Shown here: positions 1-64,000 of the stretch, in pieces
How the letters are laid out: each line of letters opens with the position of its first letter
Position numbering within the stretch: position 1 is the stretch's first letter
The notes under the pieces: generated by a model
Told to the model about the DNA's origin: nothing
The model's input: the letters and a program-made list of their open reading frames with translations, nothing else
The model's database searches: none
Made by a program: the position numbers and the translations under genes
Virus record (IMG/VR): IMGVR_UViG_3300032562_000005
Length of the DNA: 64,000 nucleotides
Source: a virus
Direction: 5' to 3' (one strand)

Positions 1-29
1 TTAAAGCAAAGTCTATTGTCATACTCATT

Positions 30-194
30 TTATTTACTCAGCTTTTGCTGGTGCCTATATTCTCGTTTTAACCAATATTTGTAACGCTTAATGTATTCTT
101 CTAGTGGCATTGCTAACTCGCCCATTTCAGCGTGTTCATCTTTATTGTCCATCCATATATTTTGTAACCACGCACGAAATGGATCTTGCTTCAT
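30..194 (-). CDS. hypothetical protein (start probably MKQDPF, ATGA overlap with upstream gene)
   Basis: ORF track 30..218; ATG at 194 overlaps the TGA of 191..478. Confidence 0.6.
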   Translation of the reverse strand: MKQDPFRAWLQNIWMDNKDEHAEMGELAMPLEEYIKRYKYWLKREYRHQQKLSK

Positions 195-478
195 GCTACC
201 TCCGTTAACATAGACCACATTGCTGTTTTTTCTAAATCTTGTTCAAATTCAGGATATACTTTGTCTAAGTTTGCTTTATCAACACTAGCATATCCCTTGG
301 CTGTTTTTTGCCTAATCAGTTTAATTAATCCGTATGAACTAATGTTAAGTGATTTAGTCTGTAGTTTCTTGCCACGACGACCCCAAAATGTAACATACTT
401 AGCTGTACCGAGTTCAATGGCACCCCATACTTTATCGTGAGTATCTTCTTTACACCAACCGATAAATGCGTAGTTCAT
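191..478 (-). CDS. WGR-domain protein
   Basis: DKVW...TFWGRRG...K..KGY pattern typical of WGR domains. Confidence 0.7.
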   Translation of the reverse strand: MNYAFIGWCKEDTHDKVWGAIELGTAKYVTFWGRRGKKLQTKSLNISSYGLIKLIRQKTAKGYASVDKANLDKVYPEFEQDLEKTAMWSMLTEVA

Positions 479-714
479 TTCAACTCCATGATATGTTTAA
501 TCACTTCGTTAGCTTCAGGAAAACCTTCGCGTTCTTTCTTAGCTACTACGGTATCAATCATGTCTAACTGCACTACATGAAGCCCACTGACAAAAGTCAT
601 AACATCTTCGGGTTTCATCTTGTAGGAGATTTTGTATTCTTTTGCGGCCTGCGCTTTTTCAACTTCGTTTTTTAACGCATCGTACCAAACAAATTTAGGA
701 GTTTTCTTTTCCAT
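475..714 (-). CDS. hypothetical protein
   Basis: 79-aa ORF translationally coupled to both neighbours. Confidence 0.65.
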   Translation of the reverse strand: MEKKTPKFVWYDALKNEVEKAQAAKEYKISYKMKPEDVMTFVSGLHVVQLDMIDTVVAKKEREGFPEANEVIKHIMELK

Positions 715-848
715 TAGTTGCTCTCCCAGACTGTTACAAGGTCTTCCAACTCAATATAGTCTTTGAAATAAATGTAAGTGTCTTCAATGCTACGACCACG
801 AGCCTTACACTCAAGAATTTCTTCGTAGATTCTTTTAAATGCGCCCAT
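714..848 (-). CDS. small hypothetical protein, 44 aa (MGAFKRIYEEILECKARGRSIEDTYIYFKDYIELEDLVTVWESN)
   Basis: Hand-translated; fills the gap exactly with TAATG overlaps at both ends; not in ORF track. Confidence 0.7.
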   Translation of the reverse strand: MGAFKRIYEEILECKARGRSIEDTYIYFKDYIELEDLVTVWESN

Positions 849-1228
849 TATGCTAGTTCCTTTGCTTGACGATTAAACACAATTTCTGTGCTCTTAGAGT
901 TCAGAACTTGGTCTTCCATTTCGGACCAGCTTATGTATGGCTCGCAGAAATAAATCTCTCCGTCAAACTTCAACTGTGACTTTTCGAAGTCTGACAAGTA
1001 GTCGTCCTCTTCGAAGGAGTAGCCCAAGATGTATTCGCGAGCACCAATGTCGTTAAACTCGACTCCGGCAATGTTAATATAATCCTGTGGATCAGCAGTA
1101 GGGTCGACGCCAGTGATTTTGTATTCAGAACCACCTTTGAACTTCCAATATTGAGGGCATTCGCCTGTGCCGTCCCAATCATGGGCACCGTAGTTTTCCA
1201 TGAATTGTGTGCGAATAACGAACATCAT
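848..1228 (-). CDS. hypothetical early protein
   Basis: 126-aa ORF with AAGGAG RBS and a consensus promoter upstream. Confidence 0.75.
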   Translation of the reverse strand: MMFVIRTQFMENYGAHDWDGTGECPQYWKFKGGSEYKITGVDPTADPQDYINIAGVEFNDIGAREYILGYSFEEDDYLSDFEKSQLKFDGEIYFCEPYISWSEMEDQVLNSKSTEIVFNRQAKELA

Positions 1229-1259
1229 AATGTAGCTCCTTTTTATTAACTATACAAGT

Positions 1260-1288
1260 ATTATAGCTATATTGGAATTATTTGTCAA
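1260..1288 (-). promoter_or_regulatory. sigma70-type early promoter
   Basis: TTGACA-N17-TATAAT perfect consensus. Confidence 0.85.
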
Positions 1289-1293
1289 CCGAA

Positions 1294-1524
1294 TTACTTC
1301 TTTAGCATTTCTTTAATAGTTGCTTCGCGTTTCAATTGCTCTAAAATGATGGTGTAAAGCAAGTTTAGCATGAACCCGCCAATTAAACAGCCACCTATAA
1401 TTCCTAAAACATTAGGTGGAATGTAAGTGAACGCTAACTGAATTCCAATTATAGCTACAGCACTTATTACTACAATACCCAATAAAATTGCTGCGGCTTT
1501 GATTTTGATATTTTTAATTTCCAT
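1294..1524 (-). CDS. small membrane protein
   Basis: Two hydrophobic stretches. Confidence 0.7.
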   Translation of the reverse strand: MEIKNIKIKAAAILLGIVVISAVAIIGIQLAFTYIPPNVLGIIGGCLIGGFMLNLLYTIILEQLKREATIKEMLKK

Positions 1525-1573
1525 TTTGTACTTCCTTTCCGAAGATTCGTTAATTAATTACTACTATAACTGC

Positions 1574-1602
1574 ATTATACGACTAATTGATTTTCTTGTC
1601 AA
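1574..1602 (-). promoter_or_regulatory. sigma70-type early promoter
   Basis: TTGACA-N17-TATAAT perfect consensus. Confidence 0.85.
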
Positions 1603-1805
1603 CCGGGCACTACATCATGGGTTACACGGATATTTGTAGGGGTTCCTAGCTTGACTTCGCGAGCTGGCTTACACTCTGCTTTCATACTAGTAAACTTTTC
1701 AGCATAGTAAGCCTGTTTTTCTTGACAATGTTCTTGGCTCAAATATACCGAATGAACTGTATAATTGCCAGGATTTGCCATCCAAAATATTAATGCCCAT
1801 TTCAT
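1599..1805 (-). CDS. hypothetical protein
   Basis: 68-aa ORF, ATGA overlap with the hydrolase gene. Confidence 0.6.
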   Translation of the reverse strand: MKWALIFWMANPGNYTVHSVYLSQEHCQEKQAYYAEKFTSMKAECKPAREVKLGTPTNIRVTHDVVPG

Positions 1806-2326
1806 ATCATATCCTTACTTTTCGCATTATTATAAAACAAATGTCGGCCAATTGTCAATACGTGTTCTTCCGGATCCGCCCAACTTGGTCGTCGAATATA
1901 GTCTGCGTGGTAATATAAACTATCACTCAAACCTCGTACTCGTGTACCTTCTAATACTTCAATAGCAATAGACTTAGATTCTTCCCAAAGTGATTTCTCA
2001 GGCTTTGGTAACTTCTTTTGAAGTGTCCAACTAAATTGCTTTTTGGCATAGACTACTTTACATACATCCTTACCCCACTTACCGGTTTTCATTCTGTTAA
2101 GGGTAACATTGGCCACCGCATATTTTCCGGTTTTGTCTTCTCCACGAGCTTCGTAATAAATGTTCTTAGTTAAACACTCTACATCTTTTGGTGTGTATTT
2201 AACTACATATTTGGTTTGAATAATGTCGTCTAGCTTTTCTTCAATTCGATCCATACGCATTTCCGCACGAATTAAAATTGCGCCTAAAATGACAACCGCG
2301 GCTACGGCTAGGATTCTGTTAAACAT
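1802..2326 (-). CDS. cell wall hydrolase, SleB/Hydrolase_2 family, N-terminal membrane anchor
   Basis: CLTKNIYYEARGE...AVANVTLNR...QFSW...YYHADY...IGRHLFY motifs. Confidence 0.9.
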   Translation of the reverse strand: MFNRILAVAAVVILGAILIRAEMRMDRIEEKLDDIIQTKYVVKYTPKDVECLTKNIYYEARGEDKTGKYAVANVTLNRMKTGKWGKDVCKVVYAKKQFSWTLQKKLPKPEKSLWEESKSIAIEVLEGTRVRGLSDSLYYHADYIRRPSWADPEEHVLTIGRHLFYNNAKSKDMI

Positions 2327-2335
2327 AATTAATCC

Positions 2336-2548
2336 TTAAACAAAATCAAAGGCGTATTCGCCAGTGTCGCCGATTGGACTAACTTGTACCTTGCCTAAAC
2401 CCAATGTCTCGGACAATCTATGAAACACTTTACGAGCTTGTGCCTCAGTAATAGTACGAACAAACAAGGTACCATTACAAAACTCTGTTTTCACAGATTC
2501 GTTTGTAAGTGTTACTTTAACTAATTGATCTACGATTGTTTCGAACAT
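2336..2548 (-). CDS. hypothetical early protein (start MFETIV)
   Basis: GGAG RBS before ATG at 2548; the longer ORF-track start lies inside a promoter. Confidence 0.7.
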   Translation of the reverse strand: MFETIVDQLVKVTLTNESVKTEFCNGTLFVRTITEAQARKVFHRLSETLGLGKVQVSPIGDTGEYAFDFV

Positions 2549-2560
2549 TTTTAACTCCAA

Positions 2561-2661
2561 ATTGTTTACTATGTTCATAGTATAGCATTTTGGTAATTGC
2601 TCGTCAACCAAAACAAAACCCCGCTAAAAAACGGGGTTCTGAGTGTTGTATTTCTACAACG
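2561..2661 (-). repeat. ~100-bp regulatory cassette copy 1 (palindrome + hairpin + sigma70 promoter TTGACG-N17-TATACT at 2579-2607)
   Basis: Closely similar to 31821-31920. Confidence 0.8.
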
Positions 2662-2680
2662 GTAGGTACTTGCATGGGTG

Positions 2681-3631
2681 TTAAGTTACAATAGGCTGTG
2701 GGTATGGGTATTGCGCTGGCAGTAAATTTGCTTGAGGTAGTGGACTAGCTGGTTCTACAGGAATATTATTACTGGTTGAAATACCAGTTGAGTTAATATT
2801 ACTTTGACCTTGACGCATAGTAGCAATAATTGCCTGGCCACCGATAGTGTTTTTATCTGCTACGGCTTGTATGAATTGTGCTGAGCCACCAGCGGCAGTA
2901 TCTTGACCATAGCTAGGTAATGACAAAACAAAACTATAAATTGATGAAGTACTATTTGGTGTAAGGTTTGCGAAACTAACACTGGCACTTAATTGAATAG
3001 CCGTTTCTCTACTTAATTGAGTAGACATATTGTTCCAGTTTGTATTCAAGTTTGCTGTTTGTGTCGGATAAGCAGATATGATAGACGGAATAACAGTAGT
3101 AGTAGTTGCTGGAATCAAGCCAGGTCCTCCTATGTTGCCGGAAGATTCTTGGCCGCCAAATGCCGCTACAAGATTATCGTAAGTGCCAGCTGCTGCTCCG
3201 TCAGGAATTATAATAGGACCAGTTGGTGGGCCATAAGTTCCATTAGCAGTAGAAGTCATATCATTGTATATGCCAGTTAAATTTGATAAGTTCATAGTAC
3301 TAACAATGCTAACAGTATTAGCCATAGCGTTTGCTGAAACAACGCCAGCTACAGTTCCCATTGAATCATTGATAGTAACAGTTCCGTTCGGTCCTGTGCC
3401 TTTGCCTATTGCATTAACAACCGCATTGGCAGCCGCAGGAGATACTGCTGAGGTTTGTGCTGTGATTAAAGGCAACCCATAGTTTGTTTGAACATTAGAA
3501 ACCGCTTGTGCTAATTGCGGTAAATTCATAAATGCTATATTTGTTATCTGTTGTAGTGCTGCAGACAAGGCTTTATTAGCTAATGCTTGGTCTGGTGGAA
3601 TTATTTGACTTAATTTATCTAGTGCTGTCAT
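2681..3631 (-). CDS. putative virion (baseplate/tail-associated) protein
   Basis: A/T/N/S/G-rich 316 aa, same run as PAAR gene. Confidence 0.5.
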   Translation of the reverse strand: MTALDKLSQIIPPDQALANKALSAALQQITNIAFMNLPQLAQAVSNVQTNYGLPLITAQTSAVSPAAANAVVNAIGKGTGPNGTVTINDSMGTVAGVVSANAMANTVSIVSTMNLSNLTGIYNDMTSTANGTYGPPTGPIIIPDGAAAGTYDNLVAAFGGQESSGNIGGPGLIPATTTTVIPSIISAYPTQTANLNTNWNNMSTQLSRETAIQLSASVSFANLTPNSTSSIYSFVLSLPSYGQDTAAGGSAQFIQAVADKNTIGGQAIIATMRQGQSNINSTGISTSNNIPVEPASPLPQANLLPAQYPYPQPIVT

Positions 3632-4602
3632 GATAGTGAGCTTACTGCCACTTTTGGCAAATATTGTTGTAATGTAGAATTAACTGTACCGCCAGCGTTA
3701 ATGTAGATATTTTGGGTTACTCCGTTTGTGCCAGTAACTGTTAAAGTCTGGAAACTATTAGGAAATATCTTGTAGGGATTTAATAAGTCAGCTAGCGTAT
3801 TAATGTTTGGTGTTGTTACGCCAAATAATTTTAATATTTGTGTTAGCGGTGTACCAGTAATTTGCGTCATAGCACTATACATGGCTTTTTGGTCTGCGTC
3901 TGATGCTGTTAGTGTTGGCGATGTTAAATTGACTACAGTATCAAGACTTACACCTGCGGTAGTAAAAGATAAAGCAAGTTGTGGTGTAATGCCGCCAATT
4001 TTAGCTAGTTGCTTAACTAATGCTAACGGAGTTCCTAATTCTCCTAGATTACTTAAATCAATTAATCCGCCGAGTGCTACTAAATCTTTGCCCCATTGTT
4101 CAGTACAAATATTAACAGTAGTAATACCGCCACTAACCATATTGTCGGCTCCAGCATAAGTGCCACCTAAATATGTTTGACTATTAATAGCTGAACTGAT
4201 AAAACTGTTTGTTAAACCATTGTAGCCAACTAATGCTCCAAACCCTTGACAAAATTTAGTTAAATCTTTATTTGCTCCGTGTATATCGGCACCTATATAA
4301 GAATACGCTGTTTGTTTTAATGTAGATGAAAATAAAGAACTACTAGTGTGCCCTGGATATGAATCACTTAATGCTGGACAAGTATTTGATGCTAAATTAT
4401 ATAATTGTGCCGTTGTGTTTGCTGGCAGGGTAGAAGCCTTGGCAGCCACAATCGCTTCGTTTAATGCTACTACAAATGGTTGACTTTCGTAAGAAGCTAT
4501 ATTTGTTAAAAATGCCGCATTAACACTTAGCCCCTGATTATATAATAAATTGGCAGTGGCTGTTATCTGAAAGGGTGATAATATACTTGGGCTTGTTGAC
4601 AT
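3628..4602 (-). CDS. putative virion (baseplate/tail-associated) protein
   Basis: 324 aa directly downstream of PAAR; structural-type composition. Confidence 0.5.
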   Translation of the reverse strand: MSTSPSILSPFQITATANLLYNQGLSVNAAFLTNIASYESQPFVVALNEAIVAAKASTLPANTTAQLYNLASNTCPALSDSYPGHTSSSLFSSTLKQTAYSYIGADIHGANKDLTKFCQGFGALVGYNGLTNSFISSAINSQTYLGGTYAGADNMVSGGITTVNICTEQWGKDLVALGGLIDLSNLGELGTPLALVKQLAKIGGITPQLALSFTTAGVSLDTVVNLTSPTLTASDADQKAMYSAMTQITGTPLTQILKLFGVTTPNINTLADLLNPYKIFPNSFQTLTVTGTNGVTQNIYINAGGTVNSTLQQYLPKVAVSSLS

Positions 4603-4603
4603 A

Positions 4604-4876
4604 TCAAGATTCTATATCAGGACTTCCTTGAATGCGTACATGACCACAGCTATCAACATCACCTACAAATATTACAGGCTTGCCTTTAATTGTAATTAAT
4701 GATTGTGATGCTCGGCAATGTGCGTGTGTATGTTCGCCTTTAAAGTTTGTGTGGCATGACACAGGCGAACCGTCAACTGCTACAGGTAAATTATTCAATC
4801 GTAAAGAAGGTTCGCCGGATATTACTTTTCCGCCGCCGCTGTTTACATCACCGACGCGAACCAATGCTCTAGTCAT
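4604..4876 (-). CDS. PAAR-domain spike tip protein (gp5.4-like)
   Basis: VRVGD..SGG, PVAVDGS.V.CH, GKPV..VGD..SCGH....GS repeats. Confidence 0.88.
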   Translation of the reverse strand: MTRALVRVGDVNSGGGKVISGEPSLRLNNLPVAVDGSPVSCHTNFKGEHTHAHCRASQSLITIKGKPVIFVGDVDSCGHVRIQGSPDIES

Positions 4877-4877
4877 T

Positions 4878-5180
4878 TTAACCCATTATAATTGATGGCT
4901 TACGAACTGGTTTAAGGCCAGTAGTTGCTTCTAAGTAATGATCTCCTACTTCTTCACGGGTAGAGCAAATCATTGCTACTGCTGTTTTATTTATAGTCGC
5001 GTTTTCCTTGGGATCGCCCGTAAACACCGTATAGATAAGTTGGATGCCTTTTTCTGTAGGTACTGCGCTTAGAGGTTGAGCAATAATGTAACTATCTTCT
5101 GTAATCTCTACTACTTTACCTACGATTTCGTCTGCGTTGGTAAGTTTGAATGTGTAAACCTTGTCTTTTTCTACTATCAT
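4878..5180 (-). CDS. Sm-like (LSm-fold) protein
   Basis: VYTFKLTNADEIVGKVVE resembles the Sm1 motif; ATG at 5180 follows the glutaredoxin stop. Confidence 0.55.
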   Translation of the reverse strand: MIVEKDKVYTFKLTNADEIVGKVVEITEDSYIIAQPLSAVPTEKGIQLIYTVFTGDPKENATINKTAVAMICSTREEVGDHYLEATTGLKPVRKPSIIMG

Positions 5181-5181
5181 A

Positions 5182-5412
5182 TTATCCTTGGAAATGTTTG
5201 CGGAGTTCTGTAAACCCGCCAATGTAATTATCGTCTAAGAAGATCTGTGGTAAAGTTCTTGCGTTAGGTACAGCTTCTAATAATTGCTCTTTGGTCCAAG
5301 TACCTTTCATGATATTGCGTTCTTCAAAATCGATACCTTTTGATTCCAATAATGCTTTTGCTTGTAGGCAGTAGGGGCAATTTTCTTTACTCCAAACTAT
5401 TGCTTTTGTCAT
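5182..5412 (-). CDS. glutaredoxin
   Basis: CPYC, TLPQIF, IGGF motifs; downstream of nrdB. Confidence 0.95.
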   Translation of the reverse strand: MTKAIVWSKENCPYCLQAKALLESKGIDFEERNIMKGTWTKEQLLEAVPNARTLPQIFLDDNYIGGFTELRKHFQG

Positions 5413-5423
5413 ATTTTTCCTTA

Positions 5424-6524
5424 TTATAAATTTGGTAATTCGTTGTAGTTTAATGAATCACTCATTAACCCAATAACATAGTTAGTCGATTCTGTTTCTT
5501 GTAAAGCAGATTGTTTGTTACTTACATTAACGTGTTTATTAAACCATGGAATAGGAGTTGTTTTAGGAGCAGGAGTTTGATACTTAATACCAACTTCCTT
5601 CAATGCGCCTAAGGCCGTAAAGTCAACAAATTCTTTTAAAATGTTGGCATTCAACCCAATAACTGGCCCTTTGTTAAACAAGTAGTCAGCCCATTGTTTT
5701 TCTTCACGGATAACATCTAAGTACAGTTGATATACTTCTTGTTCACATTCTACTTTAGCTTCGGCAAAACGCGGATCTTCTTTAACTACCTGATTAATCA
5801 TCCAAGCGGTCCAATCCTTGTGTAGGATTTCGTCTTGTAAGATTAAACTAATAATATTGCCGTTACCAATAAAGATACGATTCTCAACCATTGCTAAGGA
5901 TGTGGCGAACGATACCATAAAGCGGAATGCTTCTAATGCGTAACTAGCGTGTAATGCTAACCAAATAGCTTTAATATGTTCTTTTTCCGTCACCGTCTCG
6001 CCTAGTTCTTTACGACAGTTAATAACATGTAGGGCATCGTAGTAGTTTCCTACAGAGGATGCCATATCTACGATTTCTTTTGTGTCGTGAATTGTATTGA
6101 ACGCATCCTTAGGCACATTATAAATGTTACGAATAATGTGTGAATAGCTACGACTGTGAATGTTAGTTTCAAAGAATGTCCAAGCATACATTAGTGCTTC
6201 TAGTTCGGGAATACTACACACAGGTGTAAAGATTTGACATGGGCCGCGGCCTTGTAAACTGTCCAAGGCTGTTTGTCTGAGCAAGTTACTAGTAAAGATA
6301 TGGCGTACCGTATCGCTTGCTTCTTTAAAATCGTTAGCATCTTTAGTCAAACTAATCTCTTCAGGAACCCAAAAGAATCCTCGTGCTTCTTGTTCAAACT
6401 TAGTAAGTTTATTATATTTTACTTCTTCGAAACGCTGAATAGTAACTGGGCCTGCTGGATCCAAAAACATCTTACGACGCAAATAATCTGTTTTAGTACT
6501 TAAATTGTATTGTTCTTTACTCAT
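5424..6524 (-). CDS. nrdB: ribonucleotide reductase class Ia beta subunit
   Basis: FFWVPEE, LDSLQGRG, ETNIHSRSY, EAFRFMVSF, DEILH. Confidence 0.95.
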   Translation of the reverse strand: MSKEQYNLSTKTDYLRRKMFLDPAGPVTIQRFEEVKYNKLTKFEQEARGFFWVPEEISLTKDANDFKEASDTVRHIFTSNLLRQTALDSLQGRGPCQIFTPVCSIPELEALMYAWTFFETNIHSRSYSHIIRNIYNVPKDAFNTIHDTKEIVDMASSVGNYYDALHVINCRKELGETVTEKEHIKAIWLALHASYALEAFRFMVSFATSLAMVENRIFIGNGNIISLILQDEILHKDWTAWMINQVVKEDPRFAEAKVECEQEVYQLYLDVIREEKQWADYLFNKGPVIGLNANILKEFVDFTALGALKEVGIKYQTPAPKTTPIPWFNKHVNVSNKQSALQETESTNYVIGLMSDSLNYNELPNL

Positions 6525-7071
6525 GCAAGTTGCCGCCTACAGGATAAGATGAACCAACAGGAGCATCAGTAACTACGGTAGTACCAACAGGAACTGCTTG
6601 CCCGGTCCAAGGTGATTCGTTTAACGGACCATAGCATTTGGCTATTGTAACCCCGTTAACCTTTTGTGGTTCTTTAACGCAAGGGAATGACCACATATTA
6701 CTCATACCGCCTGTACCTGTAGTTGTAACAAAAGTTCTTGGTTGTGCTGGTAATACTTCCCAAGTAGGTGCTTGTGGATATTCAGACTTGTAAGCAAACA
6801 AGCTCCATACAGTTGCTACACCTTTAGGTGGCTTACAAGAACCATTCATCAGCTCTAAGTCAGCAATACTTTTGCCTGTAAGCACAGGACATACTGCTAC
6901 ACCTTGTTGATATGTTGCGCCATTGACTACCATGGTCTTGCCGGTTGGTGTTGCGGCACTTGCGCCGCAGAAGGCAAACTCACCTTCGCAAATAGCTAAG
7001 TTATGAGCTACTGCTGTGCCTGCTAATAATACTAATGCTGTTGCTACGATATATTTAAATTTCATTTTCAT
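6517..7071 (-). CDS. secreted Cys-rich hypothetical protein
   Basis: N-terminal signal peptide ending AVA; six cysteines. Confidence 0.7.
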   Translation of the reverse strand: MKMKFKYIVATALVLLAGTAVAHNLAICEGEFAFCGASAATPTGKTMVVNGATYQQGVAVCPVLTGKSIADLELMNGSCKPPKGVATVWSLFAYKSEYPQAPTWEVLPAQPRTFVTTTGTGGMSNMWSFPCVKEPQKVNGVTIAKCYGPLNESPWTGQAVPVGTTVVTDAPVGSSYPVGGNLHE

Positions 7072-7080
7072 CTTTCTTTA

Positions 7081-9402
7081 TTAAAGTTTACAACTTTCAC
7101 AATCTTCTTGATCGTCAAAATCAACAATTTCTAATTTTGTTTCCGCTGGTTCATCTTGACCTTTACTACCTTGTTTATTGATTAATGAGTAATACATCGT
7201 CTTAAGGCCCCAACGGTGTGCCAACATCAAATTTTTAGCAATCAATGTGGTTGGAACCTTACGATCCGCAAAGTGTGCTGGATTATAAAAAGTATTTGTT
7301 GAGATTGATTGATCAACATAGGCAGCCAATACACTTGCTGTCTTTAAATAGCCATCACAATCTTTTTGTTCCCACATAAGTTGATATTTGTTTTTCAACT
7401 TATTATATTCGGGAGCAACTTGAATCAACGAGCCAGCTTTACTTTCTTTAACAGTAATTAAACTCATTGGCATTTCAATACCGTTAGTAGAATTAATTAC
7501 AACAGAGCTAGACTCAACAGGAGCAACTGCCATTAATGTACCGTTACGAACTCCATACTCTTTCATGTTAACTCGTAATGTTTCCCAATCTAATTCAGGA
7601 GTAAAGTCTGTAAGTTCGTTAACTGCCTTGGCACGTAACTCCCACGGGAAGATACCTTGTCCATAGCGTGTCTTGTCGCTATGTAAGCAAGCACCACGCT
7701 CCTTGGCTAACTCCACGGTTGCTTCTGTTAGATAGTATGCCTGGTGTTCAGTCCAGGTTTTAACTTCAGCAAGAGCATCCGATTCGCCGTATTTCATACC
7801 ACGTTTAGCGTGCCAGTATGCTAAGTTAGTAATACCAATGCCTAGTGGCTGAATTTCATCATTGCTTAATTGACTTTGAATACTTAAAAAGTCTTGGTAA
7901 TCAAGAATGTTACAAAGCGAACGTTGTAAAATACGGCAAGCACGACGCATATCTTCTGGATTACGGAACGCACCCCAGTTAATACTGCCCAGTGTACATA
8001 GAGCAATCCTGCCCTCGTCATCATCTAATCGCTTAAAGCTCTTAGTCGGCAAAAGAATTTCCATACAAAGGTTCGACTGGTAGATGGTGTGGAACTCAGG
8101 GTCAAACGGTCCTTGATTTTGAACATTATCAATAAACACTAGATAGATGCGCCCGGTATCGGTACGCTCTTTTAGTATGCCACCTTTGAATACATCTTCG
8201 GCTGCCATTGTCTTAGTACGCAAATCTTTGCGTTTTTCATACTTAACATACAGTTCTTCAAAGCGTTCTGTATTCTTATAAAACGCTTCGTATAATTCTG
8301 GAACTTCGTTGGGATCAAAGAATGTAATATTTTCTTTGTTCTTAAAACGACGCCAAAAGAAAGCAGATAGTACTACACCATAGTCCATGAATCTTACACG
8401 GGTTTCGTCTGTACCTTGATTGTTCTTGAGAACGATAAGATCGTCAAACTGGTAATGCCAAATTGGATAAAACACAGTAGCACTAGCATTGCGGATACCT
8501 CCTTGCGAGCAACTTCTTAAATCACCAAACCACTTTTTAAGGAATGGTACCATACCTGTATGCATAACTTCACCGCCACGAATAGGACTACCTAACGGGC
8601 GTAAGCGACCAATTTCCAAGCCGATGCCAGCTCGCTTGGCCGCATACTTTGCCATCATCTCTCCTGAAGCAAAGATAGAATCAAGATTGTCGTCAGAACG
8701 GATAAGAACACAGGATGAAAATTGTTTTGTAGGAGTACCCAAACCAGCGAGTACAGGAGTAGCAAGAGTAAAAAGACCGTCACTCGCCGCCTGATAGTAT
8801 TCTTTAATATAACGCATTCTAGCCGCGTTAGGCTCTTCTTTATGGAACACAGTAGCGGCTGCCACCATGTAACGAATTTGTGGAGTTTCATAAATTTCCT
8901 TTGTGGCGCGGTTGCGCACAAGATATTTCTCAATGAGCTGTTCGATGGCCGCGTAAGAATATCCTTCATCCTTTTCGTGATCCAACATTTCATTCATTCG
9001 GTTCCAGTCATCTTCTGAATACCATTCAAGAAGTTCCGGAGTGTACAAACCTGTGGCTACATTTTTCTTTATAATCTCATACAAGTGTGGCGGATCATAA
9101 GAACCGTAAACATCTTTACGCAACATACTAAGACGTTGCTTACCTGCTACATATTGATAATTGGTATGCCCAACATCAGGATTACTTTCGATGTCAATTA
9201 AATCTACAATAGCTCGTAATGTAATGCCATCGATTTCTTTTGTTGTAATACCATCATAAAAATGTAGTTGTGCTTTGATTTCAATCATTGACTGACTTAC
9301 ATCAGCAATGCCTTGACAAACTTTAGCTACTTGTGCCTGCCACTTCTCGATATGTAGTGGTTCTTTTACACCGCTTCTTTTAACTACTGTAATCTGCGTC
9401 AT
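7081..9402 (-). CDS. nrdA: ribonucleotide reductase class Ia alpha subunit
   Basis: ATP-cone VVKRSG, QFSSC, SNLCMEI, C-terminal CESCKL. Confidence 0.97.
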   Translation of the reverse strand: MTQITVVKRSGVKEPLHIEKWQAQVAKVCQGIADVSQSMIEIKAQLHFYDGITTKEIDGITLRAIVDLIDIESNPDVGHTNYQYVAGKQRLSMLRKDVYGSYDPPHLYEIIKKNVATGLYTPELLEWYSEDDWNRMNEMLDHEKDEGYSYAAIEQLIEKYLVRNRATKEIYETPQIRYMVAAATVFHKEEPNAARMRYIKEYYQAASDGLFTLATPVLAGLGTPTKQFSSCVLIRSDDNLDSIFASGEMMAKYAAKRAGIGLEIGRLRPLGSPIRGGEVMHTGMVPFLKKWFGDLRSCSQGGIRNASATVFYPIWHYQFDDLIVLKNNQGTDETRVRFMDYGVVLSAFFWRRFKNKENITFFDPNEVPELYEAFYKNTERFEELYVKYEKRKDLRTKTMAAEDVFKGGILKERTDTGRIYLVFIDNVQNQGPFDPEFHTIYQSNLCMEILLPTKSFKRLDDDEGRIALCTLGSINWGAFRNPEDMRRACRILQRSLCNILDYQDFLSIQSQLSNDEIQPLGIGITNLAYWHAKRGMKYGESDALAEVKTWTEHQAYYLTEATVELAKERGACLHSDKTRYGQGIFPWELRAKAVNELTDFTPELDWETLRVNMKEYGVRNGTLMAVAPVESSSVVINSTNGIEMPMSLITVKESKAGSLIQVAPEYNKLKNKYQLMWEQKDCDGYLKTASVLAAYVDQSISTNTFYNPAHFADRKVPTTLIAKNLMLAHRWGLKTMYYSLINKQGSKGQDEPAETKLEIVDFDDQEDCESCKL

Positions 9403-9440
9403 TTAACTCTCATTTTGTTATTGTGTTACTACTTATACTT

Positions 9441-9851
9441 CTATTGTATGGTGGCCTGGATAAATCGTCTTTTTATTTTACCGGGTGGAGTATTTACTAG
9501 TACTCCGTTAGTCCAATTAAGTGTATATTTTTCTTTGTTAACTAAGACTAAATTACGATCGTCCTCAGTCAAAACCAGCTCAAACGACACCAAATCTTTA
9601 TGGTCTAACATACTTACAGTATATAGGATTCCGAGCCCGCGAGCAAGATCACAATAGACATTATCGCTCAAAAGTTGCCATGGATCGGGCCATAATGGTT
9701 GATCGTCCCAATGTAAGTAGTATGGTTGCCAAGGTGTTTTTTGCCACCAATTGTTAACAAGCTCAAGAGCTTGATCCAATGGTAATTCATTGGCAGATGT
9801 GCGTAAATCCGCCCAGGATTCTAACCTGTCGGCAAAGTCATCGAACCACAT
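9441..9851 (-). CDS. hypothetical protein
   Basis: 136-aa Trp-rich ORF coupled to upstream gene. Confidence 0.65.
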   Translation of the reverse strand: MWFDDFADRLESWADLRTSANELPLDQALELVNNWWQKTPWQPYYLHWDDQPLWPDPWQLLSDNVYCDLARGLGILYTVSMLDHKDLVSFELVLTEDDRNLVLVNKEKYTLNWTNGVLVNTPPGKIKRRFIQATIQ

Positions 9852-11446
9852 TAGCTAAAATAAGAAATAGAGTAACTCATTTGGGCATTGATGCCCGATG
9901 TGGAGGTATATTTAACTGAAACAACGGTACCTGTTTGTGTTGCTAGTAAATCAATACCTATAGTTGGGTCAGTTGTGTTTTCAGTGTAGTCGTCGGTGTA
10001 ATTAATAGTACCAACGCCAGTTGCTACCCAGAATGAACCAGTTCTGAAATATGTGCCACGAACTATTGAATAGTCTATTTTAAAACTAGGACCTGTTTCC
10101 GCAACATCGACAGTAAACGCTGTAAGAGGATTTAGTGCTGGACTGTTATCTAATAAGGTTACCGTTAATCCTGATTGTACAGTTTTTCTACCTAACTGTA
10201 TTTGACTGCCATTAGTAGTAGCAATACTAAGAGTTTCACCGATATAAATTCTAGGATGACCAACCGCATAACTATCTGAGCGTTGGAACATATCACCGAT
10301 ACTAGCATTGTTGTCTCCGCCGAATGAAATTATTGGCAATGCTGGATTAGAAACACCTTGGAAGTGATCTGCTACATCATAAAAAATATTATAACCAGTT
10401 GCGTTAAGACTAATCGCACCAAATATAATTCCATAACTATAAATGTTATCAAATACATTACTTGTAATGCGAGTACCTGTTGGCCCGCCATTCACAATAG
10501 TGCCTGTTCCTAACGCTACACCTTGGTATAAAGTGTTAAAACTAGAATTTGTAATTACTATACCTTTAGTTTGTTGGCTTGTATTAACGCCATATACTGT
10601 GCCGGTAAATCTACAACCGTTAAATAAAATATCACTAGTTGCGATTGATGTTGTACTACCAAAAGTTACACCAGATGTATTGCTTCCAGTACTTACTAAA
10701 CTAGTAGTAGTGCCAATACCTAAGAAACTTACGCTACGGAATTCGCAATCAGTAGCTGTTTGAACTAAAAATATATTCTTAGTATTATCTAAACTTTGAA
10801 ATGCCATAGCTCCGATATTAATATCAGCAGGAGGAGTAGCGCCACCATTACCTATGTTTACACCTGTTTGCTGTAAACTATCAGCAGTTTGTGCCACACA
10901 AGTTCCTGTGGCTCCAGTGGCCACCATTTGAATGATCGAGTTATCTGGTCCTTCGCCGTATAGTGTAGCATAAGAAGGAATATTAATTGGTGCGCTAACA
11001 ATGTACTTGCCAGCTGGAAAGAATAACGAACGACGAATTTGTACATTTTGCTGTTGGCAATATAATTGGTTTAAAGCACGGTTAATTGCTGCGGTATCGT
11101 CAGTTAATCCATCACCTTTGGCACCAAAGTCTTTTACACTAGCATATTGGTCCAACCAGTTTTGTAATGTTTGTGTTACAGGAGTACCTGGAGTTGGGCC
11201 TGTTTGGACTACATAACCTGCCGCTGTACCTTTGTAAGTATAGCTACCAGCTAAGTTAAGAATGTCAGAGAATTCTGTTAAAATCTCGGTATTCCCGATA
11301 ACAGGAGCACCTTGTTCTAAAGTACCGTTACCGATATAAAGCTGACGAGTGTCAGTAGACCAGCCTAGTTCAGCACCCGCTAATTGGGGTAAATCTATGT
11401 TTAAACCTAAGCGGTTAGTAATCTGAGAGATTTGGACAATAGCCAT
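9851..11446 (-). CDS. tail fibre/spike protein with Mtd_N-like N-terminus and pectate-lyase-like beta-helix
   Basis: LPQLAGAELGWSTDTRQLYIGNG; SVKDFGAKGDGLTDDTAAINRA; FFPAGKY. Confidence 0.8.
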   Translation of the reverse strand: MAIVQISQITNRLGLNIDLPQLAGAELGWSTDTRQLYIGNGTLEQGAPVIGNTEILTEFSDILNLAGSYTYKGTAAGYVVQTGPTPGTPVTQTLQNWLDQYASVKDFGAKGDGLTDDTAAINRALNQLYCQQQNVQIRRSLFFPAGKYIVSAPINIPSYATLYGEGPDNSIIQMVATGATGTCVAQTADSLQQTGVNIGNGGATPPADINIGAMAFQSLDNTKNIFLVQTATDCEFRSVSFLGIGTTTSLVSTGSNTSGVTFGSTTSIATSDILFNGCRFTGTVYGVNTSQQTKGIVITNSSFNTLYQGVALGTGTIVNGGPTGTRITSNVFDNIYSYGIIFGAISLNATGYNIFYDVADHFQGVSNPALPIISFGGDNNASIGDMFQRSDSYAVGHPRIYIGETLSIATTNGSQIQLGRKTVQSGLTVTLLDNSPALNPLTAFTVDVAETGPSFKIDYSIVRGTYFRTGSFWVATGVGTINYTDDYTENTTDPTIGIDLLATQTGTVVSVKYTSTSGINAQMSYSISYFS

Positions 11447-11472
11447 TTACTGTATTCCTTATTATACAGTAT

Positions 11473-12186
11473 TTAGCTAATCAAGTAGTAGAGCTCCAAA
11501 CGTTTCCACCATTCATTTTCCCAATAATCAAAGTCTTTGGGATCTAATATAAATTCCTGATATTGGGGTTCTGTAAGTAAATTCCCCATTTCATCTACTT
11601 CAGGTTTTACGCACATTAAAACCACACCTTTACGAATGTTGGTGCCATATACTTCGTTGTGAGCTAATGCGTAAGCTACTAATTGTAAGTAATAATCTTG
11701 AATCCACTCTTGCTTTTTAGGTTTATTAGTTTGCTTATAATCAATAATACTTTCATCGCCCATATGGATACCACATCCATCTGTGGTGCCCGCATACAAG
11801 CTAGGAAAAAATAATGGGATTTCTACACCCCATAATTCATCGACATTTTTAAGTCCTTGTTCGATAACTGTTTGCGCCATAGCATGACTAGCCCATCCAA
11901 ACGGATTAGATCCTCGTTCGGGCATTGCGCCATCTTTAATGTACTTTTCTAAGTACGTGTGCATTCGTGTACCGCGATTAGCCGCTTCGGTAGTGATCGC
12001 TTGGGCTTTATCTACCCCAACACGCTTGCGCCAATTTTGTAGTGCTTCCTTCTTTTCTTTCGGCTCAGTAGCTGATAGAATTGTAGTTACACTTGGGACC
12101 TTTTTACCGTCGGGAGTAAGATATAAGCGTTTGCCATCTTCGCTTGTTCGTGATAATTCGTGATACGGAAATTTTGGATTATACAT
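11473..12186 (-). CDS. PD-(D/E)XK exonuclease
   Basis: PSVTTIL, RGTRMH, E...YAGTTD...IIDYKQ, QLVAYA. Confidence 0.85.
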   Translation of the reverse strand: MYNPKFPYHELSRTSEDGKRLYLTPDGKKVPSVTTILSATEPKEKKEALQNWRKRVGVDKAQAITTEAANRGTRMHTYLEKYIKDGAMPERGSNPFGWASHAMAQTVIEQGLKNVDELWGVEIPLFFPSLYAGTTDGCGIHMGDESIIDYKQTNKPKKQEWIQDYYLQLVAYALAHNEVYGTNIRKGVVLMCVKPEVDEMGNLLTEPQYQEFILDPKDFDYWENEWWKRLELYYLIS

Positions 12187-12193
12187 TATATCT

Positions 12194-12223
12194 AGTATAG
12201 CAAATTGACTTCTAAAAAGTCAA
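12194..12223 (-). promoter_or_regulatory. sigma70-type promoter with internal inverted repeat
   Basis: TTGACT-N18-TATACT; TTGACTT...AAGTCAA palindrome overlaps the -35. Confidence 0.55.
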
Positions 12224-12228
12224 CCTTA

Positions 12229-12555
12229 CTATATCCGAAATGACTCTCCGCAACCGCAACGATCTTTCTCCAAAGAATTAATAAATTCAAATCCTTCATT
12301 AAGACCTTGTCGTACATAATCTACAGTAATACCAGCAACCATAGGTAAAGATTTGGGATCCGTAACTATAACTGTATTGGTTTTTTCATCTGACAATAAT
12401 ACATCGTCTATTGACAGGTTGTCGACATATTCCATAATATAAGCAAGTCCCGAGCATCCGGTTGTTTTGATACCTATACGGATAGCAATCCCTTTTCCTC
12501 TTTTTTCGAGATTAGATTTAATCTTTTTAGCAGCAGTATCGGTTACTGTGATCAT
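12229..12555 (-). CDS. iscA: Fe-S cluster assembly A-type carrier
   Basis: TTGCSGLAY and CGCGESF motifs. Confidence 0.93.
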   Translation of the reverse strand: MITVTDTAAKKIKSNLEKRGKGIAIRIGIKTTGCSGLAYIMEYVDNLSIDDVLLSDEKTNTVIVTDPKSLPMVAGITVDYVRQGLNEGFEFINSLEKDRCGCGESFRI

Positions 12556-12926
12556 TGCTTGTTTAGATAGTCGGTTATTGCCGCTTTAATAGCGTCTTCC
12601 GCAAGGATACTACAATGGATTTTAACCGGCGGGAGACAGAGCTCCTCGGCAATATCAGCATTCTTAATTGCGCTAGCTTCGTCCAGCGTTTTACCCTTGA
12701 CCCATTCTGTGACGAGACTACTACTCGCGATCGCCGACCCACACCCGTATGTTTTAAATTTCGCATCTGTTATAATTCCATCTTCTACTTTAATTTGTAA
12801 TCTTAAAACGTCACCGCATGCCGGAGCACCAACTAGGCCTGTACCTACAGTAGTATCAGTGATATCCATTTTACCAACATTGCGAGGATTTTCGTAGTGA
12901 TCAACTACAGCGTCTGAGTATGCCAT
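12552..12926 (-). CDS. iscU: Fe-S cluster assembly scaffold
   Basis: DHYENPRNVG, GAPACGD, FKTYGCGSAIASSS, LPPVKIHCS. Confidence 0.96.
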   Translation of the reverse strand: MAYSDAVVDHYENPRNVGKMDITDTTVGTGLVGAPACGDVLRLQIKVEDGIITDAKFKTYGCGSAIASSSLVTEWVKGKTLDEASAIKNADIAEELCLPPVKIHCSILAEDAIKAAITDYLNKQ

Positions 12927-13084
12927 TATTTTTTTACCGGTGGTGCTGGTGGTTTAGGAGCCTGCGGTGCTGGGTGTGGTGTTGCTATCGGTTTTTTGCT
13001 CAAATCGCTAATTAAATTTCCTAACCCGGCAGCCGAAATATCAGACATGCTAATTAAAATACAGAATGTATATAGAAACTTCAT
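12926..13084 (-). CDS. small exported Pro-rich peptide, 52 aa
   Basis: Hand-translated MKFLYTFCILISMSDISAAGLGN...PHPAPQAPKPPAPPVKK; abuts the upstream gene and has a TAATG overlap with iscU. Confidence 0.6.
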   Translation of the reverse strand: MKFLYTFCILISMSDISAAGLGNLISDLSKKPIATPHPAPQAPKPPAPPVKK

Positions 13085-13402
13085 TTAGTTTGGGACCAAT
13101 ACTGTCCTGTAACAATTACAATTTGCATCAAGGATATTTTCTTGATGATAATTTGATGGATTTGGTTGTTGTACATATACCGCTTGTGGTTGTGGTTGGA
13201 CATATACCGGTTGAACATACACTGGCTGGGCATAGTATGGACGAGCAATGCTATATCCTACCACGCCACCAATGATTGCTGGAGCAACCCAACTATTGTA
13301 TCCGCCATGATAATAACCGCCACGATAGCAACACCATGCGTTAGCATTACTAGCACCTAGAGCTGATACTACTAACAACAATGATAAAATAATTTTTTTC
13401 AT
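13085..13402 (-). CDS. exported Gly/Tyr/Pro-rich protein
   Basis: Signal peptide (ANA), glycine-zipper-like segment, QPVYV repeats. Confidence 0.7.
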   Translation of the reverse strand: MKKIILSLLLVVSALGASNANAWCCYRGGYYHGGYNSWVAPAIIGGVVGYSIARPYYAQPVYVQPVYVQPQPQAVYVQQPNPSNYHQENILDANCNCYRTVLVPN

Positions 13403-13432
13403 TTTGCTACTCCTTTTTGTATTACTGCAGTA

Positions 13433-13461
13433 ATTGTACTTAGTTTTGGATTGATTGTCAA
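13433..13461 (-). promoter_or_regulatory. sigma70-type early promoter for the exported protein-iscU-iscA unit
   Basis: TTGACA-N17-TACAAT. Confidence 0.75.
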
Positions 13462-13479
13462 CCGCTTTATGCTGTTGAT

Positions 13480-13842
13480 TTATTTAGAAAATCCGCGCTT
13501 CATAGCGGATTTGGCATTCGAGTTTACTATTTTTTCAGCTTGATCCGTGTCCATTGAAGTATCTGTGACATCTGTATTACCTTTGAACTTAACTACATTT
13601 GAGTTAGGCTCGTATGGTAGCAAGACATTGCTAAGTGGTTCTTTAGCAATTAAATCGCCTAAGGTATCGGCGGTAACATTGACCCCAAGGCTTTGTGCCA
13701 AGTCAACAAACGCCTGTGTAGAAATCTGTTTTTTAGAATCTGTATCTCCGGCACGGCCAGCAAGAAATTGTGTCAGGGCCATGAGCTTGCCAGAATCAAC
13801 CTTGCCAGATTGATTTAGATTTTCTACTTCAAATATTAACAT
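13480..13842 (-). CDS. hypothetical, putative head-associated protein
   Basis: 120-aa ORF, MLIFEV N-terminus. Confidence 0.6.
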   Translation of the reverse strand: MLIFEVENLNQSGKVDSGKLMALTQFLAGRAGDTDSKKQISTQAFVDLAQSLGVNVTADTLGDLIAKEPLSNVLLPYEPNSNVVKFKGNTDVTDTSMDTDQAEKIVNSNAKSAMKRGFSK

Positions 13843-14816
13843 TACTTGCGTTTAGCGCGACCTAAACCTGCGCCGCCCATTTCAGGAGCTTCTGGTTCTT
13901 CTGGTGGCAACTCGTCCATACCTTCTTCGCCAGCAACTTCAGCGCCTAATTCAGCACCTAAGTCGGCGCCATCTTCAGCACCTAAATCGGCACCAAGTTC
14001 ATCTTCTCCTGGAATAGAAGGAGCAGCTTGACCTGTAACTACACCAAGTGCTTGATCTAATTGTTGACGAGCACCTTGTAAGTTTTGTAACAAGCCAGCA
14101 AGAGCGGCTGTTGCGTCTGTGTTGAATTGCATAGCTTGGTCAACACCAATTTGATTTTTAATTTGATCAACCAAGGCTGGCAAATCTTTAAATTGCATTG
14201 CGCTTACTTGCTCAGACATTTTTTGAACTTCGTCAACCATGTCCTGTGATGCTAGTACTACTTGTGCTTGTTGTACTTCTGATTCGCGAAGTATGCGATA
14301 TAAACTTGTTCTCAATTGTTTACTTTCTGTTTGAAGAGCAGCTTGAGCAACTAATTGTTGGTCAGCTGGATTTAATGCTTGTCCCTGTTGAGCTTTTTGC
14401 ATAGCTACTTTAAGTTTAGGATCGCTAATGTTATTAACCTGTGCTTGCTGTTGTTGCTTTTTAGCTTGATCACCTGCGGCTACAGCTGGATTAGTTGGAG
14501 GCATACCTTGCGTGGACATTGTTTGATTTTGATTAGCGCCAGCTGTTGAACCAACCGCTACTGTAGGAGTTTCGTTAACTTTAGTAACTAGCACTCGCTC
14601 CATCATCATTAACTTTAAGTAAGTTGGGTTTTGCTCTGAGCTATGATAAGCGGCTGTAGACTTATGCTCATTTACGAGCTTGCGTACTTTAGACAGCATT
14701 AATCGTGCTTGTTTTGCGGACATTACGTCTACATTAATGGAGTCACCAAAATAACTCTCAAATACCTTAGCGGCTTGTTTGCTTGGCTTTGTTGTTGCCA
14801 GTTCGAACAGTTTCAT
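13842..14816 (-). CDS. putative prohead core/scaffold-like protein
   Basis: Helical, Q-rich with acidic tail; MKLFEL start; VNE/LRE motifs. Confidence 0.45.
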   Translation of the reverse strand: MKLFELATTKPSKQAAKVFESYFGDSINVDVMSAKQARLMLSKVRKLVNEHKSTAAYHSSEQNPTYLKLMMMERVLVTKVNETPTVAVGSTAGANQNQTMSTQGMPPTNPAVAAGDQAKKQQQQAQVNNISDPKLKVAMQKAQQGQALNPADQQLVAQAALQTESKQLRTSLYRILRESEVQQAQVVLASQDMVDEVQKMSEQVSAMQFKDLPALVDQIKNQIGVDQAMQFNTDATAALAGLLQNLQGARQQLDQALGVVTGQAAPSIPGEDELGADLGAEDGADLGAELGAEVAGEEGMDELPPEEPEAPEMGGAGLGRAKRK

Positions 14817-15267
14817 TATTAAATCCTCGTTGTTGACAGTATTTAGCAAAATTTACACATTTGGTTAATTGTTGCTCTACTTGTTTTTTGCGTATAATCT
14901 TAGTTTCTAGCTTGGTTTCGACGGTTTCTCGGAACAAAGGTTGCTTACTACGATCCGCTAAATTAGCTCTTGTTGCTATATCTGAAGTTAATGAACTTAA
15001 CTTATTATCTAATGTTAGTATATCGCGGGCTAAATTATGATGGGTATATTTGTCGGCTATACACCAGCTTAATGCGGTTTTTGTAGTACTAAACAAACCA
15101 ACATCTGTTGCCGAACAATGTACACGAAACCCGTGTTTTTCAGGGGTTATTACATAGCGGTCAAATACCTCATATCCGCCGGCATCATTTTGCCAAATAA
15201 GATTGGCAGATAAATCTGGAAATTCTTTTCGGAATAACTTGTTGAGTTCTTGTGTATTTTCAATCAT
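14767..15267 (-). CDS. hypothetical protein
   Basis: 166-aa ORF. Confidence 0.65.
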   Translation of the reverse strand: MIENTQELNKLFRKEFPDLSANLIWQNDAGGYEVFDRYVITPEKHGFRVHCSATDVGLFSTTKTALSWCIADKYTHHNLARDILTLDNKLSSLTSDIATRANLADRSKQPLFRETVETKLETKIIRKKQVEQQLTKCVNFAKYCQQRGFNNETVRTGNNKAKQTSR

Positions 15268-15530
15268 TTAATGACGTAGTGGGATATAAGATAGATAGTC
15301 GAAGCGGACAAAAACCCAATAATGCCAATGCCCCAACTAATTAGTCTATCTGTATTTTTTTCGGCTAATTTACTAACACTAGATTTAACCTCCTGGACCA
15401 TAGAACAAAGATGTGCAATATTTTCAGCCATAGCAACCATTTTGTCTTCCAACGCATTATAGCGTTCAGCACAGAGCTCCACATGGGCCTCTAGACTTTT
15501 CTTTTCAATATCCGTAGCTTCAACACTCAT
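15264..15530 (-). CDS. coiled-coil protein with C-terminal TM helix (holin/XhlA-like architecture)
   Basis: HVELCAERY coiled coil followed by a hydrophobic helix. Confidence 0.55.
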   Translation of the reverse strand: MSVEATDIEKKSLEAHVELCAERYNALEDKMVAMAENIAHLCSMVQEVKSSVSKLAEKNTDRLISWGIGIIGFLSASTIYLISHYVIK

Positions 15531-15557
15531 AATCGATCCTATTTTAGTATCATATAT

Positions 15558-15971
15558 TTATTGTAATATGTCAAACCAAATATTTTGCTCATTGCCTGTA
15601 ACAACCAAAAATGGAGTTAAATTTTTATTATTTCCCAAACCTACTAGCATAGGAACTCCTGCCGAGTCAGACAATAACATTTCAGTCGGGTTTTCTTCGG
15701 GCCCAAACACATAGGGTGTTTCGGTTTCAAATTCAAAACTCCAAATATTATTGTCTTTCTTGGGTGTTTGTAATCGAGAAATTTGTGTTCGCAAACTGAT
15801 TAATTGAGTAATAGTTTCCCAATTTCTTTGTTGATTTCTGGCTTTATTCCACGATAATTCGTCTTCGATACTATTACCATCTGAATCTTTGAACGGAATT
15901 CGTGATGATTTATAATGTCCAGTAACGCCAGTGACAGTAATATCAAAGAAGGTTTTACAAGTAAATCTCAT
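15558..15971 (-). CDS. hypothetical protein
   Basis: 137-aa ORF. Confidence 0.65.
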   Translation of the reverse strand: MRFTCKTFFDITVTGVTGHYKSSRIPFKDSDGNSIEDELSWNKARNQQRNWETITQLISLRTQISRLQTPKKDNNIWSFEFETETPYVFGPEENPTEMLLSDSAGVPMLVGLGNNKNLTPFLVVTGNEQNIWFDILQ

Positions 15972-16222
15972 TCTGAACTTTTAGACAGTTCATATAAAAT
16001 TTCAACTTGCTCACATAATTCATCGAGTGCCGTATTACCATTTCTAGCATGAAATATTTCCATCCAACGGCGTTGTCGTTCGATATCTGCTAATTCTTTA
16101 TCCAATAAAGGATCTCGCGAATGTAATTCTCGATGTTGTTGCCCAGGCTGCCTAGCATATACTGTGCGGCCGCCATCTGGACTTTCGAATATGGTAACTT
16201 CTGTAATCTTACTAACTGTCAT
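15968..16222 (-). CDS. hypothetical protein
   Basis: 84-aa ORF (IFESPDGGRTVYAR). Confidence 0.65.
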   Translation of the reverse strand: MTVSKITEVTIFESPDGGRTVYARQPGQQHRELHSRDPLLDKELADIERQRRWMEIFHARNGNTALDELCEQVEILYELSKSSE

Positions 16223-16242
16223 AATATAGGTATATTTAACCC

Positions 16243-16271
16243 ATTGTAACTAGCATAGAAATTAAAGTCAA
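16243..16271 (-). promoter_or_regulatory. sigma70-type promoter
   Basis: TTGACT-N17-TACAAT. Confidence 0.6.
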
Positions 16272-16272
16272 C

Positions 16273-16296
16273 AAAAAAGCACCTTGCGGTGCTTTT
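16273..16296 (-). terminator. rho-independent terminator
   Basis: AAAAGCACC-GCAA-GGTGCTTTTTT after the 149-aa gene. Confidence 0.8.
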
Positions 16297-16318
16297 GTGC
16301 TTTAAAGTAAACTTTAAA

Positions 16319-16768
16319 TTAGCTGTCACTAGTAGCTGTAGAAGCTAAACGGAAACCAACATTAGTAACTGTAGCTGCTGCTACGTTACAATATGTTCCA
16401 GCTGTTGAGTTTTGGATATTGCCCAATGCTTGGATAGTAGCTTGCAAAGTTGTAGCTGTGTAAGCTGCTGTTGGGTAAATTGCTAAACTCATGTTAACTG
16501 TGTTAGCTGTGTTATCTACTTGATAGATAGCAACTGTAGCTGTCTGTTGAATTGTTTGAAGAATCAACTGAACTGCGCCGTTAACACCAGCTTGGTTATA
16601 AGCTGAATTACCTAAGCCAACGCCAAAAAAGTCTAATTTTGGACCAGCAAAGTTTGTTGGTGTGCCAGCAGGTGTGTATGCTGTGTTTGCTGCTAACTGT
16701 GGTCCGTTAAGAACGTCAGTTGCAAATACTGGTTGTGAACCGCCTGATACTAATGGAATTTGTGCCAT
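16319..16768 (-). CDS. putative abundant virion protein (e.g. decoration)
   Basis: A/T-rich 149 aa, TAAATA upstream, strong RBS, own terminator. Confidence 0.55.
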   Translation of the reverse strand: MAQIPLVSGGSQPVFATDVLNGPQLAANTAYTPAGTPTNFAGPKLDFFGVGLGNSAYNQAGVNGAVQLILQTIQQTATVAIYQVDNTANTVNMSLAIYPTAAYTATTLQATIQALGNIQNSTAGTYCNVAAATVTNVGFRLASTATSDS

Positions 16769-16848
16769 TTTAAATCTCCTAAGTTAATTGGTCTCAAAGG
16801 ACCTGCATGTATTTAGTCAGAAGATAAAAAATGGGGGTTTTGGATATA

Positions 16849-16983
16849 TTATTCTGTCGGAGTTGGGGTACTATTAGCTATATTACCGCCATATTCTTGG
16901 ACATTTGCTGGTATAGGAGCAATACGCTGATCTACAGTGAATACTGGTTGTGAGCCGCCCGATACCAATGGAATTTGTGCCAT
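16849..16983 (-). CDS. 44-aa microprotein sharing its first 15 aa with 16319..16768
   Basis: Hand-translated MAQIPLVSGGSQPVFTVDQRIAPIPANVQEYGGNIANSTPTPTE. Confidence 0.65.
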   Translation of the reverse strand: MAQIPLVSGGSQPVFTVDQRIAPIPANVQEYGGNIANSTPTPTE

Positions 16984-16991
16984 AAAAATAT

Positions 16992-18902
16992 TTAGTTGGC
17001 TGGTGCGTTTTGACGGCGATTTGCTCTAGAAAAGTCAAATCTATTAACAAATTTAGTCATTCCGCCTGGATGTGATATAACCCAGCCCTCTTGTCCTGGA
17101 TGTTGGCGATCCAATTGCTGTAACATATCCATCTTAATATTATGTAACAATACAAAGGCAGAAAATGCGGCACTTAATCCATCCATATTACTTCTTGGAC
17201 TTTGTAAATATTCAACAATGTTATTATACTTGCGCGGTGTTACTTTAGTTTGTAACCATTTAGCAAATCCTGGAACTAGTGTGCTCACATCAAAATCTGC
17301 CACAGTATCATCTTTAACTAGACTATTAATATAATCTACACATAAACGAGGTAAATCGCTGATTTGTAACTGTCTAAGTTCAGCAGGACTAAACAAAGTA
17401 TTGATTGCTTGCCCGTGTCCACTGACTAAACCTTTTAATTGTTTGACTAAACTACTATCAGTTGGCTTAACATTCTCTTTAGGAGTAATAGGCTCAATAA
17501 GCAATAAGCCTGGAACTGAATTTAATTTTACATTTCCCAAAGGCTCTTTGCCAGCGCCTTGCTCTTTATAGTAAGTGTGGATAGCAATGCCAACTTGACT
17601 GCCAGCAATTTCTTGTCCTAGTTTTGAACTAACAGGAATATTATATTCTACAGTATTTGGTTTGAATACAAAAGCCCCAGATACTTCAGGCGGGGTACTT
17701 GTATAAAGTAAATCGCCTTGTATATAACCCCTAAAATCTTTAGGTGTGGCTTGCTCTAACATAGGCCAAAGTGTTTGGTAGATAGGAGCCAATTGCGCCA
17801 CACGATTCGCTGATAAACCTTTTGCTTTAGCTTCAGCATCGCGGTTAGCTAAATGTTGTGTAATTTGTTTTGGACTTGTAAACAATCCCTGATAGCCAAC
17901 TGCGCCAAACCCAGCTACATCTGTTAATACAAAAGTGCCATCTGGTTCCCGACCAAATACTACTGCTGGTTTTCCGTCCCATTTCACAGTAACAGATGAT
18001 GTTGTGTTATCTTTAAGATGCGCTATAACTGCTAATGCTTCTTTGATGCCAGCTGTCCCTTTGCGGAATACCAAGTCTTCGATATGTTCAATACCCTTAG
18101 CTTGTCCGCCTTTAACTTCAGTATTTTCGATTAATTTTGCCATTCCTTTGTTAACAATACGGTCACGCAAGCGAGCCAAGAAGTTTGTGTCTGACTCACC
18201 GCGTGTTTCAAAGAATGGTACTCCTGCTTTAGTAAAGTGATCTCGAGCTTGTGCTAATTTTTCATCTTTCTTAGGATCATTTTGTAGTGCCTGGACAATA
18301 GTTTCCACAGAGTAGAGGTCATCCTTCGTAGCTCTAGGGTTAAGTAAAATTTTAGCGATCTTGTCTGGATCGGTTTCAACAACTTCTTCATTAGCACGAT
18401 TAATAATACCACGGCGCTGATCTAGTTTATATCCTAATGCTTTAGCAACTGAGTTAATTAATATATTACGATCTGACCCTTTATATTCTGAATTTGCCGG
18501 AGCAGACAAAAAGAATTTACCTACTCCTAAATTTTTCATAAACATAAAATCGGTTTGTACATAGCCGTTATTAGGGTTTCCGTTTATAGGAGTTTTAAAA
18601 TGTATATTGGTGCCTGCTTTTTTAACATATTCATTTGGTTTTAAATTATGGCTAGTACACCATTGTGTAAGTTCTGCGGCTAATTGCTCAGGAGAAATTT
18701 CATTAATATCTACAGCTACATCTAAGTCTCCCGATGTAGGCTTCAATCCTGTACTACCTAAAGTATTATTTTGTAAATCAATATCCAACATTTGCTCAAG
18801 CCAATTTAATGTAGGCTTAACATCCGTTTGGTTAATTCGTTGTGTTAGGGCTTGGCCGTCTCCGTTTTTAAAAACATTGCCGCCTTCTTTTAATAATCTC
18901 AT
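16992..18902 (-). CDS. fusion of Pol-beta-type nucleotidyltransferase and KxDG RNA-ligase-like domain
   Basis: LGSTG....SGDLDVAV and VQTDF; VKWDG, QGDLLY, QEGWV, KFVNR. Confidence 0.7.
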   Translation of the reverse strand: MRLLKEGGNVFKNGDGQALTQRINQTDVKPTLNWLEQMLDIDLQNNTLGSTGLKPTSGDLDVAVDINEISPEQLAAELTQWCTSHNLKPNEYVKKAGTNIHFKTPINGNPNNGYVQTDFMFMKNLGVGKFFLSAPANSEYKGSDRNILINSVAKALGYKLDQRRGIINRANEEVVETDPDKIAKILLNPRATKDDLYSVETIVQALQNDPKKDEKLAQARDHFTKAGVPFFETRGESDTNFLARLRDRIVNKGMAKLIENTEVKGGQAKGIEHIEDLVFRKGTAGIKEALAVIAHLKDNTTSSVTVKWDGKPAVVFGREPDGTFVLTDVAGFGAVGYQGLFTSPKQITQHLANRDAEAKAKGLSANRVAQLAPIYQTLWPMLEQATPKDFRGYIQGDLLYTSTPPEVSGAFVFKPNTVEYNIPVSSKLGQEIAGSQVGIAIHTYYKEQGAGKEPLGNVKLNSVPGLLLIEPITPKENVKPTDSSLVKQLKGLVSGHGQAINTLFSPAELRQLQISDLPRLCVDYINSLVKDDTVADFDVSTLVPGFAKWLQTKVTPRKYNNIVEYLQSPRSNMDGLSAAFSAFVLLHNIKMDMLQQLDRQHPGQEGWVISHPGGMTKFVNRFDFSRANRRQNAPAN

Positions 18903-19981
18903 CGTTTTTTTACCGCTTGTATTAATTTATCAATTGTTTGAGAACCAGTATTTGGATTACTGATTGTTTCACCGTTTTGTTGAATTTTTTGTTGTAATGT
19001 AGCAATAGCTGTAGGACTTATACCTAGTTGTTGGGCAATACCTTGCTGGGCATACTGGGCACTCGGTGATACTCCTGCTTGCCCTTGAGCTTGTTGACCT
19101 TGCGAAATTCTGCTAACAGAGCTTAATGCTAAATCAACATATTGTTGAAAAGCTCTATCAATATCTTGCGGAGTTTTTGCTACTTTCATTGTATCGAAAA
19201 TAGTAGATAATTTTTGCTTAACTTCATCTGGTACACTTTGTAATCCTGGAATATGTTGACTTATCCAAGTATTAAAATCTTTAGCAATATCTTTTTTCTG
19301 TGGTCCATTGGCTGGCTGTGTAACGCCAGGAGTTCTGGCTCTAGCCTTCATAGTTGCTAATCTATTTGGATTAATACGAGCCTCTTTAGTTACTTGCGGT
19401 GCTGCGGCATTAGATTTTACTGGAGCTACAGGCGGAACAGCCGAAGGATTTAATTGAACTCCTTTGGGATTATCTGCCTTGGCATTTAACATAGCAACAG
19501 ATTTAGGATTAGTAATTTTTTGTCCAGTTTCGTCAGTCCATGTACCACTATTATCTTTTGTGTACGACGTAGGCGAAGTAGTTCCAGGTTGCTGAATTTG
19601 CACAGTAATTCCGCCTTCGTCGGCCGCAGGGCCTGCTCCGCCAGTTTTAATATCAAACTCCTGGTCAAATGCTTTTTGTAATTGTGCTATTTTTTGTTGT
19701 TGCTGTTGTTTTACTCTAGTAGGTGTAGGCGCTTGAGCTGCTGGTGTAGTAGTGTCAACATTGAATCCTTTACGCTGAAGTGCCTGTGCTGCTTTTGCTG
19801 ATTGGGCATTTCTTTTATCTTGTTTTTTATCCCACTGTTTTTCTTGGGCACGATCGCCAGCCGCAATAAATTTATCCTTGGCGTTAGCATACCCAGTCTT
19901 AGTTGCGCTAACTGCTTTTTTAACTGAATCTAAAATGCCTTCGTCTGTGCGTTGGAGTTTAGTTATTTCATGAATTTGCAT
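18899..19981 (-). CDS. putative internal virion protein
   Basis: MQIHEI...DEGILD N-terminus; low complexity Q/A/K. Confidence 0.5.
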   Translation of the reverse strand: MQIHEITKLQRTDEGILDSVKKAVSATKTGYANAKDKFIAAGDRAQEKQWDKKQDKRNAQSAKAAQALQRKGFNVDTTTPAAQAPTPTRVKQQQQQKIAQLQKAFDQEFDIKTGGAGPAADEGGITVQIQQPGTTSPTSYTKDNSGTWTDETGQKITNPKSVAMLNAKADNPKGVQLNPSAVPPVAPVKSNAAAPQVTKEARINPNRLATMKARARTPGVTQPANGPQKKDIAKDFNTWISQHIPGLQSVPDEVKQKLSTIFDTMKVAKTPQDIDRAFQQYVDLALSSVSRISQGQQAQGQAGVSPSAQYAQQGIAQQLGISPTAIATLQQKIQQNGETISNPNTGSQTIDKLIQAVKKR

Positions 19982-20216
19982 CAGTCTTCCTTACGGTGCG
20001 AGTAAACTTGCCTGGGTCGCGAAGTTTAATAGCATTAATTAATTTGCGTGTAAGGTTATCTGCTTGCTCGGGTGTATAAGACTCGTCAATTTGCTCTAGC
20101 AAGCGAATGGCACTTGCAATGATATTAGTCGCACGATTTTCGATAACATGACGCTGATCACGCTCGATATACATACTATCTAATTCTTCTAATAAACTAC
20201 GGGTTTTCTTTTGCAT
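19968..20216 (-). CDS. hypothetical protein
   Basis: 82-aa helical ORF. Confidence 0.65.
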   Translation of the reverse strand: MQKKTRSLLEELDSMYIERDQRHVIENRATNIIASAIRLLEQIDESYTPEQADNLTRKLINAIKLRDPGKFTRTVRKTDANS

Positions 20217-20269
20217 ATTTGCCAGAACCTTTTTATTATTTATTACAATTTGAATTATGGGCTCTGTAA

Positions 20270-21673
20270 TTAATTAGGTTTAATTTGCCCTAATAATGCC
20301 TTTAATTTGCTACTTTGTACTTCTGCCGTAATTTTAGCTACTTCTCCAGTATCGGAATCTATAGTTTCCCCACTGCTAACCCTGCTTTGGGTTTTAATAT
20401 TGTCGTAAATGTTAGATTTTTTAAATGAATTTACTGGAGTCGCATCTTCAGGTAAATCAGTAATACGCATAGTTTCGATATTATAGTCTAATTCAACTTT
20501 TTGTCCTGTGCCGTTAGATGTACGAGTTTTCATACATTGTAATTGATAGCGTCCACGCTCTTTCATAGCACGACTTGTAAAGATACCAAACACATTATCT
20601 GCCGTATTAATCTTACTAATACCACCGGAAATATGACTGTGGTCAAATTCAATTTCTTCCACAGCCGCACGATTTAACTGCGAAGCTGTTACTAGTAATA
20701 CATTAAGTTCTTTAGCTAAGTTACGCAATTCTTCCGAAACATACTTGTCTTTAACGAACAAATCATTTGGGCTCACTTTAGCACTTACTGGCATTAATAA
20801 GTCCAAGTAGTCAACCATTACAAAGTCAATCTTGATGCCTGTTTGTACTTGTACTTCTTTTAAGTAACTGCGGACATCATTAATATTACTTTGCGCTGGC
20901 AATGCCTTAACACGATATTGCCCAGACTTTTTACCAAACATTTTAATCTTTAATTCTGCTGTTTCTAAATCCTTGCGAATATCTTTAGTTCCCATACCTG
21001 CTAGCATCGCATCAGTACGCAATCCAACTAGCTCTTCTGAAAGTTCTAAACTGATATATGCCCCACTAAGGCCTTGTTCTAACCACGCTAACGCAATATT
21101 CATCATAACAAGCGATTTACCTGAACCAGATCCGCCTGCGAAAATGTTAAGTTCTCCACGACTAAATCCACCATAAAGAATTCTATCTAAACTTGGCCAG
21201 CCAGTACTTACTTGTCCGCCACTATTAAAGTACTTGTCATTACGAGCTCGCGGATCAGCAAAATAATCTGTGCCCATATCTTTTTGTAAACTAATTTGAA
21301 CTGCGTCTTTAATTAATTTTTCTACTGGATCAAAATCACCTTTGTCCAACATATCATATGATTTAAGAATTGCTCTACTAAGTTCTTCTTTCTTAGTAAA
21401 ACCTTCGAATTCTTCCATAAACCAATCTAAATTACCTTCAGGTAATTCTGGAAGTGTTTCTAGTTTAGATCCGGTTGCCGCATTAATTTGCTGTAATACT
21501 GGCAATGAGCCATGCTCTTCAAAGTGAATTTTTACAAACTCAGCCGCAGTTCGCAAACTACGGTCAAAATTTTCTGGATTGTAAATATTTTGAACTCGCA
21601 CAAATGATTCAGCATCACTGAGCATCATTTCCAAGAATAATTTTTGTACTTCAATACTATAATCTTTTAACAA
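20270..21673 (-). CDS. replicative DnaB-family helicase (T4 gp41-like)
   Basis: GGSGSGKS Walker A, SLELSE, VDYLDL, TASQLNR. Confidence 0.93.
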   Translation of the reverse strand: MLKDYSIEVQKLFLEMMLSDAESFVRVQNIYNPENFDRSLRTAAEFVKIHFEEHGSLPVLQQINAATGSKLETLPELPEGNLDWFMEEFEGFTKKEELSRAILKSYDMLDKGDFDPVEKLIKDAVQISLQKDMGTDYFADPRARNDKYFNSGGQVSTGWPSLDRILYGGFSRGELNIFAGGSGSGKSLVMMNIALAWLEQGLSGAYISLELSEELVGLRTDAMLAGMGTKDIRKDLETAELKIKMFGKKSGQYRVKALPAQSNINDVRSYLKEVQVQTGIKIDFVMVDYLDLLMPVSAKVSPNDLFVKDKYVSEELRNLAKELNVLLVTASQLNRAAVEEIEFDHSHISGGISKINTADNVFGIFTSRAMKERGRYQLQCMKTRTSNGTGQKVELDYNIETMRITDLPEDATPVNSFKKSNIYDNIKTQSRVSSGETIDSDTGEVAKITAEVQSSKLKALLGQIKPN

Positions 21674-22637
21674 GTTGCTTCCTTTTTATTTCAATTTTAT
21701 ATTTGTTAGTTTCTCTAGATTGTAATATAGTTAGTAGTGTCGCTACCTTACCCATACAAATCACAGCATCGTTAACATCCTTAATGCCAGTGGGCCAATC
21801 TGGAATACTAACAGCCCAACCTAATTCTATTGCTTTATCTACTAATGCCATGCCAGCCTTATCTTGGTCTGGGACTACTGTAATAGTTTTTCCTAAACTT
21901 TTAATCACTTGTGCTTGCGTCGAATTAATATCATTATGTAATACGGCTAGCCCATTGATAGCTAGCGCATCGAATACTCCTTCGACTACAATAGTGTGTT
22001 GCCATGAATCTTTTTGTAAGTCAACTCCAAATACATATCCCTGTTGTGTATCTGAAATAAATTTAGGCATTCTGCCATCTATATATCTAGCAGAGTTACC
22101 TACCATCAAACCCTTGTGTGTAAAGGGTATTACAATTTGTTTGCTTAACCTGCCTGCCGCTTCTGGGCTTACCATATACGGATATGCCGTACAATCTATT
22201 CCACGACCTTCTAAGTATTCAATATACGGGAAATGTAGCGGATTGTCAAGATCCAATAGTTCCAAGTCTGCGGGTAAATCTCTTTCTTCAAATTCTACTG
22301 CCTTAATTATTGTTCGATTGCTTTCTAACATACCATTCATGGTACGATGTCTAAGACTTTCGATATTAATTTGTTCTATTACTTGTTGATCTACACCAAT
22401 CCATTCTAATAACTTACGAGCTTTAAATGATAAATTTCTTCCTAAAACAAAGCTAGCTGTGTACCCACAATTAAAACAGTGATAACTCCACCCACCTTCT
22501 GGCATAGGTTTTAGGCCGCCACGCTGTCTTTTGTCTTGACTATTGCCCCGATGAATACAACAAGGAGCGTTAAATGATATCCAGCCGGAACTAGTCTGTT
22601 TTCGTTTCGCAGGGAGAAAAGATATCACATCAATCAT
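21657..22637 (-). CDS. DNA primase (gp61-like)
   Basis: Zn-binding PCC...HCFNC; TOPRIM VEGVFDA, PDQDKAG, KDVND. Confidence 0.9.
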   Translation of the reverse strand: MIDVISFLPAKRKQTSSGWISFNAPCCIHRGNSQDKRQRGGLKPMPEGGWSYHCFNCGYTASFVLGRNLSFKARKLLEWIGVDQQVIEQINIESLRHRTMNGMLESNRTIIKAVEFEERDLPADLELLDLDNPLHFPYIEYLEGRGIDCTAYPYMVSPEAAGRLSKQIVIPFTHKGLMVGNSARYIDGRMPKFISDTQQGYVFGVDLQKDSWQHTIVVEGVFDALAINGLAVLHNDINSTQAQVIKSLGKTITVVPDQDKAGMALVDKAIELGWAVSIPDWPTGIKDVNDAVICMGKVATLLTILQSRETNKYKIEIKRKQLVKRL

Positions 22638-22675
22638 GCTATAATTATAGCAGATTCAAACGATAAAATCAACGA

Positions 22676-23833
22676 TTAACGGTATAATATGTTCAAAACA
22701 TATCCAGTCGAAATAACTGGGAAGGCACCTTGATTAGCTGGAGGTACCGGATATGCCGCAGGATTAACGCCGCCAGAAGGTATTGGCCAATAGCCAGAAC
22801 CACCGTGTACAACATTGAATCCAGTAACTGTACCATCTCCACTAATGTTGGCAGTAACTACTGCTCCAGAACCATTACCTACAATGTCTACTTGCGGCGG
22901 AGCCAAATATCCTGCGCCTGGATTAGTTACAACCACATCAGTAACTACACCCTCGTTACATACCGCGTAAGCCATTGCTGGAAAACCAGGTGGATTTGGT
23001 GTGGCAAAAATACTGTTATTGAAACACAATCTAAGTAGTGGATACCAGCCCACTATATTCATATAAATGGTTCTAGTTTCGTTGTAATAAGTTGTAGAAT
23101 CTGTACAGTTGTACCAAATACTTTCATAGTTTTGTGCAAATTGTGCCTTGATAGTTCCTGTAAAACCTACTAAATCCATTTGAATTGTAGTAATATAGTT
23201 ACGAGGTTCGATAAAACTTGAATAGAATTCTGTATTTTGATAATTGTTGTATCCGTTGGCATACCAACTACCATCCCCGCCATAATACCAGTTGCCAGCC
23301 CAACCTGGGTATTGCTCGTAACTTGCGCCACCATAACTTGTTTGTGAGCTTAAACTTGTAGTTGGAATTGTAAGCGGAACTGATGGCACAAACTGTGGGA
23401 AAACTGAATTAACTAAATCAATAGGAGCGCGAGCACCTGCTTGAGCATTAGTAAATACCGCTTGATTTAGATTGCCACTTTGGCATGATATAGAATAAGA
23501 AGCTGGTTGAGCAATTAATTCTAATGTATCTTCTGCTGGAATGAACACTTTTACCTGACCAGTAGCACCATTAAGAATAGTCATAGGTTCTTGTAACAAT
23601 ATCACAGTTCCTGCTGTATTTGTTACACGGAAAGTAAAGGTACATCCGTTAACATTTACAGGTTTTTCGTCCTGGTTAACAAATGAGAATAGGAGTACAT
23701 TATCTACTCCTAAATTAAGGGTTAGTCTTTTAGCGTACACGGGATCGTACCTCATAGTAAAGTATTGCCCACTGCTGTCGAGCAATAGCACCTGTGTTCG
23801 TTGTTGGTAGATATAAGCGGTGGTTGAATACAT
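22676..23833 (-). CDS. putative virion structural protein
   Basis: Ig/BppU-like N-terminus; VVVTNPGAGY / VVHGGSGY repeats; TAAATA upstream. Confidence 0.55.
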   Translation of the reverse strand: MYSTTAYIYQQRTQVLLLDSSGQYFTMRYDPVYAKRLTLNLGVDNVLLFSFVNQDEKPVNVNGCTFTFRVTNTAGTVILLQEPMTILNGATGQVKVFIPAEDTLELIAQPASYSISCQSGNLNQAVFTNAQAGARAPIDLVNSVFPQFVPSVPLTIPTTSLSSQTSYGGASYEQYPGWAGNWYYGGDGSWYANGYNNYQNTEFYSSFIEPRNYITTIQMDLVGFTGTIKAQFAQNYESIWYNCTDSTTYYNETRTIYMNIVGWYPLLRLCFNNSIFATPNPPGFPAMAYAVCNEGVVTDVVVTNPGAGYLAPPQVDIVGNGSGAVVTANISGDGTVTGFNVVHGGSGYWPIPSGGVNPAAYPVPPANQGAFPVISTGYVLNILYR

Positions 23834-23902
23834 ACATATTATTTAGCGATATTTAACGAGATATTTTTATACCATAAATATTCCAAACGATAACTATACT
23901 AG

Positions 23903-24280
23903 ATGACTTCAGAAATATTCACAAAATTAACCGACAAATACCCGTTTATAACGCTGTGTGTTTACGCTTCTCAAGAATACGTCGGGATTATACAAAATAG
24001 AGATGATGCTGTCACTACTATCTATGACTTTGGCAGTATCACTGATTTAGAAGCAAAAAAGCTATTCTTAGAATTAGCTAATATTTGGTGGTGGGAAAGC
24101 AATCGTAGCATTCCTATTAACATATTTCTAAAGCAAGAATGGCACCCATTTAAGGGCTATTTGCGTACTTTTGTCAACAAAGATCTCGAAATATTACATG
24201 GCCCAGTATGCAGTTTAGCTGAAATGGGCCGCAAGAAAAGTAAACGAAAGAGTATTACTTTAGTCCGTAGAATGGATTAA
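23903..24280 (+). CDS. hypothetical protein
   Basis: 125-aa ORF (WWWESNRSIPINIFL) with TAAATA at 23875. Confidence 0.7.
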   Translation: MTSEIFTKLTDKYPFITLCVYASQEYVGIIQNRDDAVTTIYDFGSITDLEAKKLFLELANIWWWESNRSIPINIFLKQEWHPFKGYLRTFVNKDLEILHGPVCSLAEMGRKKSKRKSITLVRRMD

Positions 24281-24925
24281 GTTTGTTAGTTCGTTAAGAG
24301 TAATACTACTTTTCATACCCTTGCTACTATTTTTCTTAGCTTCTAATATCTGTAAATTTGCTGGGTGATTTACAATTTCTATACTTAAACCAGCATTCCA
24401 CGCATCCATAATACTAAATTTATGATCCACATGATAGGTCTGCTGACCTAATACATACCCTTGTTCGCGGGCCCATTGCTGAGCTTTGCTTCTAACACGT
24501 CGGGCATAATGTCTATAATCCTTGGCGGTTTGCGGATCAAGCATATTAGTTTTTTTAAGTTTAGTTTCTCTCATTTTTGCTAGCGGGCCTGGTTGCCCGC
24601 AGCAATGCTTGAAAAATGTTTCTCTAGTTTTTTCTTTACGATTGTCTGCGTTTTTCCAATCGTTAGAAACACGGGCTACCGCCCGTTTAACAGATGCAGG
24701 GCATTGATGAGATATTTTGTGACAACAATATTTCCCATTAGTGTTTTTAAATAGGGCAACCTGCCCACATCCTAAATCACAAATTTGTCCAGTTGGTATC
24801 GCTTCGTGTATTTGCTTATGGTAGTGATACATCTGCGGATTATTTGAGATATAATCGCAATGCTCACACTTACGAGGATATTGTATTTTTGATATTTTAC
24901 TTAGACTGCCTTTTGGTCTTCCCAT
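24260..24925 (-). CDS. HNH homing endonuclease
   Basis: YHVDHKFSI...HPANLQIL...N..KG; N-terminal Cys/His Zn motifs. Confidence 0.75.
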   Translation of the reverse strand: MGRPKGSLSKISKIQYPRKCEHCDYISNNPQMYHYHKQIHEAIPTGQICDLGCGQVALFKNTNGKYCCHKISHQCPASVKRAVARVSNDWKNADNRKEKTRETFFKHCCGQPGPLAKMRETKLKKTNMLDPQTAKDYRHYARRVRSKAQQWAREQGYVLGQQTYHVDHKFSIMDAWNAGLSIEIVNHPANLQILEAKKNSSKGMKSSITLNELTNLIHSTD

Positions 24926-24966
24926 AACTACTCCTTACAAGTATTTATTTAAGAAAACGCATTGTG

Positions 24967-25533
24967 TTATTTTTCTGACAATAAATTCATGTGCAACGCC
25001 ACCAAGACGCTGTAAGAAATTGAATGGGCCTTTTTGAATGTAAAGCCTTTAGAATCATCCCCGTCCCAAACAGTTTCAAAGATTTCCTTCCAAGGTTTAT
25101 TTTGTAAGTGGGCCTTACCTGGCCTAATAATCGCGATAAATGCCGCCATTCTTGGTATTGAATCTGGCTTCATTTTACTTAACAAGTCTGTATAATTTCC
25201 AATATGTACTAACTGTTTAGCCCACTCGGGGTCAGTCCATAGTCTTTCCCACGGCGGTTGTTTATCTAGCATTGCTCGATAATGTTCAGGAGATTTAACT
25301 AATTGATAAACTGACATATTAAGTAAGTCAATTTTAAAATATCCTCGTTGTTCGGCTTCCTCGTAATCGATAGCCGCACATTCATTTACTGGGTCATACG
25401 GAATATCAGTAACATATACACCTGATGCGTGACGTCTGACTTGATTTTGTGTGATCTGCCTGGCAGGAATAGCTTGAATAAGTTTTAAAACTTGTTCTCT
25501 GTCAGCTAAATCGATATCAATATCTGCGCTCAT
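24967..25533 (-). CDS. miniature DNA polymerase III alpha (DnaE)-like protein, 188 aa
   Basis: ADIDID, HASGV, FKIDLL, AIIRPG, FKKAHSISY. Confidence 0.75.
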   Translation of the reverse strand: MSADIDIDLADREQVLKLIQAIPARQITQNQVRRHASGVYVTDIPYDPVNECAAIDYEEAEQRGYFKIDLLNMSVYQLVKSPEHYRAMLDKQPPWERLWTDPEWAKQLVHIGNYTDLLSKMKPDSIPRMAAFIAIIRPGKAHLQNKPWKEIFETVWDGDDSKGFTFKKAHSISYSVLVALHMNLLSEK

Positions 25534-25904
25534 AGTAGCACTAGTATAGCAATAATTCCAATATAAGTCAAGTAATGTAGCCCTTGATCGGCGCCGTGTA
25601 ATATCCAAAACTCTTTGTCGTTGGGTGTATAGTCTCGAGCAAGATTTGTTTTGACCCAATCAATATGATAATGGATGATGCCATCTAAAAATCCTAATAT
25701 AACTGCTAACTCGATAGATGGAATAGCTACAGCCAATACTAAAAAAGTTCCGGCGGTATGAAGTAACGCATGATGTCTACCGCCTTCTGCTCCGTATATT
25801 CCTTTTTCTGATAACATATAAGGAAACTGTAGCCAGAAGTCACATATAAAATGTTTAATCCCAAATAGTGCTAATAAAATAATTGTTAGCGTTGTCATCA
25901 CCAA
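25530..25904 (-). CDS. DUF3307-like membrane protein
   Basis: KHFICDFWLQ, H...H, HYHIDWVK, GADQGLH. Confidence 0.7.
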   Translation of the reverse strand: MVMTTLTIILLALFGIKHFICDFWLQFPYMLSEKGIYGAEGGRHHALLHTAGTFLVLAVAIPSIELAVILGFLDGIIHYHIDWVKTNLARDYTPNDKEFWILHGADQGLHYLTYIGIIAILVLL

Positions 25905-26572
25905 CCTGCTTTCTTTAATAGTTCCTGTGCTTCGATACGATTAGCTGGGTCTTCTTTTAATTTCTTTTGCCAAATATCTGGATCGATATACGGCCATACC
26001 ATACTTTGATGTTCGGTACTCATTTCAGATAAAAACTTTTGACCCGATTCACAGTTATATAGTACCCACGGACTAATACGGCCATTAACAATAGCGTTAG
26101 TTATAATATTGTGATTGCCGTATCGCAAATAATCACAAGATGGCGCTCCTTTTTCTTCGGCCCACTTTATAGAATATTCTAGTGCTCTAGCTAAAGCATC
26201 TTCCATAGTTTCAACTTTTAAGTAAAATAAAAGATATTCGCCATAGATACTATCTTTACACCAGTAGTCAATTTTTTTATTATTCTTTAAAACCCATTCT
26301 GTAAAACGAGCAGGATTGATAGCGCGAATACTAACGCAATACCAACCAAATTTTACAAAAGCTCTGTAGTACGGTGATTCAGCAAAGTCTTCGAATGTTT
26401 TTGTTTTAGCTGAGCCTTGTGTTATTTCGTAAAATTTTAAATATGCGTTGAAGCCTAAACGCACACCAGTTTCGTTTTGTTCTTGAATTCGTTTCTTTGG
26501 TTCGCAAACATGGACCGCAAGAGTATTTTCGCGGGAGAAACTTTTCTTACAATAACGACAAGTATAGCTCAT
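25898..26572 (-). CDS. zinc-finger-containing hypothetical protein
   Basis: CRYC...H.C at N-terminus. Confidence 0.65.
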   Translation of the reverse strand: MSYTCRYCKKSFSRENTLAVHVCEPKKRIQEQNETGVRLGFNAYLKFYEITQGSAKTKTFEDFAESPYYRAFVKFGWYCVSIRAINPARFTEWVLKNNKKIDYWCKDSIYGEYLLFYLKVETMEDALARALEYSIKWAEEKGAPSCDYLRYGNHNIITNAIVNGRISPWVLYNCESGQKFLSEMSTEHQSMVWPYIDPDIWQKKLKEDPANRIEAQELLKKAGW

Positions 26573-26802
26573 TCGTTTTCTAGATTAATTACAAAATGTC
26601 TTTCAAGTTTTTCAGCTTTAATATAAGCAATACGGTCAACATTGTTGGTATAGCTTGCCCCAAATACTGGCAATAGTTTAGCAACTTCAAGGGCCGTAAT
26701 ATGTTTTACGGGTTTGTAAAACCATTTATCACCGTTGGTATCTGTAAAGAATATACCTTTAAATTCTGGAACTGCTGCTTCTTTTTTGAATGGCCAAATC
26801 AT
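26569..26802 (-). CDS. hypothetical protein
   Basis: 77-aa ORF, ATGA overlaps on both sides. Confidence 0.6.
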   Translation of the reverse strand: MIWPFKKEAAVPEFKGIFFTDTNGDKWFYKPVKHITALEVAKLLPVFGASYTNNVDRIAYIKAEKLERHFVINLENE

Positions 26803-27254
26803 TTTTTCTTAGTCTCCTGTCCTAATAATTTTAAATATTCGTCTATATCTTTTTTAGTATTAATCATTGCCATGACTTCTATTTCATCATCTTTTAAATG
26901 CGGATATAGTTCTGCTAACTGCTTCTTAATGCTACCTGCGCCTGGTTCTTTTTTCTTTGGAGCTATCCAATTATGACGGAAAACTCCTAAATCTGGGCTT
27001 ACTGTAGTTCCCACGAGCCATTGTAAATTTGGATGTTTATTTAAGTTAAAGAAATGTTTATTATGACGCTCGTTAGTAGCAACAAGATAAAAATGTTGTA
27101 AATCGCTATTACCAACTACACTACTGTTCCATCGGATAAACGGAAATAGCGATTTACAACATTTTTTACGCTCTTCGTCAGTAAGGCTATCGTAAAAATC
27201 ACGATTCTTTTTATCGAATTGTGCCATTTCATTTGAAATATGTAACTTATCCAC
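26799..27254 (-). CDS. possible clamp-loader small subunit (gp62-like)
   Basis: Size, replication-cluster context and general resemblance only. Confidence 0.4.
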   Translation of the reverse strand: MDKLHISNEMAQFDKKNRDFYDSLTDEERKKCCKSLFPFIRWNSSVVGNSDLQHFYLVATNERHNKHFFNLNKHPNLQWLVGTTVSPDLGVFRHNWIAPKKKEPGAGSIKKQLAELYPHLKDDEIEVMAMINTKKDIDEYLKLLGQETKKK

Positions 27255-27465
27255 GAGGTAATTTTCCTGCTATAACACTAATTTGATCCTTAATTCGCTT
27301 AATATCACGAACCAATTTATCTACAAGTTTGTACTGTGTATCTATACGAGCGTTTAATTCTTTAATGCTTACCTGAAGCGATTCGATAGTTTTTTGCTCG
27401 GGAGTTTTTGTAACAGGTTTTACTGTGCCTGTGTCTATAGTATCTGACGTTTTATATTGGTCCAT
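27247..27465 (-). CDS. coiled-coil hypothetical protein
   Basis: 72-aa ORF. Confidence 0.6.
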   Translation of the reverse strand: MDQYKTSDTIDTGTVKPVTKTPEQKTIESLQVSIKELNARIDTQYKLVDKLVRDIKRIKDQISVIAGKLPRG

Positions 27466-27965
27466 TAGAATGCCTTATTATAATCTACTACTTCACAAGT
27501 GCGACTAATATCCTTAACAAAATAGACACACTCAGGTTCTTTACCTTCGCCTAACGGAACGCATAGCATCTGTCCGTTCTTTAATTTAGGCGCATACCAA
27601 GCTACATCTTGATACACATCTAGTATTTCTACATCAAGAAAACTTGGACGGAAACTTGTAATTGGGTTAAACTGAAACGCTTTAAATCCTCTATCGTTTA
27701 ATGCTGACAATGGAATAACTTCCAAGTCGCCAAAATCTGGCTCGCCGATTAGTAGTTGCCAGTCTACCGGCATTCTAACTTTATGGTCGCCAATGCGTAA
27801 TACTAGTGCTGGCGCATTAAAACTTTCAAGAAATATCAATGGAATATAATGATAATCTGGGTCTTGCGGATTACTATTATCTAAAATACTAAATCGCATA
27901 TCATCAATTTCTTCTGGAAGATGATCTAAATCGTAAGGCTCGTTGTCTAATGTTAAAATGCGCAA
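27465..27965 (-). CDS. hypothetical protein (TTG start)
   Basis: 166-aa ORF following uvsW and the inserted endonuclease. Confidence 0.7.
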   Translation of the reverse strand: MRILTLDNEPYDLDHLPEEIDDMRFSILDNSNPQDPDYHYIPLIFLESFNAPALVLRIGDHKVRMPVDWQLLIGEPDFGDLEVIPLSALNDRGFKAFQFNPITSFRPSFLDVEILDVYQDVAWYAPKLKNGQMLCVPLGEGKEPECVYFVKDISRTCEVVDYNKAF

Positions 27966-27995
27966 GGTAAATAAGTCCTTAATAAATAAAATTAT

Positions 27996-28613
27996 ATGTA
28001 TCTCAAAAACAAATACACCATATGCTACTATAACATAGTCAACCGGGCTAAGTCAAGAGCTTCTACAAGGAAAGATGCCAAAAAGTTATTCGGTTATACT
28101 GAAAAACATCACATCATTCCAAAAGCTCTTGGCGGAACTAACACCGTTGATAATTTAGTATATTTAACAGCTAGAGAACATTTTATATGTCATTTGCTAT
28201 TAACTAAAATGGTTGACGGCAAAGCTCAACATCAAATGGTCAAGGCGGCTCATTTGATGACTATTGCTACTACTAAACATACCCGACATTCTTGTTCTTC
28301 CCGTATATTTGAGATGCTTAAACGAGATGCTGCCACTGCTCATTCAAAACTAACTAAAGGTAAACCAAAACATACTAAGTCATCTAGAGAAATTCTTTCT
28401 CGCAAATCAATGGGCAGAGTATCTGGATTCAAAAATAAATCGCATACCGCAGAATCAAAAAAATTATTAGCTATTTCTCATATTAAAGCGTGTATTTCTC
28501 CGCTAGGTGAAATATTTAATAGTACTATCGAAGCAGCCAACGCATATAATTTATCTCCACCTGCATTACGAGGAAGAATTACTCGCGGAGTTAGTGGCTG
28601 GCGTTACCTGTAA
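27996..28613 (+). CDS. HNH homing endonuclease with NUMOD3/NUMOD1-like DNA-binding modules
   Basis: EKHHIIPKALGG.N..DNLVYLTAREHFICH; KSHTAESKK; antisense to the surrounding operon. Confidence 0.88.
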   Translation: MYLKNKYTICYYNIVNRAKSRASTRKDAKKLFGYTEKHHIIPKALGGTNTVDNLVYLTAREHFICHLLLTKMVDGKAQHQMVKAAHLMTIATTKHTRHSCSSRIFEMLKRDAATAHSKLTKGKPKHTKSSREILSRKSMGRVSGFKNKSHTAESKKLLAISHIKACISPLGEIFNSTIEAANAYNLSPPALRGRITRGVSGWRYL

Positions 28614-30071
28614 TTATTTCCATTCCAGTTTCTCTTGTGTGAATGGGTAGTTTGCTTCTCTATAAAACTGTTTACGCTTGGTTAAATGTCGTCGTGCGAA
28701 TTTACAGGTGCTGGTGACGTCCCAGATTTGGACGAAGTCTTTGTCTTCTGCTTTACGAATACCCCGACCAATCGATTGAATAACTCGCACAAAAGATTTA
28801 CCAGGTTCAACAAGAACAAGATTAAAGATACGGGGTATATTAATACCAACAGCAGCAACACCGTAGGTAGCCACAATAACTTTTCCAGTGGCCGTTGCCA
28901 CTTCCGCATATTCTTCATCTCGCTTGGTTCCTTTTGTTGCTCCGCTTACAAATACAGCTTTGTCGCCTAATCGTTCTACAATGGCGTGTCCTGCGGCTAC
29001 ACGATCCACTAAGACTAATGTATTGCCTGTGGCATTAACTTTATCAACTAATTGCGCTATAGTATCAAGTCTATCAGGTTCTTCTAATAAGAACTTTAAC
29101 TCACTTTGATAGTTTGAAAACTCTGCGTGGTCTACTAACTGTACAACGTTTACGTGACATTGTGCTAGGACACCGCGATCCTGTAGCTCACTAGCACTAA
29201 GTTGATTAATAACAGGACCTAAACTACATTTTAATGCTTGAAATTCAAATGCTTCCTTAGGTACTGTACCAGTCAATCCCCAACGGATAGGTACCTTAGA
29301 CATAATTGTTGTCAATAGTGTTTTAAGCGCATCTGCTTTGGCCATATGTACTTCATCGACCATAATACATACTACGCCTTCGATAAAATCTTGTATAGTA
29401 ACTTCGGCGCCTGCTTTAGTATTCTTCATTAGAATGTTCAATGATTGCCAAGTACAAATAGTATGTGTCTTGCCCCATTCTTTTCTGTCGCCAAAGTAAA
29501 CACCAACATCTAATCCTAATCCGCGATAATCTTTTTCTGTTTGGGTTACCAAGCTCTTATTAGGGACAATTACGATAGTTCTGCCATGCTGTTCACAACG
29601 CTGACTCAATGCCGCTGTCATAATAGTCTTGCCAGCGCCAGTGGCAATTTCTTGTATGCTTTGCGGATTTTCTAAAAAGTTATTAATAATTTCTACTTGA
29701 TAGTCGCGAAGTTTAATAGGTTGGCCTTCCATGGGATGGCCCTTGCCCCAATTGATATGAGCAAAAGTATCTTCGGTTACTCGCTCAAAATCAAAAGTAG
29801 TAGAATAATCACGAAGATCATCAAGCTCAACGTCATAGTTATAGTTTTCTAATATAGGAATAATTTCAGGTAGTAGGTTTGTATAAGTGCTACCGCCCAT
29901 TTGAAAGTATGCTACTTTGCCATCCCACCGACCAAGTCTAACCGCAGGTTGATATCTAGCCCCTGGCATTTCGTACTTAAAAGTATTAACCAATTTTTTA
30001 CGGACATCAAGCTCGAGTCCTTCTATTTTGATATTAACTTCATCTTTAATTATAATTGTAGCAGTTCGCAT
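28614..30071 (-). CDS. uvsW: SF2 DNA helicase UvsW
   Basis: LRDYQ, ATGAGKT, DEVH, GLTGT, QSIGRGIR. Confidence 0.9.
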   Translation of the reverse strand: MRTATIIIKDEVNIKIEGLELDVRKKLVNTFKYEMPGARYQPAVRLGRWDGKVAYFQMGGSTYTNLLPEIIPILENYNYDVELDDLRDYSTTFDFERVTEDTFAHINWGKGHPMEGQPIKLRDYQVEIINNFLENPQSIQEIATGAGKTIMTAALSQRCEQHGRTIVIVPNKSLVTQTEKDYRGLGLDVGVYFGDRKEWGKTHTICTWQSLNILMKNTKAGAEVTIQDFIEGVVCIMVDEVHMAKADALKTLLTTIMSKVPIRWGLTGTVPKEAFEFQALKCSLGPVINQLSASELQDRGVLAQCHVNVVQLVDHAEFSNYQSELKFLLEEPDRLDTIAQLVDKVNATGNTLVLVDRVAAGHAIVERLGDKAVFVSGATKGTKRDEEYAEVATATGKVIVATYGVAAVGINIPRIFNLVLVEPGKSFVRVIQSIGRGIRKAEDKDFVQIWDVTSTCKFARRHLTKRKQFYREANYPFTQEKLEWK

Positions 30072-30107
30072 TGTCATTTATTATAGCATACTTAGTACGC
30101 AAAGAGC

Positions 30108-30138
30108 AAAAAAACAGACACCGTTTTACGGGTGTCTG
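30108..30138 (-). terminator. rho-independent terminator (second hairpin immediately upstream at 30145-30164)
   Basis: CAGACACC/GGTGTCTG stem followed by a T7 run on the minus strand. Confidence 0.75.
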
Positions 30139-30236
30139 ATAAAATGTACCGTTTTCACGGTACAGGAGCTACTGTGAATACTTATTCGCCCTAGAGTGAA
30201 TGGTAAAATTTCTGGATCACGAGTGTTAGATTCATA

Positions 30237-30524
30237 TTATCCTGCTAGCAATTCGTTAATGTTATCGCCAATTCTTTCACCCCACTCACAGTTAATTTCC
30301 CATGCTTCGTCCCATTCTGGTGTGCCTTCGTCTGCTCCGATGAATCCTTCGATGGCTTCGGCAAACTCTGCTCCAAAATCCATAGCCCAGATCCACCCAT
30401 CCGGGGCAAGGTTGTCTTCTAACAGTGAGCGAACTAGTGCTACGTTAGATGATCCATCAAAACAACTTTCAATTTCATCATCTGTAAGACTATCTAATGT
30501 TCGCTTTGGTTTCGGAAGTTTCAT
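30237..30524 (-). CDS. acidic hypothetical protein
   Basis: 95-aa D/E-rich ORF. Confidence 0.65.
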   Translation of the reverse strand: MKLPKPKRTLDSLTDDEIESCFDGSSNVALVRSLLEDNLAPDGWIWAMDFGAEFAEAIEGFIGADEGTPEWDEAWEINCEWGERIGDNINELLAG

Positions 30525-30525
30525 A

Positions 30526-31572
30526 TTAATTGTTCTTCATACAAGTTGATACTGCCAATGCTTTCCAGTTAGACTCAGATACCTTAGTTAAGTCCGCTAA
30601 TTTCAATGCCATACGCAAAGACATCTCACGCAATTTATCTTGATTGGACTCCATGAACGCTAAGATTTCTTCGCCTTTTTCTGGACTAAAATCATAATCC
30701 TTAAACAACTGTCCTTGGCGGAAGATTTGCTTGATGCGTAAAAACTTATCTCGCATTGTATTGAGGGTCAAATCCAAAAAGTGACAACGAGATTGTAATG
30801 CTTCTAAGTGATCCTGCATCTTCTTACTCTTGATGTTATCAAACTTCAAGTTCGTAATAAAGATAGCACCACCTTTAAAGTCAAACATATCTGGTACACC
30901 TTCACGGCGCAACATTGCGCTATCTGAATTCCAGTGGATCTTCCGTTTCTTACCCGAATCCAATGCGGCCTTAAGAATGTTTAGCGCCAATTCATCTTGG
31001 AATACTGAGTCACAGTCATCGAATACTAAGACGTTATTAGCGTCTGAGTGACGATAAAGTGTACAGTACAGACCAATTGGAGTCATAGCACCTTTAACTA
31101 CTTCGTACTTAATTTTCTTACCTGAGATTTTGTCAAACAGTCCTGACTTCTCAAGTTCAAATTCTACACCATAGGACTTACCTACGCCTGGGGGGCCAAC
31201 TACAATCATCGCACGAACATCGCCTGCGATAGTAGCACGAGTCATTTGATGTAGGATTTCGAATCGTTCTTCAATACGATTCATTACTTCTTCATCAGAT
31301 TCTGCTGGCGTAATTTCTTTCGCTTGAGCAATTTCTTTAAAAGTTGTCTGAGGAACATAAGGAGAATATTCGCCGTCGACAACAAATTCTACATCGTCGA
31401 TTCCATTTATTTTAACACGAACATCGTCATACTCTGGACCAAAAAAGCCATCTGATTTTACTGTCACATAGCCTCCTTTGGCGCCTGTTTGAAAATCTTT
31501 TACTAAAGTGAACGCAACATTTTGAACTGGCATATTGCGATACACACCATTTTTAATTAATACCTTTGCCAT
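30526..31572 (-). CDS. P-loop (AAA-like) ATPase
   Basis: GPPGVGKS Walker A, LVFDDCD Walker B, FITN, SRC. Confidence 0.85.
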   Translation of the reverse strand: MAKVLIKNGVYRNMPVQNVAFTLVKDFQTGAKGGYVTVKSDGFFGPEYDDVRVKINGIDDVEFVVDGEYSPYVPQTTFKEIAQAKEITPAESDEEVMNRIEERFEILHQMTRATIAGDVRAMIVVGPPGVGKSYGVEFELEKSGLFDKISGKKIKYEVVKGAMTPIGLYCTLYRHSDANNVLVFDDCDSVFQDELALNILKAALDSGKKRKIHWNSDSAMLRREGVPDMFDFKGGAIFITNLKFDNIKSKKMQDHLEALQSRCHFLDLTLNTMRDKFLRIKQIFRQGQLFKDYDFSPEKGEEILAFMESNQDKLREMSLRMALKLADLTKVSESNWKALAVSTCMKNN

Positions 31573-31606
31573 ACTTTTAGCTCCTACTTTTATATTTTAA
31601 GTAACT

Positions 31607-31635
31607 ATTATATTGTAAAAACAATTTATTGTCAA
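31607..31635 (-). promoter_or_regulatory. sigma70-type early promoter
   Basis: TTGACA-N17-TATAAT perfect consensus. Confidence 0.85.
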
Positions 31636-31803
31636 CTAAGCAGGATTGGTATAACGAATTACCACTTCTGCGGAGCCAAACATAGTTTTAACTGTTTGTT
31701 CAGCCATATAAGCTGAACTAGTGTTAATAGGCATAGTGCCTTCGCTTAAAACTTCACCACTACCTGGGCGATATACTGTGTAAGTTACATTATATACTGA
31801 CAT
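31636..31803 (-). CDS. small early protein, 55 aa (MSVYNVTYTVYRPGSGEVL...)
   Basis: Hand-translated; AAGGA RBS and its own promoter; not in ORF track. Confidence 0.7.
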   Translation of the reverse strand: MSVYNVTYTVYRPGSGEVLSEGTMPINTSSAYMAEQTVKTMFGSAEVVIRYTNPA

Positions 31804-31820
31804 ATTATTTCCTTTGCTTA

Positions 31821-31920
31821 ATTGTTTACTATGTTAATAGTATAGCAAAATGGCAATTATTCGTCAACCTACAAAAAACCCCCTAAAAACGGGGGTCAAA
31901 TGTGTTGTTTTAATACAACG
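31821..31920 (-). repeat. ~100-bp regulatory cassette copy 2 (promoter TTGACG-N17-TATACT at 31839-31867)
   Basis: Closely similar to 2561-2661. Confidence 0.8.
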
Positions 31921-31922
31921 AA

Positions 31923-32675
31923 TTACTGTGCGCCCAACCAAGTTAAACTCTTGTCTAGCCAAGGCAGGACTAAATCTTGCTGATGCAAATAGCCTCTTGC
32001 CAATACTGATTTATCAGCAGAATCAGGTAATAGTTTAGCGTCAACTAAGTCGTACCAACGAACAGTTTTAGGATCAAAGGGAGCCGTTTCGCTTTTGTAC
32101 ACCACAACATATAACCAATTATCAATAGGATCTCGTTTAAAAAATCCAGATTTACAATCCCACCCTGCTACCGCTAACATATGAATTAAGTTAACTAAAG
32201 TATAGTGATAGTAACATCCATCCTGTTGACTAAAATCTAAATCTTTATGATGTATATTAGTTGTTTGTGGGATGGCCAAGGCTAACATAGCCCCAGGCGA
32301 AGTAATGTCTCGCCAATTGATTAATGTTTGAATTGGATTGAGCGCATATTGAAATGAATTATGACACCACAATACATCAAATTTATCAGGCGGTGGATAG
32401 ATACTTGATTCAAAATCTACTTTCTGATAAGTGATATTGGTATATTGATGTGCCATTGGCAAACTCTCTACAATATCTATACCTTGACATTGTATATTGA
32501 GAGGTGAAGGTCTATCTCCGCTTGTAGTTCTAGTGGCCCACCATTCTAAATCTCGACCAGTGCCACACCCAATATCAGCTAATGTCTTAATAGACATCAT
32601 AAAATCTTCATATTGGGCTAAGTGATTGAGAATCTGTAAACTATGTTGATGTGCTTCGTCTTCGTTTCTAAACAT
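31923..32675 (-). CDS. class I SAM-dependent methyltransferase
   Basis: LADIGCGTG, GID, FDVLWCHNSFQY. Confidence 0.85.
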   Translation of the reverse strand: MFRNEDEAHQHSLQILNHLAQYEDFMMSIKTLADIGCGTGRDLEWWATRTTSGDRPSPLNIQCQGIDIVESLPMAHQYTNITYQKVDFESSIYPPPDKFDVLWCHNSFQYALNPIQTLINWRDITSPGAMLALAIPQTTNIHHKDLDFSQQDGCYYHYTLVNLIHMLAVAGWDCKSGFFKRDPIDNWLYVVVYKSETAPFDPKTVRWYDLVDAKLLPDSADKSVLARGYLHQQDLVLPWLDKSLTWLGAQ

Positions 32676-32676
32676 T

Positions 32677-33129
32677 TTATACCTGTATATCTTCCATTCC
32701 TGCTGCTCTGAGTCTAACAATATGACCTAACATAAAGTTTTTAGATTCCATAGCTTTCATAATACCGAGATAGCGATTGCGTAACAATGCTACTTCATTG
32801 ATGAGTGTTTCGAAATCAATAACTTCGTCTTCACCATCTACATATTTTTCAGCATCGCGACTAGTTAACGCACGAGCATATCCTTCCAAATACTTTTGAA
32901 AATGCTTACGACGAATTTTGCGTAATTGTATATTAAGATAATTCAATACCGCTTCAATTTCTTGAAGCTGATTGAACCTGTGTTCAGTAATACCAGGTAA
33001 AGCAGTAATATTTTTTTCAATCAAACCACCTACCCGGCATTCCCGTTTAGCATCTTCGAGTTCAGTTTCATAGTGTGCAATAAAATCTGGTATCGCACCC
33101 AAATCGGCTGTTACACGACTATACCACAT
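32677..33129 (-). CDS. uvsY: recombination mediator UvsY-like
   Basis: Helical 150 aa (Y..ALTSRDAEKYVDGE) downstream of uvsX. Confidence 0.7.
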   Translation of the reverse strand: MWYSRVTADLGAIPDFIAHYETELEDAKRECRVGGLIEKNITALPGITEHRFNQLQEIEAVLNYLNIQLRKIRRKHFQKYLEGYARALTSRDAEKYVDGEDEVIDFETLINEVALLRNRYLGIMKAMESKNFMLGHIVRLRAAGMEDIQV

Positions 33130-33386
33130 TAATAGTCTTCGTTCTCGTTGTCATCGTATTCAAAGTCTTCCTCATCATCATCTTCATCATCTTGATGATC
33201 TTTAAGATAACTTGTAAGAGCTCGTTTAACTTCTGACTCAGATTTAAATGTATCTTTGATATCGTCCGCATCAATATCGTTATCAATTAGTACTGCTACT
33301 AATGTTTCTGCGGCTTCATCGCGATCCACTACGTTTACAAAACGCTTTAGTTCGTTATAAATTTCTTTTGCTAAATCTACTGACAT
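33129..33386 (-). CDS. acidic hypothetical protein
   Basis: 85 aa with D/E tail. Confidence 0.7.
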   Translation of the reverse strand: MSVDLAKEIYNELKRFVNVVDRDEAAETLVAVLIDNDIDADDIKDTFKSESEVKRALTSYLKDHQDDEDDDEEDFEYDDNENEDY

Positions 33387-33388
33387 TC

Positions 33389-34447
33389 TTATTCCTCCGT
33401 TACTGTGTCATCAGTACTTACTGTTTCTGCTGGTTTTCCGAAGTCTGCCATGATTTTATCCAAGCAACCATCTTCATTAGCTTCCCATTTTTTACGGAAC
33501 TGTTTAATAACTTCGCCATCTGACGATACGAATACTAAACTGTTGCCTTCTTTCTTGAGCAAGCCACGCTTTTCAGCTAAGTCCACCATACCGCTGTACG
33601 GATTCATACCTGTTTCATAAGGAATCTTAATTTGCATTCCTTCAAAAGGTTTAGCATAACGAGTTTTCATTACTTTACACCCAGCACGAATACCCATAAC
33701 ATCGCTAATCTTGTTACCGTCTTCGTCTTCTTTGAGCTTCATTTTCTTCATAGCAACAACAATACTTGATGCGTAGATAAAGCCTTGTCCGCCTGAGATT
33801 TTATCATCTGGATCGAACATATCTTGTGAAGCGTATGTATGGTTAGTACATACCATACCAACGTTAAAGCTACCAAAGAAGTTAACTGAGTTACGAACTA
33901 ACGCTGTAAGTGCCTTAGGTTTACGACCCATGTCACCTTTCATATCGCCAGCTTCAAACTGATTAACGTCAGTTGGAGTCAACAACATACCCAATGAGTC
34001 AACTACAAACAATACCTTTGGACGCTCGCCGTCTGGTAATGTTTTGTAATCTTGCATAAAGGTTGAAATTGTTTTAGCCACGTCATCAATCATAGCCATG
34101 TTAAGTTTAAGCAATTTGCTTTCACTTGTATCGACGCCTAGATTGTGTAACCATTTTTCATCTAGCGCATTTTCTGTATCAATTAATACTACGAAAATAC
34201 CTTGGTCTTGTGCGTTCTTTACAATGTTACCAGAACAGATATAACTCTTACCTGCGCCCGATTCACCTGCGAATACTGTTACTTTACCCAAAGGAATTCC
34301 TCTGTTAAAGTCTCCTGAGATGAGATAGTTCAAAGCAAAATTGCCAGTACTAACCCAATCTGTTGGATCGTTAAATCCAATTGACATTCCGTCAATAGAT
34401 TTTGTAATATCTTTCCTGAACTTACTGAAGTCGTAAGGTTTAGCCAT
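33389..34447 (-). CDS. uvsX: RecA-like recombinase UvsX
   Basis: GESGAGKS, DTENA, VVDSLG, NHTY, SGG. Confidence 0.92.
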   Translation of the reverse strand: MAKPYDFSKFRKDITKSIDGMSIGFNDPTDWVSTGNFALNYLISGDFNRGIPLGKVTVFAGESGAGKSYICSGNIVKNAQDQGIFVVLIDTENALDEKWLHNLGVDTSESKLLKLNMAMIDDVAKTISTFMQDYKTLPDGERPKVLFVVDSLGMLLTPTDVNQFEAGDMKGDMGRKPKALTALVRNSVNFFGSFNVGMVCTNHTYASQDMFDPDDKISGGQGFIYASSIVVAMKKMKLKEDEDGNKISDVMGIRAGCKVMKTRYAKPFEGMQIKIPYETGMNPYSGMVDLAEKRGLLKKEGNSLVFVSSDGEVIKQFRKKWEANEDGCLDKIMADFGKPAETVSTDDTVTEE

Positions 34448-34449
34448 TT

Positions 34450-35127
34450 TTATTCCTTTTTAAATTTACAATTCTTGCTGTGCCAACGAGTGTAATTGCT
34501 TTTCATTATTGTAATGCCGCAATGTTCACAAGTCAACCGGTTTTCAATTTTATTCACCCAATGATTGCCGCCCGATAATTGCGCTAATACTTCTTCACGA
34601 TGCATAATATTTTTTTTGCCGTCCATGTATTCATGTCGTTTACCTGTATGACTTTTACTAATCTTAGCAGCATTTATTGGATCTTTATTTGGATGATTGT
34701 CGCCCGTTATTGTTGGTCGCTTTTGTCCTCTTTGCGGATGTTCTTTACCATCTAAGTTGTGGGTCCAGTGATTATCACCACGAATAGCATTTGCTACTAG
34801 TTGTGCCACTTCTGGATCTTTCATTGGATTTTTATCGCCTGTGATTACGATTATGCCATCATTGTTGTGTCGATTCCAACTTCTAGGATCGTGTCTTGCG
34901 TCAAACATTTGTAAGATTTCTGTTTCTAGATCTAATACATTTTTAACACTATCGATACTGATGACTTCTCGTTTCCACTCTTCTTTATTTTCTAAGATAT
35001 GCTTTCTCAGTAATTTAGCCGATGCGATATACCCATCATCTGGATGGCAGCCTTCGGCGGTTCTGGAACCCACATACCACTTTAAGGTCGGTATGTGAGT
35101 CCATTTATAGACAAAAGCTACGGTCAT
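34450..35127 (-). CDS. GIY-YIG-type homing endonuclease
   Basis: FVYKW...WYVGSR...Y..S...E..IL...WN; GDKNP/GDNH repeats; C-terminal CxxC..RWH..NC. Confidence 0.75.
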   Translation of the reverse strand: MTVAFVYKWTHIPTLKWYVGSRTAEGCHPDDGYIASAKLLRKHILENKEEWKREVISIDSVKNVLDLETEILQMFDARHDPRSWNRHNNDGIIVITGDKNPMKDPEVAQLVANAIRGDNHWTHNLDGKEHPQRGQKRPTITGDNHPNKDPINAAKISKSHTGKRHEYMDGKKNIMHREEVLAQLSGGNHWVNKIENRLTCEHCGITIMKSNYTRWHSKNCKFKKE

Positions 35128-36116
35128 TAAACAGTCTTTTGTTGACGTGCTCTAATCATTTGCAAAATATCTTGCGCTTTGTCCGAAGTTGCCGCAGAAG
35201 TTGAAACTGGAGCACTTGTTACAGGAACATCATCTTCTTCATCAAAACTAGAAGCTACTGGCGCTGGCACCGCTTTAGCTACTGGAGCATCTTCTGCTAT
35301 GGCCGCTGGTGCTGAAGTACCTGCCGGAGCATTTACTCCTGCTGGACGATAGTATTGACCCCAACGCTCAGCATCATAGCTCTGACCATCCACTGATGCT
35401 TCGAACATTTCCTTGATAACTTTCAACTCAACATCAGTTGGTTTCTTTGGAAGGAATGTTGATAAATCAAACAAACCATATTGTTCAATAGCCGCTTGTT
35501 CAGCTTCTGTTAGTGCTGATTCTTTACGAGCCCACTTAGAGCCTGAATAGTCAGCGAAGCCGCCTTTGCTACCTTTAGAGATACGGAAGTCAAGACCTTT
35601 TAAATAGTCTGTTGGTAATTCTTCCAACTCTGGATCCATCAACGCACCTTTGATAAGTGTGAAGATTTGTGGGCCGATAATGAAACGGCGAATTGGATTT
35701 TCTGGAGCCTTGTCATCTGACAATGGGTTCTCACGAACAAAGCCTTGGAAAATGTAATCACGCTTTTTCCAATACTTACGACCCATATCTTCCAACGCTG
35801 GATCTTTAAACCATGTGCGTACTTCTGACAAGATTGGGCAAGTCTCGCCCCACATCTCAACGCATGGAACACGAACTTGTACTTGTTTGGATTCTAATTC
35901 TCCCTTAACACCACTAAATGGTAAACGAATCATTGCTCGTTCTTGCCAAAAGAATGTGTTTTTTGTATTACCGTCTGGGAGGAAGCGGAGTGTGGCATTT
36001 TGACCTTCGTCAATTGACCAATGTGGATAAATTGCTTGGTCGCCTTGTGAATTACCGCCTTGTTTATTACCTTCTGCCGCTTGTAAGCGGGCTCTGATTT
36101 CTGCTAATGATGCCAT
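35127..36116 (-). CDS. single-stranded DNA-binding protein (T4 gp32-like)
   Basis: LRFLPD, CVEMWGETCP, DY..SKW, acidic tail. Confidence 0.88.
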   Translation of the reverse strand: MASLAEIRARLQAAEGNKQGGNSQGDQAIYPHWSIDEGQNATLRFLPDGNTKNTFFWQERAMIRLPFSGVKGELESKQVQVRVPCVEMWGETCPILSEVRTWFKDPALEDMGRKYWKKRDYIFQGFVRENPLSDDKAPENPIRRFIIGPQIFTLIKGALMDPELEELPTDYLKGLDFRISKGSKGGFADYSGSKWARKESALTEAEQAAIEQYGLFDLSTFLPKKPTDVELKVIKEMFEASVDGQSYDAERWGQYYRPAGVNAPAGTSAPAAIAEDAPVAKAVPAPVASSFDEEDDVPVTSAPVSTSAATSDKAQDILQMIRARQQKTV

Positions 36117-36255
36117 TTTAAGTTGCCTTTCAAATTATAAAATGTGATGCCTATCTATGTTACTAGATTAAAGTTGCCTACAGTCTTTATTATACACAGG
36201 ACTGTCTGTGTTTACTACTAAACTGGTTAAGTTGCCTTATTAATGTTGCCGATTA
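36117..36255 (-). promoter_or_regulatory. SSB mRNA leader with H-type pseudoknot (36180-36211) and GGCAAC repeats
   Basis: ACACAG-A-CAGUC-CUGUGU-AUAAUAAA-GACUG; AGGCAACTT x3 plus variants. Confidence 0.75.
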
Positions 36256-36273
36256 TTGCTTTCTAATACTTAT

Positions 36274-38541
36274 TTATCTAAGGAAGATGGAACTGACAGA
36301 TTTCATGGTAGTTAAATTGGAATCTGCTTGAGTTTCGGTTGGTGCGTCGGTTTCTCTGATTCCTGCTAAGAACTTAATTCTTGCCATCATATCTTCGTCA
36401 GTGCCTTCGACTGGTTCTAATTTGCCAGAGTGTCCGTACGGGCCAGTTAACGCTGTATTTTCGTTAACTTCTTTGGCAGAATGTAACTTATCTTTAAGTG
36501 CTTTTAACTTTTGACTTAACGGATCATTTAATCCCACACGACCGCCCGAGCGGACAATTTTTTCAATTTCATCTTGTACTTGTTTCATTTGGTCAGCAGT
36601 ACTACTAGCGGTTTCGTCCACTTCGTCATTGTTGCCGCTAATCATATTGCTCAATTTATCGCCTAATGTATCACCGATATGTGCGCCTATCATTCCGCTA
36701 CCTGGAATTTCTGGAGCAATTAATTCGCCGGCAATCAATCCCAATCCTTTACCAATAGCGCCTTCGTCGACGTCATAGTCTTTGGCTATATCATCATAAA
36801 TTATTTGTAATATTTTATCAATGTCGTCTTTTGGATGTAATCCAGTTTCGAATGTAATCTCGTCAATTTTATCATGAATTTGTTTACTTACAAATTTTTC
36901 TACATTAGTTTTTGGATTAGCATAGATATTGTAGATATCAACATTGTTGCGAGCAATATCTTGTAGTAAAATATCTACTTCGTTCATTGCGCCTTCTTTA
37001 ACTAAACGATTAACTGCCTTATGAATACCACGACGGCGATTGTTATCTTGCCGATCTTTTTCTGCGTCAAATTTTGGTTGACGTTCGCCATATGAAACGC
37101 CCATATCTACACCTTGGTCGAAGTTTTTCATAGCACGGTCAGAGCTTGCTCGCTTAACATAGCTACCTAATGTGTCTGGACTTAATTCGTCTAGCATATT
37201 AGGAGTAACTTCTGGTTGCTGTGTATTTGGTGGATCTTCTGTTTGTGTGTGTGGATCTTTAATGCGCTCTTGAACTGGTTCTTGTGAATCTGGGATTGGG
37301 TTCTTTAATTGTCCAATAACTTGTGCTATAGCTGGATTGCTTTTTAATTGTTCCAAACGAGAAAGAATAATTTCACGAGCGTCGGCATTGGCATCTTGTT
37401 CAGCCAATTCTTCTAAACGGTCAAACAATTCGTCATCGCCTAACAAGTCATATAATAGTTCTGTAGCATTAGTAGCATCAGGACCTACTGGTAATTCTTG
37501 ACTAAGCAAGCTAACTAGTTGAGCTTGTTTCTCTTTAGTATCCGGAACTGCCCAAGTACCTTCAAGAATAAGGTTTGCCCAATTTTCAAATATGTTAGCT
37601 TCTTTCATGCTTTGTTCCCGTTGTAATTTTGCCAATAATGGTAGTGCTTGCTCGATGCGTGAATCTATGTTTTGTTCCACAAACATATGACGCAAATCTT
37701 CGATAATAACATCTTCGTCACTTAATGCGGCTGGATCCCAACCTTCAAAATACTTTGCGTAACCATTTTTTGTACTTAAACTTTTTAGATTACTTTGTAA
37801 TGTTTCGTAATAATGTGTAGCTTGTTCTACTAAGTGCTGTGTTTCACCTTCAAAGATTTTACCTTGATTGGCACGACGGAAACGACTTAATAAATTCATT
37901 TCTTCAACAATAGTAGCAATATGTTGTCCGCGAATATCGTAAGGCTTACCACCTTGACGCACGTGTTCTACCATAGCACGACCAGCTGATAATTTTGTAA
38001 ACGGCAATTTATAGCGTTCACCTTCGGCTGTCTCTACAAATAAAGATTCTACATAACGGAAGCGAGCATCATTCTCGCCAATAGCTCGTTTATGTTTAAT
38101 CATTAGTCTAGCTTCAGTTTCTGCGCCATTCCATGATTGAGTTTTTGTGCCAGCCCAAGATTCAAATAAGCCTTCGCTAATTGCGGCTTGACCTTGCATA
38201 CTGTATTTTAATTTGTTTAAATTCTGTAATGAGAAACTTAATAAATTTCTCTTGGCAAACATACGCAATTGATATAAAAAGTCAAACCAACCTTTTTTGT
38301 CATCGCCTTCCATACTTTTACCAATATTATCGCCAAAGTAAACATTTAGATTATTGTCTTCGGTAAGCATCACAACTACTGTGCCATAGTTTTGTCCTGA
38401 TTCACCTTTGTAATCAAAAGAAAATAAATCAGCTTGTTCTGGAGATGGGGCAGGTTTGCCCATACTATCTAATGACTGCGGGTCAAAATTCTTACTAATG
38501 AGTAAGTCGTTTAATTTCTGGTTAGCGTTGTTTTCTGCCAT
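36274..38541 (-). CDS. large putative virion protein with modular C-terminal third
   Basis: 755 aa; TAAATA upstream; repeated LDE/VKE/VDE/VNE-delimited segments. Confidence 0.6.
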   Translation of the reverse strand: MAENNANQKLNDLLISKNFDPQSLDSMGKPAPSPEQADLFSFDYKGESGQNYGTVVVMLTEDNNLNVYFGDNIGKSMEGDDKKGWFDFLYQLRMFAKRNLLSFSLQNLNKLKYSMQGQAAISEGLFESWAGTKTQSWNGAETEARLMIKHKRAIGENDARFRYVESLFVETAEGERYKLPFTKLSAGRAMVEHVRQGGKPYDIRGQHIATIVEEMNLLSRFRRANQGKIFEGETQHLVEQATHYYETLQSNLKSLSTKNGYAKYFEGWDPAALSDEDVIIEDLRHMFVEQNIDSRIEQALPLLAKLQREQSMKEANIFENWANLILEGTWAVPDTKEKQAQLVSLLSQELPVGPDATNATELLYDLLGDDELFDRLEELAEQDANADAREIILSRLEQLKSNPAIAQVIGQLKNPIPDSQEPVQERIKDPHTQTEDPPNTQQPEVTPNMLDELSPDTLGSYVKRASSDRAMKNFDQGVDMGVSYGERQPKFDAEKDRQDNNRRRGIHKAVNRLVKEGAMNEVDILLQDIARNNVDIYNIYANPKTNVEKFVSKQIHDKIDEITFETGLHPKDDIDKILQIIYDDIAKDYDVDEGAIGKGLGLIAGELIAPEIPGSGMIGAHIGDTLGDKLSNMISGNNDEVDETASSTADQMKQVQDEIEKIVRSGGRVGLNDPLSQKLKALKDKLHSAKEVNENTALTGPYGHSGKLEPVEGTDEDMMARIKFLAGIRETDAPTETQADSNLTTMKSVSSIFLR

Positions 38542-38566
38542 GGTATATTATTTAGCTATTTTTAAT

Positions 38567-40129
38567 TTAATACATTGTTGAAATAAAGGGCAACGGCGGG
38601 GTAATACTTTCCCCGAAATCACGCATTTGCGTATCCATTTCTGGATGGTAAGTTTGAAGTAATATCATCATGCGTGTAACCAGCAATGTAGCCATAACTA
38701 AGTCGTCGGTACTGCCTGGTTTTGCCGCATAACTAACCCCGTTGGCCACGAATGTTTTTAGTTCAGAAATTAATGGACGACTGCGTAATTTCATTTTATT
38801 TGTTTCAATTAATGTTTTTAATTTAGCACAAGCTGTAAGTTTGTTTTTAGGGCTAGTGTTGAAACCTTTACGATACCTGCCGGCTCCTCTGGTAGGATCT
38901 GACAAGAAATAGCCTTTAATATTTTCTTCTCCAAACTGATCAATGGATATAAGTGCCGCTTCGCCAATGGTATTATTTTCTACAGAATAATAAACTGATT
39001 CTTCGTCTTTAACAATAGTATAAATGTATTTGACAATGTCCGCAAGTATGCGAATTTGCTCTGGAATAGGTGTTCTGTTGTGTTTCCACTCACCTATTTG
39101 CTCTGTGGTGTTTGCTTCAAAAATTTGTATGGCAGCAGGATCGCCGCCAGTACCTAATGATGGATCTAGACCTACGCAATACATTCTGCCAGGCTCAGGT
39201 TGTTTATACCAACGAACTTGTGCTGTACGGTGTATAGGCTCCATTCCCTCTAAGTCTATGAGTTTAGCCGGCGCGATTAGCGTCTCATCGTTAATAATAA
39301 ATTCGCAATCCATCTCGCGACGGAAACGGTCTTCACCTAATTGTGCTCGTTGCGCCGCAGCCCAAGCGTCATCTCTGTCTGGATGTTCTCTCCAATAGCT
39401 ACGGAAAGCACGGAAACCATTGATGCCTACTTCTTGTGGATTACCGTGTGAATCTTCCATTTTAAGAGCGCCTTTCCATAACAGCGCAAATTGATCTTCG
39501 TCTGAGTTAGGTGTAGATGTAATAATACATTTACCACCAGTTGCTAGTGTTGGCGAAATTGAAGTCCAAAATTCTTGTGCTACGCTAGGTCGAACGAATG
39601 CGAACTCATCACAATATAATAGTGATATAGACATACCACGACCTGTGTTTTCTGTAGTTGTTGCCGACACAATGCGTGAACCGTTTTCAAATTCTATAGA
39701 GCCTTTATTATAGTTTGTGGCGCCAGCGCGAATATGATCAGGACACATTTCATACGCATATCGCACACGAGTCATAATTTCTTGGGAGCCGTCATACTTG
39801 TGTGCGGCAATTAGAACTGTGGAATCTGGAACAAACATTGCATACCATAGCAAGTAACCTGCGGCTGATGTAGACTTACCTGTTTGTCGTGGCATCATAG
39901 AAATACTAAAACGATAATTGTGATAAGTGTTAATTAATCGCTCTTGATACTCAAAAGGATGATACTGCATTTTCCCTCTAACCGGATGCTGGATATAGAA
40001 GAAATGATCCATAAAATATTCTGGGCCGGTTACTGGATCAGCACAAAGAGCGAATTCTTTGAGCTGTTGTTCAGTCCAAACTTGTTGTTTGTGGGGGGTT
40101 TTAGCTAGCGAGCTTGCGTCAAAGGCCAT
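38567..40129 (-). CDS. terL: terminase large subunit (gp17-like)
   Basis: PRQTGKS, LLYCDEFAF, ITSTPN, GLDPSLG, DDLVMA. Confidence 0.95.
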   Translation of the reverse strand: MAFDASSLAKTPHKQQVWTEQQLKEFALCADPVTGPEYFMDHFFYIQHPVRGKMQYHPFEYQERLINTYHNYRFSISMMPRQTGKSTSAAGYLLWYAMFVPDSTVLIAAHKYDGSQEIMTRVRYAYEMCPDHIRAGATNYNKGSIEFENGSRIVSATTTENTGRGMSISLLYCDEFAFVRPSVAQEFWTSISPTLATGGKCIITSTPNSDEDQFALLWKGALKMEDSHGNPQEVGINGFRAFRSYWREHPDRDDAWAAAQRAQLGEDRFRREMDCEFIINDETLIAPAKLIDLEGMEPIHRTAQVRWYKQPEPGRMYCVGLDPSLGTGGDPAAIQIFEANTTEQIGEWKHNRTPIPEQIRILADIVKYIYTIVKDEESVYYSVENNTIGEAALISIDQFGEENIKGYFLSDPTRGAGRYRKGFNTSPKNKLTACAKLKTLIETNKMKLRSRPLISELKTFVANGVSYAAKPGSTDDLVMATLLVTRMMILLQTYHPEMDTQMRDFGESITPPLPFISTMY

Positions 40130-40168
40130 AATTGTATTTAACTGTTATGACCCTTGATCGGCAAGTTT

Positions 40169-40993
40169 TTAATCGTCTGAAGCGTTAGCTCCGCATTTTT
40201 GGCGTTTCATTTGAGTTAATTTTCCAAAATCCACACTCCATTCTTTACCTGGGGCTAATTCAATATAACCTTGTGGTAAAGCATACTTAACTTGTGCGTC
40301 TGCCATGATAGTAGCAACAGGAACACGGAATTTAGTTAAGTCATTACCCAAGTTAGGGTATGGTGCTGTATGTGGGAAGCCCCAGCCGGCTACTTCTTTA
40401 GTTTGATTGTTGATTACAATCTTGTAAAAGCCATGTGGTACAATAACGCCTTTACCAATAACTTTATCGCCTTGCCCATACAAACCACCCGCAATAACTG
40501 TGTACGACTGGTTGCGTTGTACAGCCCAACCACGAACACTAGTTTCTAATAATTTCCAAATACCACGGTTCAACGAGCCGGCTTGTGGGCTCATATTAGT
40601 CATTAAGAATGATTCATATTCTACTTGTGGATCCCATGATAAATCACCATCTGGAGCCATGTGTCCTTTATCGTAACCTGTGCCAGCATAGTCGCCTGGA
40701 ACAGCGCCATTTTGAACAAATTGATTTGGAGCAAATGCGTTAGTACGAGCGACACAACCTAATGCGTTTTGTGGCAATAATTCATACATAACAAATTCTG
40801 GTAACTTAGCTTGTGCGTCATAGCCTACTAGATACGCTTGTTGGCATAATGGCTGTATTGGTTTAGCACTTTGTGGGAAACCATATGGTGCGTGTGCTTG
40901 ACATTGTGCTACTGGAAATGGGGCACGTTGTGTCCACGCAAATACTGTTGATGTTGCTAAGACTAATAATAGTCCTGTAAATAACTTCTTCAT
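40169..40993 (-). CDS. secreted DNA/RNA non-specific endonuclease (NucA/EndoG family)
   Basis: Signal peptide; YDKGHMAP, SFLMTNMSPQ...LNRGIW..LE. Confidence 0.9.
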   Translation of the reverse strand: MKKLFTGLLLVLATSTVFAWTQRAPFPVAQCQAHAPYGFPQSAKPIQPLCQQAYLVGYDAQAKLPEFVMYELLPQNALGCVARTNAFAPNQFVQNGAVPGDYAGTGYDKGHMAPDGDLSWDPQVEYESFLMTNMSPQAGSLNRGIWKLLETSVRGWAVQRNQSYTVIAGGLYGQGDKVIGKGVIVPHGFYKIVINNQTKEVAGWGFPHTAPYPNLGNDLTKFRVPVATIMADAQVKYALPQGYIELAPGKEWSVDFGKLTQMKRQKCGANASDD

Positions 40994-41010
40994 TTGTAAC
41001 TCCTTAATTA

Positions 41011-41412
41011 TTATTTTCTTTTATAACCAGCAAATCCTGTAACAGGACTTACTTTATCTATATCTGGCATTTCTTCACTAGCCATTGTGGCTATTTGTAT
41101 AGCATCGTCGCCAGGTAATCCCATAGCTATTAACGCATCACGAATATATACTCCGGTATGCGGATCATAACTTACTACAAATTCATTTTCACCAAATACA
41201 TTATCTTTTTCAAATGGCGGTACACCATCTTTTTTACGCTGAGCAGCGCCTTTTGCCCCGGCAATAGCTACACCAAACCGATATTGTAAATATGGATCTT
41301 GATTTTTAAGTGCTGGAATTTTCCACGCACCTGGTAAAGCTAACGCAATATCTTGTTGTAAACTACCTGTTCGACCAAGAGCTACTTCTGTGATGAATTC
41401 TTTAGCTCTCAT
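41011..41412 (-). CDS. putative internal head protein (paralog of 41409..41777)
   Basis: MRAKEFITE start; ends SPVTGFAGYKRK. Confidence 0.65.
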   Translation of the reverse strand: MRAKEFITEVALGRTGSLQQDIALALPGAWKIPALKNQDPYLQYRFGVAIAGAKGAAQRKKDGVPPFEKDNVFGENEFVVSYDPHTGVYIRDALIAMGLPGDDAIQIATMASEEMPDIDKVSPVTGFAGYKRK

Positions 41413-41777
41413 TTTCTTTTATAACCTGCAAATCCTTTTACAGGACTTGTTTTGTGTACTGTACTAGGTTCTTCAGATTTAATAGTGCTAATCGGTGTGC
41501 TTTTTTCGCCCATAGCCTTTGCTGTCGCATTTAAAATATCTGCGTCACCTTGACTGTAAGCTAGTGTAGATAATTTTTGTCCAATAGGACCCAACTTAGC
41601 TAGCGGTGGATGCGGATTATCTTTGCCACCGCATCCAGCAGCCGCTACAATAAAACGCCACATAGCATAAGGATTAGAGTTATCTAAGCCGTCATAACGC
41701 TCGGCGCCGGCCATAGGCATTAGTTGCTCATCTGAAAATTTTTCATGAGCTTCGGCTATGAACTCTTTAGCTCGCAT
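41409..41777 (-). CDS. putative internal head protein (paralog of 41011..41412)
   Basis: MRAKEFIAE start; ends SPVKGFAGYKRK. Confidence 0.65.
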   Translation of the reverse strand: MRAKEFIAEAHEKFSDEQLMPMAGAERYDGLDNSNPYAMWRFIVAAAGCGGKDNPHPPLAKLGPIGQKLSTLAYSQGDADILNATAKAMGEKSTPISTIKSEEPSTVHKTSPVKGFAGYKRK

Positions 41778-41782
41778 AATTG

Positions 41783-42316
41783 TTAAGCAACATCTGGTAC
41801 ATTATCGGATGGCACAACACCATCACTATAATTTGTACCAATTACACCTGCTGTGGCAGAAGAAGCTGTGCCTAATTCACGAGCAGTAAAGTCAGCACCA
41901 GTAATTGTTAAACGATTACCAGCTCCAACAAAAATTTGTTGACGACTATTAGCCGCTACTTGTGGAGCAGCTGAGTACATATTACCATTAGGTGGAGGAG
42001 TTACCGTAAACACATTAGTAGCATTAGCAGTTGCTGCCGCACTTAATGTTACGCTTTCGTAAGTAACTTGTGAACTAATTGTAGTGCCACTAGAAATACC
42101 AGTTCCGCTAATTGCGCTGTTAGCTGGTAAAAACATTGCCGCAGAGGTAGTAATAATATTACTGCCGTTAGCTGTTGTGCCGCTAAACAAAATGTTAGGA
42201 CCAATAGCAACTTCGTAAATGTTATATGTTACTGTTGTAGCACCAGTTACAATTTCGCATTTATCAGTGTACCATACTGCGTTTGATACTGATGTGTATA
42301 CGTTAGCTTGACTCAT
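41783..42316 (-). CDS. putative virion structural protein
   Basis: T/A/S-rich beta-type composition (ISGTGISSGTTI). Confidence 0.55.
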   Translation of the reverse strand: MSQANVYTSVSNAVWYTDKCEIVTGATTVTYNIYEVAIGPNILFSGTTANGSNIITTSAAMFLPANSAISGTGISSGTTISSQVTYESVTLSAAATANATNVFTVTPPPNGNMYSAAPQVAANSRQQIFVGAGNRLTITGADFTARELGTASSATAGVIGTNYSDGVVPSDNVPDVA

Positions 42317-42326
42317 TTATTATTCC

Positions 42327-44864
42327 TTATTTTACAATCTTAGCGAATGCTTTGTACAAATTCAAAAAGCTACTAGCTTCAGAAACTTGACGCTCATCTT
42401 GACTTGCTAATACAGGAATAGTAGACTGTCCAGTTGACTTAGGCCCATTTAATCCGCCACTATATTGTAATGCATCATCATCATATTCTTGATTAGAAGG
42501 ATAATCTGGACTGTTTTGTGTAACAGGAGCATCTGCTTCGGCAATTTCTTCTTCATCGCTAGTATCAGTAATAGAAGCTGTAGGATCGCTAGCAGCAGGA
42601 GCGGCAGCAGGAGCAGAATTTAATTTGTCATCTACATAATCGCCAATTTTATCGCCAGCATATCCGCCAGCTACAGCACCTAATGGGCCAGCTACTGAAC
42701 CTAAAGCGGCTCCAGCAATAGCACCCTTAACGCCTTCTTCCATATCATTCATCTCATCACATTGGCATGGGACGCCACCACAAGTACCGCAAGCGCCATC
42801 GTCATGTGAGTGACCTTCTTCGCTTGATTGAATACCCATTGCGGCTAATAACTCTTTGATACGATGTACATCAGCACCTGTGGCTGTAATTGTAATCGCT
42901 TCTTCGTCACCATCTTCTGCGTGTTCAACTACTTGTTGTTTAACTTGAACTGATTCACTAATCATAGCTTCGATATCACGATTCCATGAATCGTAAATGC
43001 CGCCGCCAAATTTCATGCCGCCAGATTTAGCAGCTTTTGGCGCAGAAGTTGCTACGCTACCAGAAGTTGTTGTTTCATCAACTTTCTCTTCTTTTTTAAA
43101 TTTCTTCTTACCGCCTTCTTCGTCTTTACCAAGACGCCCAGCGATAACATCACCCTTAGTTACTTTGTCATAAGGTTTAGCATTGTTGGCTAAATTGCCG
43201 TCGCCCTTACCTTCTTCAGTCTTTTTAACTTTTTTAGGTAACTTACTAATGTCTTTACCTTTGTCGGCTTTGTTAAATTCTTTGCCTACAGACTGTTTGA
43301 TTCCAACTTTTTTAGCAAATTTAGGATTGTGTGCTACACCAGCCATCATGTGTGCTTGTGCTTGGCTTTTTGATTTTTCAGCAATCATTTGTCCACATTC
43401 AGAACAAACATGATCACCTTCTTCACGAATGGAACCTTTAGACATTAATTTACTTTTGCCAGTAGGTCCACGGGAACCTGTAGCACCTTTAGTACCAGCT
43501 GGGCGGCCACGACCACGCTTAACTGCTGATCCGCTATCATCACTAGCATCTGGCTCATCAAATGTTTCTGGCTTGCGTGTGTACACAGTACCAGTTGATG
43601 TTTTACGCTTATCAAACTTGCCTGTGCCTTTTTCTGCTTCGCGCTGTTTCAACCAAGCATCCATGTCGTCAAAACCTTCTTCAACAGCGCCATCGCCTGT
43701 TAAATTATTGCCAATTGCGCCACCAATAGCAGCGCCCACTGGCCCACCTAGTGCGCCACCAGCTAATGTACCAGCCGCTTGGCCAGCGATGCCTTCATCA
43801 GTGATACCAGCTGCTTTAAAGAAACGAGCTTGGTCAAATCGTGGATTAGCTAACTTAAATGCTGACGCATGGTGTTGCGCTAATTCTTTACGCTTATTCA
43901 TATCTTCGATATGCTTGAGTGTATCAGCAATAGCTTGGAAATGTTTACGACTTACTGCTTCGTCGAGTTCGCTTGTATCTGTATACTCTTCGCCGCCAAC
44001 TTTAAATTTGCCACCTTTAGGTGTTGATTTAAGTTTGCCAGTAAATGCGTTGCCTTCAAATTCCATGCCGTTGTGTGCGTCTGGCTTGCCAGTGCCTTTA
44101 TTGTATGAAGTTGCTACAGCATCTTCACGAGCTTGTTCTTTGTCGTGTGGAGCTAATTTACGATTTAAATAATCCATAATATCTTCTTCACTATGGTCAG
44201 CTTCGTAATAATCACGCTTGCCACGCAAACGATCCATCTTACCTGGTACTGGAACATTTCCCGGAATACCTTTTGATGGAGTTGGATTATCACATTCCAT
44301 TTCACTGCCGCCATCTTCTTTGGCTACATTCTTAGCAAACTGTGCCATGTGGCGTAAGTGTGCGTCTTTACTATGTGTTGCTTTACTAATCTTACCTTTA
44401 GGAATCTTTTCACCTTGTGGCACATGGAGAGCTTTATGTAAGTCGCCTTTTGTGCTTGGCTTAGTAGCTTTTTGAATCCACTTTTCTTTTTTCTCTTCTA
44501 AACTTCCTGATCCAGAAAAGTTTGCGCCGCCTGTGCCATCTTCCTTGGTCATACGAGCTAAACCTTTTTCGCGGCGAGCGGCGGACATAGCAGACATTTC
44601 CTTATCTTTAGGACTTGGTGCTGGATTATTTTTATTACGATTGTAAATGTTTACTTCTGCTTTTGCTTTTTTAGCATAACTATCTTTTGTAGATTGGCTA
44701 ATTTCGTTTACTTGGCCTTCCATTAATGCTGTCAAATCTTGACGCAATGCTTGCTCAAGTGTTTGACGAGCAGGAGTTTTAGGAGCTTCTTTACTCTCTG
44801 CTAATTTTTTCTGTTCAGCGCCAATGCCGTTTAGTTTTTTGTTAAGGTCGTAAAAAAAGCTCAT
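42327..44864 (-). CDS. mosaic putative internal-head polyprotein
   Basis: 845 aa of short dissimilar modules separated by hydrophobic-x-E motifs. Confidence 0.6.
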   Translation of the reverse strand: MSFFYDLNKKLNGIGAEQKKLAESKEAPKTPARQTLEQALRQDLTALMEGQVNEISQSTKDSYAKKAKAEVNIYNRNKNNPAPSPKDKEMSAMSAARREKGLARMTKEDGTGGANFSGSGSLEEKKEKWIQKATKPSTKGDLHKALHVPQGEKIPKGKISKATHSKDAHLRHMAQFAKNVAKEDGGSEMECDNPTPSKGIPGNVPVPGKMDRLRGKRDYYEADHSEEDIMDYLNRKLAPHDKEQAREDAVATSYNKGTGKPDAHNGMEFEGNAFTGKLKSTPKGGKFKVGGEEYTDTSELDEAVSRKHFQAIADTLKHIEDMNKRKELAQHHASAFKLANPRFDQARFFKAAGITDEGIAGQAAGTLAGGALGGPVGAAIGGAIGNNLTGDGAVEEGFDDMDAWLKQREAEKGTGKFDKRKTSTGTVYTRKPETFDEPDASDDSGSAVKRGRGRPAGTKGATGSRGPTGKSKLMSKGSIREEGDHVCSECGQMIAEKSKSQAQAHMMAGVAHNPKFAKKVGIKQSVGKEFNKADKGKDISKLPKKVKKTEEGKGDGNLANNAKPYDKVTKGDVIAGRLGKDEEGGKKKFKKEEKVDETTTSGSVATSAPKAAKSGGMKFGGGIYDSWNRDIEAMISESVQVKQQVVEHAEDGDEEAITITATGADVHRIKELLAAMGIQSSEEGHSHDDGACGTCGGVPCQCDEMNDMEEGVKGAIAGAALGSVAGPLGAVAGGYAGDKIGDYVDDKLNSAPAAAPAASDPTASITDTSDEEEIAEADAPVTQNSPDYPSNQEYDDDALQYSGGLNGPKSTGQSTIPVLASQDERQVSEASSFLNLYKAFAKIVK

Positions 44865-45481
44865 TTGTAGTTTCCTGATGGTTGTGCGCCAGTTGCTGGC
44901 TTGCGTGGACGCTTTTCTGCGTGTGTCATTGGAGAGTCATCACCTTGTGGTAACTCATTTGTTGTTTCAGCAGGCTTAGGACTTCCGCCAGCAATAGTAA
45001 AGTTGCTACGATAAGCATTTTTTAATACAGCATGGTCAAATGGATCAGCTGAATAATCTTTCTTCAATGCTTTTTGTTCTGCGTTGTCAGCAGGATAATC
45101 AGTATCGTTTAATAATGATTCAGGTTGGTCTTCAACTTGCTTATTGATAAAGTCAACGCTGTCATCAAATACCGATGTTTGCATAATAATTTTATTTTCA
45201 TCAAACCCAAGTAGTCGAGCAATTTGTTTAATTTGCGGTTCGATTGCTGGGTAGCGTAACTTAACATCAAAGCTAGTAACTTTTTGATTTTCTTGTGCTG
45301 GAAAATCGGCTGGTTTAGCTTGAATTGGAGTTGACTTATCTGCGCCAATTGACAATGGATCAAATTGGTCAAGTTTGCTTTTAAGTTTTGTGATAAATCC
45401 TGAAGGCAAATCACCAACTACTTTGATACGATAGTTATATGTGCGCTCGGATTCTGCTAAGTAATCTTTAAAATTTTTCAT
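44861..45481 (-). CDS. putative head-associated protein
   Basis: MKNFKDYLAE start; TATAAATA at 45499-45506. Confidence 0.6.
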   Translation of the reverse strand: MKNFKDYLAESERTYNYRIKVVGDLPSGFITKLKSKLDQFDPLSIGADKSTPIQAKPADFPAQENQKVTSFDVKLRYPAIEPQIKQIARLLGFDENKIIMQTSVFDDSVDFINKQVEDQPESLLNDTDYPADNAEQKALKKDYSADPFDHAVLKNAYRSNFTIAGGSPKPAETTNELPQGDDSPMTHAEKRPRKPATGAQPSGNYK

Positions 45482-45506
45482 GATTGTTTCCTATATTATA
45501 TTTATA

Positions 45507-46004
45507 CTAATTGTCTTTTTGTGCTCTGTCGCTAAGTAAGCGTTCCAGCAAATCATTGCGAGTTAATACCTGTCCTTCGGCCGTAGGAATGCTGGTTAAA
45601 TCCCCGGATTTTTTGGCGGCGTCTTGATCTAACTTTAACTTTTTAAGTTGCAAGTCAATCATTTTTAATTTTTTATTCAGTTTAGTAGTTTTCGCTGTTA
45701 GTGCGTGTCCCAGCATATTCCCAGCCACAGCAAACAATTCTGCGGCAAATCTACTGTCTACATTCATGCCCAAATCGGATAAATCTTGATAGCTTTGTTT
45801 GGCTAATTCTGCTATTTCGTCTAGTTCTTTATCACTTGCTTCCAAATCACGAATAGCAGGTAATGCTTCGTCAATTTTATCTATAGTATCATCAATTTCT
45901 ATGATAGCTGTGCGTGTCTCTTCTGGAGTTAGCGTTTCGCTAATAGAAGGAGCCATATTCTCTTCATCAGTAAATCCAAACAATTCTTCAAGTTTCTTAG
46001 TAAT
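45507..46004 (-). CDS. possible terminase small subunit (probable ATT start, (M)TKKLEELF)
   Basis: Helical ~165 aa upstream of the terL region; AAGGAG 7 nt before in-frame ATT. Confidence 0.45.
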
Positions 46005-46605
46005 TTTGAGTCTCCTTTTTACATTCTTTGTGCCAGCGGGCTAAATTACCTTTGTTTGTAATAGTTCCGCATCGAGGGCAACAAACTTTTTTCTGTAATT
46101 TTGAGATTGATATTGCTAATTCTTCAGGATTATTTTTCAAATATTCTTTTCGTGTCTTGCTCTGTTGATCTCTTAATTTAGGATCTGCCCATATTTTTGT
46201 ATTTGTTTCTTTTAATAATTCACGGGTAGATATTTTTACTGTTTTATCGCGAGTTTTCCAGGCTTCGATATAACCAGCATTTGATTGTTTTGGTTTGCGA
46301 CCGTTAGGTTGTGCTACGCCTTTGCGTTGTTGCGAGCGGTTTACTAATTGTTCTTGCGAGAATTTATACCCAGCTGTACCATCACCGCCGTCTGTCATAT
46401 TGCGTAAAATGCCAGTGCCCAAATCTTTGCGTCCGTACCAGCTAATAAGACGGCGTTCAATAGCACAAGCACCTAAATCTGTTAAATTTTTTTCTACAAT
46501 AACAATTCTATGCTCATCTGTAGGAACTTTAACATTGTGTTCCTTAGGAGTAAGTGTATCTTTGCGCAAGTAAGCATAAACATAGTAGGTTAAATCAGAA
46601 TTCAT
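45997..46605 (-). CDS. degenerate GIY-YIG homing endonuclease
   Basis: YYVYAYLR...[27 protein letters not shown] but no YIGKG..R segment. Confidence 0.7.
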
Positions 46606-46636
46606 ACGGTATTTACCGCATTTTTAATAGGTCCTA

Positions 46637-47071
46637 TTACTTTTTGCCGCCCTGCCTATAGATATCACCTTCTGTAATCACACGAAATGTAAGGCCGTTT
46701 TGCCTGGCCCATTTAGTGGCTGCATCCCATTTGCTGTAGTTGATTGCTACAATCGCTTTGTCGCGATCTTTCATCTTTGCTTCTACTATACTTTGTGATT
46801 TTGGTTTAATTTCTATCAGCTCTGCTTTTACAGTATTATTTGGACCACGATATGTTACAATAAAATCCGGCACATACATTGTAATTTTACCAGTAAGTGG
46901 GTGGCGATATGGAATGCGCACAGGTTCTGATGCCCACTGTAATACATTTTCATTTGTATCACAAAAAGTCATAAAAGTTAATTCCCAACCAGAACGAAAT
47001 CGCGGTTTTCCATTACCTACATACTTGCTAGCATTTTTTACTTCGTAGAGACCTTGGCGGAAATTAGCCAT
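46637..47071 (-). CDS. head completion nuclease (T4 gp4/TnsA-like)
   Basis: FRSGWE, WASE...IPY, YVPDF, LIEIKP, KWDAA, F.VITE. Confidence 0.85.
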   Translation of the reverse strand: MANFRQGLYEVKNASKYVGNGKPRFRSGWELTFMTFCDTNENVLQWASEPVRIPYRHPLTGKITMYVPDFIVTYRGPNNTVKAELIEIKPKSQSIVEAKMKDRDKAIVAINYSKWDAATKWARQNGLTFRVITEGDIYRQGGKK

Positions 47072-47076
47072 TATGA

Positions 47077-47436
47077 TTACTGCTTAATGTTGTGAGCAAC
47101 ATAGTAGTTAGGTACTGTTTGTGCTTGAATTCCCAACATAGTCGAAGGACTTTGGAATGTGTTTAAATAAAAAGCAAATGTTAAAGTAATTTGCGGACCA
47201 GACATTCCTTGTATTGATTGTAGTAATTGCATAACAGGAATACCTGATACTCCAGCAATTCTAAACATTGTTGATGTAAAATTTCCAGCTTGTTTAGGTG
47301 TAGCAAAAACTGATAGCAAATAACTATGAACAGCATCATACTCTTGAGCAGATACTGATTGACGATAGTTATAAAATTTATCAAATATGTGTACTGATAA
47401 ATCAATATTTGGATTTGTAGCGTTAACTGTGGACAT
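47077..47436 (-). CDS. hypothetical (putative tail-associated) protein
   Basis: 119-aa ORF in the tail operon. Confidence 0.6.
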   Translation of the reverse strand: MSTVNATNPNIDLSVHIFDKFYNYRQSVSAQEYDAVHSYLLSVFATPKQAGNFTSTMFRIAGVSGIPVMQLLQSIQGMSGPQITLTFAFYLNTFQSPSTMLGIQAQTVPNYYVAHNIKQ

Positions 47437-47438
47437 AA

Positions 47439-48638
47439 TTAAGGTCCTCCGTTAATACCATTACTTGGTTGTAATGTTGGTGCTCGTGGAAATAACATTC
47501 CGTTAGCTGAATTAACTGCCGCACGAGTTGCGTTAGGTAAACTATATTGTGCTACATTGATAGCCGCTGTTTGTAATTCTGGTCTAATAATCTGTCCAAG
47601 ATTAGCATTTTTAAATGTATTATATGCTGTACCAGCAGTCTGTACAGCACCGATAACATTTTGTAATCCACCTTGGCCAGATGCCAATGCTTGTAAATCT
47701 TCAACAGTTCCGCCAACAGCATCTAATAAGCCGCCTTGACCAAATACCGATTTAGTTCCGCCTGGGCGTGTAATACCCGATGGTATATTATCATAGTGTG
47801 CTGGATCAGCAAATCCAGCAACCTTGTTGCTAGGCTGAGCCCCACCGATAGCACCTGAATAATATTTTACAGTTTCATATTCGATAGTAACATCATTTTT
47901 CATAGTGCCACTACCTTCGGAATAATCGTAAGTATCACTATTCCATTGTGAAATAATTGGATTAATTAATGTCCAAGCCGCATATTTCTTTTGGCTTAAA
48001 CCATAGATAGTAATGTCGCGGAAGAAAGCTGGTTTACCAGTTGTAGATGTGCCAGTGTTAGTTCCGTCGGAATAACTTTCACCAATAAAGCCCCAGTCGG
48101 CACTTTGTAATGTTTGGCTATAAATGTCGTTAGCGTTGTAATTAAATCCATTACTAAATGTTTGTAATGCTCCTAATGTGCCAGATTGTGTAGCTACATT
48201 TTGATATTTTTGACTTGGATCTTTATAGTAATATGTATAATAGTTATACCACATATTACGAATTAAATCAGATTGGTCGTCATGGAATGTAATACGACTT
48301 GGTTCATAACGCATTTTACTTTGTACAACTCTTTTACGATTGTACTGATTCATAACGGCTGTATCAATTTTAAACTTAGGTAAATCAATACTTTTAACCA
48401 TCATGCCGATAGTTTCTACTGTGCCAGATCCATACGCAGCTTGTAGTTGTGGAATTTGTCCAGTATTGATATTAAAGAAAACATGGTATAAAAACTTAAA
48501 CCGAGGTGTAAGTTGATATCCGTTTGTTTCAAAAGTTTTACTAGCGTGGGTGTAATCTTTTAAGCCAGGTACGCTGAACGCACCTTGCCCAAATGCTTGT
48601 AATAAATCACCGCCCTGGCCGAAGAAGCCGGTTCCCAT
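47439..48638 (-). CDS. tail tube-like baseplate protein (gp48/gp54-like)
   Basis: VKSIDLPK, NQYNRKR, ITFHDD, TIEYE tube-fold pattern. Confidence 0.65.
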   Translation of the reverse strand: MGTGFFGQGGDLLQAFGQGAFSVPGLKDYTHASKTFETNGYQLTPRFKFLYHVFFNINTGQIPQLQAAYGSGTVETIGMMVKSIDLPKFKIDTAVMNQYNRKRVVQSKMRYEPSRITFHDDQSDLIRNMWYNYYTYYYKDPSQKYQNVATQSGTLGALQTFSNGFNYNANDIYSQTLQSADWGFIGESYSDGTNTGTSTTGKPAFFRDITIYGLSQKKYAAWTLINPIISQWNSDTYDYSEGSGTMKNDVTIEYETVKYYSGAIGGAQPSNKVAGFADPAHYDNIPSGITRPGGTKSVFGQGGLLDAVGGTVEDLQALASGQGGLQNVIGAVQTAGTAYNTFKNANLGQIIRPELQTAAINVAQYSLPNATRAAVNSANGMLFPRAPTLQPSNGINGGP

Positions 48639-48643
48639 GGCGT

Positions 48644-49300
48644 TTAGGTTGTACTAGTGTTAGTAGACGCAGCACCAGTAGCGATAGAGCCAACTGTGTA
48701 CGCAATAGCTTGACCTACACCTGTTGGAGTACCTGCGCTGTTAACTTGGATAGCGTTATCAAATGTGATTGTTAATCCAATTTTAACTGCGTCAGATGTA
48801 TTGTAATCCATTGAATTATAATTTACATCTTTTAAGTATGCTCCAAGAATCTGCCATTCTTCTAATACAGTAGGTTCGTTAGTGCCGTTACCGCCGTCAA
48901 GAATCTGAAGTTGAATAGTAAATTTATAATCAATCCCAGACGCAGCAGAACTTTGTTCCATGAAGTCTAATTGCTTCTGTAACTGTTCGCCAACTAATTT
49001 ACTTACATTGCCTTGAGCATCATCACGCAAATCGCAAGTAACATCATTCCATGTATGCTTGCCAGCAATTTTAACTGTACTGTTATAAATTGGTAATTTA
49101 ATTTCTTCGAACTGTACGTGTGGACGGTCAAACTTCATAACCTGCTTTGTTAGCTCTGTTGTAGGTGTACTTACACCAAAGTTCGCAAAGAAAACACGGA
49201 AGCGATATGCCAATTTAGGCATTAATAAGCCTTGGGTTGATGCGCTTTGTCCGTCTGCTCCTAAAGGAACGGTCATGTTAGTTAGTGATGATGTTGCCAT
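48644..49300 (-). CDS. tail tube protein (gp19-like)
   Basis: PKLAYRFRV, AGKHTW, LRDD, ITFDNA; follows sheath. Confidence 0.85.
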   Translation of the reverse strand: MATSSLTNMTVPLGADGQSASTQGLLMPKLAYRFRVFFANFGVSTPTTELTKQVMKFDRPHVQFEEIKLPIYNSTVKIAGKHTWNDVTCDLRDDAQGNVSKLVGEQLQKQLDFMEQSSAASGIDYKFTIQLQILDGGNGTNEPTVLEEWQILGAYLKDVNYNSMDYNTSDAVKIGLTITFDNAIQVNSAGTPTGVGQAIAYTVGSIATGAASTNTSTT

Positions 49301-49333
49301 TTGTTAATCTCCGATATACTTTATTTAGTTAAT

Positions 49334-49361
49334 AAAGTTGGGCAATTTCTTGCCCAACTTT
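49334..49361. terminator. perfect 12-bp hairpin between sheath and tube genes
   Basis: AAAGTTGGGCAA-TTTC-TTGCCCAACTTT. Confidence 0.7.
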
Positions 49362-49363
49362 CT

Positions 49364-52300
49364 TTAAGCAGCAGCCTGCGCCGCAATCGCTCCAGTGTTT
49401 TCGATACGCAATGGAATATAGATGAATTCCACAGCTTTTACTGGCTCAATAGCAATATCAACCCATAACTGATTTTGATCGATTGTAGTTGGTGTATTGT
49501 TTGTGTTATCACATACAACCAAGTAATCGTAAATACCGCGTTTAGCAACCAAGTCAATCATTAAACTTACGATTGAGTTACTGATTTCTGTACGGGTAAT
49601 TTGATCATTTGGTTCAAACAAATATTGCTTACCAATTGTTTCAAGTCTAGTACGGATAAAGCATACTAAACGAGCTACGTTGATACGGTCTAATGCTGTA
49701 GCTGTAGCTTGTAATGTCTTATTACCAAAGTTAGTAATACCAACACCTGGGATATAAGTGATTGGATTAATTTGGTTTTCATACAATACATCGCGCAATG
49801 ATTGTCCAACGCCTAATGTTTCAAATACACCAGTAATACCATTTAAGTAACCTAACTGGAATGCGTTATCAACTAAACCACGACGTGTTCCAGCTGGAGC
49901 TAACCAAGGATAAGCAATTTCATCGCTACGAATAATTGTGCGAATCATCATGTGACTTGGATAAGTTACACAATAGTTTCCGCTCAAATCAGTTGTCTGA
50001 CAGCTTGGATAGAATGTGCCACCGTAAGCATCGCCAGCTGCTAAATTGCCATCGCCTGTTGGTAAACCTAAACCATTATTATCAGTTGCCCATGTAACAA
50101 TATCTGCTGGAGCAAGGCGTAATGGGGTATCAATAATGCTAAATGCCACATTATTAATTTCATTATTCAATGCTACCATGTTAGGAGCCAATTCTGGATA
50201 TCCAGGAACAGCGATTAAGTTGTAAGAATTTTGTTCTTCACGAATCTGTGTATTAGTATCAATAGCACTCTTCATAGCTTTAACAATAATTTCACGCTGA
50301 GCTTGACGACCCATGTATGGTGAACCATCTGGACGATTTCCTGTAGCAGTTAACCATGTATTTGTTACAGTTTGTACTGACCAATAAGTTGGACTTGTGT
50401 CTGGCTCTTGATTTGAGTTATTTTGAATACAAGCATACACAATATTATCATACTGGACATATTGACCAATTGTATAAGATGTTGTAGAAACCCAGTCGTA
50501 TGTTGGGAAAGTATTATTGTTAAAATAATTTGATTGATATGTTTTAACATTAAATCCTGAACGACGAGTATTCCATAACAACATTCCTGTTGGATATAAT
50601 AATGCGTCTGGAGCATCTAGATCCAAGTAATTACTTGTTAATAAACTTTGGATTGTTGGTAAAGCAGCAGATACAGGATCTGTTGTACCATTTGGAGCCC
50701 AACGAGCATCTTGGAATAAAATACCATTAGATTGTGTAGCATCTGTGTTATCAATTTGTGCCCATTGATCTACACCGTTAACATTTTGCCAACGAGATAA
50801 AATTGGATAATCTTCTAAATCAGAAGTATTAACCCATAAATCGCCATATACTAATGGTGATGTATTGTCAGTTTGTGTTAATGGTGGAGTAGCACTAATG
50901 ATTGGACCAGTAGCATTGGTTTGAGATAAATCATAACCACGGCTGTCAGATGTACAATTTTGATATCCTGTCCATACACCATTGTTTTGAATCATGATAT
51001 CTACTTGTGTAGCATCACTATAATACCAATATGTGCCATCAGTTGGATCTTGATCTGGAGCCACATCAGATGCTGTGTATGTAAATGTTGTGCTACCTAC
51101 CCAGTTACTTAAAACTAAACCAGCGGCAGCACCGTTAACATAACGCTGACGGCATAAGAAAGTACTAGTTGTAAAGCCAGCATCAGTAACAACAGTTCCG
51201 CCATTTAAATCAACTAATTCAATGTCTCCGCCTTTGCTATGTTGCATTACAATAGCGCCAGCACTATTAATAGTAGCACTTACATAAGGAATGCCAGCGG
51301 CACTAATAGCGGCTACAAAGTCGCTAGCTGTTGGATTACCTGAATGTCCAATAGACACTAAACTAACTGTGCGCCATTGATTAACTGCTGTGCCAGGCTG
51401 ACTTGCGCCTAATGAGAAAGATTGTCCAGAACTAAATGTTTGTGTTGTATTGCTACCGGTAACAATAGTTGGGCCTGTTGTGTAACGTTCAAGAATTTGA
51501 TATCCCGATGTGCCATCACTAACTGGATTAGATCTAGCATATAAAGTGCCAGTAGGAATGCCTTGGCCGCCACCCGATGGATCTAAACCATAAAGAGCAG
51601 CGTTATCACTAGGATATACTGTTACGGATTGTATTACATATAACCCTAATGTAGAGTTATATTGCTTCATTACAATACTTGTGCCTTGGTTTACACTATT
51701 AGATTTTTGCCACACAGAGCCTGTTGGTTCTGGCATAGCACTAAATGTATTCCATTGTGGTACAGTATAACTTGGACTTACTTGATATTCTGGAGCATTG
51801 TATGTTCCTGCTGTTAAGCCTAACGCAGCAAATGAAGTGCCAGCATTATTAGCAAGAACTACTGTTCCTTCATTTATAGCAGTACCTGTGCCGCTTACAT
51901 ATGGAGCTGTAGTTGTAGTCGCAAAAGTTACAGTAGTAGATGTTGACGCTGTAACTGTATAATAGCCATTATATAATGATGTATTAGCTGATCCAGTGTT
52001 ACTAACTCCAGAAAGATAAATTGTACTGCCAATAACATATGGTGTTGGTACTGCTGTACTAAATGTTACAGTAGCAGTAGTGCCATTAGATGTTAAATTA
52101 GTTATAGATGACACAATACCTGCCGTAGTATCAGCATATAAGTTTAATGCGCCACCGATATTAGCCGCATATACTCCAGTAATACCTGCTTGGTTAATAG
52201 CATCAACAATAAGAGATACAGTAGGACTCGACGGTACAGTAATTAATATATTATTAATTTTAAATGTATCACTAGCTGTTAATGATGAACTACTTGGTGT

Positions 52301-53038
52301 ATTTGTGCCTTGAATAGTTGGCCAAGAAGTTTGCCATGGGGCACTACCAAGTTGAACCCAAGTATTATACAAATTACCAAAATAAGCAGCTGCATACGAA
52401 CCAGCTTGCGATGCTGTTGGGCCGCCACGCTTGAAATAAATTGGATTAGATGTGTTAGTAGCAACAACAGCATATTGGCCAATACTGCCATAACTTTGTA
52501 ATGGTACAGTTGATGATGGAGTCAAGTAATCTTGATTTGTAATTACTGACGGAATTACATTAGTAAATGTTCCACTAACTTGATTCCATGTGAATAATCC
52601 CCATTGTGTATTAACTGTATCTAACCAGTAAGTACCATTATCTGGACTTCCTGTTGGGCGGGTTAATGATGCTGTAAGAGCAGCTAAGTCAATATCAGCA
52701 CGAAGTACATAACATTGATTTGTAACACCTAACGCAGAATAAGCAGCTAATAAGCCGTATTCATTAAGTTCATATCCATTGATAGGAGTACCGTTAGTTG
52801 TTTGATAGAAGAACGGAACACCATAGTTGGCAGATAGAGCTCGTTGACTAGTTGCTAAGAACAATTTGCCAGCATTTACGGCTAATGTTCCTGGGGCAAT
52901 ACCTGTACCATCTGCGGATAGTTTATTTGACGCTGTAGCGATAACTACAAACGGCACCGAATTCGTAGCGGCCGGAAGATATTGACTTTCGTCAACTACT
53001 GTAACTTGTACGCCTGGAGATACTAATGTGCTAGCCAT
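49364..53038 (-). CDS. tail sheath protein (gp18-like) with large insertions
   Basis: LVSPGVQVTVVDES; WLAPAGTRRG; RINVARL; FEPND; AVEFIYIP. Confidence 0.93.
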   Translation of the reverse strand: MASTLVSPGVQVTVVDESQYLPAATNSVPFVVIATASNKLSADGTGIAPGTLAVNAGKLFLATSQRALSANYGVPFFYQTTNGTPINGYELNEYGLLAAYSALGVTNQCYVLRADIDLAALTASLTRPTGSPDNGTYWLDTVNTQWGLFTWNQVSGTFTNVIPSVITNQDYLTPSSTVPLQSYGSIGQYAVVATNTSNPIYFKRGGPTASQAGSYAAAYFGNLYNTWVQLGSAPWQTSWPTIQGTNTPSSSSLTASDTFKINNILITVPSSPTVSLIVDAINQAGITGVYAANIGGALNLYADTTAGIVSSITNLTSNGTTATVTFSTAVPTPYVIGSTIYLSGVSNTGSANTSLYNGYYTVTASTSTTVTFATTTTAPYVSGTGTAINEGTVVLANNAGTSFAALGLTAGTYNAPEYQVSPSYTVPQWNTFSAMPEPTGSVWQKSNSVNQGTSIVMKQYNSTLGLYVIQSVTVYPSDNAALYGLDPSGGGQGIPTGTLYARSNPVSDGTSGYQILERYTTGPTIVTGSNTTQTFSSGQSFSLGASQPGTAVNQWRTVSLVSIGHSGNPTASDFVAAISAAGIPYVSATINSAGAIVMQHSKGGDIELVDLNGGTVVTDAGFTTSTFLCRQRYVNGAAAGLVLSNWVGSTTFTYTASDVAPDQDPTDGTYWYYSDATQVDIMIQNNGVWTGYQNCTSDSRGYDLSQTNATGPIISATPPLTQTDNTSPLVYGDLWVNTSDLEDYPILSRWQNVNGVDQWAQIDNTDATQSNGILFQDARWAPNGTTDPVSAALPTIQSLLTSNYLDLDAPDALLYPTGMLLWNTRRSGFNVKTYQSNYFNNNTFPTYDWVSTTSYTIGQYVQYDNIVYACIQNNSNQEPDTSPTYWSVQTVTNTWLTATGNRPDGSPYMGRQAQREIIVKAMKSAIDTNTQIREEQNSYNLIAVPGYPELAPNMVALNNEINNVAFSIIDTPLRLAPADIVTWATDNNGLGLPTGDGNLAAGDAYGGTFYPSCQTTDLSGNYCVTYPSHMMIRTIIRSDEIAYPWLAPAGTRRGLVDNAFQLGYLNGITGVFETLGVGQSLRDVLYENQINPITYIPGVGITNFGNKTLQATATALDRINVARLVCFIRTRLETIGKQYLFEPNDQITRTEISNSIVSLMIDLVAKRGIYDYLVVCDNTNNTPTTIDQNQLWVDIAIEPVKAVEFIYIPLRIENTGAIAAQAAA

Positions 53039-53149
53039 GTTTAAAATCCTTTTTTATTAATATTAATATTTAGTATTTTAATCAAAAAGAGCACGATAAC
53101 CACGGCCTATATAGTAGGTTCGTAGCTATAGATATAGCTAAATAGGTGT

Positions 53150-53494
53150 ATGCGCCCCGTATGTCCAGCTTGTAATCAACGCCCTAGAGCCGTTGCCTAC
53201 CACAGAAACGATAAAATTTATTATCGCAGTAAGTGTAGCTTGTGTATTCGTAAGAAAAGAAAAGAAAAACCGCAAACTCCACGCTGGGAACTTAGCGGTT
53301 ATAAAAAGAAAAATGTATGCGACCGTTGCGGTTTTAGAGCTAGATGGGCCGCACAATTACTAGTATATCATATAGATGGAAATCTAAATAATAGTAGCGT
53401 TCGTAACTTAAAAACTATATGCTTGAACTGTGTAGTAGATGTTAAGAAGGCTGATCTTCCGTGGAAGTCTGGAGATCTTGAACCAGATTCTTAA
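53150..53494 (+). CDS. Zn-finger / degenerate HNH-like protein
   Basis: Four CxxC pairs; VYHIDGNLNN...NLKTICLNC. Confidence 0.65.
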   Translation: MRPVCPACNQRPRAVAYHRNDKIYYRSKCSLCIRKKRKEKPQTPRWELSGYKKKNVCDRCGFRARWAAQLLVYHIDGNLNNSSVRNLKTICLNCVVDVKKADLPWKSGDLEPDS

Positions 53495-54110
53495 CTTGTT
53501 TATACAAATTGTCTAACCCATCGGCATTATTATCAATAATAGCGTCAAAATCAGTGCCGATCCACGCTGTTTCGCTAGCATGAATATTAAAGTGTGATAA
53601 CTTTTCTTTACTAGTTGACCAAGTTAAATTTCGTTCAGGCCCGCGGTTTACTATTTCTGCTAGCTTAAACCATTCGGGTTCAGACCCACGAGTAACTCTT
53701 ATTACTATGCCACCAGATTTTTTAATAGCTTTAATTTCATTAGGAAAACGACAGTCAGAAATTACAATATCATCATGGGTTTTTCTTAATTTATTTTCCA
53801 ATGCCGCAATCCAAATATCGTCATGGAACGCTTTTCTTGCTACTTCGGTGCCCCAAAATTGTAGTACATAGCGTGGTGTCAAACCAGGAATACCCAAGCG
53901 TTCTGCCCACCATGGATCTACTTGTTCACGCCATTCACGACTTTCGCGTGTACGACCTTCAAGCAATTCGCGGTCCCATCCAAATATACTAGCTACAGCA
54001 TCTTTAAGTGTATGAGCAAATGATTCTCGTCGGAATTGATGTATATTTTGTAAGTAATCAGCAATAGTGTCTTTGCCTGATCCAATTAATCCACAAATTC
54101 CAATAATCAT
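53442..54110 (-). CDS. deoxynucleoside monophosphate kinase (gp1-like)
   Basis: GLIGSGKDT, SFA..LK, PRYVLQFWGTE, DCRFPNE. Confidence 0.9.
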   Translation of the reverse strand: MIIGICGLIGSGKDTIADYLQNIHQFRRESFAHTLKDAVASIFGWDRELLEGRTRESREWREQVDPWWAERLGIPGLTPRYVLQFWGTEVARKAFHDDIWIAALENKLRKTHDDIVISDCRFPNEIKAIKKSGGIVIRVTRGSEPEWFKLAEIVNRGPERNLTWSTSKEKLSHFNIHASETAWIGTDFDAIIDNNADGLDNLYKQVKNLVQDLQTSTEDQPS

Positions 54111-54130
54111 AATGCGTCCTTTTTGTTAAA

Positions 54131-54655
54131 TTACTTAATGGCAGTAATGCCAAGATGCTTGAATGTTGCTTGAAGCATATCTATTTGTCGTTTGCAGTCT
54201 TGTAATGCGTGATGTTCTGTTGGCGGGCGAGGACAGTCGGGCCACAAAGAGTAAATTGTACGGGCATCTCGTACTTTATAAAACTGCCAAGGTTGAACTT
54301 TGCCTAAAGATTTGTAAGCGTGTTCAAGAATGTTCATGTCATAAGTTGGACCGTTGGCCCAAACAAAGTCGGCGTGCCAGCAAATCTTGTGTAATCCTTC
54401 TAACGCATCACCTAATGAAATTCTGTTATCTTCAGCAAATGCTTCTGCGGATGCTTCCGGCTGAGTAGCCCACCAATTTATTGTATCTTCAGTAATAACT
54501 CTGTCTTCTTGGCTTTCTAATGTAACCCTGGCATAAAAACTATTCGCTCCGTAGCCACTACCAAATGGGTCAAAAGATTGTGCTGCGATTGTCAAAATCG
54601 TAGCGTCTGGGGTCGTTGCCAACCCTTCTATGTCTATCATTATATGTTGTGCCAT
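54131..54655 (-). CDS. DEDDh 3'-5' exonuclease
   Basis: MIDIEGL, WANGPTYD, RDARTI, HHALQD. Confidence 0.85.
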   Translation of the reverse strand: MAQHIMIDIEGLATTPDATILTIAAQSFDPFGSGYGANSFYARVTLESQEDRVITEDTINWWATQPEASAEAFAEDNRISLGDALEGLHKICWHADFVWANGPTYDMNILEHAYKSLGKVQPWQFYKVRDARTIYSLWPDCPRPPTEHHALQDCKRQIDMLQATFKHLGITAIK

Positions 54656-54697
54656 ACTGTAAGTATAGCACGATTTAGACTAGATTACAATAGGAGT

Positions 54698-55519
54698 TTA
54701 ACCAAAGAAATCGTCAAATAATTGGTCTCTGGACTTGTCGCAGCGCATGCCTTTTATACCGTTTTCGCTCAATCCAATAACACGAAGATTAGTATAATGC
54801 CCTATGATATAAGGTGGTATCGATTCTCGAAAACCTTGCTGGATGCTGTAGATATGGTCCAATGCATTATGGCTTCGGTTCAATCTAGTGGGGTTTATGT
54901 CATCAAAATGATCACGCCAGCTTTCCTCGGTAATCCGCCACACAGCGTCATAGTATATGCGGCGCAACGACCTTTCCTCTCGAGGAGTACAGCCACGCTC
55001 TACTGCTTTTTGGTATATTTTTTCTTGGACTGCTTTGTCTTTACTTGGATTATCTACACCGTATTTTTTAAGCCAGGTACTCTTTGTTTTTTCAAGTATT
55101 GATTCGGTATCTCGTTTAGAACGATCTACAATAATTCTACCAGTAGTATAGCCATTAGAATATTTTTTATTTGCTTTTTTGGCTTTTTTAGGATCTTTGC
55201 TACGCCAATGATTATCGCCTGCAATAGTTTTGCTCAGTTTTTTTGCTACATCTTTTCTACTTGCTTGCAATGATGAGTAGGTAAGATATCTATTCTCGTG
55301 CCACTTTACCTCAATACCTATTTCTGGACAGAGGGGTATTTCATATGTGTTATTTAATACGTGCCAAATACGTTGCTTAGGTTTTGCGGTAGCAGGTAGA
55401 AACGATGTAGCGTTTAGTATATCTGCCCATAACTCAGGATGAGTCTTTTTGAGCATTTTGGTAGCAGATTTGTTGTAGCTTGTATCGTTGACAATAATGT
55501 CTTGTAGTATAGATTTCAT
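54698..55519 (-). CDS. HNH-type homing endonuclease
   Basis: KKYGVDNPSK; LDHIYSI...IIGHYTNLRVI...N..KG; TATAAATA upstream. Confidence 0.7.
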   Translation of the reverse strand: MKSILQDIIVNDTSYNKSATKMLKKTHPELWADILNATSFLPATAKPKQRIWHVLNNTYEIPLCPEIGIEVKWHENRYLTYSSLQASRKDVAKKLSKTIAGDNHWRSKDPKKAKKANKKYSNGYTTGRIIVDRSKRDTESILEKTKSTWLKKYGVDNPSKDKAVQEKIYQKAVERGCTPREERSLRRIYYDAVWRITEESWRDHFDDINPTRLNRSHNALDHIYSIQQGFRESIPPYIIGHYTNLRVIGLSENGIKGMRCDKSRDQLFDDFFG

Positions 55520-55570
55520 ACTACTATTTATACACTATCCTATAATCCAAGTCAATCTCAATCTATCCAA

Positions 55571-56341
55571 TCAGCCTATCACCCATGTGAGCGGCTGGCT
55601 GCCATCAACATAGTTTTTCAAATCTTCGATACATTGTTGCATTAATGCTGTACCTTCGGCCTTCATTGCGGCTCCATTTAAGGAAGTTGGGCCTTGCGGG
55701 CCGGATATTGACGCAAATTTTTCGCGAGCTTCACCAATTATTACTTTACAATTGGCATGCATAAAATTACGAATCCACTGACGAATTTGATAGTCAGAGA
55801 GTAAATTTACTTCTGGCTTTAAGTTGTAAGTCCAAAGTAATACATTTTCGCCTACTCCCTTAGGATCACGAATTAATTGTAGTTTTTTAGTAACTGGATT
55901 CCATGTATAGTTCATGTAAGCACCAAACATACGGCCAGCAAGTTCGACATACTGTGAGTAAAAATCGTATGTAGCAAGTCCGCCAGCCACATTAAAGTTC
56001 ATCAAATAAACATTTAATGTTGCTTGAGAGAATGGGTCAAAATTGGAGGCATACGGGCCGGTTGAATCGCCAAAAGTTCTGCGAAAAATTTGACGAACTT
56101 GAATAACTTCTTCTGGCAAATCGTAGATATTTACATTAGTTACGAGCTCCATGAAGGTATAACTTTCTTCATAAGCGTTTTGTGCTCGTTGACGATATGT
56201 GCCGATTGCGTTACGATATGCTGATTCGTAATGAGCCGCATCTAGCTCAATATCAATCATTTGATCGCCTAATTGAAGGCGAACATATTCAATTAAATTT
56301 TGTTTTAATGTTTCTAATGTAGATTCAGATTGCAATGCCAT
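55571..56341 (-). CDS. neck protein (gp13-like)
   Basis: RLQLG...IDIEL; GEAREKF...GPQG...LNG..MK.EG. Confidence 0.8.
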   Translation of the reverse strand: MALQSESTLETLKQNLIEYVRLQLGDQMIDIELDAAHYESAYRNAIGTYRQRAQNAYEESYTFMELVTNVNIYDLPEEVIQVRQIFRRTFGDSTGPYASNFDPFSQATLNVYLMNFNVAGGLATYDFYSQYVELAGRMFGAYMNYTWNPVTKKLQLIRDPKGVGENVLLWTYNLKPEVNLLSDYQIRQWIRNFMHANCKVIIGEAREKFASISGPQGPTSLNGAAMKAEGTALMQQCIEDLKNYVDGSQPLTWVIG

Positions 56342-56365
56342 ATGGACTCCGTGTCCATATATTTA
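56340..56365 (-). promoter_or_regulatory. late promoter TAAATA overlapping an RBS-sequestering hairpin
   Basis: TAAAT-ATATGGAC-ACGGA-GTCCATAT-G. Confidence 0.7.
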
Positions 56366-56371
56366 GCATTT

Positions 56372-57517
56372 TCACCAAGCCTTTAGAATGATTATATTCT
56401 CGTTGCCCCGGCCCGTAAACTTGGTTTCTGTAGCCTTAATATCCCCAAACGATTTACGCATTGCTGGTTTTCCGCCCGACATAACTGCTTTGATTTGTTC
56501 AGCTGGTTTGCGTAAAGTTTTCTGTACAGTTGTTAAAGCATCAAAAGCAATAATAGCGGAACCTTTTACTGCAAATGTACCCAAGTGTGCGTCGGCCATT
56601 ACATGAATTAGCTTGCGTTTTGCTGTATCATATAACCATGCTTCGCTTGCGCCAACAAGTTTTGCTGGATTTTCAGATTTAAGATTAAGTTCTGTAAATT
56701 CTTTAAGGTACTTAAATTTACGAGCTTGAGTTTCTGGGCTTACTGCTTTCTTAGCACGAGGCTTGCGTTCTACTTTCTTAATTGAAATATAGCTCGAGCA
56801 ATCTGCTAATACTGTTTCACAGAATTTAACGCATTGTTTTAATTGTGCCTTGGATAAGTGGCTATATCCTTCTACTAATTGTTCGTCTTCGCCAGTTAAT
56901 ACTTCATTAAATTCAGCAAGTCTTAAATCCCAAACTGCTGTAAGATTAGGAATCATTTGCGGAGAGATATTCATACCGCGAATTAATGCGATAGGTTTAA
57001 AGTCTGCTGACATTTTTGCTCCGGCTACAATAAAGTCATCAAACATTCCTTCAAGTTCCCCAGCGCACTCACTTGCCTTTTCACGGAGATGGTCTTGAAT
57101 TGTTAATTTTTGTTGGGCTACTTCACCGTCTGTGGCAGCTGCTTTTTTAACTTCCTGTTTAGATTTGAGCATTAAAGAAATTTGCTCATCTAAAATACAT
57201 TGCTCATGTTCGTTAAGAATAAGTCCCATTACACTCATGCGGCACACCCACGCTGGCGTTACACGAATTTGACTATCTGGAATTCCACGAATTAATTTAG
57301 CATCAGGTTTGCGATTATTAATTTCTAAATACATAGCAATCATGTCTTTAGCATCTTTTTTACCATAATGATAATTGTACCATTGGAACGCATTGGCTAG
57401 TGAACTAATACGATTAGTATCGTCTGGCTGTACTCGCCATTCTGGTTCAAAGCCAACATATTTGGTTTCAGCACCCTTGGGGTTTAATCTCTTAATTGTA
57501 ATTTCGTTTTTTGCCAT
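56372..57517 (-). CDS. hypothetical early protein
   Basis: 381-aa ORF with promoter TTGACA-N17-TACACT at 57527-57555. Confidence 0.75.
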   Translation of the reverse strand: MAKNEITIKRLNPKGAETKYVGFEPEWRVQPDDTNRISSLANAFQWYNYHYGKKDAKDMIAMYLEINNRKPDAKLIRGIPDSQIRVTPAWVCRMSVMGLILNEHEQCILDEQISLMLKSKQEVKKAAATDGEVAQQKLTIQDHLREKASECAGELEGMFDDFIVAGAKMSADFKPIALIRGMNISPQMIPNLTAVWDLRLAEFNEVLTGEDEQLVEGYSHLSKAQLKQCVKFCETVLADCSSYISIKKVERKPRAKKAVSPETQARKFKYLKEFTELNLKSENPAKLVGASEAWLYDTAKRKLIHVMADAHLGTFAVKGSAIIAFDALTTVQKTLRKPAEQIKAVMSGGKPAMRKSFGDIKATETKFTGRGNENIIILKAW

Positions 57518-57551
57518 AGTCTTAGTAGTGTATATTCTTAGTTAAGTAATG

Positions 57552-57803
57552 TCAACCTATTAGTGCCGCAAAGGTAATATGTTGTTCTAAATTATCTAAT
57601 AGTAAATTAGCTTGATTTATCAAATCTTTATATTTTGGCGAGTCCTTTTTATTGCGTCTACATTCAACCGATTCCTTGCTAATTTCAGTCATAATCTTAT
57701 CAACCCCTGCTAGCATTTTTCGTAAATCTCTGTAAGCTACCTTACTTTTTATGGTAGAAATCTTTAATTCTGCTTGATTTACCCTGTCTAATATATCATC
57801 CAT
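57552..57803 (-). CDS. hypothetical early protein (start MDDILD)
   Basis: ATG follows promoter TTGACT-N17-TATAAT at 57811-57839. Confidence 0.65.
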   Translation of the reverse strand: MDDILDRVNQAELKISTIKSKVAYRDLRKMLAGVDKIMTEISKESVECRRNKKDSPKYKDLINQANLLLDNLEQHITFAALIG

Positions 57804-57863
57804 AACACTAATTATATGATATTTGGAATTACTAGTCAACCTTTTGAAAGCTAAATACTTGTT

Positions 57864-59216
57864 ATGCCACGCTTATCACTATACCGCCCTAATAGAACCA
57901 ACGATTATCAATTCTTGGATCGTACAATTTCTGAACGCTACACCGTTGGCGGGCTGGACATTTTTGTCCACAAGTATATGGGCCCAATCGTAGATACTAC
58001 AGATAATCCAGGAAATGCTGACGCTACACTACCTGTTTATAATTCAGAAAATCCATTGTTTATCGAGGATTTGCTACTATTAGAAAATCGTGACCGTGCG
58101 TATGATCCTGATGTTTATATTATGCGTGGCGTTTATACTCACAACGACATCAACTTTGATTTAACTCAATTTGGATTGTTCCTAAACAACGATACATTGT
58201 ATATTACATTCCATTACAATGATATGATCGACACTTATGGCCGTAAATTAATGGCTGGCGATGTACTTGAAATGCCCAACATGAAAGATTACTATCCATT
58301 GAATAGTAACATTACAAGAGCATTGCCTAAATATTATGTTATTCAAGATGCCGCATTTGCCGCAGAAGGCTTTTCTCAAACTTGGTTACCGCACTTGTGG
58401 CGGGTTAAAGCTACACCAATGGTTAACGCACAAGAATATCAGCAAATTATTAATCAGCCATTCATGCCTGATAATATTTGGGACAATGGAAATTATTATC
58501 CTCGCGGTGATATTGTTAAATCAGGCGAATATTATTACGAAGCTAAAGCTAATGTTCCACCAGGAACCGATATTACAGATCCTAACTACTGGGCATTAAT
58601 TGAAAAGCCAACCACTATGGGTGATGTTAATTCTACCCGTAATAAAGATTTACAAATTAATGATGCGTTAGTTGTACAAGCCAATGTTGATGTACCACTT
58701 AGTGGTTACGACAATGTTTCATTTTATATTTTACCTACTACTCCAGAAGGCGAACCTAGTAGCGAAGGATTAAATGCTAGTCAAACAGGCCCAACAGTAG
58801 ACGGGGCACAACAAGGCGACGGTGAAAGTCCAAAGTCGTTTGGTTACACCATGGGCTACTTAACTGGCGACCAGATGGCGCCAAACGGATTGCCTGTTAC
58901 ACCAGGCGTTTCGTTTCCAGTAAACCCAACATCAGGAGATTATTGCTTGCGTTTAGATTATTTCCCAAATCGATTATTCCGTTACAACGGCGCTGGTTGG
59001 AAAGCTATATCCGACGATGTACGCACACCTTTAGATTGGGGTGCTAATAACTTAACACAGCGTAGTTCCTTTGTTAACAATACATATACTGTATCAACAT
59101 CAGATCAAGGTAATATACCAAGTCGTCAGTCATTATCTGAATTGCTTAAACCGCAAGCCGATAATGGTAACGAAGGCGGTAATTTGCCACCTAAACCAAG
59201 ACCACCAGGGAGATAA
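57864..59216 (+). CDS. neck/head-closure protein (gp14-like)
   Basis: IEDLLLLENRDR.YD, LTQFGLFL, GDVLEMP; TAAATA at 57852. Confidence 0.7.
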   Translation: MPRLSLYRPNRTNDYQFLDRTISERYTVGGLDIFVHKYMGPIVDTTDNPGNADATLPVYNSENPLFIEDLLLLENRDRAYDPDVYIMRGVYTHNDINFDLTQFGLFLNNDTLYITFHYNDMIDTYGRKLMAGDVLEMPNMKDYYPLNSNITRALPKYYVIQDAAFAAEGFSQTWLPHLWRVKATPMVNAQEYQQIINQPFMPDNIWDNGNYYPRGDIVKSGEYYYEAKANVPPGTDITDPNYWALIEKPTTMGDVNSTRNKDLQINDALVVQANVDVPLSGYDNVSFYILPTTPEGEPSSEGLNASQTGPTVDGAQQGDGESPKSFGYTMGYLTGDQMAPNGLPVTPGVSFPVNPTSGDYCLRLDYFPNRLFRYNGAGWKAISDDVRTPLDWGANNLTQRSSFVNNTYTVSTSDQGNIPSRQSLSELLKPQADNGNEGGNLPPKPRPPGR

Positions 59217-59218
59217 TT

Positions 59219-60619
59219 ATTCAATCATATTTTTTCGACGAACAAATACGCCGCTATTTGATTCAATTTGCCCGTATGTTTTCAGGCTTCCAAGTAGAGT
59301 TTGGTCGCAATGAGGCCGGAGCCGCTAACACAGGCGATACATTATATCGTGTTCCAGTTCGTTATGGCGATAGCTCTAGACAAGTACAAACTATTTTACA
59401 AGAAAATAGTGCTAGTAATATGCCAAGTACACCATTAATGACTTTTTATATTACTGGGTTAGACTTTGACCGTCCTCGTATGCAAAATCCAACTTATGTA
59501 GATAACAAATCTATTCGTCAGCGCGAGTATGATTCTGCTACAGGAACTTACGAAACTACACAGGGCAATGCGTTTCAAGTTGAGCGTTATATGCCAGCAC
59601 CATATAAGTTATCCATTAACTTAGATATTTGGACTAGTAACACTAATCAAAAAATGCAGTTATTAGAACAAATATTACCATTGTTTAATCCTAGTTTAGA
59701 AATACAAAGTTCAGATAGTTTTATGGATTGGACTAGTTTAAGTATTGTTGAATTAGTAAGTACTGGTTGGAGTAGCCGTAGTATTCCTATGGGCACCGAA
59801 GATCCTATTGATATTGCTACTGTTAAATTTGCCTTACCTGTATGGTTGTCATTGCCTGCTAAAGTTAAGAAACTTGGCGTTGTTGAAACTATTATTGCTA
59901 GTATCTATGACGGATCCGGCGACATGGTTAATGCTATTAGAAATAATGATTTGTTATTAGGTACTCGTCAATATATTACTCCTTACGGATATCAAGTGGT
60001 ATTGATCGGCAATAAATTACAAATTTTAGCTCGCTCTGCTGTAGTGGACGAGACTAATAATGAATTGCCCCCGCCAGATCCTGTGGAGCCTAGTAACTTA
60101 GAATGGACTCCTGTGATCAATATGTACGGAACACTCCGCCCAGGTATTAGTATGATAGCACTTACACAAGAAGACAGTAGTCAAGTTTATGGTACTGTGG
60201 CGTTTGATCCTACTAATGACCAATTCTTATTGTTTTCTGTATTAGAAGAATCTATTCCGCCTAATACATTGCCACCAGTTAATTCTGTTATTAATCCTAG
60301 AGCCAGTGGGCCCGGACAAGGATTGCCGGACGCTGCTGTAGGTCAGCGGTATTTGCTAACTGAAAGTACAGGTAGCGATAATGGTTACGCACAAGCATGG
60401 CTAGGTACCAGCGGACAAGTATTAGTAGCATACCCAAATGATATTATTCAATATGACGGTGGTCAGTGGGTAGTTTCTTTTGACAGTCAATCAAGTCCTA
60501 ATAATATTCAATATTGCACAAACATAGTTACAGAAATCCAGTACAAGTGGATTGGTCATGGATGGGTTAAATCATATCAGGGCCTCTACGCCGGAGGCGA
60601 GTGGTCGCTTATTATATAG
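59219..60619 (+). CDS. tail terminator / sheath stabiliser (gp15-like), probable ATT start
   Basis: FFDEQIRRY..QF, VPVRYG, MPAPY, QLLEQILPLFNP. Confidence 0.8.
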   Translation: MQSYFFDEQIRRYLIQFARMFSGFQVEFGRNEAGAANTGDTLYRVPVRYGDSSRQVQTILQENSASNMPSTPLMTFYITGLDFDRPRMQNPTYVDNKSIRQREYDSATGTYETTQGNAFQVERYMPAPYKLSINLDIWTSNTNQKMQLLEQILPLFNPSLEIQSSDSFMDWTSLSIVELVSTGWSSRSIPMGTEDPIDIATVKFALPVWLSLPAKVKKLGVVETIIASIYDGSGDMVNAIRNNDLLLGTRQYITPYGYQVVLIGNKLQILARSAVVDETNNELPPPDPVEPSNLEWTPVINMYGTLRPGISMIALTQEDSSQVYGTVAFDPTNDQFLLFSVLEESIPPNTLPPVNSVINPRASGPGQGLPDAAVGQRYLLTESTGSDNGYAQAWLGTSGQVLVAYPNDIIQYDGGQWVVSFDSQSSPNNIQYCTNIVTEIQYKWIGHGWVKSYQGLYAGGEWSLII

Positions 60620-61463
60620 TACGACAGTTATCACCGTGCCATCGTTTAAACATTCCAGCTGATACAGTTTTTTTACAAAAAATACAAGATATTTTATTAC
60701 ACGAAGGATGAGTGCCATCTTCTAATTGTTTACGGGTAACAGCACCGCCTAATAAATGATGTGTTCCTGCTTTTACTTTGTCTGATTGATAACTAGAGCC
60801 ATCTGGTCTTTTCATAAAAGGATGCGTACCGTTCGCTACCCGGTTAAGATTAAACTCAGGGCCTCCCCAATTATGTGTCCCTGCTTTAACTCTATCTGCC
60901 GATACACTAGATCCATCTGCCCTTGTCAACCAATTATGGGTACCATTCTTGACTTTATTTTGATTATGTGTTGGCCCTAACAAATGATGAGTTCCGTTAG
61001 CTAATCTTTCCTGATTGCTTTTTCGTTGTACTTCGCCTCCAAGAAAAGGATGTGTACCGTCTGCTACTCGTTTAAGATTAAAATCTCTTTGTATTTCACC
61101 TCCAAGAAAATGATGAGTGCCATTCTTAGATGCTATTTTCATTGGATTTTTATCTCCAAGAAAATGATGAGTTCCATTTTTTATTCTTTTTTGTGTAGCT
61201 AGGCTTGCCAACCTAGATGTTTCTTCGGGTGATATTTTCATACGCTTGGCCATTATTAAACAAGCAGGCCAATCTTCCTGATTATAATGAATATTATAAT
61301 GCTCTTGAATGGTAACTGCTATTAAGTTATCTGGGTTGTTGTTATTATGATTACCATCTATATGGTGGATTTCATATCTACGACCCAAGTAATCTTTAGG
61401 AATTGTTCCCGTATGGTTTTTGTAGATTTTACGATAGTTGTTTGTGCCGCAATAAGTACACAT
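60612..61463 (-). CDS. HNH homing endonuclease with nine GTH repeats
   Basis: YEIHHIDGNHNNNNPDNLIAVTIQEHYNIH; (N/D/A)GTH(H/P/N) repeats. Confidence 0.88.
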   Translation of the reverse strand: MCTYCGTNNYRKIYKNHTGTIPKDYLGRRYEIHHIDGNHNNNNPDNLIAVTIQEHYNIHYNQEDWPACLIMAKRMKISPEETSRLASLATQKRIKNGTHHFLGDKNPMKIASKNGTHHFLGGEIQRDFNLKRVADGTHPFLGGEVQRKSNQERLANGTHHLLGPTHNQNKVKNGTHNWLTRADGSSVSADRVKAGTHNWGGPEFNLNRVANGTHPFMKRPDGSSYQSDKVKAGTHHLLGGAVTRKQLEDGTHPSCNKISCIFCKKTVSAGMFKRWHGDNCRTI

Positions 61464-61530
61464 AGCTGATTGCTCCTTTAAGCGTTAGAGTAGTTGGGGA
61501 TTGCCGTCCCGCGAACTACACCTTTATTTA
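61464..61530 (-). promoter_or_regulatory. late promoter plus structured 5' leader of the HNH gene
   Basis: TAAATA then GTAGTT-CGC-GGGA-CGGCAA-TCCC-C-AACTAC stem-loop before AAGGAG. Confidence 0.55.
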
Positions 61531-61546
61531 TTCAGAAAATATTATC

Positions 61547-61984
61547 ATGTCAAACATTGTCGCCGCTGTGGGAATTTGGTTTTATTCCCAATCTACTAAT
61601 CGCTACTTATATTTGATGAGAAACGATCCTAAACACCCAGACTCTTGGGGTTTGCCAGGCGGCAAAATTGAACAGGGAGAAAGTATAATGGCTGCCATGG
61701 TTCGTGAGTGTGAGGAAGAGTTGGGCAGTATGCCTGAATATGTTAAGCTGATGCCATTAGAAAAATTTACATCAGCAGATGGCGGATTTGAATATAATAC
61801 TTTTTTTGCTGTAGTTGACAATGAATTTAACCCTCGACTAAACGACGAACATTCGGGTTATGCCTGGATCAATTCTGGGACTTGGCCTAAACCACTACAC
61901 CCGGGACTATGGAGCACTATAAATTTTTCTGCCGTACAACAAAAGATTTCAATTATACAGCAACAACTTTATACGTCACAATAA
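61547..61984 (+). CDS. Nudix hydrolase
   Basis: WGLPGGKIEQGE......RECEEELG Nudix box. Confidence 0.92.
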   Translation: MSNIVAAVGIWFYSQSTNRYLYLMRNDPKHPDSWGLPGGKIEQGESIMAAMVRECEEELGSMPEYVKLMPLEKFTSADGGFEYNTFFAVVDNEFNPRLNDEHSGYAWINSGTWPKPLHPGLWSTINFSAVQQKISIIQQQLYTSQ

Positions 61985-62631
61985 GTTACAAAGTCTCTAA
62001 AATCTAAAGTTTTTGTATTGGGGCAAGATAGCCAAGCATCTGGCATATTTAATTTGTTACCAACCATGACAAAAATTGTACTGTCATAAGCATTTATTAT
62101 ACTAGTAACTTGATCAATCCAATCATTATGTCCAGCATCAGTTTCTTTGTCGTAGCCAATCATATATATTTCCTTGTGGCCGTCAAACGCCGCAAGATAA
62201 ATTGGTAATACTACAGTACAAAAATGTGGATTTTGTGGAATTAAATAAAACTCACCCGGAGTCTTAATACAGTTGCGAGCTGTAGTATATACAATATTAT
62301 TTTCTGTATATTTGTTTTCAATTAATGGTTCAATATTATTGTAGTCTAAATCAACAGCAAAATCTAAACGCATTTCTTGAGCAATTTCTGCTGTACCATA
62401 AGTTTGTAATTTTTTAGAACCTAGTAATCCACCGCGATGATGCTCTAATACTGTATAGTCAAATTGTAATTTACTTTCATTAGTACCTATGGCAGCCGCA
62501 CGACCAGACAAGTGTTGGTTGATAACTGGATTAGCAATCCATTCACGCTTTTCTTTTTTCTTGCCACCAGTCCACTTAGATTCTGTAATTACAAATTCAC
62601 CTGGGTAGTCTTGTCTGTATCTAGCTTGCAT
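61969..62631 (-). CDS. hypothetical protein
   Basis: 220 aa; YLAAFDGHKEIYMIGYD motif. Confidence 0.65.
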   Translation of the reverse strand: MQARYRQDYPGEFVITESKWTGGKKKEKREWIANPVINQHLSGRAAAIGTNESKLQFDYTVLEHHRGGLLGSKKLQTYGTAEIAQEMRLDFAVDLDYNNIEPLIENKYTENNIVYTTARNCIKTPGEFYLIPQNPHFCTVVLPIYLAAFDGHKEIYMIGYDKETDAGHNDWIDQVTSIINAYDSTIFVMVGNKLNMPDAWLSCPNTKTLDFRDFVTYCDV

Positions 62632-62642
62632 AATTAAATTGT

Positions 62643-62816
62643 TTAACTACTTTGTGGTACAAAATTTGATCCGTTCCAAGTATCACCTATGTTAGGATAA
62701 TAATCGTTGGAATCAGGCACCGCTATTAATTGACAATCAGCTGGCGGTAAATCTGTTACCTCAGCTACGATTAAATTAACAACAGTATTAGATGAGTCTA
62801 CTACAGCTACAGTCAT
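62643..62816 (-). CDS. small tail-fibre-associated protein, 57 aa
   Basis: Hand-translated MTVAVVDSSNTVVNLIV...IGDTWNGSNF; AGGAG RBS. Confidence 0.65.
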   Translation of the reverse strand: MTVAVVDSSNTVVNLIVAEVTDLPPADCQLIAVPDSNDYYPNIGDTWNGSNFVPQSS

Positions 62817-62844
62817 TTTTAATCTCCTTAATTGATTATGTCTA

Positions 62845-63489
62845 TTATTGTGTAAAAGTTATGCGAATTGAGCTGACCGCACCGGCTAGGGTAGCTCCGT
62901 TACGTGCTGAGCCGCCACCGCCGCCTGGAGCAATGCCTGCTGTGGTACTACTTCCACCAGTGCCGCCTGGTAAATTTGTACCAGTGCCTGCCGTACCACC
63001 TGCGCCAGCCACGCCGTTTTGACCAGCTCCTGTGTCACCTGCTGAACCACCACCACCGTTGGCATTACTTGCGCCTGCTCCTGCTCCGCCGGCAAATGTA
63101 GTAGTACCTACGCAGTTGGCAGTGGTGCCACCTGCGCCGGCAGTACCTGATACACCGTTTCGTCCAAATGCGGCACTGCAACCTGTGGTAGTAAGTGTTG
63201 GTTGAGCATTACTGGTATTGACCCAACTGTTGGCAGTAGCACTACCAACTAGATAAAATAGTGTGGTAGTACCACCAGTAACGGTAATAGTACTACGGGC
63301 ATAGGCCCCACCACCACCTCCGGTACTCAGATTGCTGGTACCAATGGCAAATCCGTTACCACCCCCACCTATGGCTTCTACTATGGCATTGCCAGCATAA
63401 CTGGGTGAAAGGATACTTCCTGAGCCAGCGGCAGTAACAATAAAAGCAAAACTGTTTGGGGTGCCGGCAAAGGCCGATTGCATTGTCAT
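62845..63489 (-). CDS. glycine-rich tail fibre-associated protein
   Basis: IGGGGNG, GGGGGAY, APGGGGG motifs. Confidence 0.7.
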   Translation of the reverse strand: MTMQSAFAGTPNSFAFIVTAAGSGSILSPSYAGNAIVEAIGGGGNGFAIGTSNLSTGGGGGAYARSTITVTGGTTTLFYLVGSATANSWVNTSNAQPTLTTTGCSAAFGRNGVSGTAGAGGTTANCVGTTTFAGGAGAGASNANGGGGSAGDTGAGQNGVAGAGGTAGTGTNLPGGTGGSSTTAGIAPGGGGGSARNGATLAGAVSSIRITFTQ

Positions 63490-64000
63490 TAGAATAGTCC
63501 TGCGCCAGAAATAACGAATGTGTTAGCCGCTACACAAAGTATAGTGGCCATACCACGCTGTGCTAGCACACGGTTACCAGTAGTAGCTGTACCTGCCAAA
63601 TACATAGTAACACTAGTATTTGCGTACACAGTAACGTTGGCTGCCGAGTTATTGAATAATGTTATAGCATTACCAGCAGAAAATATAGTATTAGGAACAA
63701 AAACGTTAGATGTAGTACTAACAAATTTGCCGTTGTCGGTGATTGCTAAGGTATAGTTTGCCGCCTGAGTATTAATTGGAATATTTCTAACTGGACCAAT
63801 ACTGTCAAACACGTTACCAGTAGCAGTTATTGTACCGCCACTTATAGTATTAGGTGTTGTAACATTGCCAGTGGCACTGACAACGCCAGTGACATATTCG
63901 CCAGTTGGCGCAACAACGACCACATTACTTGTACCGGTTACACCAACAGTTACATTGGCATTGGCATTGACCGTGACATTGGAGTTTCCATTAGTAATAG
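63489..64000 (-). CDS. tail fibre protein, 5' end outside window
   Basis: ATGNV-type repeats; frame continues toward the window edge. Confidence 0.7.
   Translation of the reverse strand, partial: ITNGNSNVTVNANANVTVGVTGTSNVVVVAPTGEYVTGVVSATGNVTTPNTISGGTITATGNVFDSIGPVRNIPINTQAANYTLAITDNGKFVSTTSNVFVPNTIFSAGNAITLFNNSAANVTVYANTSVTMYLAGTATTGNRVLAQRGMATILCVAANTFVISGAGLF

Follow-up and report, generated by a model that had tools for sequence, protein, structure and literature searches.

What does a phage protein do that appears to join two different nucleotidyltransferases in one chain? The question is raised by a 636-amino-acid (aa) open reading frame on the minus strand of virus record IMGVR_UViG_3300032562_000005, of which a 64,000-nucleotide stretch (hereafter, the window) was analysed. 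More than 4,000 full-length homologs of this protein are found in metagenomes, none with a functional name. An initial annotation had proposed a two-enzyme device for modifying or repairing RNA ends, delivered with the phage genome and separated by proteolysis. The reading that we favour, at roughly even chances, is a polyprotein of a minimal PolX-like polymerase and a ligase-fold enzyme that fills and seals breaks, likely in DNA, and that is made late, packaged and trimmed by a protease.

Two predicted enzyme folds in one polypeptide

The open reading frame is organized as follows.

16992..18902, minus strand: whole frame, ATG start, 636 aa followed by a stop codon; comprises a leader, a PolX-like module, a linker and a DUF6267 ligase-fold module
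18885..18902, minus strand: N-terminal leader MRLLKE (aa 1–6), ending in L-x-E; proposed propeptide, from sequence conservation
18126..18884, minus strand: PolX-like module (aa 7–259) with palm, thumb and C-terminal helical extension (AF2, Foldseek, VIA-align)
18708..18761, minus strand: GS motif and first two predicted catalytic carboxylates, LGSTG (48–52) and SGDLDVAVD (57–65; D59, D61), on near-invariant columns
18540..18560, minus strand: strand of the third predicted catalytic carboxylate, VQTDFMF (115–121; D118), its D invariant in alignment A4
18126..18134, minus strand: linker L-I-E (aa 257–259) in a low-confidence segment; proposed inter-module cleavage site
16995..18125, minus strand: ligase-fold module (aa 260–636; PF19782, AF2, VIA-align)
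17967..17987, minus strand: motif I, VKWDGKP, conserved and between two β-strands; K307 is the predicted AMP-accepting lysine
17103..17456, minus strand: all-helical insert (aa ~483–600) separating motif IV from the motif IIIa region, from the secondary structure of the model
17040..17090, minus strand: motif IV, EGWV (605–608), and motif V, KFVNR (617–621), on neighbouring strands, with 15 aa left to the C-terminus

The N-terminal module is, by its motifs, its predicted fold and the position of the third carboxylate on a later strand, a member of the Pol β superfamily. The AF2 model of aa 1–262 has a pLDDT of 91.8, and G49, S50, G52, S57, G58, D59, D61, D65, Q116 and D118 are at least 90% conserved across 50 diverse homologs of the module. 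Its Foldseek matches (the best being Pol λ, Pol β and Tth PolX) and VIA-align matches are Pol-β-fold enzymes without exception. The model superposes on the palm and thumb of PolX enzymes, which makes the predicted module specifically PolX-like: Z is 10.3 against Pol β (rmsd 3.3, 164 aa), 10.1 against the Pol β palm–thumb structure 3lqc, 9.4 against Pol λ and 8.8 against ASFV PolX (157 aa aligned of a 176-aa chain), and PolX palm and thumb matches overall reach Z 8.7–10.3 over 156–178 residues, whereas TUTase, CD-NTase and CCA enzymes align only over an approximately 85-aa core (Z 5–7, maximum 7.1). The 8-kDa (dRP lyase/5′-phosphate binding) and fingers subdomains are absent, with alignments beginning at Pol β residue ~97–150, so the module is at most a minimal PolX. 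ASFV PolX likewise lacks these parts (PMC5537341).

The Pfam PolX models (PF14792, PF14791) had no match in the 636-aa protein at E ≤ 0.1, and searches of the whole protein and of the N-terminal module profile against PDB sequences found nothing. The equivalent segment of one relative (P0341) scores 26.1 bits with PF14792 (DNA_pol_B_palm; cutoff 25), weak matches of the 50 homologs return to few families, which include Pol β palm (2) and thumb (3), and a language-model atlas gave weak leads to NTP_transf_2 and Pol β palm clusters. Membership of the RlaP family (PF10127) was considered and rejected: PF10127 does not match the protein, is not among the 25 families listed for the 50 homologs at E ≤ 1 and was not found in three fusion-carrying relatives (G001–G003). 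The same search detects a true RlaP at a separate locus of phage Atu_ph07, a distant relative.

The C-terminal module is, by its predicted fold, a covalent nucleotidyltransferase of the ligase/capping superfamily, with middling Z-scores (8.1 at most). Pfam DUF6267 (PF19782) spans aa 271–628 (17019–18092; E 3.7e-36; 125.7 bits, where the gathering cutoff is 27) and is covered from profile position 4 to 371 of 376; the AF2 model of aa 255–636 has a pLDDT of 93.5. Among 62 homologs of the module, K307, D309, G310, K590 and K617 never vary, and conservation reaches at least 90% at H273, E275, D276, E605, G606 and R621. Motif I (VKWDG, aa 306–310) lies between model strands E50–53 and E59–64, and further conserved segments occupy strands in the order FVLTD (324–328), GDLLY (396–400, part of QGDLLY at 395–400), E605-G606-x-V608 and K617.

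The motifs on which the initial annotation had built (LGSTG, GDLD and VQTD; KWDG, QGDLLY, EGWV and KFVNR) are all present on invariant or near-invariant columns, and they are not chance strings, because their residues are conserved across the 50 N-terminal and 62 C-terminal module homologs. Both of its superfamily assignments are borne out by the predicted folds; folds other than Pol β and ligase, which it had named as grounds for refutation, were not what the models gave.

The best 30 VIA-align matches of the C-terminal module are ligases or capping enzymes only (Z 5.1–8.1 over 140–198 aa), in which the ligase alignments span model residues 15–380 but pair only about 140–200 residues. RNA ligases stand slightly above DNA ligases (NgrRnl, the best, Z 8.1 over 179 aa; REL1 7.4; Trl1 6.9; Rnl2 6.7), with Z differences that are mostly ~1.5 or less and several ties. 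The module has no OB domain and no motif VI, and carries the helical insert instead; no DNA ligase characterised to date is known to lack an OB domain. [quoted passage not shown] The likeness in fold to Rnl1 and Rnl2 is one that the module has with ligases in general.

Module coupling and the likely substrate

The two modules are fused in 57 of the 147 clusters that contain the N-terminal module, and both orders occur. Two further relatives (P0361 and P0379) join the N-terminal module to PF09414-type ligases, and in Atu_ph07 its gene, gp065, adjoins gp066, which carries a K-L-D-G motif. (A relationship of gp066 to DUF6267 was rejected, since hhalign gave nothing significant save a motif-I-like stretch.) Genomic association with a polynucleotide ligase is an RlaP-like trait of the module and not proof of RlaP membership. 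The two-enzyme end-repair device of the initial annotation is well supported, since the module partners two families of ligase and the fusions run either way round. Its emphasis on RNA lacks such support: the N-terminal module has a PolX-like palm and thumb and is not RlaP, and Pnkp-type healing enzymes were not found above threshold, the matches in G001–G003 to PNK-type kinase (PF13671) and in the lineage to Endo IV (PF01261) being sub-threshold only.

In the mechanism that we propose, the polymerase module, with D59, D61 and D118 as catalytic residues, would add the missing nucleotide or nucleotides at a 3′-OH; the DUF6267 module would self-adenylylate at K307, pass the AMP to a 5′-phosphate and seal the break. 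The likeliest substrate would be DNA: gaps would be filled and nicks sealed in the phage genome as it enters the cell or replicates. DNA is at least as likely a substrate as RNA because the N-terminal module is PolX-like and not RlaP, no Pnkp-type enzyme exceeds threshold, and the cyanomyovirus replication module has no ligase-fold gene other than DUF6267; given the PolX fold and this cyanomyovirus pattern, we favour it over tRNA repair as in RlaP–Rnl systems. A canonical ATP-dependent DNA ligase (PF01068) is encoded approximately 18 kb away in G001–G003, so DUF6267 is rejected as the only DNA ligase of the lineage and a DNA-sealing role here would be specialised and not essential. A homolog of that canonical ligase was not found within the window.

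Viral precedents exist for such a pairing. PgVPolX of Phaeocystis globosa virus 16T, a fusion of a PolX-type polymerase and a ligase, biochemically fills a gap and seals the nick in concert (PMC5537341). The present protein likewise unites the two predicted enzymes in one viral chain, the PolX-type polymerase first and the ligase second. Unlike PgVPolX, in which the Pol β core is complete (8-kDa dRP-lyase and fingers) and the ligase is a canonical, NAD+-dependent one of LigA type that has motifs I–VI, it has a polymerase of palm and thumb only, an OB-less, uncharacterised DUF6267 ligase module, a bacterial host and putative L-x-E processing sites flanking its modules. ASFV packages both its PolX and its ligase in the virion, and these repair viral DNA before replication (PMC12172490). 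ASFV PolX (O174L) resembles our module in being a minimal PolX without 8-kDa and fingers domains, but ASFV, a eukaryotic virus, encodes polymerase and ligase (NP419L) in separate genes, and its ligase is a canonical ATP-dependent enzyme with an OB domain. Searches against PDB sequences detected no sequence similarity of the fusion protein to either ASFV enzyme. Bacterial LigD is also a multidomain fill-and-seal enzyme of break repair, composed of polymerase, phosphoesterase and ligase; its polymerase has the archaeo-eukaryotic primase fold, not that of Pol β, and its ligase has an OB domain.

We consider it unlikely, though a serious contender, that the protein instead repairs tRNA, with the Pol-β-type module restoring one or two trimmed nucleotides and the ligase resealing the strand. 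Such an enzyme, which the initial annotation put first, would be a functional analog of RlaP–Rnl and of T4 Pnkp/Rnl1, would counter anticodon nucleases of the host such as RloC and might also be capsid-delivered. The closest structural matches of the C-terminal module are indeed RNA ligases, and a helical accessory module without an OB domain is also what Rnl1 and Rnl2 possess. The N-terminal module is additionally joined to PF09414 ‘RNA_ligase’-type domains, and some relatives fuse HAD/NT5C phosphatase domains. Because the lineage has a canonical DNA ligase and no Rnl1 or Rnl2 (in G001–G003, PF09511 matched nothing and PF09414 matched only the canonical DNA-ligase frame), DUF6267 would occupy the RNA-ligase niche. 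The published precedent is RlaP, a Pol-β-superfamily nucleotidyltransferase likewise coupled genomically to polynucleotide ligases in phages, which acts together with RNA ligases; that it adds 1–2 NMPs to damaged RNA before ligation has been predicted and, in a preprint, demonstrated (PMC7824862; 10.64898/2025.12.29.696909). RlaP acts on RNA with Rnl1 or Rnl2 as partner, not DUF6267. However, the N-terminal module, without a PF10127 match, resembles DNA gap-filling PolX down to the thumb. No Pnkp-type kinase exceeds the cutoff in G001–G003, and tRNA genes were not found within the 64-kb window. Atu_ph07 already has Rnl1, a PNK-type kinase, RlaP and Rnl2 elsewhere, besides gp65/gp66; cyanomyovirus DUF6267 belongs to the DNA replication module, where its neighbours include no annotated healing enzyme; and the Z-scores of RNA and DNA ligases differ little, with several ties.

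Operon, leader and virion

Fill-and-seal repair of DNA as we propose it includes late expression and packaging, on which the surroundings of the gene bear.

21657–22637: primase gene, on the upstream side of the operon
20270–21673: DnaB-type helicase gene; the operon lies directly downstream of primase and helicase
20237..20243, minus strand: ATAAATA, resembling the core of a T4 late promoter and placed 20 nt before the ATG of operon gene 1
19968..20216, minus strand: operon gene 1, 82 aa, homolog of Atu_ph07 gp68 (phrog_11854, E 5e-17; BLASTP to gp68, E 1e-9)
18899..19981, minus strand: Q-rich frame of 360 aa, whose stop overlaps the ATG of the fusion gene (ATGA)

The fusion gene is the third and last in this operon of overlapping genes. 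ATAAATA-type sites lie no more than 40 nt upstream of gene starts in 5 of 8 cases, compared with 0.3 expected by random placement. The 360-aa frame was rejected as a relative of Atu_ph07 gp67, showing no significant similarity to it. Genes for ribonucleotide reductase, an exonuclease and NifU are also nearby. The earlier placement of the gene among late or structural-type genes thus holds in part: operon gene 1 is a homolog of gp68, which mass spectrometry detected in Atu_ph07 virions, but primase and helicase lie directly upstream.

The initial annotation had also remarked on the start MRLLKE|G and the LIE of the linker, and both motifs prove to be conserved across clusters. MRLLKE followed by GGN makes up aa 1–9, with residues 1–4 at pLDDT <50. 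In 123 of 138 clusters, the invariant GGN follows an L/I-x-E-type motif; counted as [LIVMF]-x-E abutting GGN, this holds for 87 of 101 N-terminal and 36 of 37 internal copies. The leaders are 3–25 aa long and have no sequence conservation; 10 clusters are leaderless and start at M-GGN. At the site L4-K5-E6|G7, P2 varies and P3 and P1 are fixed, the same pattern as in the T4 gp21 site. The linker is of low confidence (pLDDT 60–74 for aa 231–262, <50 for aa 255–268), and [LI]-x-E occurs within 32 aa upstream of the H-x-E-D start of DUF6267 in 48 of 55 clusters, against 27% expected. A gp21-type protease (Peptidase_S77) is encoded by the relatives G001 and G002 and also by Atu_ph07 and P-TIM40; the gene was not found inside the 64-kb window, and synteny would place it outside.

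Virion mass spectrometry of Atu_ph07 bears on packaging through the standalone homolog gp65, which is 40% identical to the N-terminal module, lacks L-x-E and begins at M-GG. In this distant relative, gp65 yielded 10 unique peptides that cover 36.8% of it, well beyond the contaminants, and its gene product falls within a run of virion proteins, gp53–gp69. The ligase-like gp66 was not detected in these virions, so the virion evidence covers the N-terminal module as a standalone protein and not the fusion. The virions were only PEG-purified, and a few non-structural proteins were present, with traces of RecA-like protein, SSB and RNR.

Together, these patterns suggest that the conserved L-x-E sites are cut and that the protein is carried in the capsid. 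It would be made late, probably from the three-gene operon, and incorporated into the head, where a T4 gp21-type prohead protease would trim it after E6, exposing the invariant N-terminal GGN, and would probably make a second cut after E259 in the linker; both enzymes would then enter the cell together with the genome. In T4, IPI–III and Alt have short N-terminal leaders ending in L/I-x-E that are cut by gp21, and this cargo is ejected with the DNA. The present leader is comparable, with no sequence or fold relation between the proteins, and may be processed and packaged likewise. Delivery with the genome and separation by proteolysis, as first annotated, therefore gains indirect support from the conserved L-x-E|GGN and linker sites, the leaderless GGN forms, the protease of relatives and gp65 in virions. 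The conservation of L-x-E could also be structural instead of cleavage-related.

That possibility belongs to a reading that we judge improbable, in which the protein is an ordinary cytoplasmic enzyme of replication or repair (Okazaki-fragment or base-excision patching), neither packaged nor processed, and L-x-E-G-G-N is simply where the structure of the polymerase fold begins. The position of the gene directly downstream of primase and helicase fits such an enzyme, as do the leaderless cyanophage DUF6267 proteins of the replication module and the modest purification of the Atu_ph07 virions with their replication-protein traces. However, the L-x-E residues are dispensable for the fold, since the 10 leaderless clusters and gp65 begin at M-GG, and the motif is almost invariant wherever sequence precedes GGN. 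The fixed P3 and P1 around a variable P2, the peptide count and coverage of gp65 inside a virion-protein run, and the joining of the module to polyvalent-protein domains (ART-PolyVal, Tad3) in relatives argue further against it.

Cyanophage DUF6267 and partner domains

DUF6267 is encoded by all six cyanomyoviruses analysed, and PF01068, PF01653, PF09414 and PF09511 by none of the six. It is always downstream of a gp41-type helicase, in the DNA replication module, leaderless and without annotated healing enzymes alongside. According to Iyer et al. 2021 and Petrov et al. 2010, T4-like cyanophages seem to encode no DNA ligase at all. A standalone cyanophage ligase DNA-binding domain (AAX44695.1; Iyer 2021) was considered as an adjacent partner and rejected: the 47-kb P-SSM2 stretch around it contains no DUF6267, which lies at ~58.6 kb of the P-SSM2 record, and no homolog of AAX44695.1 was found in the window or the P-TIM40 locus. 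P-TIM40 gp181 (259 aa, just upstream of DUF6267) was likewise rejected as a cryptic N-terminal module (hhalign probability 0.2%).

Cytidylyltransferase/NMNAT-like proteins are recurrent partners, fused or adjacent in 14 of 56 multidomain relatives and encoded by a neighbouring gene at 5 of 5 cyanophage DUF6267 loci. NCBIfam gave these partners far-sub-threshold NMNAT/PPAT-type matches only, and phmmer searches of the collected proteins with phage DNA and RNA ligases and RlaP found none, the cytidylyltransferase query alone matching. Fusions to Tad3 (a Thoeris inhibitor) and ART-PolyVal (found in polyvalent proteins) are occasional. These partners, together with the NT5C fusions and the Pol β core that CD-NTases and MenT-type toxins share with the N-terminal module, could indicate action on small nucleotides or proteins (defence signalling nucleotides, NAD+-linked chemistry with the NMNAT-like partner or AMPylation of a host target), but we hold this very improbable, because partner domains are weak evidence when polyvalent fusions bring unrelated functions together, CD-NTases and MenT-type toxins align with no more than the core of ~85 residues at Z 5–6 as against ~10 for PolX palm and thumb, the best C-terminal matches are all polynucleotide ligases or capping enzymes, and independent fusions link the N-terminal module to another family of polynucleotide ligases; for the nucleotidylating effector that the initial annotation had offered as an alternative, we found nothing specific in favour.

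A bolder form of the fill-and-seal proposal, speculative and in our estimate rather doubtful, would make DUF6267 a new family of OB-less polynucleotide ligases and the ‘missing’ DNA ligase of marine T4-like cyanophages, where a dedicated NMNAT-like adenylyltransferase as its partner might regenerate the nucleotide cofactor. In jumbo-phage relatives, it would be fused to the first minimal PolX in phages as capsid-delivered, prohead-protease-matured genome-repair cargo, and the free amine of the exposed Gly-Gly-Asn could perhaps even stand in for the absent 8-kDa domain as AP/dRP lyase.

If these proposals are true, DUF6267, of which no mention was found in the literature searched, gains a fold-level assignment as a ligase that extends to more than 4,000 fused metagenome homologs and 375 phage records, and becomes a candidate answer to the apparent absence of DNA ligase in T4-like cyanophages. 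Family X-like polymerases would extend to bacteriophages, in a palm–thumb form known so far from ASFV alone. Enzymes of repair that travel in the phage head and are freed by the prohead protease would join anti-restriction proteins and ADP-ribosyltransferases as a further, new class of ejected cargo, and the OB-less ligase and minimal polymerase could serve as reagents.

Folds of the two modules

The feature is a real gene, whose ATG overlaps the stop codon of the gene upstream. The motifs quoted in the initial annotation are all found where it placed them, and on conserved columns.

16992-18902 (-), open frame with an ATG start, 636 residues: PolX-like nucleotidyltransferase N-module (residues 7-259), then ligase-fold C-module (DUF6267, PF19782)

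An alignment of 50 diverse homologs gives at least 90% conservation at N-module columns G49, G52, S57, G58, D59, D61, D65, Q116 and D118. Across 62 homologs of the C-module, K307, D309, G310, K590 and K617 are invariant and H273, E275, D276, E605, G606 and R621 nearly so. The source is a large myovirus: the window encodes a tail sheath (1224 aa), tail tube, large terminase, ribonucleotide reductase, primase and DnaB-type helicase, and close relatives of the protein are encoded on a 317-kb contig and on a 344-kb one that is complete and has terminal repeats. No DNA-level similarity of the window to any isolated phage was found. The phage's replicative polymerase may be split in pieces, as annotated for gp276/gp277 of the jumbo phage Atu_ph07, a distant relative; one open frame matches a PHROG named 'DNA polymerase'.

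24967-25659 (-), 230-aa open frame: phrog_11778, E 7e-57

Our AlphaFold2 model of residues 1-262 (pLDDT 91.8, pTM 0.83) matches Pol lambda, Pol beta and bacterial PolX in Foldseek over about 190-200 columns, and VIA-align, an independent search, ranks family X polymerases first across palm and thumb. For TUTases, CD-NTases, poly(A) polymerases and CCA-adding enzymes the alignment is confined to a core of about 85 residues (Z 5-7). Sequence agrees weakly with this link: the GS...DxD segment of one relative exceeds the Pfam cutoff for 'DNA polymerase beta palm', and Pol-beta palm, Pol-beta thumb, AbiEii and a few others recur as weak family matches among homologs. Neither the 8-kDa nor the fingers subdomain is present, a condition known, according to PMC5537341, solely from ASFV PolX; the module can at most be called a minimal PolX, and one that has diverged strongly.

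VIA-align Z-scores of the two modules
N-module: Pol beta 10.3 (164 aa); Pol beta palm-thumb fragment 10.1; TdT 9.5; Pol lambda 9.4; ASFV PolX 8.8 (157 residues aligned, chain of 176); Thermus PolX 8.7
C-module: NgrRnl 8.1; REL1 7.4; Trl1 6.9; T4 Rnl2 6.7; DNA ligases about 6-6.7; capping enzymes about 5

Pfam matches only the C-terminal half, to DUF6267 (E 3.7e-36); PHROGs returns a family without a name, and NCBIfam and PDB sequence searches return no match. For residues 255-636 (pLDDT 93.5, pTM 0.89), Foldseek E-values are weak, the best (8e-4) being the adenylyltransferase domain of a fungal tRNA ligase. The Z-scores, taken alone, are only suggestive, and many rows differ by about 1 Z, so that RNA- and DNA-ligase types are not told apart; membership in the covalent nucleotidyltransferase superfamily is secure, because all top matches agree (30 of the 30 best in VIA-align) and the catalytic motifs are invariant. 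In the model, motif I (K307-W-D-G) is flanked by two strands, and the extreme C-terminus holds motifs IV (E605-G-W-V) and V (K617) on neighbouring strands. An all-helical segment of about 120 residues is inserted between these and the remaining core, and the module has no OB domain. Cyanophage P-SSM2 carries a shorter, 303-aa DUF6267 frame (AY939844.2 58606-59469) that the profile matches in two pieces, skipping positions of about 265-311; perhaps this is a naturally occurring form whose helical insert is smaller.

Candidate processing sites and proposed virion packaging

The proposed cleavage boundary MRLLKE|G at first seemed mere pattern-matching, and comparative data now back it as a candidate site. 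Where a cluster's representative retains the start of the domain, the invariant GGN has [LIVMF]-x-E right in front of it in 87 of 101 N-terminal copies and in 36 of 37 internal ones. Of these 123 motifs, 119 carry L or I at P3, and P2 varies freely. Leaders before GGN span 3-25 residues and are not conserved, and 10 clusters and Atu_ph07 gp65 start exactly at M-GG. Such leaderless forms show that the fold can do without L-x-E; the motif nevertheless stands wherever anything precedes GGN, and thus looks like a processing site. The T4 prohead protease gp21 has L/I-x-E specificity, which the putative site matches, and a Peptidase_S77 (gp21-type) gene was found in Atu_ph07, cyanophage P-TIM40 and two relatives' genomes with the fusion (G001, G002).

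The linker LIE, ending at E259 and common to the protein's subgroup, likewise emerges as a candidate: [LI]-x-E occurs at most 32 residues upstream of the DUF6267 H-x-E-D start in 48 of 55 clusters (chance expectation 27%), often in fixed register, and DUF6267-first proteins have their own leader ending in L-x-E. Both candidate sites fall in low-confidence segments of the models, which are presumably flexible.

The most direct support for capsid packaging comes by analogy from gp65, which shares 40% identity with the N-module (E 1e-21), the alignment beginning at GG. In Atu_ph07 virions (PEG-purified only), 10 unique peptides covered 36.8% of gp65, which falls within a run of virion-detected proteins, gp53-gp69; gp66 is unlisted (Supplementary Table S5, PMC6102473). 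The first gene of the target operon is homologous to virion protein gp68 (E 1e-9). Directly downstream of gp065 stand in tandem about ten hypothetical proteins of roughly 30 kDa, gp055-gp064, all in the virion proteome (Table S5, PMC6102473), which resemble a set of arrayed paralogs with a capsid or ejection role.

A late-promoter-like ATAAATA core lies 20 nt upstream of the target operon. On the minus strand, a gene start follows within 40 nt of 5 of 8 ATAAATA-type sites, where random placement would give 0.3, a contrast inflated by AT-rich spacers; the same holds for 17 of the window's 34 minus-strand TAAATA copies, with about 1.5 expected at random. These patterns suggest T4-like late promoters.

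TATAAATA/ATAAATA cores, 5-24 nt before gene starts
45499-45506 (-)
55525-55532 (-)
24925-upstream (-)
15530-upstream (-)
20237-20243 (-), target operon

Fusion partners

Exhaustive search with the N-module gathered 628 clusters at 50% identity, varied in their architecture; among the best 147, 52 are N-C fusions, 3 C-N, and 2 more complex with both modules. Fusion in either order is a classic mark of functional coupling, here of the two modules. Since the N-module occurs with DUF6267, with PF09414 (Rnl2-type) ligases in two clusters (P0361 and P0379, slightly below the Pfam cutoff with the whole model covered), and as standalone gp065 immediately after gp066 in Atu_ph07, it partners with two, possibly three, polynucleotide-ligase types; in gp066, K-L-D-G stands at residue 9 and PF09414 matches weakly over the full length.

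A cytidylyltransferase/NMNAT-like domain is a recurrent partner, fused to either or both modules in 14 of 56 multidomain relatives. Such a gene (PF01467, weakly NMNAT/PPAT-like) also comes next after DUF6267 at each of the five cyanophage loci examined, from cyanomyoviruses of different genera, with stop and start codons mostly overlapping or abutting. One idea is that it regenerates cofactor beside the ligase.

DUF6267 followed by 'cytidyltransferase' in cyanomyovirus loci
L002:6010-8274
L107:3049-4811
L108:2983-5306
L109:2983-5303
L110:2983-5264

Occasional fusions to ART-PolyVal, Tad3, NT5C or amidoligase domains would place some relatives among 'polyvalent' counter-defence proteins or cargo; in P0299 (1002 aa) and P0331 (866 aa) the N-module sits inside polyvalent-type proteins with Tad3 (Thoeris-inhibitor) or ART-PolyVal ADP-ribosyltransferase.

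Known systems and the substrate

By analogy, the protein would work like three described systems, and it lies outside all their ligase families. Like PgVPolX, which fuses PolX and ligase for base excision repair (PMC5537341), it joins a PolX-type polymerase to a ligase fold; ASFV packages both PolX and ligase in its virion (PMC12172490). Pairing with polynucleotide ligases follows the published logic of RlaP, the 'RNA ligase-associating Pol-beta' family (PMC7824862), whose biochemistry is described in a preprint (10.64898/2025.12.29.696909). Membership of the N-module in RlaP was rejected, PF10127 giving no match, and a true RlaP is encoded at a separate locus of Atu_ph07. In the literature searched, 'DUF6267' is not mentioned, and no account of either a phage PolX or the DUF6267 fold turned up.

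The initial annotation had read the protein as a two-enzyme RNA end-modification or repair device, or else a nucleotidylating effector: both folds stand, and the emphasis shifts from RNA, since among repair readings the balance tips towards DNA. The N-module resembles DNA gap-filling polymerases, including the thumb, and the two nearest precedents, PgVPolX and ASFV PolX with its ligase, work on DNA. DUF6267 occurs in all six cyanomyoviruses tested, always within the replication module, on the downstream side of the gp41-type helicase; searches of the six for PF01068, PF01653, PF09414 and PF09511 found none, the last validated by a positive match in Atu_ph07. This placement fits the remark that cyanomyoviruses are without any known DNA ligase (PMC7824862; PMC2993671). 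No Pnkp-type kinase scored above cutoff in the lineage. RNA repair, the less probable reading, draws on the marginal lead of RNA ligases in the fold search, the missing OB domain, PF09414 as the other fusion partner, the RlaP precedent, and a lineage that already has a canonical DNA ligase and in which neither Rnl1 nor Rnl2 was found. About 5 kb downstream of that canonical ligase, relatives carry an open frame of about 400 aa with a sub-threshold AAA_33 (P-loop) match, which may be a polynucleotide kinase.

AAA_33 matches
G002:C1:182726-182881 (locus L105)
G003:C1:71631-71774 (locus L104)

Follow-up and report, generated by a model that had tools for sequence, protein, structure and literature searches.

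The window analysed here, a 64,000-nucleotide stretch of viral DNA, carries on its minus strand an 845-aa ORF (42327..44864; hereafter P0001), located between head-completion/structural genes and the large terminase gene, downstream of sheath, tube and tube-like genes and behind a late promoter, with leader-bearing genes around it near the terminase. The features of the locus are as follows (slashes mark putative cleavage points):

45499..45506, minus strand: T4-type late promoter box TATAAATA, 17 nt upstream of the ATG of the 206-aa gene
44861..45481, minus strand: 206-aa gene upstream of P0001 and translationally coupled to it, with a product starting MKNFKDYLAE/S
42327..44864, minus strand: gene of the candidate polyprotein P0001, with an ATG overlapping the stop codon of the upstream gene (ATGA) and a Shine-Dalgarno-like AGGAAAC ahead
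41011..41777, minus strand: two small paralogous genes (122 and 133 aa), with products starting MRAKEFIAE/A and MRAKEFITE/V

The late promoter box ahead of the P0001 operon is kept in two relatives (L004 and L006). The large terminase shares 52% identity with its counterpart in Pseudomonas phage PA5oct and the gene order is the same; P0001 is, judging from this sequence context, a late protein of an uncultured, PA5oct-related jumbo myophage from a freshwater clade. The 206-aa protein is homologous to the PA5oct structural protein gp282 (33% identity), and both gp282 and its downstream neighbour gp281, the positional counterpart of P0001, were detected as virion proteins by ESI-MS/MS. Homology between P0001 and gp281 itself was considered and rejected, as there was no BLASTP match and hhalign gave an E value of 0.7; synteny is the sole link between the two proteins.

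The 122- and 133-aa paralogues downstream of P0001 have a conserved, capsid-targeting-like leader and divergent bodies, and five paralogues in relatives start with MRA[NR]EF[IVL]xE and diverge afterwards; the pair reads as a T4 internal-protein-like array. In T4, MKTYQEFIAE serves as the capsid-targeting sequence, and Alt undergoes cleavage at ITE-6 and LTE-619 (PMC8442874; PMC5694885). The leaders MRAKEFIAE and MRAKEFITE are close to this T4 sequence. PA5oct encodes a Peptidase_S77 (gp21-like) prohead protease (E value 7e-25) and a gp67-like protein beginning MKINDIITE/G, and no S77 domain was found in the IMG/VR fragments. The protease and major capsid genes of the phage studied here lie outside the window, and we infer its protease specificity from T4 and from the leaders. 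The T4-type cleavage rule invoked in the first-pass annotation fits the lineage, given the S77 protease of PA5oct and the leaders resembling capsid-targeting sequences on the neighbours of P0001.

The AlphaFold2 model of P0001 had a pLDDT below 50 at 471 of 845 residues (56%), and its longest helix comprised about 23 residues. The segments of differing composition reported in the first-pass annotation reappeared as folded islands at residues 140–183, 306–351, 399–430 and 623–675. Eleven of the 15 [LIVM]xE sites fell in segments with a pLDDT below 50, which, with 56% disorder, is not significant alone; short pLDDT dips at residues 23–26, 53–56 and 299–303 coincided with sites. According to this model, P0001 is made of small folded islands in disordered linkers and is not a tape measure or scaffold. 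A role as a tail tape measure or other tail-lumen protein is highly improbable. The position of the gene, which comes after those for sheath, tube and tube-like proteins, the presence of LysM in homologues and the weak matches of the glycine zipper to tape-measure and tail-lysin PHROGs (E values 3.5e-4 to 1e-2) would suit such a role, but these matches span the low-complexity zipper alone, the model has neither a long helix nor a coiled coil, and the gene follows a head-completion gene, among leader-bearing genes beside the terminase. Furthermore, the length of the protein ranges from 480 to 1226 aa in syntenic relatives, while their sheath stays at 1147–1224 aa. The tape measure identity was thus rejected on structure and length variation.

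Pfam searches with P0001 and its segments detected no enzymatic or peptidase domain and yielded only weak glycine-zipper and AT-hook matches. A PDB profile search of P0001 gave no match, and the ESM Atlas provided no usable match, the Atlas's own model being disordered. Foldseek, run with the whole model, retrieved small viral proteins of 51–86 aa at a probability of 1.0, with no aligned range given; the long matches to the whole model (TM below 0.1) were meaningless and were set aside.

Along the polypeptide, the following segments were distinguished:

44718..44864, minus strand: residues 1–49, conserved N-terminal leader MSFFYDLNKKL, with F4, Y5, L7 and N8 invariant, LAE23/ inside it and LME49/ at its end
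44493..44702, minus strand: residues 55–124, basic helical ISQSTKDSYAKKA module after VNE54/, up to LEE124/
44307..44492, minus strand: residues 125–186, helical mini-domain KWIQK..LHKALHVPQGEKIP..RHMAQFAKN, pLDDT 84–89 over residues 141–180
44055..44306, minus strand: residues 187–270, DIMDYLNRKLAPHDKEQA stretch, moderately conserved and mostly disordered, up to MEFE270/
43959..44054, minus strand: residues 271–302, beta-hairpin module GNAFTGKL..GGKF.V.G.EYTDTS, up to LDE302/
43794..43958, minus strand: residues 303–357, RKHF..NPRFD three-helix module, pLDDT about 90, flanked by LDE302/ and TDE357/
43677..43793, minus strand: residues 358–396, glycine-zipper module 1, of variable occupancy, up to VEE396/G
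43422..43676, minus strand: residues 397–481, conserved basic fragment (net charge +6) with an AT-hook-like RGRP core
43074..43376, minus strand: residues 497–597, net charge +12, DUF3008-like module after IAE496/, then a GDGNLANN..PYDKVT.GDVIAGRLG module, closing at the invariant VDE597/
42735..43073, minus strand: residues 598–710, most conserved core, acidic: TTTSGSVAT, the island at residues 623–675 (helix/hairpin/helix) and a Cys motif, CGTCGGVPCQC
42537..42734, minus strand: residues 711–776, glycine-zipper module 2 and acidic linker, variable, up to IAE776/
42330..42536, minus strand: residues 777–845, conserved C-terminal block ADAPV.QN.PDYP..YSGGLNGPKSTGQ.TIPV, containing VSE829/ and closed by a helix

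The leader is unlike the MRAKEFIAE leader of the neighbouring genes and is a candidate head-targeting propeptide. Its LAE23 site was found in 62% of the homologues, LME49 lies at an insert boundary, and in relatives from L021 and L024 the leader is fused straight onto another module. The ISQSTKDSYAKKA module occurs in only about 10–30% of the homologues, with [LIVM]xE ahead of it in all 18 distinct contexts; the beta-hairpin module takes an N-terminal, middle or C-terminal place, and the KWIQK module is promiscuous, being present in many other carrier proteins.

All ten junctions quoted in the first-pass annotation were found (VNE54/ISQSTKDSYAKKA, LEE124/KKEKWIQKA, LDE302/AVSRKHF, TDE357/GIAGQ, VEE396/GFDD, IAE496/KSKSQAQ, VDE597/TTTSGSVA, MEE710/GVKG, IAE776/ADAP and VSE829/ASS), and some junctions have a non-canonical P3 residue (MEFE270, TDE357 and the end of the DUF3008-like module). 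The number of [LIVM]xE motifs in P0001 alone is marginal and not significant (15 vs. 10.2 ± 2.8 in shuffled sequences, p=0.07), and support for the junctions therefore comes from the relatives. Over 121 homologues, [LIVM]xE[GAST] occurred at 2.46 times the shuffle expectation, versus 0.78 times for the control motif [LIVM]xD[GAST]. Homology break points lay within 3 aa of an [LIVM]xE twice as often as expected (0.7–1.4 times for control motifs); those of P0001 are at residues 49, 123/127, 270, 302, 394, 494, 598, 707 and 772–777. The P1 position of the motif accounted for 8 of the 12 Glu residues conserved at 90% or more. Conservation was higher for P1 Glu than for other Glu residues (0.83 vs. 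0.63, p=0.006), and replacement by Asp was rarer (0.017 vs. 0.108, p=0.015). V595, E597 and E637 were invariant in 50 homologues, and E123, E302, E396, E496, E776 and E829 were at least 90% conserved. The break points and the site conservation bear out the description of P0001 as a mosaic of small modules with hydrophobic-x-Glu boundaries.

At least 762 homologues of P0001 (480–1226 aa) have a conserved backbone in common and differ by modules gained, lost or relocated at [LIVM]-x-Glu sites. The comparison of orthologs proposed in the first-pass annotation revealed that they are not collinear, with modules inserted, deleted and located at differing positions. LysM and PG_binding were the only Pfam domains added in these relatives. 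No full-length relative was found in cultured phages, in which tblastn matched the DUF3008-like piece alone, and no cultured relative with virion mass spectrometry has the family. The RKHF module turned up in 457 protein clusters, with no fixed position, in proteins of 81 to 1099 aa, and [LIVM]xE lies within the 8 residues upstream of it in 135 of 141 occurrences, versus a background of 14.7%. At this site, P3 is L (62%) or I (27%), P1 is always E and P1' is A, T, S or G. The motif likewise precedes further modules (KWIQ, 38/44; DUF3008-like, 12/14; ISxxTLxSY, 18/18). In a 718-aa protein encoded upstream of the terminase in another phage (L025), modules are joined by five GVAE/ repeats, and a VMAE/ joint lies ahead of the KWIQK module. 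The junction motif is, as far as these alignments indicate, a universal joint, the same modules with the motif ahead of them being found in hundreds of other T4-type carriers. Reuse of these modules in a 755-aa protein encoded downstream of the terminase is doubtful, the resemblance amounting to an LDE/LSPDTLGSYVKRA stretch similar to the ISxxTLxSY module type and a weak glycine-zipper match (E value 0.006).

The distance between the motif and the RKHF module is fixed, at 2 residues in 127 of 155 cases, and the motif could consequently be read as part of this module. This spacing would be expected if P0001 were an uncut multi-module ejection or virion protein, acting as one flexible chain and losing at most its leader, in which [LIVM]xE is a helix-capping or linker feature travelling with the module. 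T4 internal proteins undergo a single cut (PMC8442874) and polyvalent proteins are deliverable whole (PMC5512222), but we nevertheless regard an uncut chain as distinctly unlikely. The same tripeptide rule applies ahead of at least four unrelated module families, disordered ones included, and identical GVAE/ joints lie between unrelated modules in L025. P1 is strictly Glu and essentially never Asp, and the L/I preference at P3 is the T4 gp21 rule rather than a capping preference. Furthermore, the free-standing forms of the RKHF module (p04 of Bordetella phage BB8 and P0200, of 81 aa) start at Met, without the tripeptide.

The first-pass annotation likened three segments to stand-alone phage proteins, and free-standing phage homologues were found for two of them. 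The AHNPKFAKKVG segment belongs to the DUF3008-like module, residues 497–546 of which matched phrog_16759 (E value 6e-17, profile positions 3–51 of 58), and it occurs as ORFs of 52–64 aa. The PF11450 (DUF3008) profile had no local match in P0001 and scored below threshold in its relatives (16.6–20.4 bits, cut-off 24), and precomputed tables list DUF3008 for some homologues. The RKHF..NPRFD segment matched, end to end, a 53-aa ORF in the early region of the T7-like phage BB8, and also the 81-aa protein; a word-based search over 30–116 aa gave no close free-standing homologues. The KWIQKA segment, in contrast, was found inside larger carriers only and never alone, the word-based search (30–116 aa) yielding just three fragments on tiny contigs. 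PHROG searches with the mini-polyproteins and with PA5oct gp335 returned nothing useful. The modules look like a shared pool moving between head-targeted carriers; the capture of microproteins suggested in the first-pass annotation would be just one of the directions that such exchange could take.

On balance, we consider it probable that P0001 is a polyprotein that is targeted to the head and processed by the prohead protease. The conserved N-terminal leader would bring P0001 into the assembling prohead core, where a T4 gp21-type (S77) protease would cleave the chain behind the Glu of the conserved [L/I/V/M]-x-E sites that separate the modules, releasing about ten fragments of roughly 15–180 residues. 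The basic fragments (AT-hook and DUF3008-like) would probably be DNA-associated, and the other products would be two glycine-zipper pieces, small helical mini-domains and the acidic, conserved C-terminal part. Fragments the size of IPI*, on the T4 scale, may stay in the head and exit with the DNA, possibly to act in the host. We found no published description of such a polyprotein.

The same cuts could also be made in a prohead core or filler protein, the fragments of which would be expelled like those of T4 gp22 or would be mere DNA counter-ions or spacers, with no role in the infected cell. T4 gp22, gp67 and gp68 are cut to short fragments, most of which leave the head (PMC5694885). The 600 N-terminal residues of P0001 are basic and the 250 C-terminal residues acidic, and the RGRP core (KRGRGRP at residues 450–456; G453, R454 and P455 invariant in 50 homologues) suits DNA charge management. 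However, PA5oct has a separate probable scaffold, a 368-aa helical protein with about 35 [LIVM]xE sites beside its protease, P0001 is predicted to be mostly disordered, with no coiled coil, and a structural filler would hardly be expected to show such high module turnover. In addition, a T7-like phage has one of the modules as an ORF of its early region, and the LysM, PG_binding and glycine-zipper domains of the homologues make sense only outside the capsid. A core or filler role is therefore unlikely.

The head-targeted polyprotein that we favour may be compared with several known systems. Like T4 IPI, IPII, IPIII and Alt, P0001 is late and its gene lies beside a small-protein array with a near-copy of the T4 leader; the site rule, (L/I/V/M)-x-Glu followed by a small residue, is the same, the predicted fragments are IPI*-sized and the cargo repertoire differs between relatives. 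However, the T4 internal proteins are single proteins with one cut behind the leader, whereas P0001 is a single polypeptide with about ten conserved, putative cleavage sites inside it, a leader different from MRAKEFIAE and interchangeable modules of 30–100 residues. The T4 core proteins gp22, gp67 and gp68, with their many LxE/IxE cleavage sites, resemble it in that one polypeptide has multiple prohead-protease sites, predicted in the case of P0001. Some of the products of the T4 core proteins, the internal peptides, stay in the head. Unlike the gp22-type scaffold, P0001 is not helical, and its gene adjoins that of the terminase rather than those of the protease and capsid. P0001 varies far more than a scaffold does, and its modules (AT-hook, glycine zippers and RKHF, with LysM in relatives) are also found as independent genes or in other carriers.

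Polyvalent proteins, like P0001, are long mosaics of very variable domain composition encoded near packaging genes, and are predicted to be packaged, delivered with the DNA and processed into parts (Iyer et al. 2017, PMC5512222); P0001 has the same late/packaging gene neighbourhood. However, their domains are mostly enzymatic and of normal size, and their processing is ascribed to zincin-like peptidase domains of their own (PMC5512222), whereas P0001 consists of micro-domain modules, has no enzymatic or peptidase domain and has joints that fit the head protease of the phage. In the phiKZ-like giant phages (SPN3US, phiKZ and 201phi2-1), the propeptides of head-internal proteins are removed after Glu by an S80/S77-related protease, at multiple sites in several of them (PMC5694885). 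These inner-body/ejection proteins thus share with P0001 cleavage after Glu by the prohead protease, predicted here, but their motif is A/S/G-x-E, they have long propeptides and give one mature product each, and a string-of-modules architecture has not been described for them; the phage encoding P0001 belongs to the PA5oct/T4-type lineage.

A wider proposal can be put forward tentatively, as possible rather than probable: in T4-type phages, the head-protease site may serve as a plug-in joint, such that any microprotein placed after [L/I]-x-Glu could be spliced into a head-targeted carrier, loaded into the head, released during maturation and delivered ready-made along with the DNA, P0001 being one high-turnover carrier among hundreds exchanging micro-effectors. 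If so, functions encoded by the early genes of small phages, such as that of the RKHF microprotein, would be present in the cell before any transcription.

Should the predicted cuts prove real, the role of the T4 head protease would extend beyond capsid maturation to freeing small proteins, in a combinatorial set, from a single gene. This would account for the unannotated "structural proteins" of disordered appearance that form a large class in jumbo and T4-like phages. The leader and the [L/I]xE joints would then provide a simple rule for spotting virion-delivered cargo in metagenomes, and the arrangement would constitute a natural design for loading several payloads per T4-type capsid from a single construct. 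The scale is considerable, with a family of at least 762 members and a single module in 457 protein clusters. The micro-proteins released may be active during the very first seconds of an infection and would be candidates for anti-defence or host take-over functions.

The gene for P0001, the 845-aa protein under study, seems to be part of a late operon, since its start codon shares bases with the stop codon of the 206-codon gene before it (ATGA) and a conserved T4 late-promoter box lies upstream (a slash marks a predicted cut):

42327-44864, minus strand: P0001 ORF, 845 codons
44861-45481, minus strand: gene for a 206-aa protein starting MKNFKDYLAE/S, translationally coupled to P0001
45499-45506, minus strand: T4 late-promoter box TATAAATA, directly upstream of the 206-aa gene, 17 nt away

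The 64-kb window contains just three copies of the box, all on the coding strand preceding genes; the copy upstream of the 206-aa gene is kept at the equivalent place in two metagenomic relatives. An identical ribosome-binding-like AGGAAAC precedes P0001 and the 206-codon gene.

The first-pass annotation described P0001 as a candidate virion polyprotein of micro-domains separated by prohead-protease-like sites (hydrophobic-x-Glu), and all the junction motifs that it quoted were found in the protein. In P0001 alone, however, the 15 [LIVM]xE sites, against 10.2 +/- 2.8 in shuffles (p=0.07), are unconvincing, and the evidence for these sites comes from the P0001 family rather than from the single protein. 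In 121 sequences, [LIVM]xE[GAST] reached 2.46x expectation, whereas the Asp control reached 0.78x. Break points in homology (in P0001 at 49, 123/127, 270, 302, 394, 494, 598, 707 and 772-777) lay no more than 3 residues from a [LIVM]xE site twice as often as expected (controls 0.7-1.4x). In a 50-sequence alignment, V595, E597 and E637 were invariant, and E123, E302, E396, E496, E776 and E829 were conserved in at least 90%. The P1 Glu had a conservation of 0.83, versus 0.63 for other Glu residues (p=0.006), and was replaced with Asp in 1.7% of cases, versus 10.8% (p=0.015).

The database search yielded at least 762 P0001 homologues of 480-1226 aa, all metagenomic. Their alignment has a conserved backbone (P0001 residues 1-48, 108-125, 393-470, 495-545, 590-705 and 773-845), and the inserts between these blocks are present in only 10-30% of family members. 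Pairwise alignments were non-collinear, with modules changing position. The GNAF..GGKF..EYTDTS hairpin module, which always has a P1 Glu ahead of it and [LV]xE at its end, is near the N-terminus in the homologue P0020, in the middle of P0001 and immediately before the C-terminal block in P0068 and P0076. A 65-residue FTPQDIKAALDYENP module is present in two copies in P0064 and at a different place in P0015, the PDFLDLDKDG module also shifts among homologues, and some relatives have added LysM and PG_binding modules.

The same modules were found in unrelated carriers. KWIQK..HVPQGEKIP..RHMAQFAKN (P0001 127-186) recurs with 60-78% identity in several kinds of IMG/VR proteins, including 161-218-aa proteins with the module at the C-terminus and the following:

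4117-6273 of contigs L025/L028, plus strand: 718-aa protein of another T4-type phage, upstream of the terminase
L039-L070, e.g. L060 5869-6609, plus strand: "mini-polyproteins" of 246-344 aa, starting MYMKNLFQDAF.. or MSTFANKFLKALNE/

The 718-aa protein starts MKFADFHNTKLAE/A, links unrelated segments by five near-identical GVAE/ joints and carries the KWIQK module at its end, after VMAE/. In the mini-polyproteins, GNAF-type and KWIQK modules are repeated and the C-terminal domain is conserved; the L061 gene stands alone on the opposite strand amid replication and queuosine genes. Used as the query of an exhaustive HMMER search, the RKHF..NPRFD module (303-357) retrieved 457 clusters. The carriers span 81-1099 aa, and the module lies anywhere in them, with alignment almost always full-length; it formed the exact C-terminus in 38 of 147 occurrences. 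[LIVM]xE was present within 8 residues upstream in 135 of 141 cases (background 14.7%) and [LIVM]xD in 19 of 141. The site logo (P3 L 62% or I 27%, P2 D/E/N, P1 E 100%, P1' A/T/S/G) matches the (L/I)-x-E rule of T4. The motif also precedes KWIQ (38/44), DUF3008-like (12/14) and ISxxTLxSYxKKA (18/18) modules, in distinct contexts, and several carriers, found in large T4-like phage contigs, begin with leaders such as MKSFSQFLQE/A. The statistics at the junctions of these independent carriers are very strong. The best argument for a flexible ejection protein that stays uncut, the tripeptide being merely part of each module, is the fixed 2-residue spacing between the motif and the RKHF module; we consider this reading unlikely.

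The modules of P0001 are non-enzymatic micro-domains, two of them with free-standing phage homologues. In a pairwise comparison, the RKHF module aligned end-to-end with bb8_p04 (E 2e-10, 41% identity), a 53-aa early-region ORF of Bordetella phage BB8, which is T7-like; the Met of this ORF falls one residue past the predicted scissile bond. A further alignment of the module was to the N-terminus of gp49 from mycobacteriophage Konstantine, and the 81-aa P0200 begins MAGATRKHF. The DUF3008-like module matched phrog_16759 (58-aa profile, E 6e-17), 52-64-aa ORFs of Stenotrophomonas phage BUCT555 and one IMG/VR contig, and an 87-aa ORF of 201phi2-1. The free forms of both modules lack the [LIVM]xE prefix. 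Of the three segments that the first-pass annotation likened to stand-alone proteins, these two bore it out; the homologue search gave no solitary copy of the KWIQK module.

The AlphaFold2 model of P0001, built with the family alignment, averaged a pLDDT of 53.7, and 471 of its 845 residues scored under 50; small confident islands lay at 140-183, 306-351, 399-430 and 623-675, plus terminal helices. The absence of a long helix speaks against both a scaffold and a tape measure; a tape measure or other tail protein is a very improbable reading. Eleven of the 15 sites lay in low-confidence segments, which alone is not significant, and three very short confidence dips (23-26, 53-56 and 299-303) coincided exactly with sites. 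Cleavage at every site would release fragments of 5-178 residues, among them basic ones at 55-124 (+4), 397-481 (+6, its RGRP core being invariant) and 497-597 (+12); the last third of the chain would be acidic. In T4, gp22, gp67 and gp68 are cleaved to short fragments (PMC5694885). A core protein of this kind, cut into products that are without function or expelled, is a rather unlikely alternative for P0001.

Annotation with PHROG and Pfam gave the following minus-strand gene order:

gp13/14-like adaptor, exonuclease, dNMP kinase
1224-aa sheath, tube, tube-like protein
gp4-like head-completion protein, homing endonuclease
158-aa protein, 206-aa protein, P0001
177-aa protein, two small paralogues, nuclease with signal peptide
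large terminase, 755-aa virion protein, gp32, UvsX

The paralogues form a tandem array downstream of P0001:

41011-41777, minus strand: 122-aa (MRAKEFIAE/A) and 133-aa (MRAKEFITE/V) proteins

Two syntenic relatives have two or three paralogues each (MRANEFVIE, MRAREFITE, MRAREFIAE, MRAREFIIE, MRAREFLNE), with wholly divergent bodies beyond the leader. This appears to be a hypervariable array of the T4 internal-protein type, in which the capsid-targeting-like leader is conserved. In T4, the capsid-targeting sequence MKTYQEFIAE of IPI-III is removed by the prohead protease gp21 (PMC8442874), and Alt is cleaved at ITE-6 and LTE-619 (PMC5694885). The P0001 cluster bears the hallmarks of T4-type head cargo, given the resemblance of MRAKEFIAE/MRAKEFITE to MKTYQEFIAE and the MKNFKDYLAE/S start of the 206-aa protein. 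A 636-aa protein (phrog_455; 16992-18902, minus strand) begins with a further short leader ending in hydrophobic-x-Glu, MRLLKE/GG.

Other genes had features of their own. The sheath (49364-53038, minus strand; relatives 1147-1222 aa) is unusually long against the 915-position profile, implying a large insertion. A homing-endonuclease-like ORF (202 aa; 45507-46605, minus strand) separates the gp4-like and 158-aa genes; the latter starts MTKKLE... in relatives without the endonuclease, and its listed ORF in the window begins at a TTG partway in. The N-terminus of the 274-aa nuclease (40169-40993, minus strand; Endonuclease_NS in relatives), MKKLFTGLLLVLATSTVFA, resembles a signal peptide. Its gene is a conserved feature of the stretch from the leader-bearing genes to the terminase, and the phage may therefore make a non-specific nuclease that is exported. 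In the 755-aa virion-type protein (36274-38541, minus strand), downstream of the terminase, DVDE/ is followed by a glycine-zipper segment that matches P0001 weakly (E 0.006), and an LDE/LSPDTLGSYVKRA stretch is similar to the ISxxTLxSY module type; relatives of 818-853 aa have Gly-zipper Pfam matches.

The large terminase shares 52% identity with its counterpart in the jumbo Pseudomonas phage PA5oct, which has the same gene order. At the P0001 position, PA5oct encodes gp281 (498 aa, acidic), detected in virions by ESI-MS/MS, as was the product of the upstream gene, gp282, which is 33% identical to the 206-aa protein. Homology between P0001 and gp281 was undetectable, so their link is positional only. 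PA5oct also has a T4 gp21-type Peptidase_S77 protease (E 7e-25), a gp67-like protein beginning MKINDIITE/G, a 368-aa protein in the scaffold position with about 35 [LIVM]xE sites and a capsid protein with several such sites in its N-terminal region.

No description of P0001-type proteins was found in the non-subscription literature covered. Four published systems come closest: T4 IPI-III and Alt (capsid-targeting sequence, gp21 processing), the T4 core proteins with their multiple cuts, the polyvalent proteins (Iyer et al. 2017, PMC5512222) and the ejection proteins that are processed in phiKZ-like phages (PMC5694885). None of the four has a leader together with many internal head-protease joints and micro-modules that can be interchanged. 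The most economical reading, which we regard as reasonably probable, is that P0001 is a head-targeted polyprotein processed by a T4-type prohead protease. It would be directed to the head and cut at its joints, the fragments being kept there and then ejected, and the joint motif would at the same time act as the unit by which modules are exchanged.
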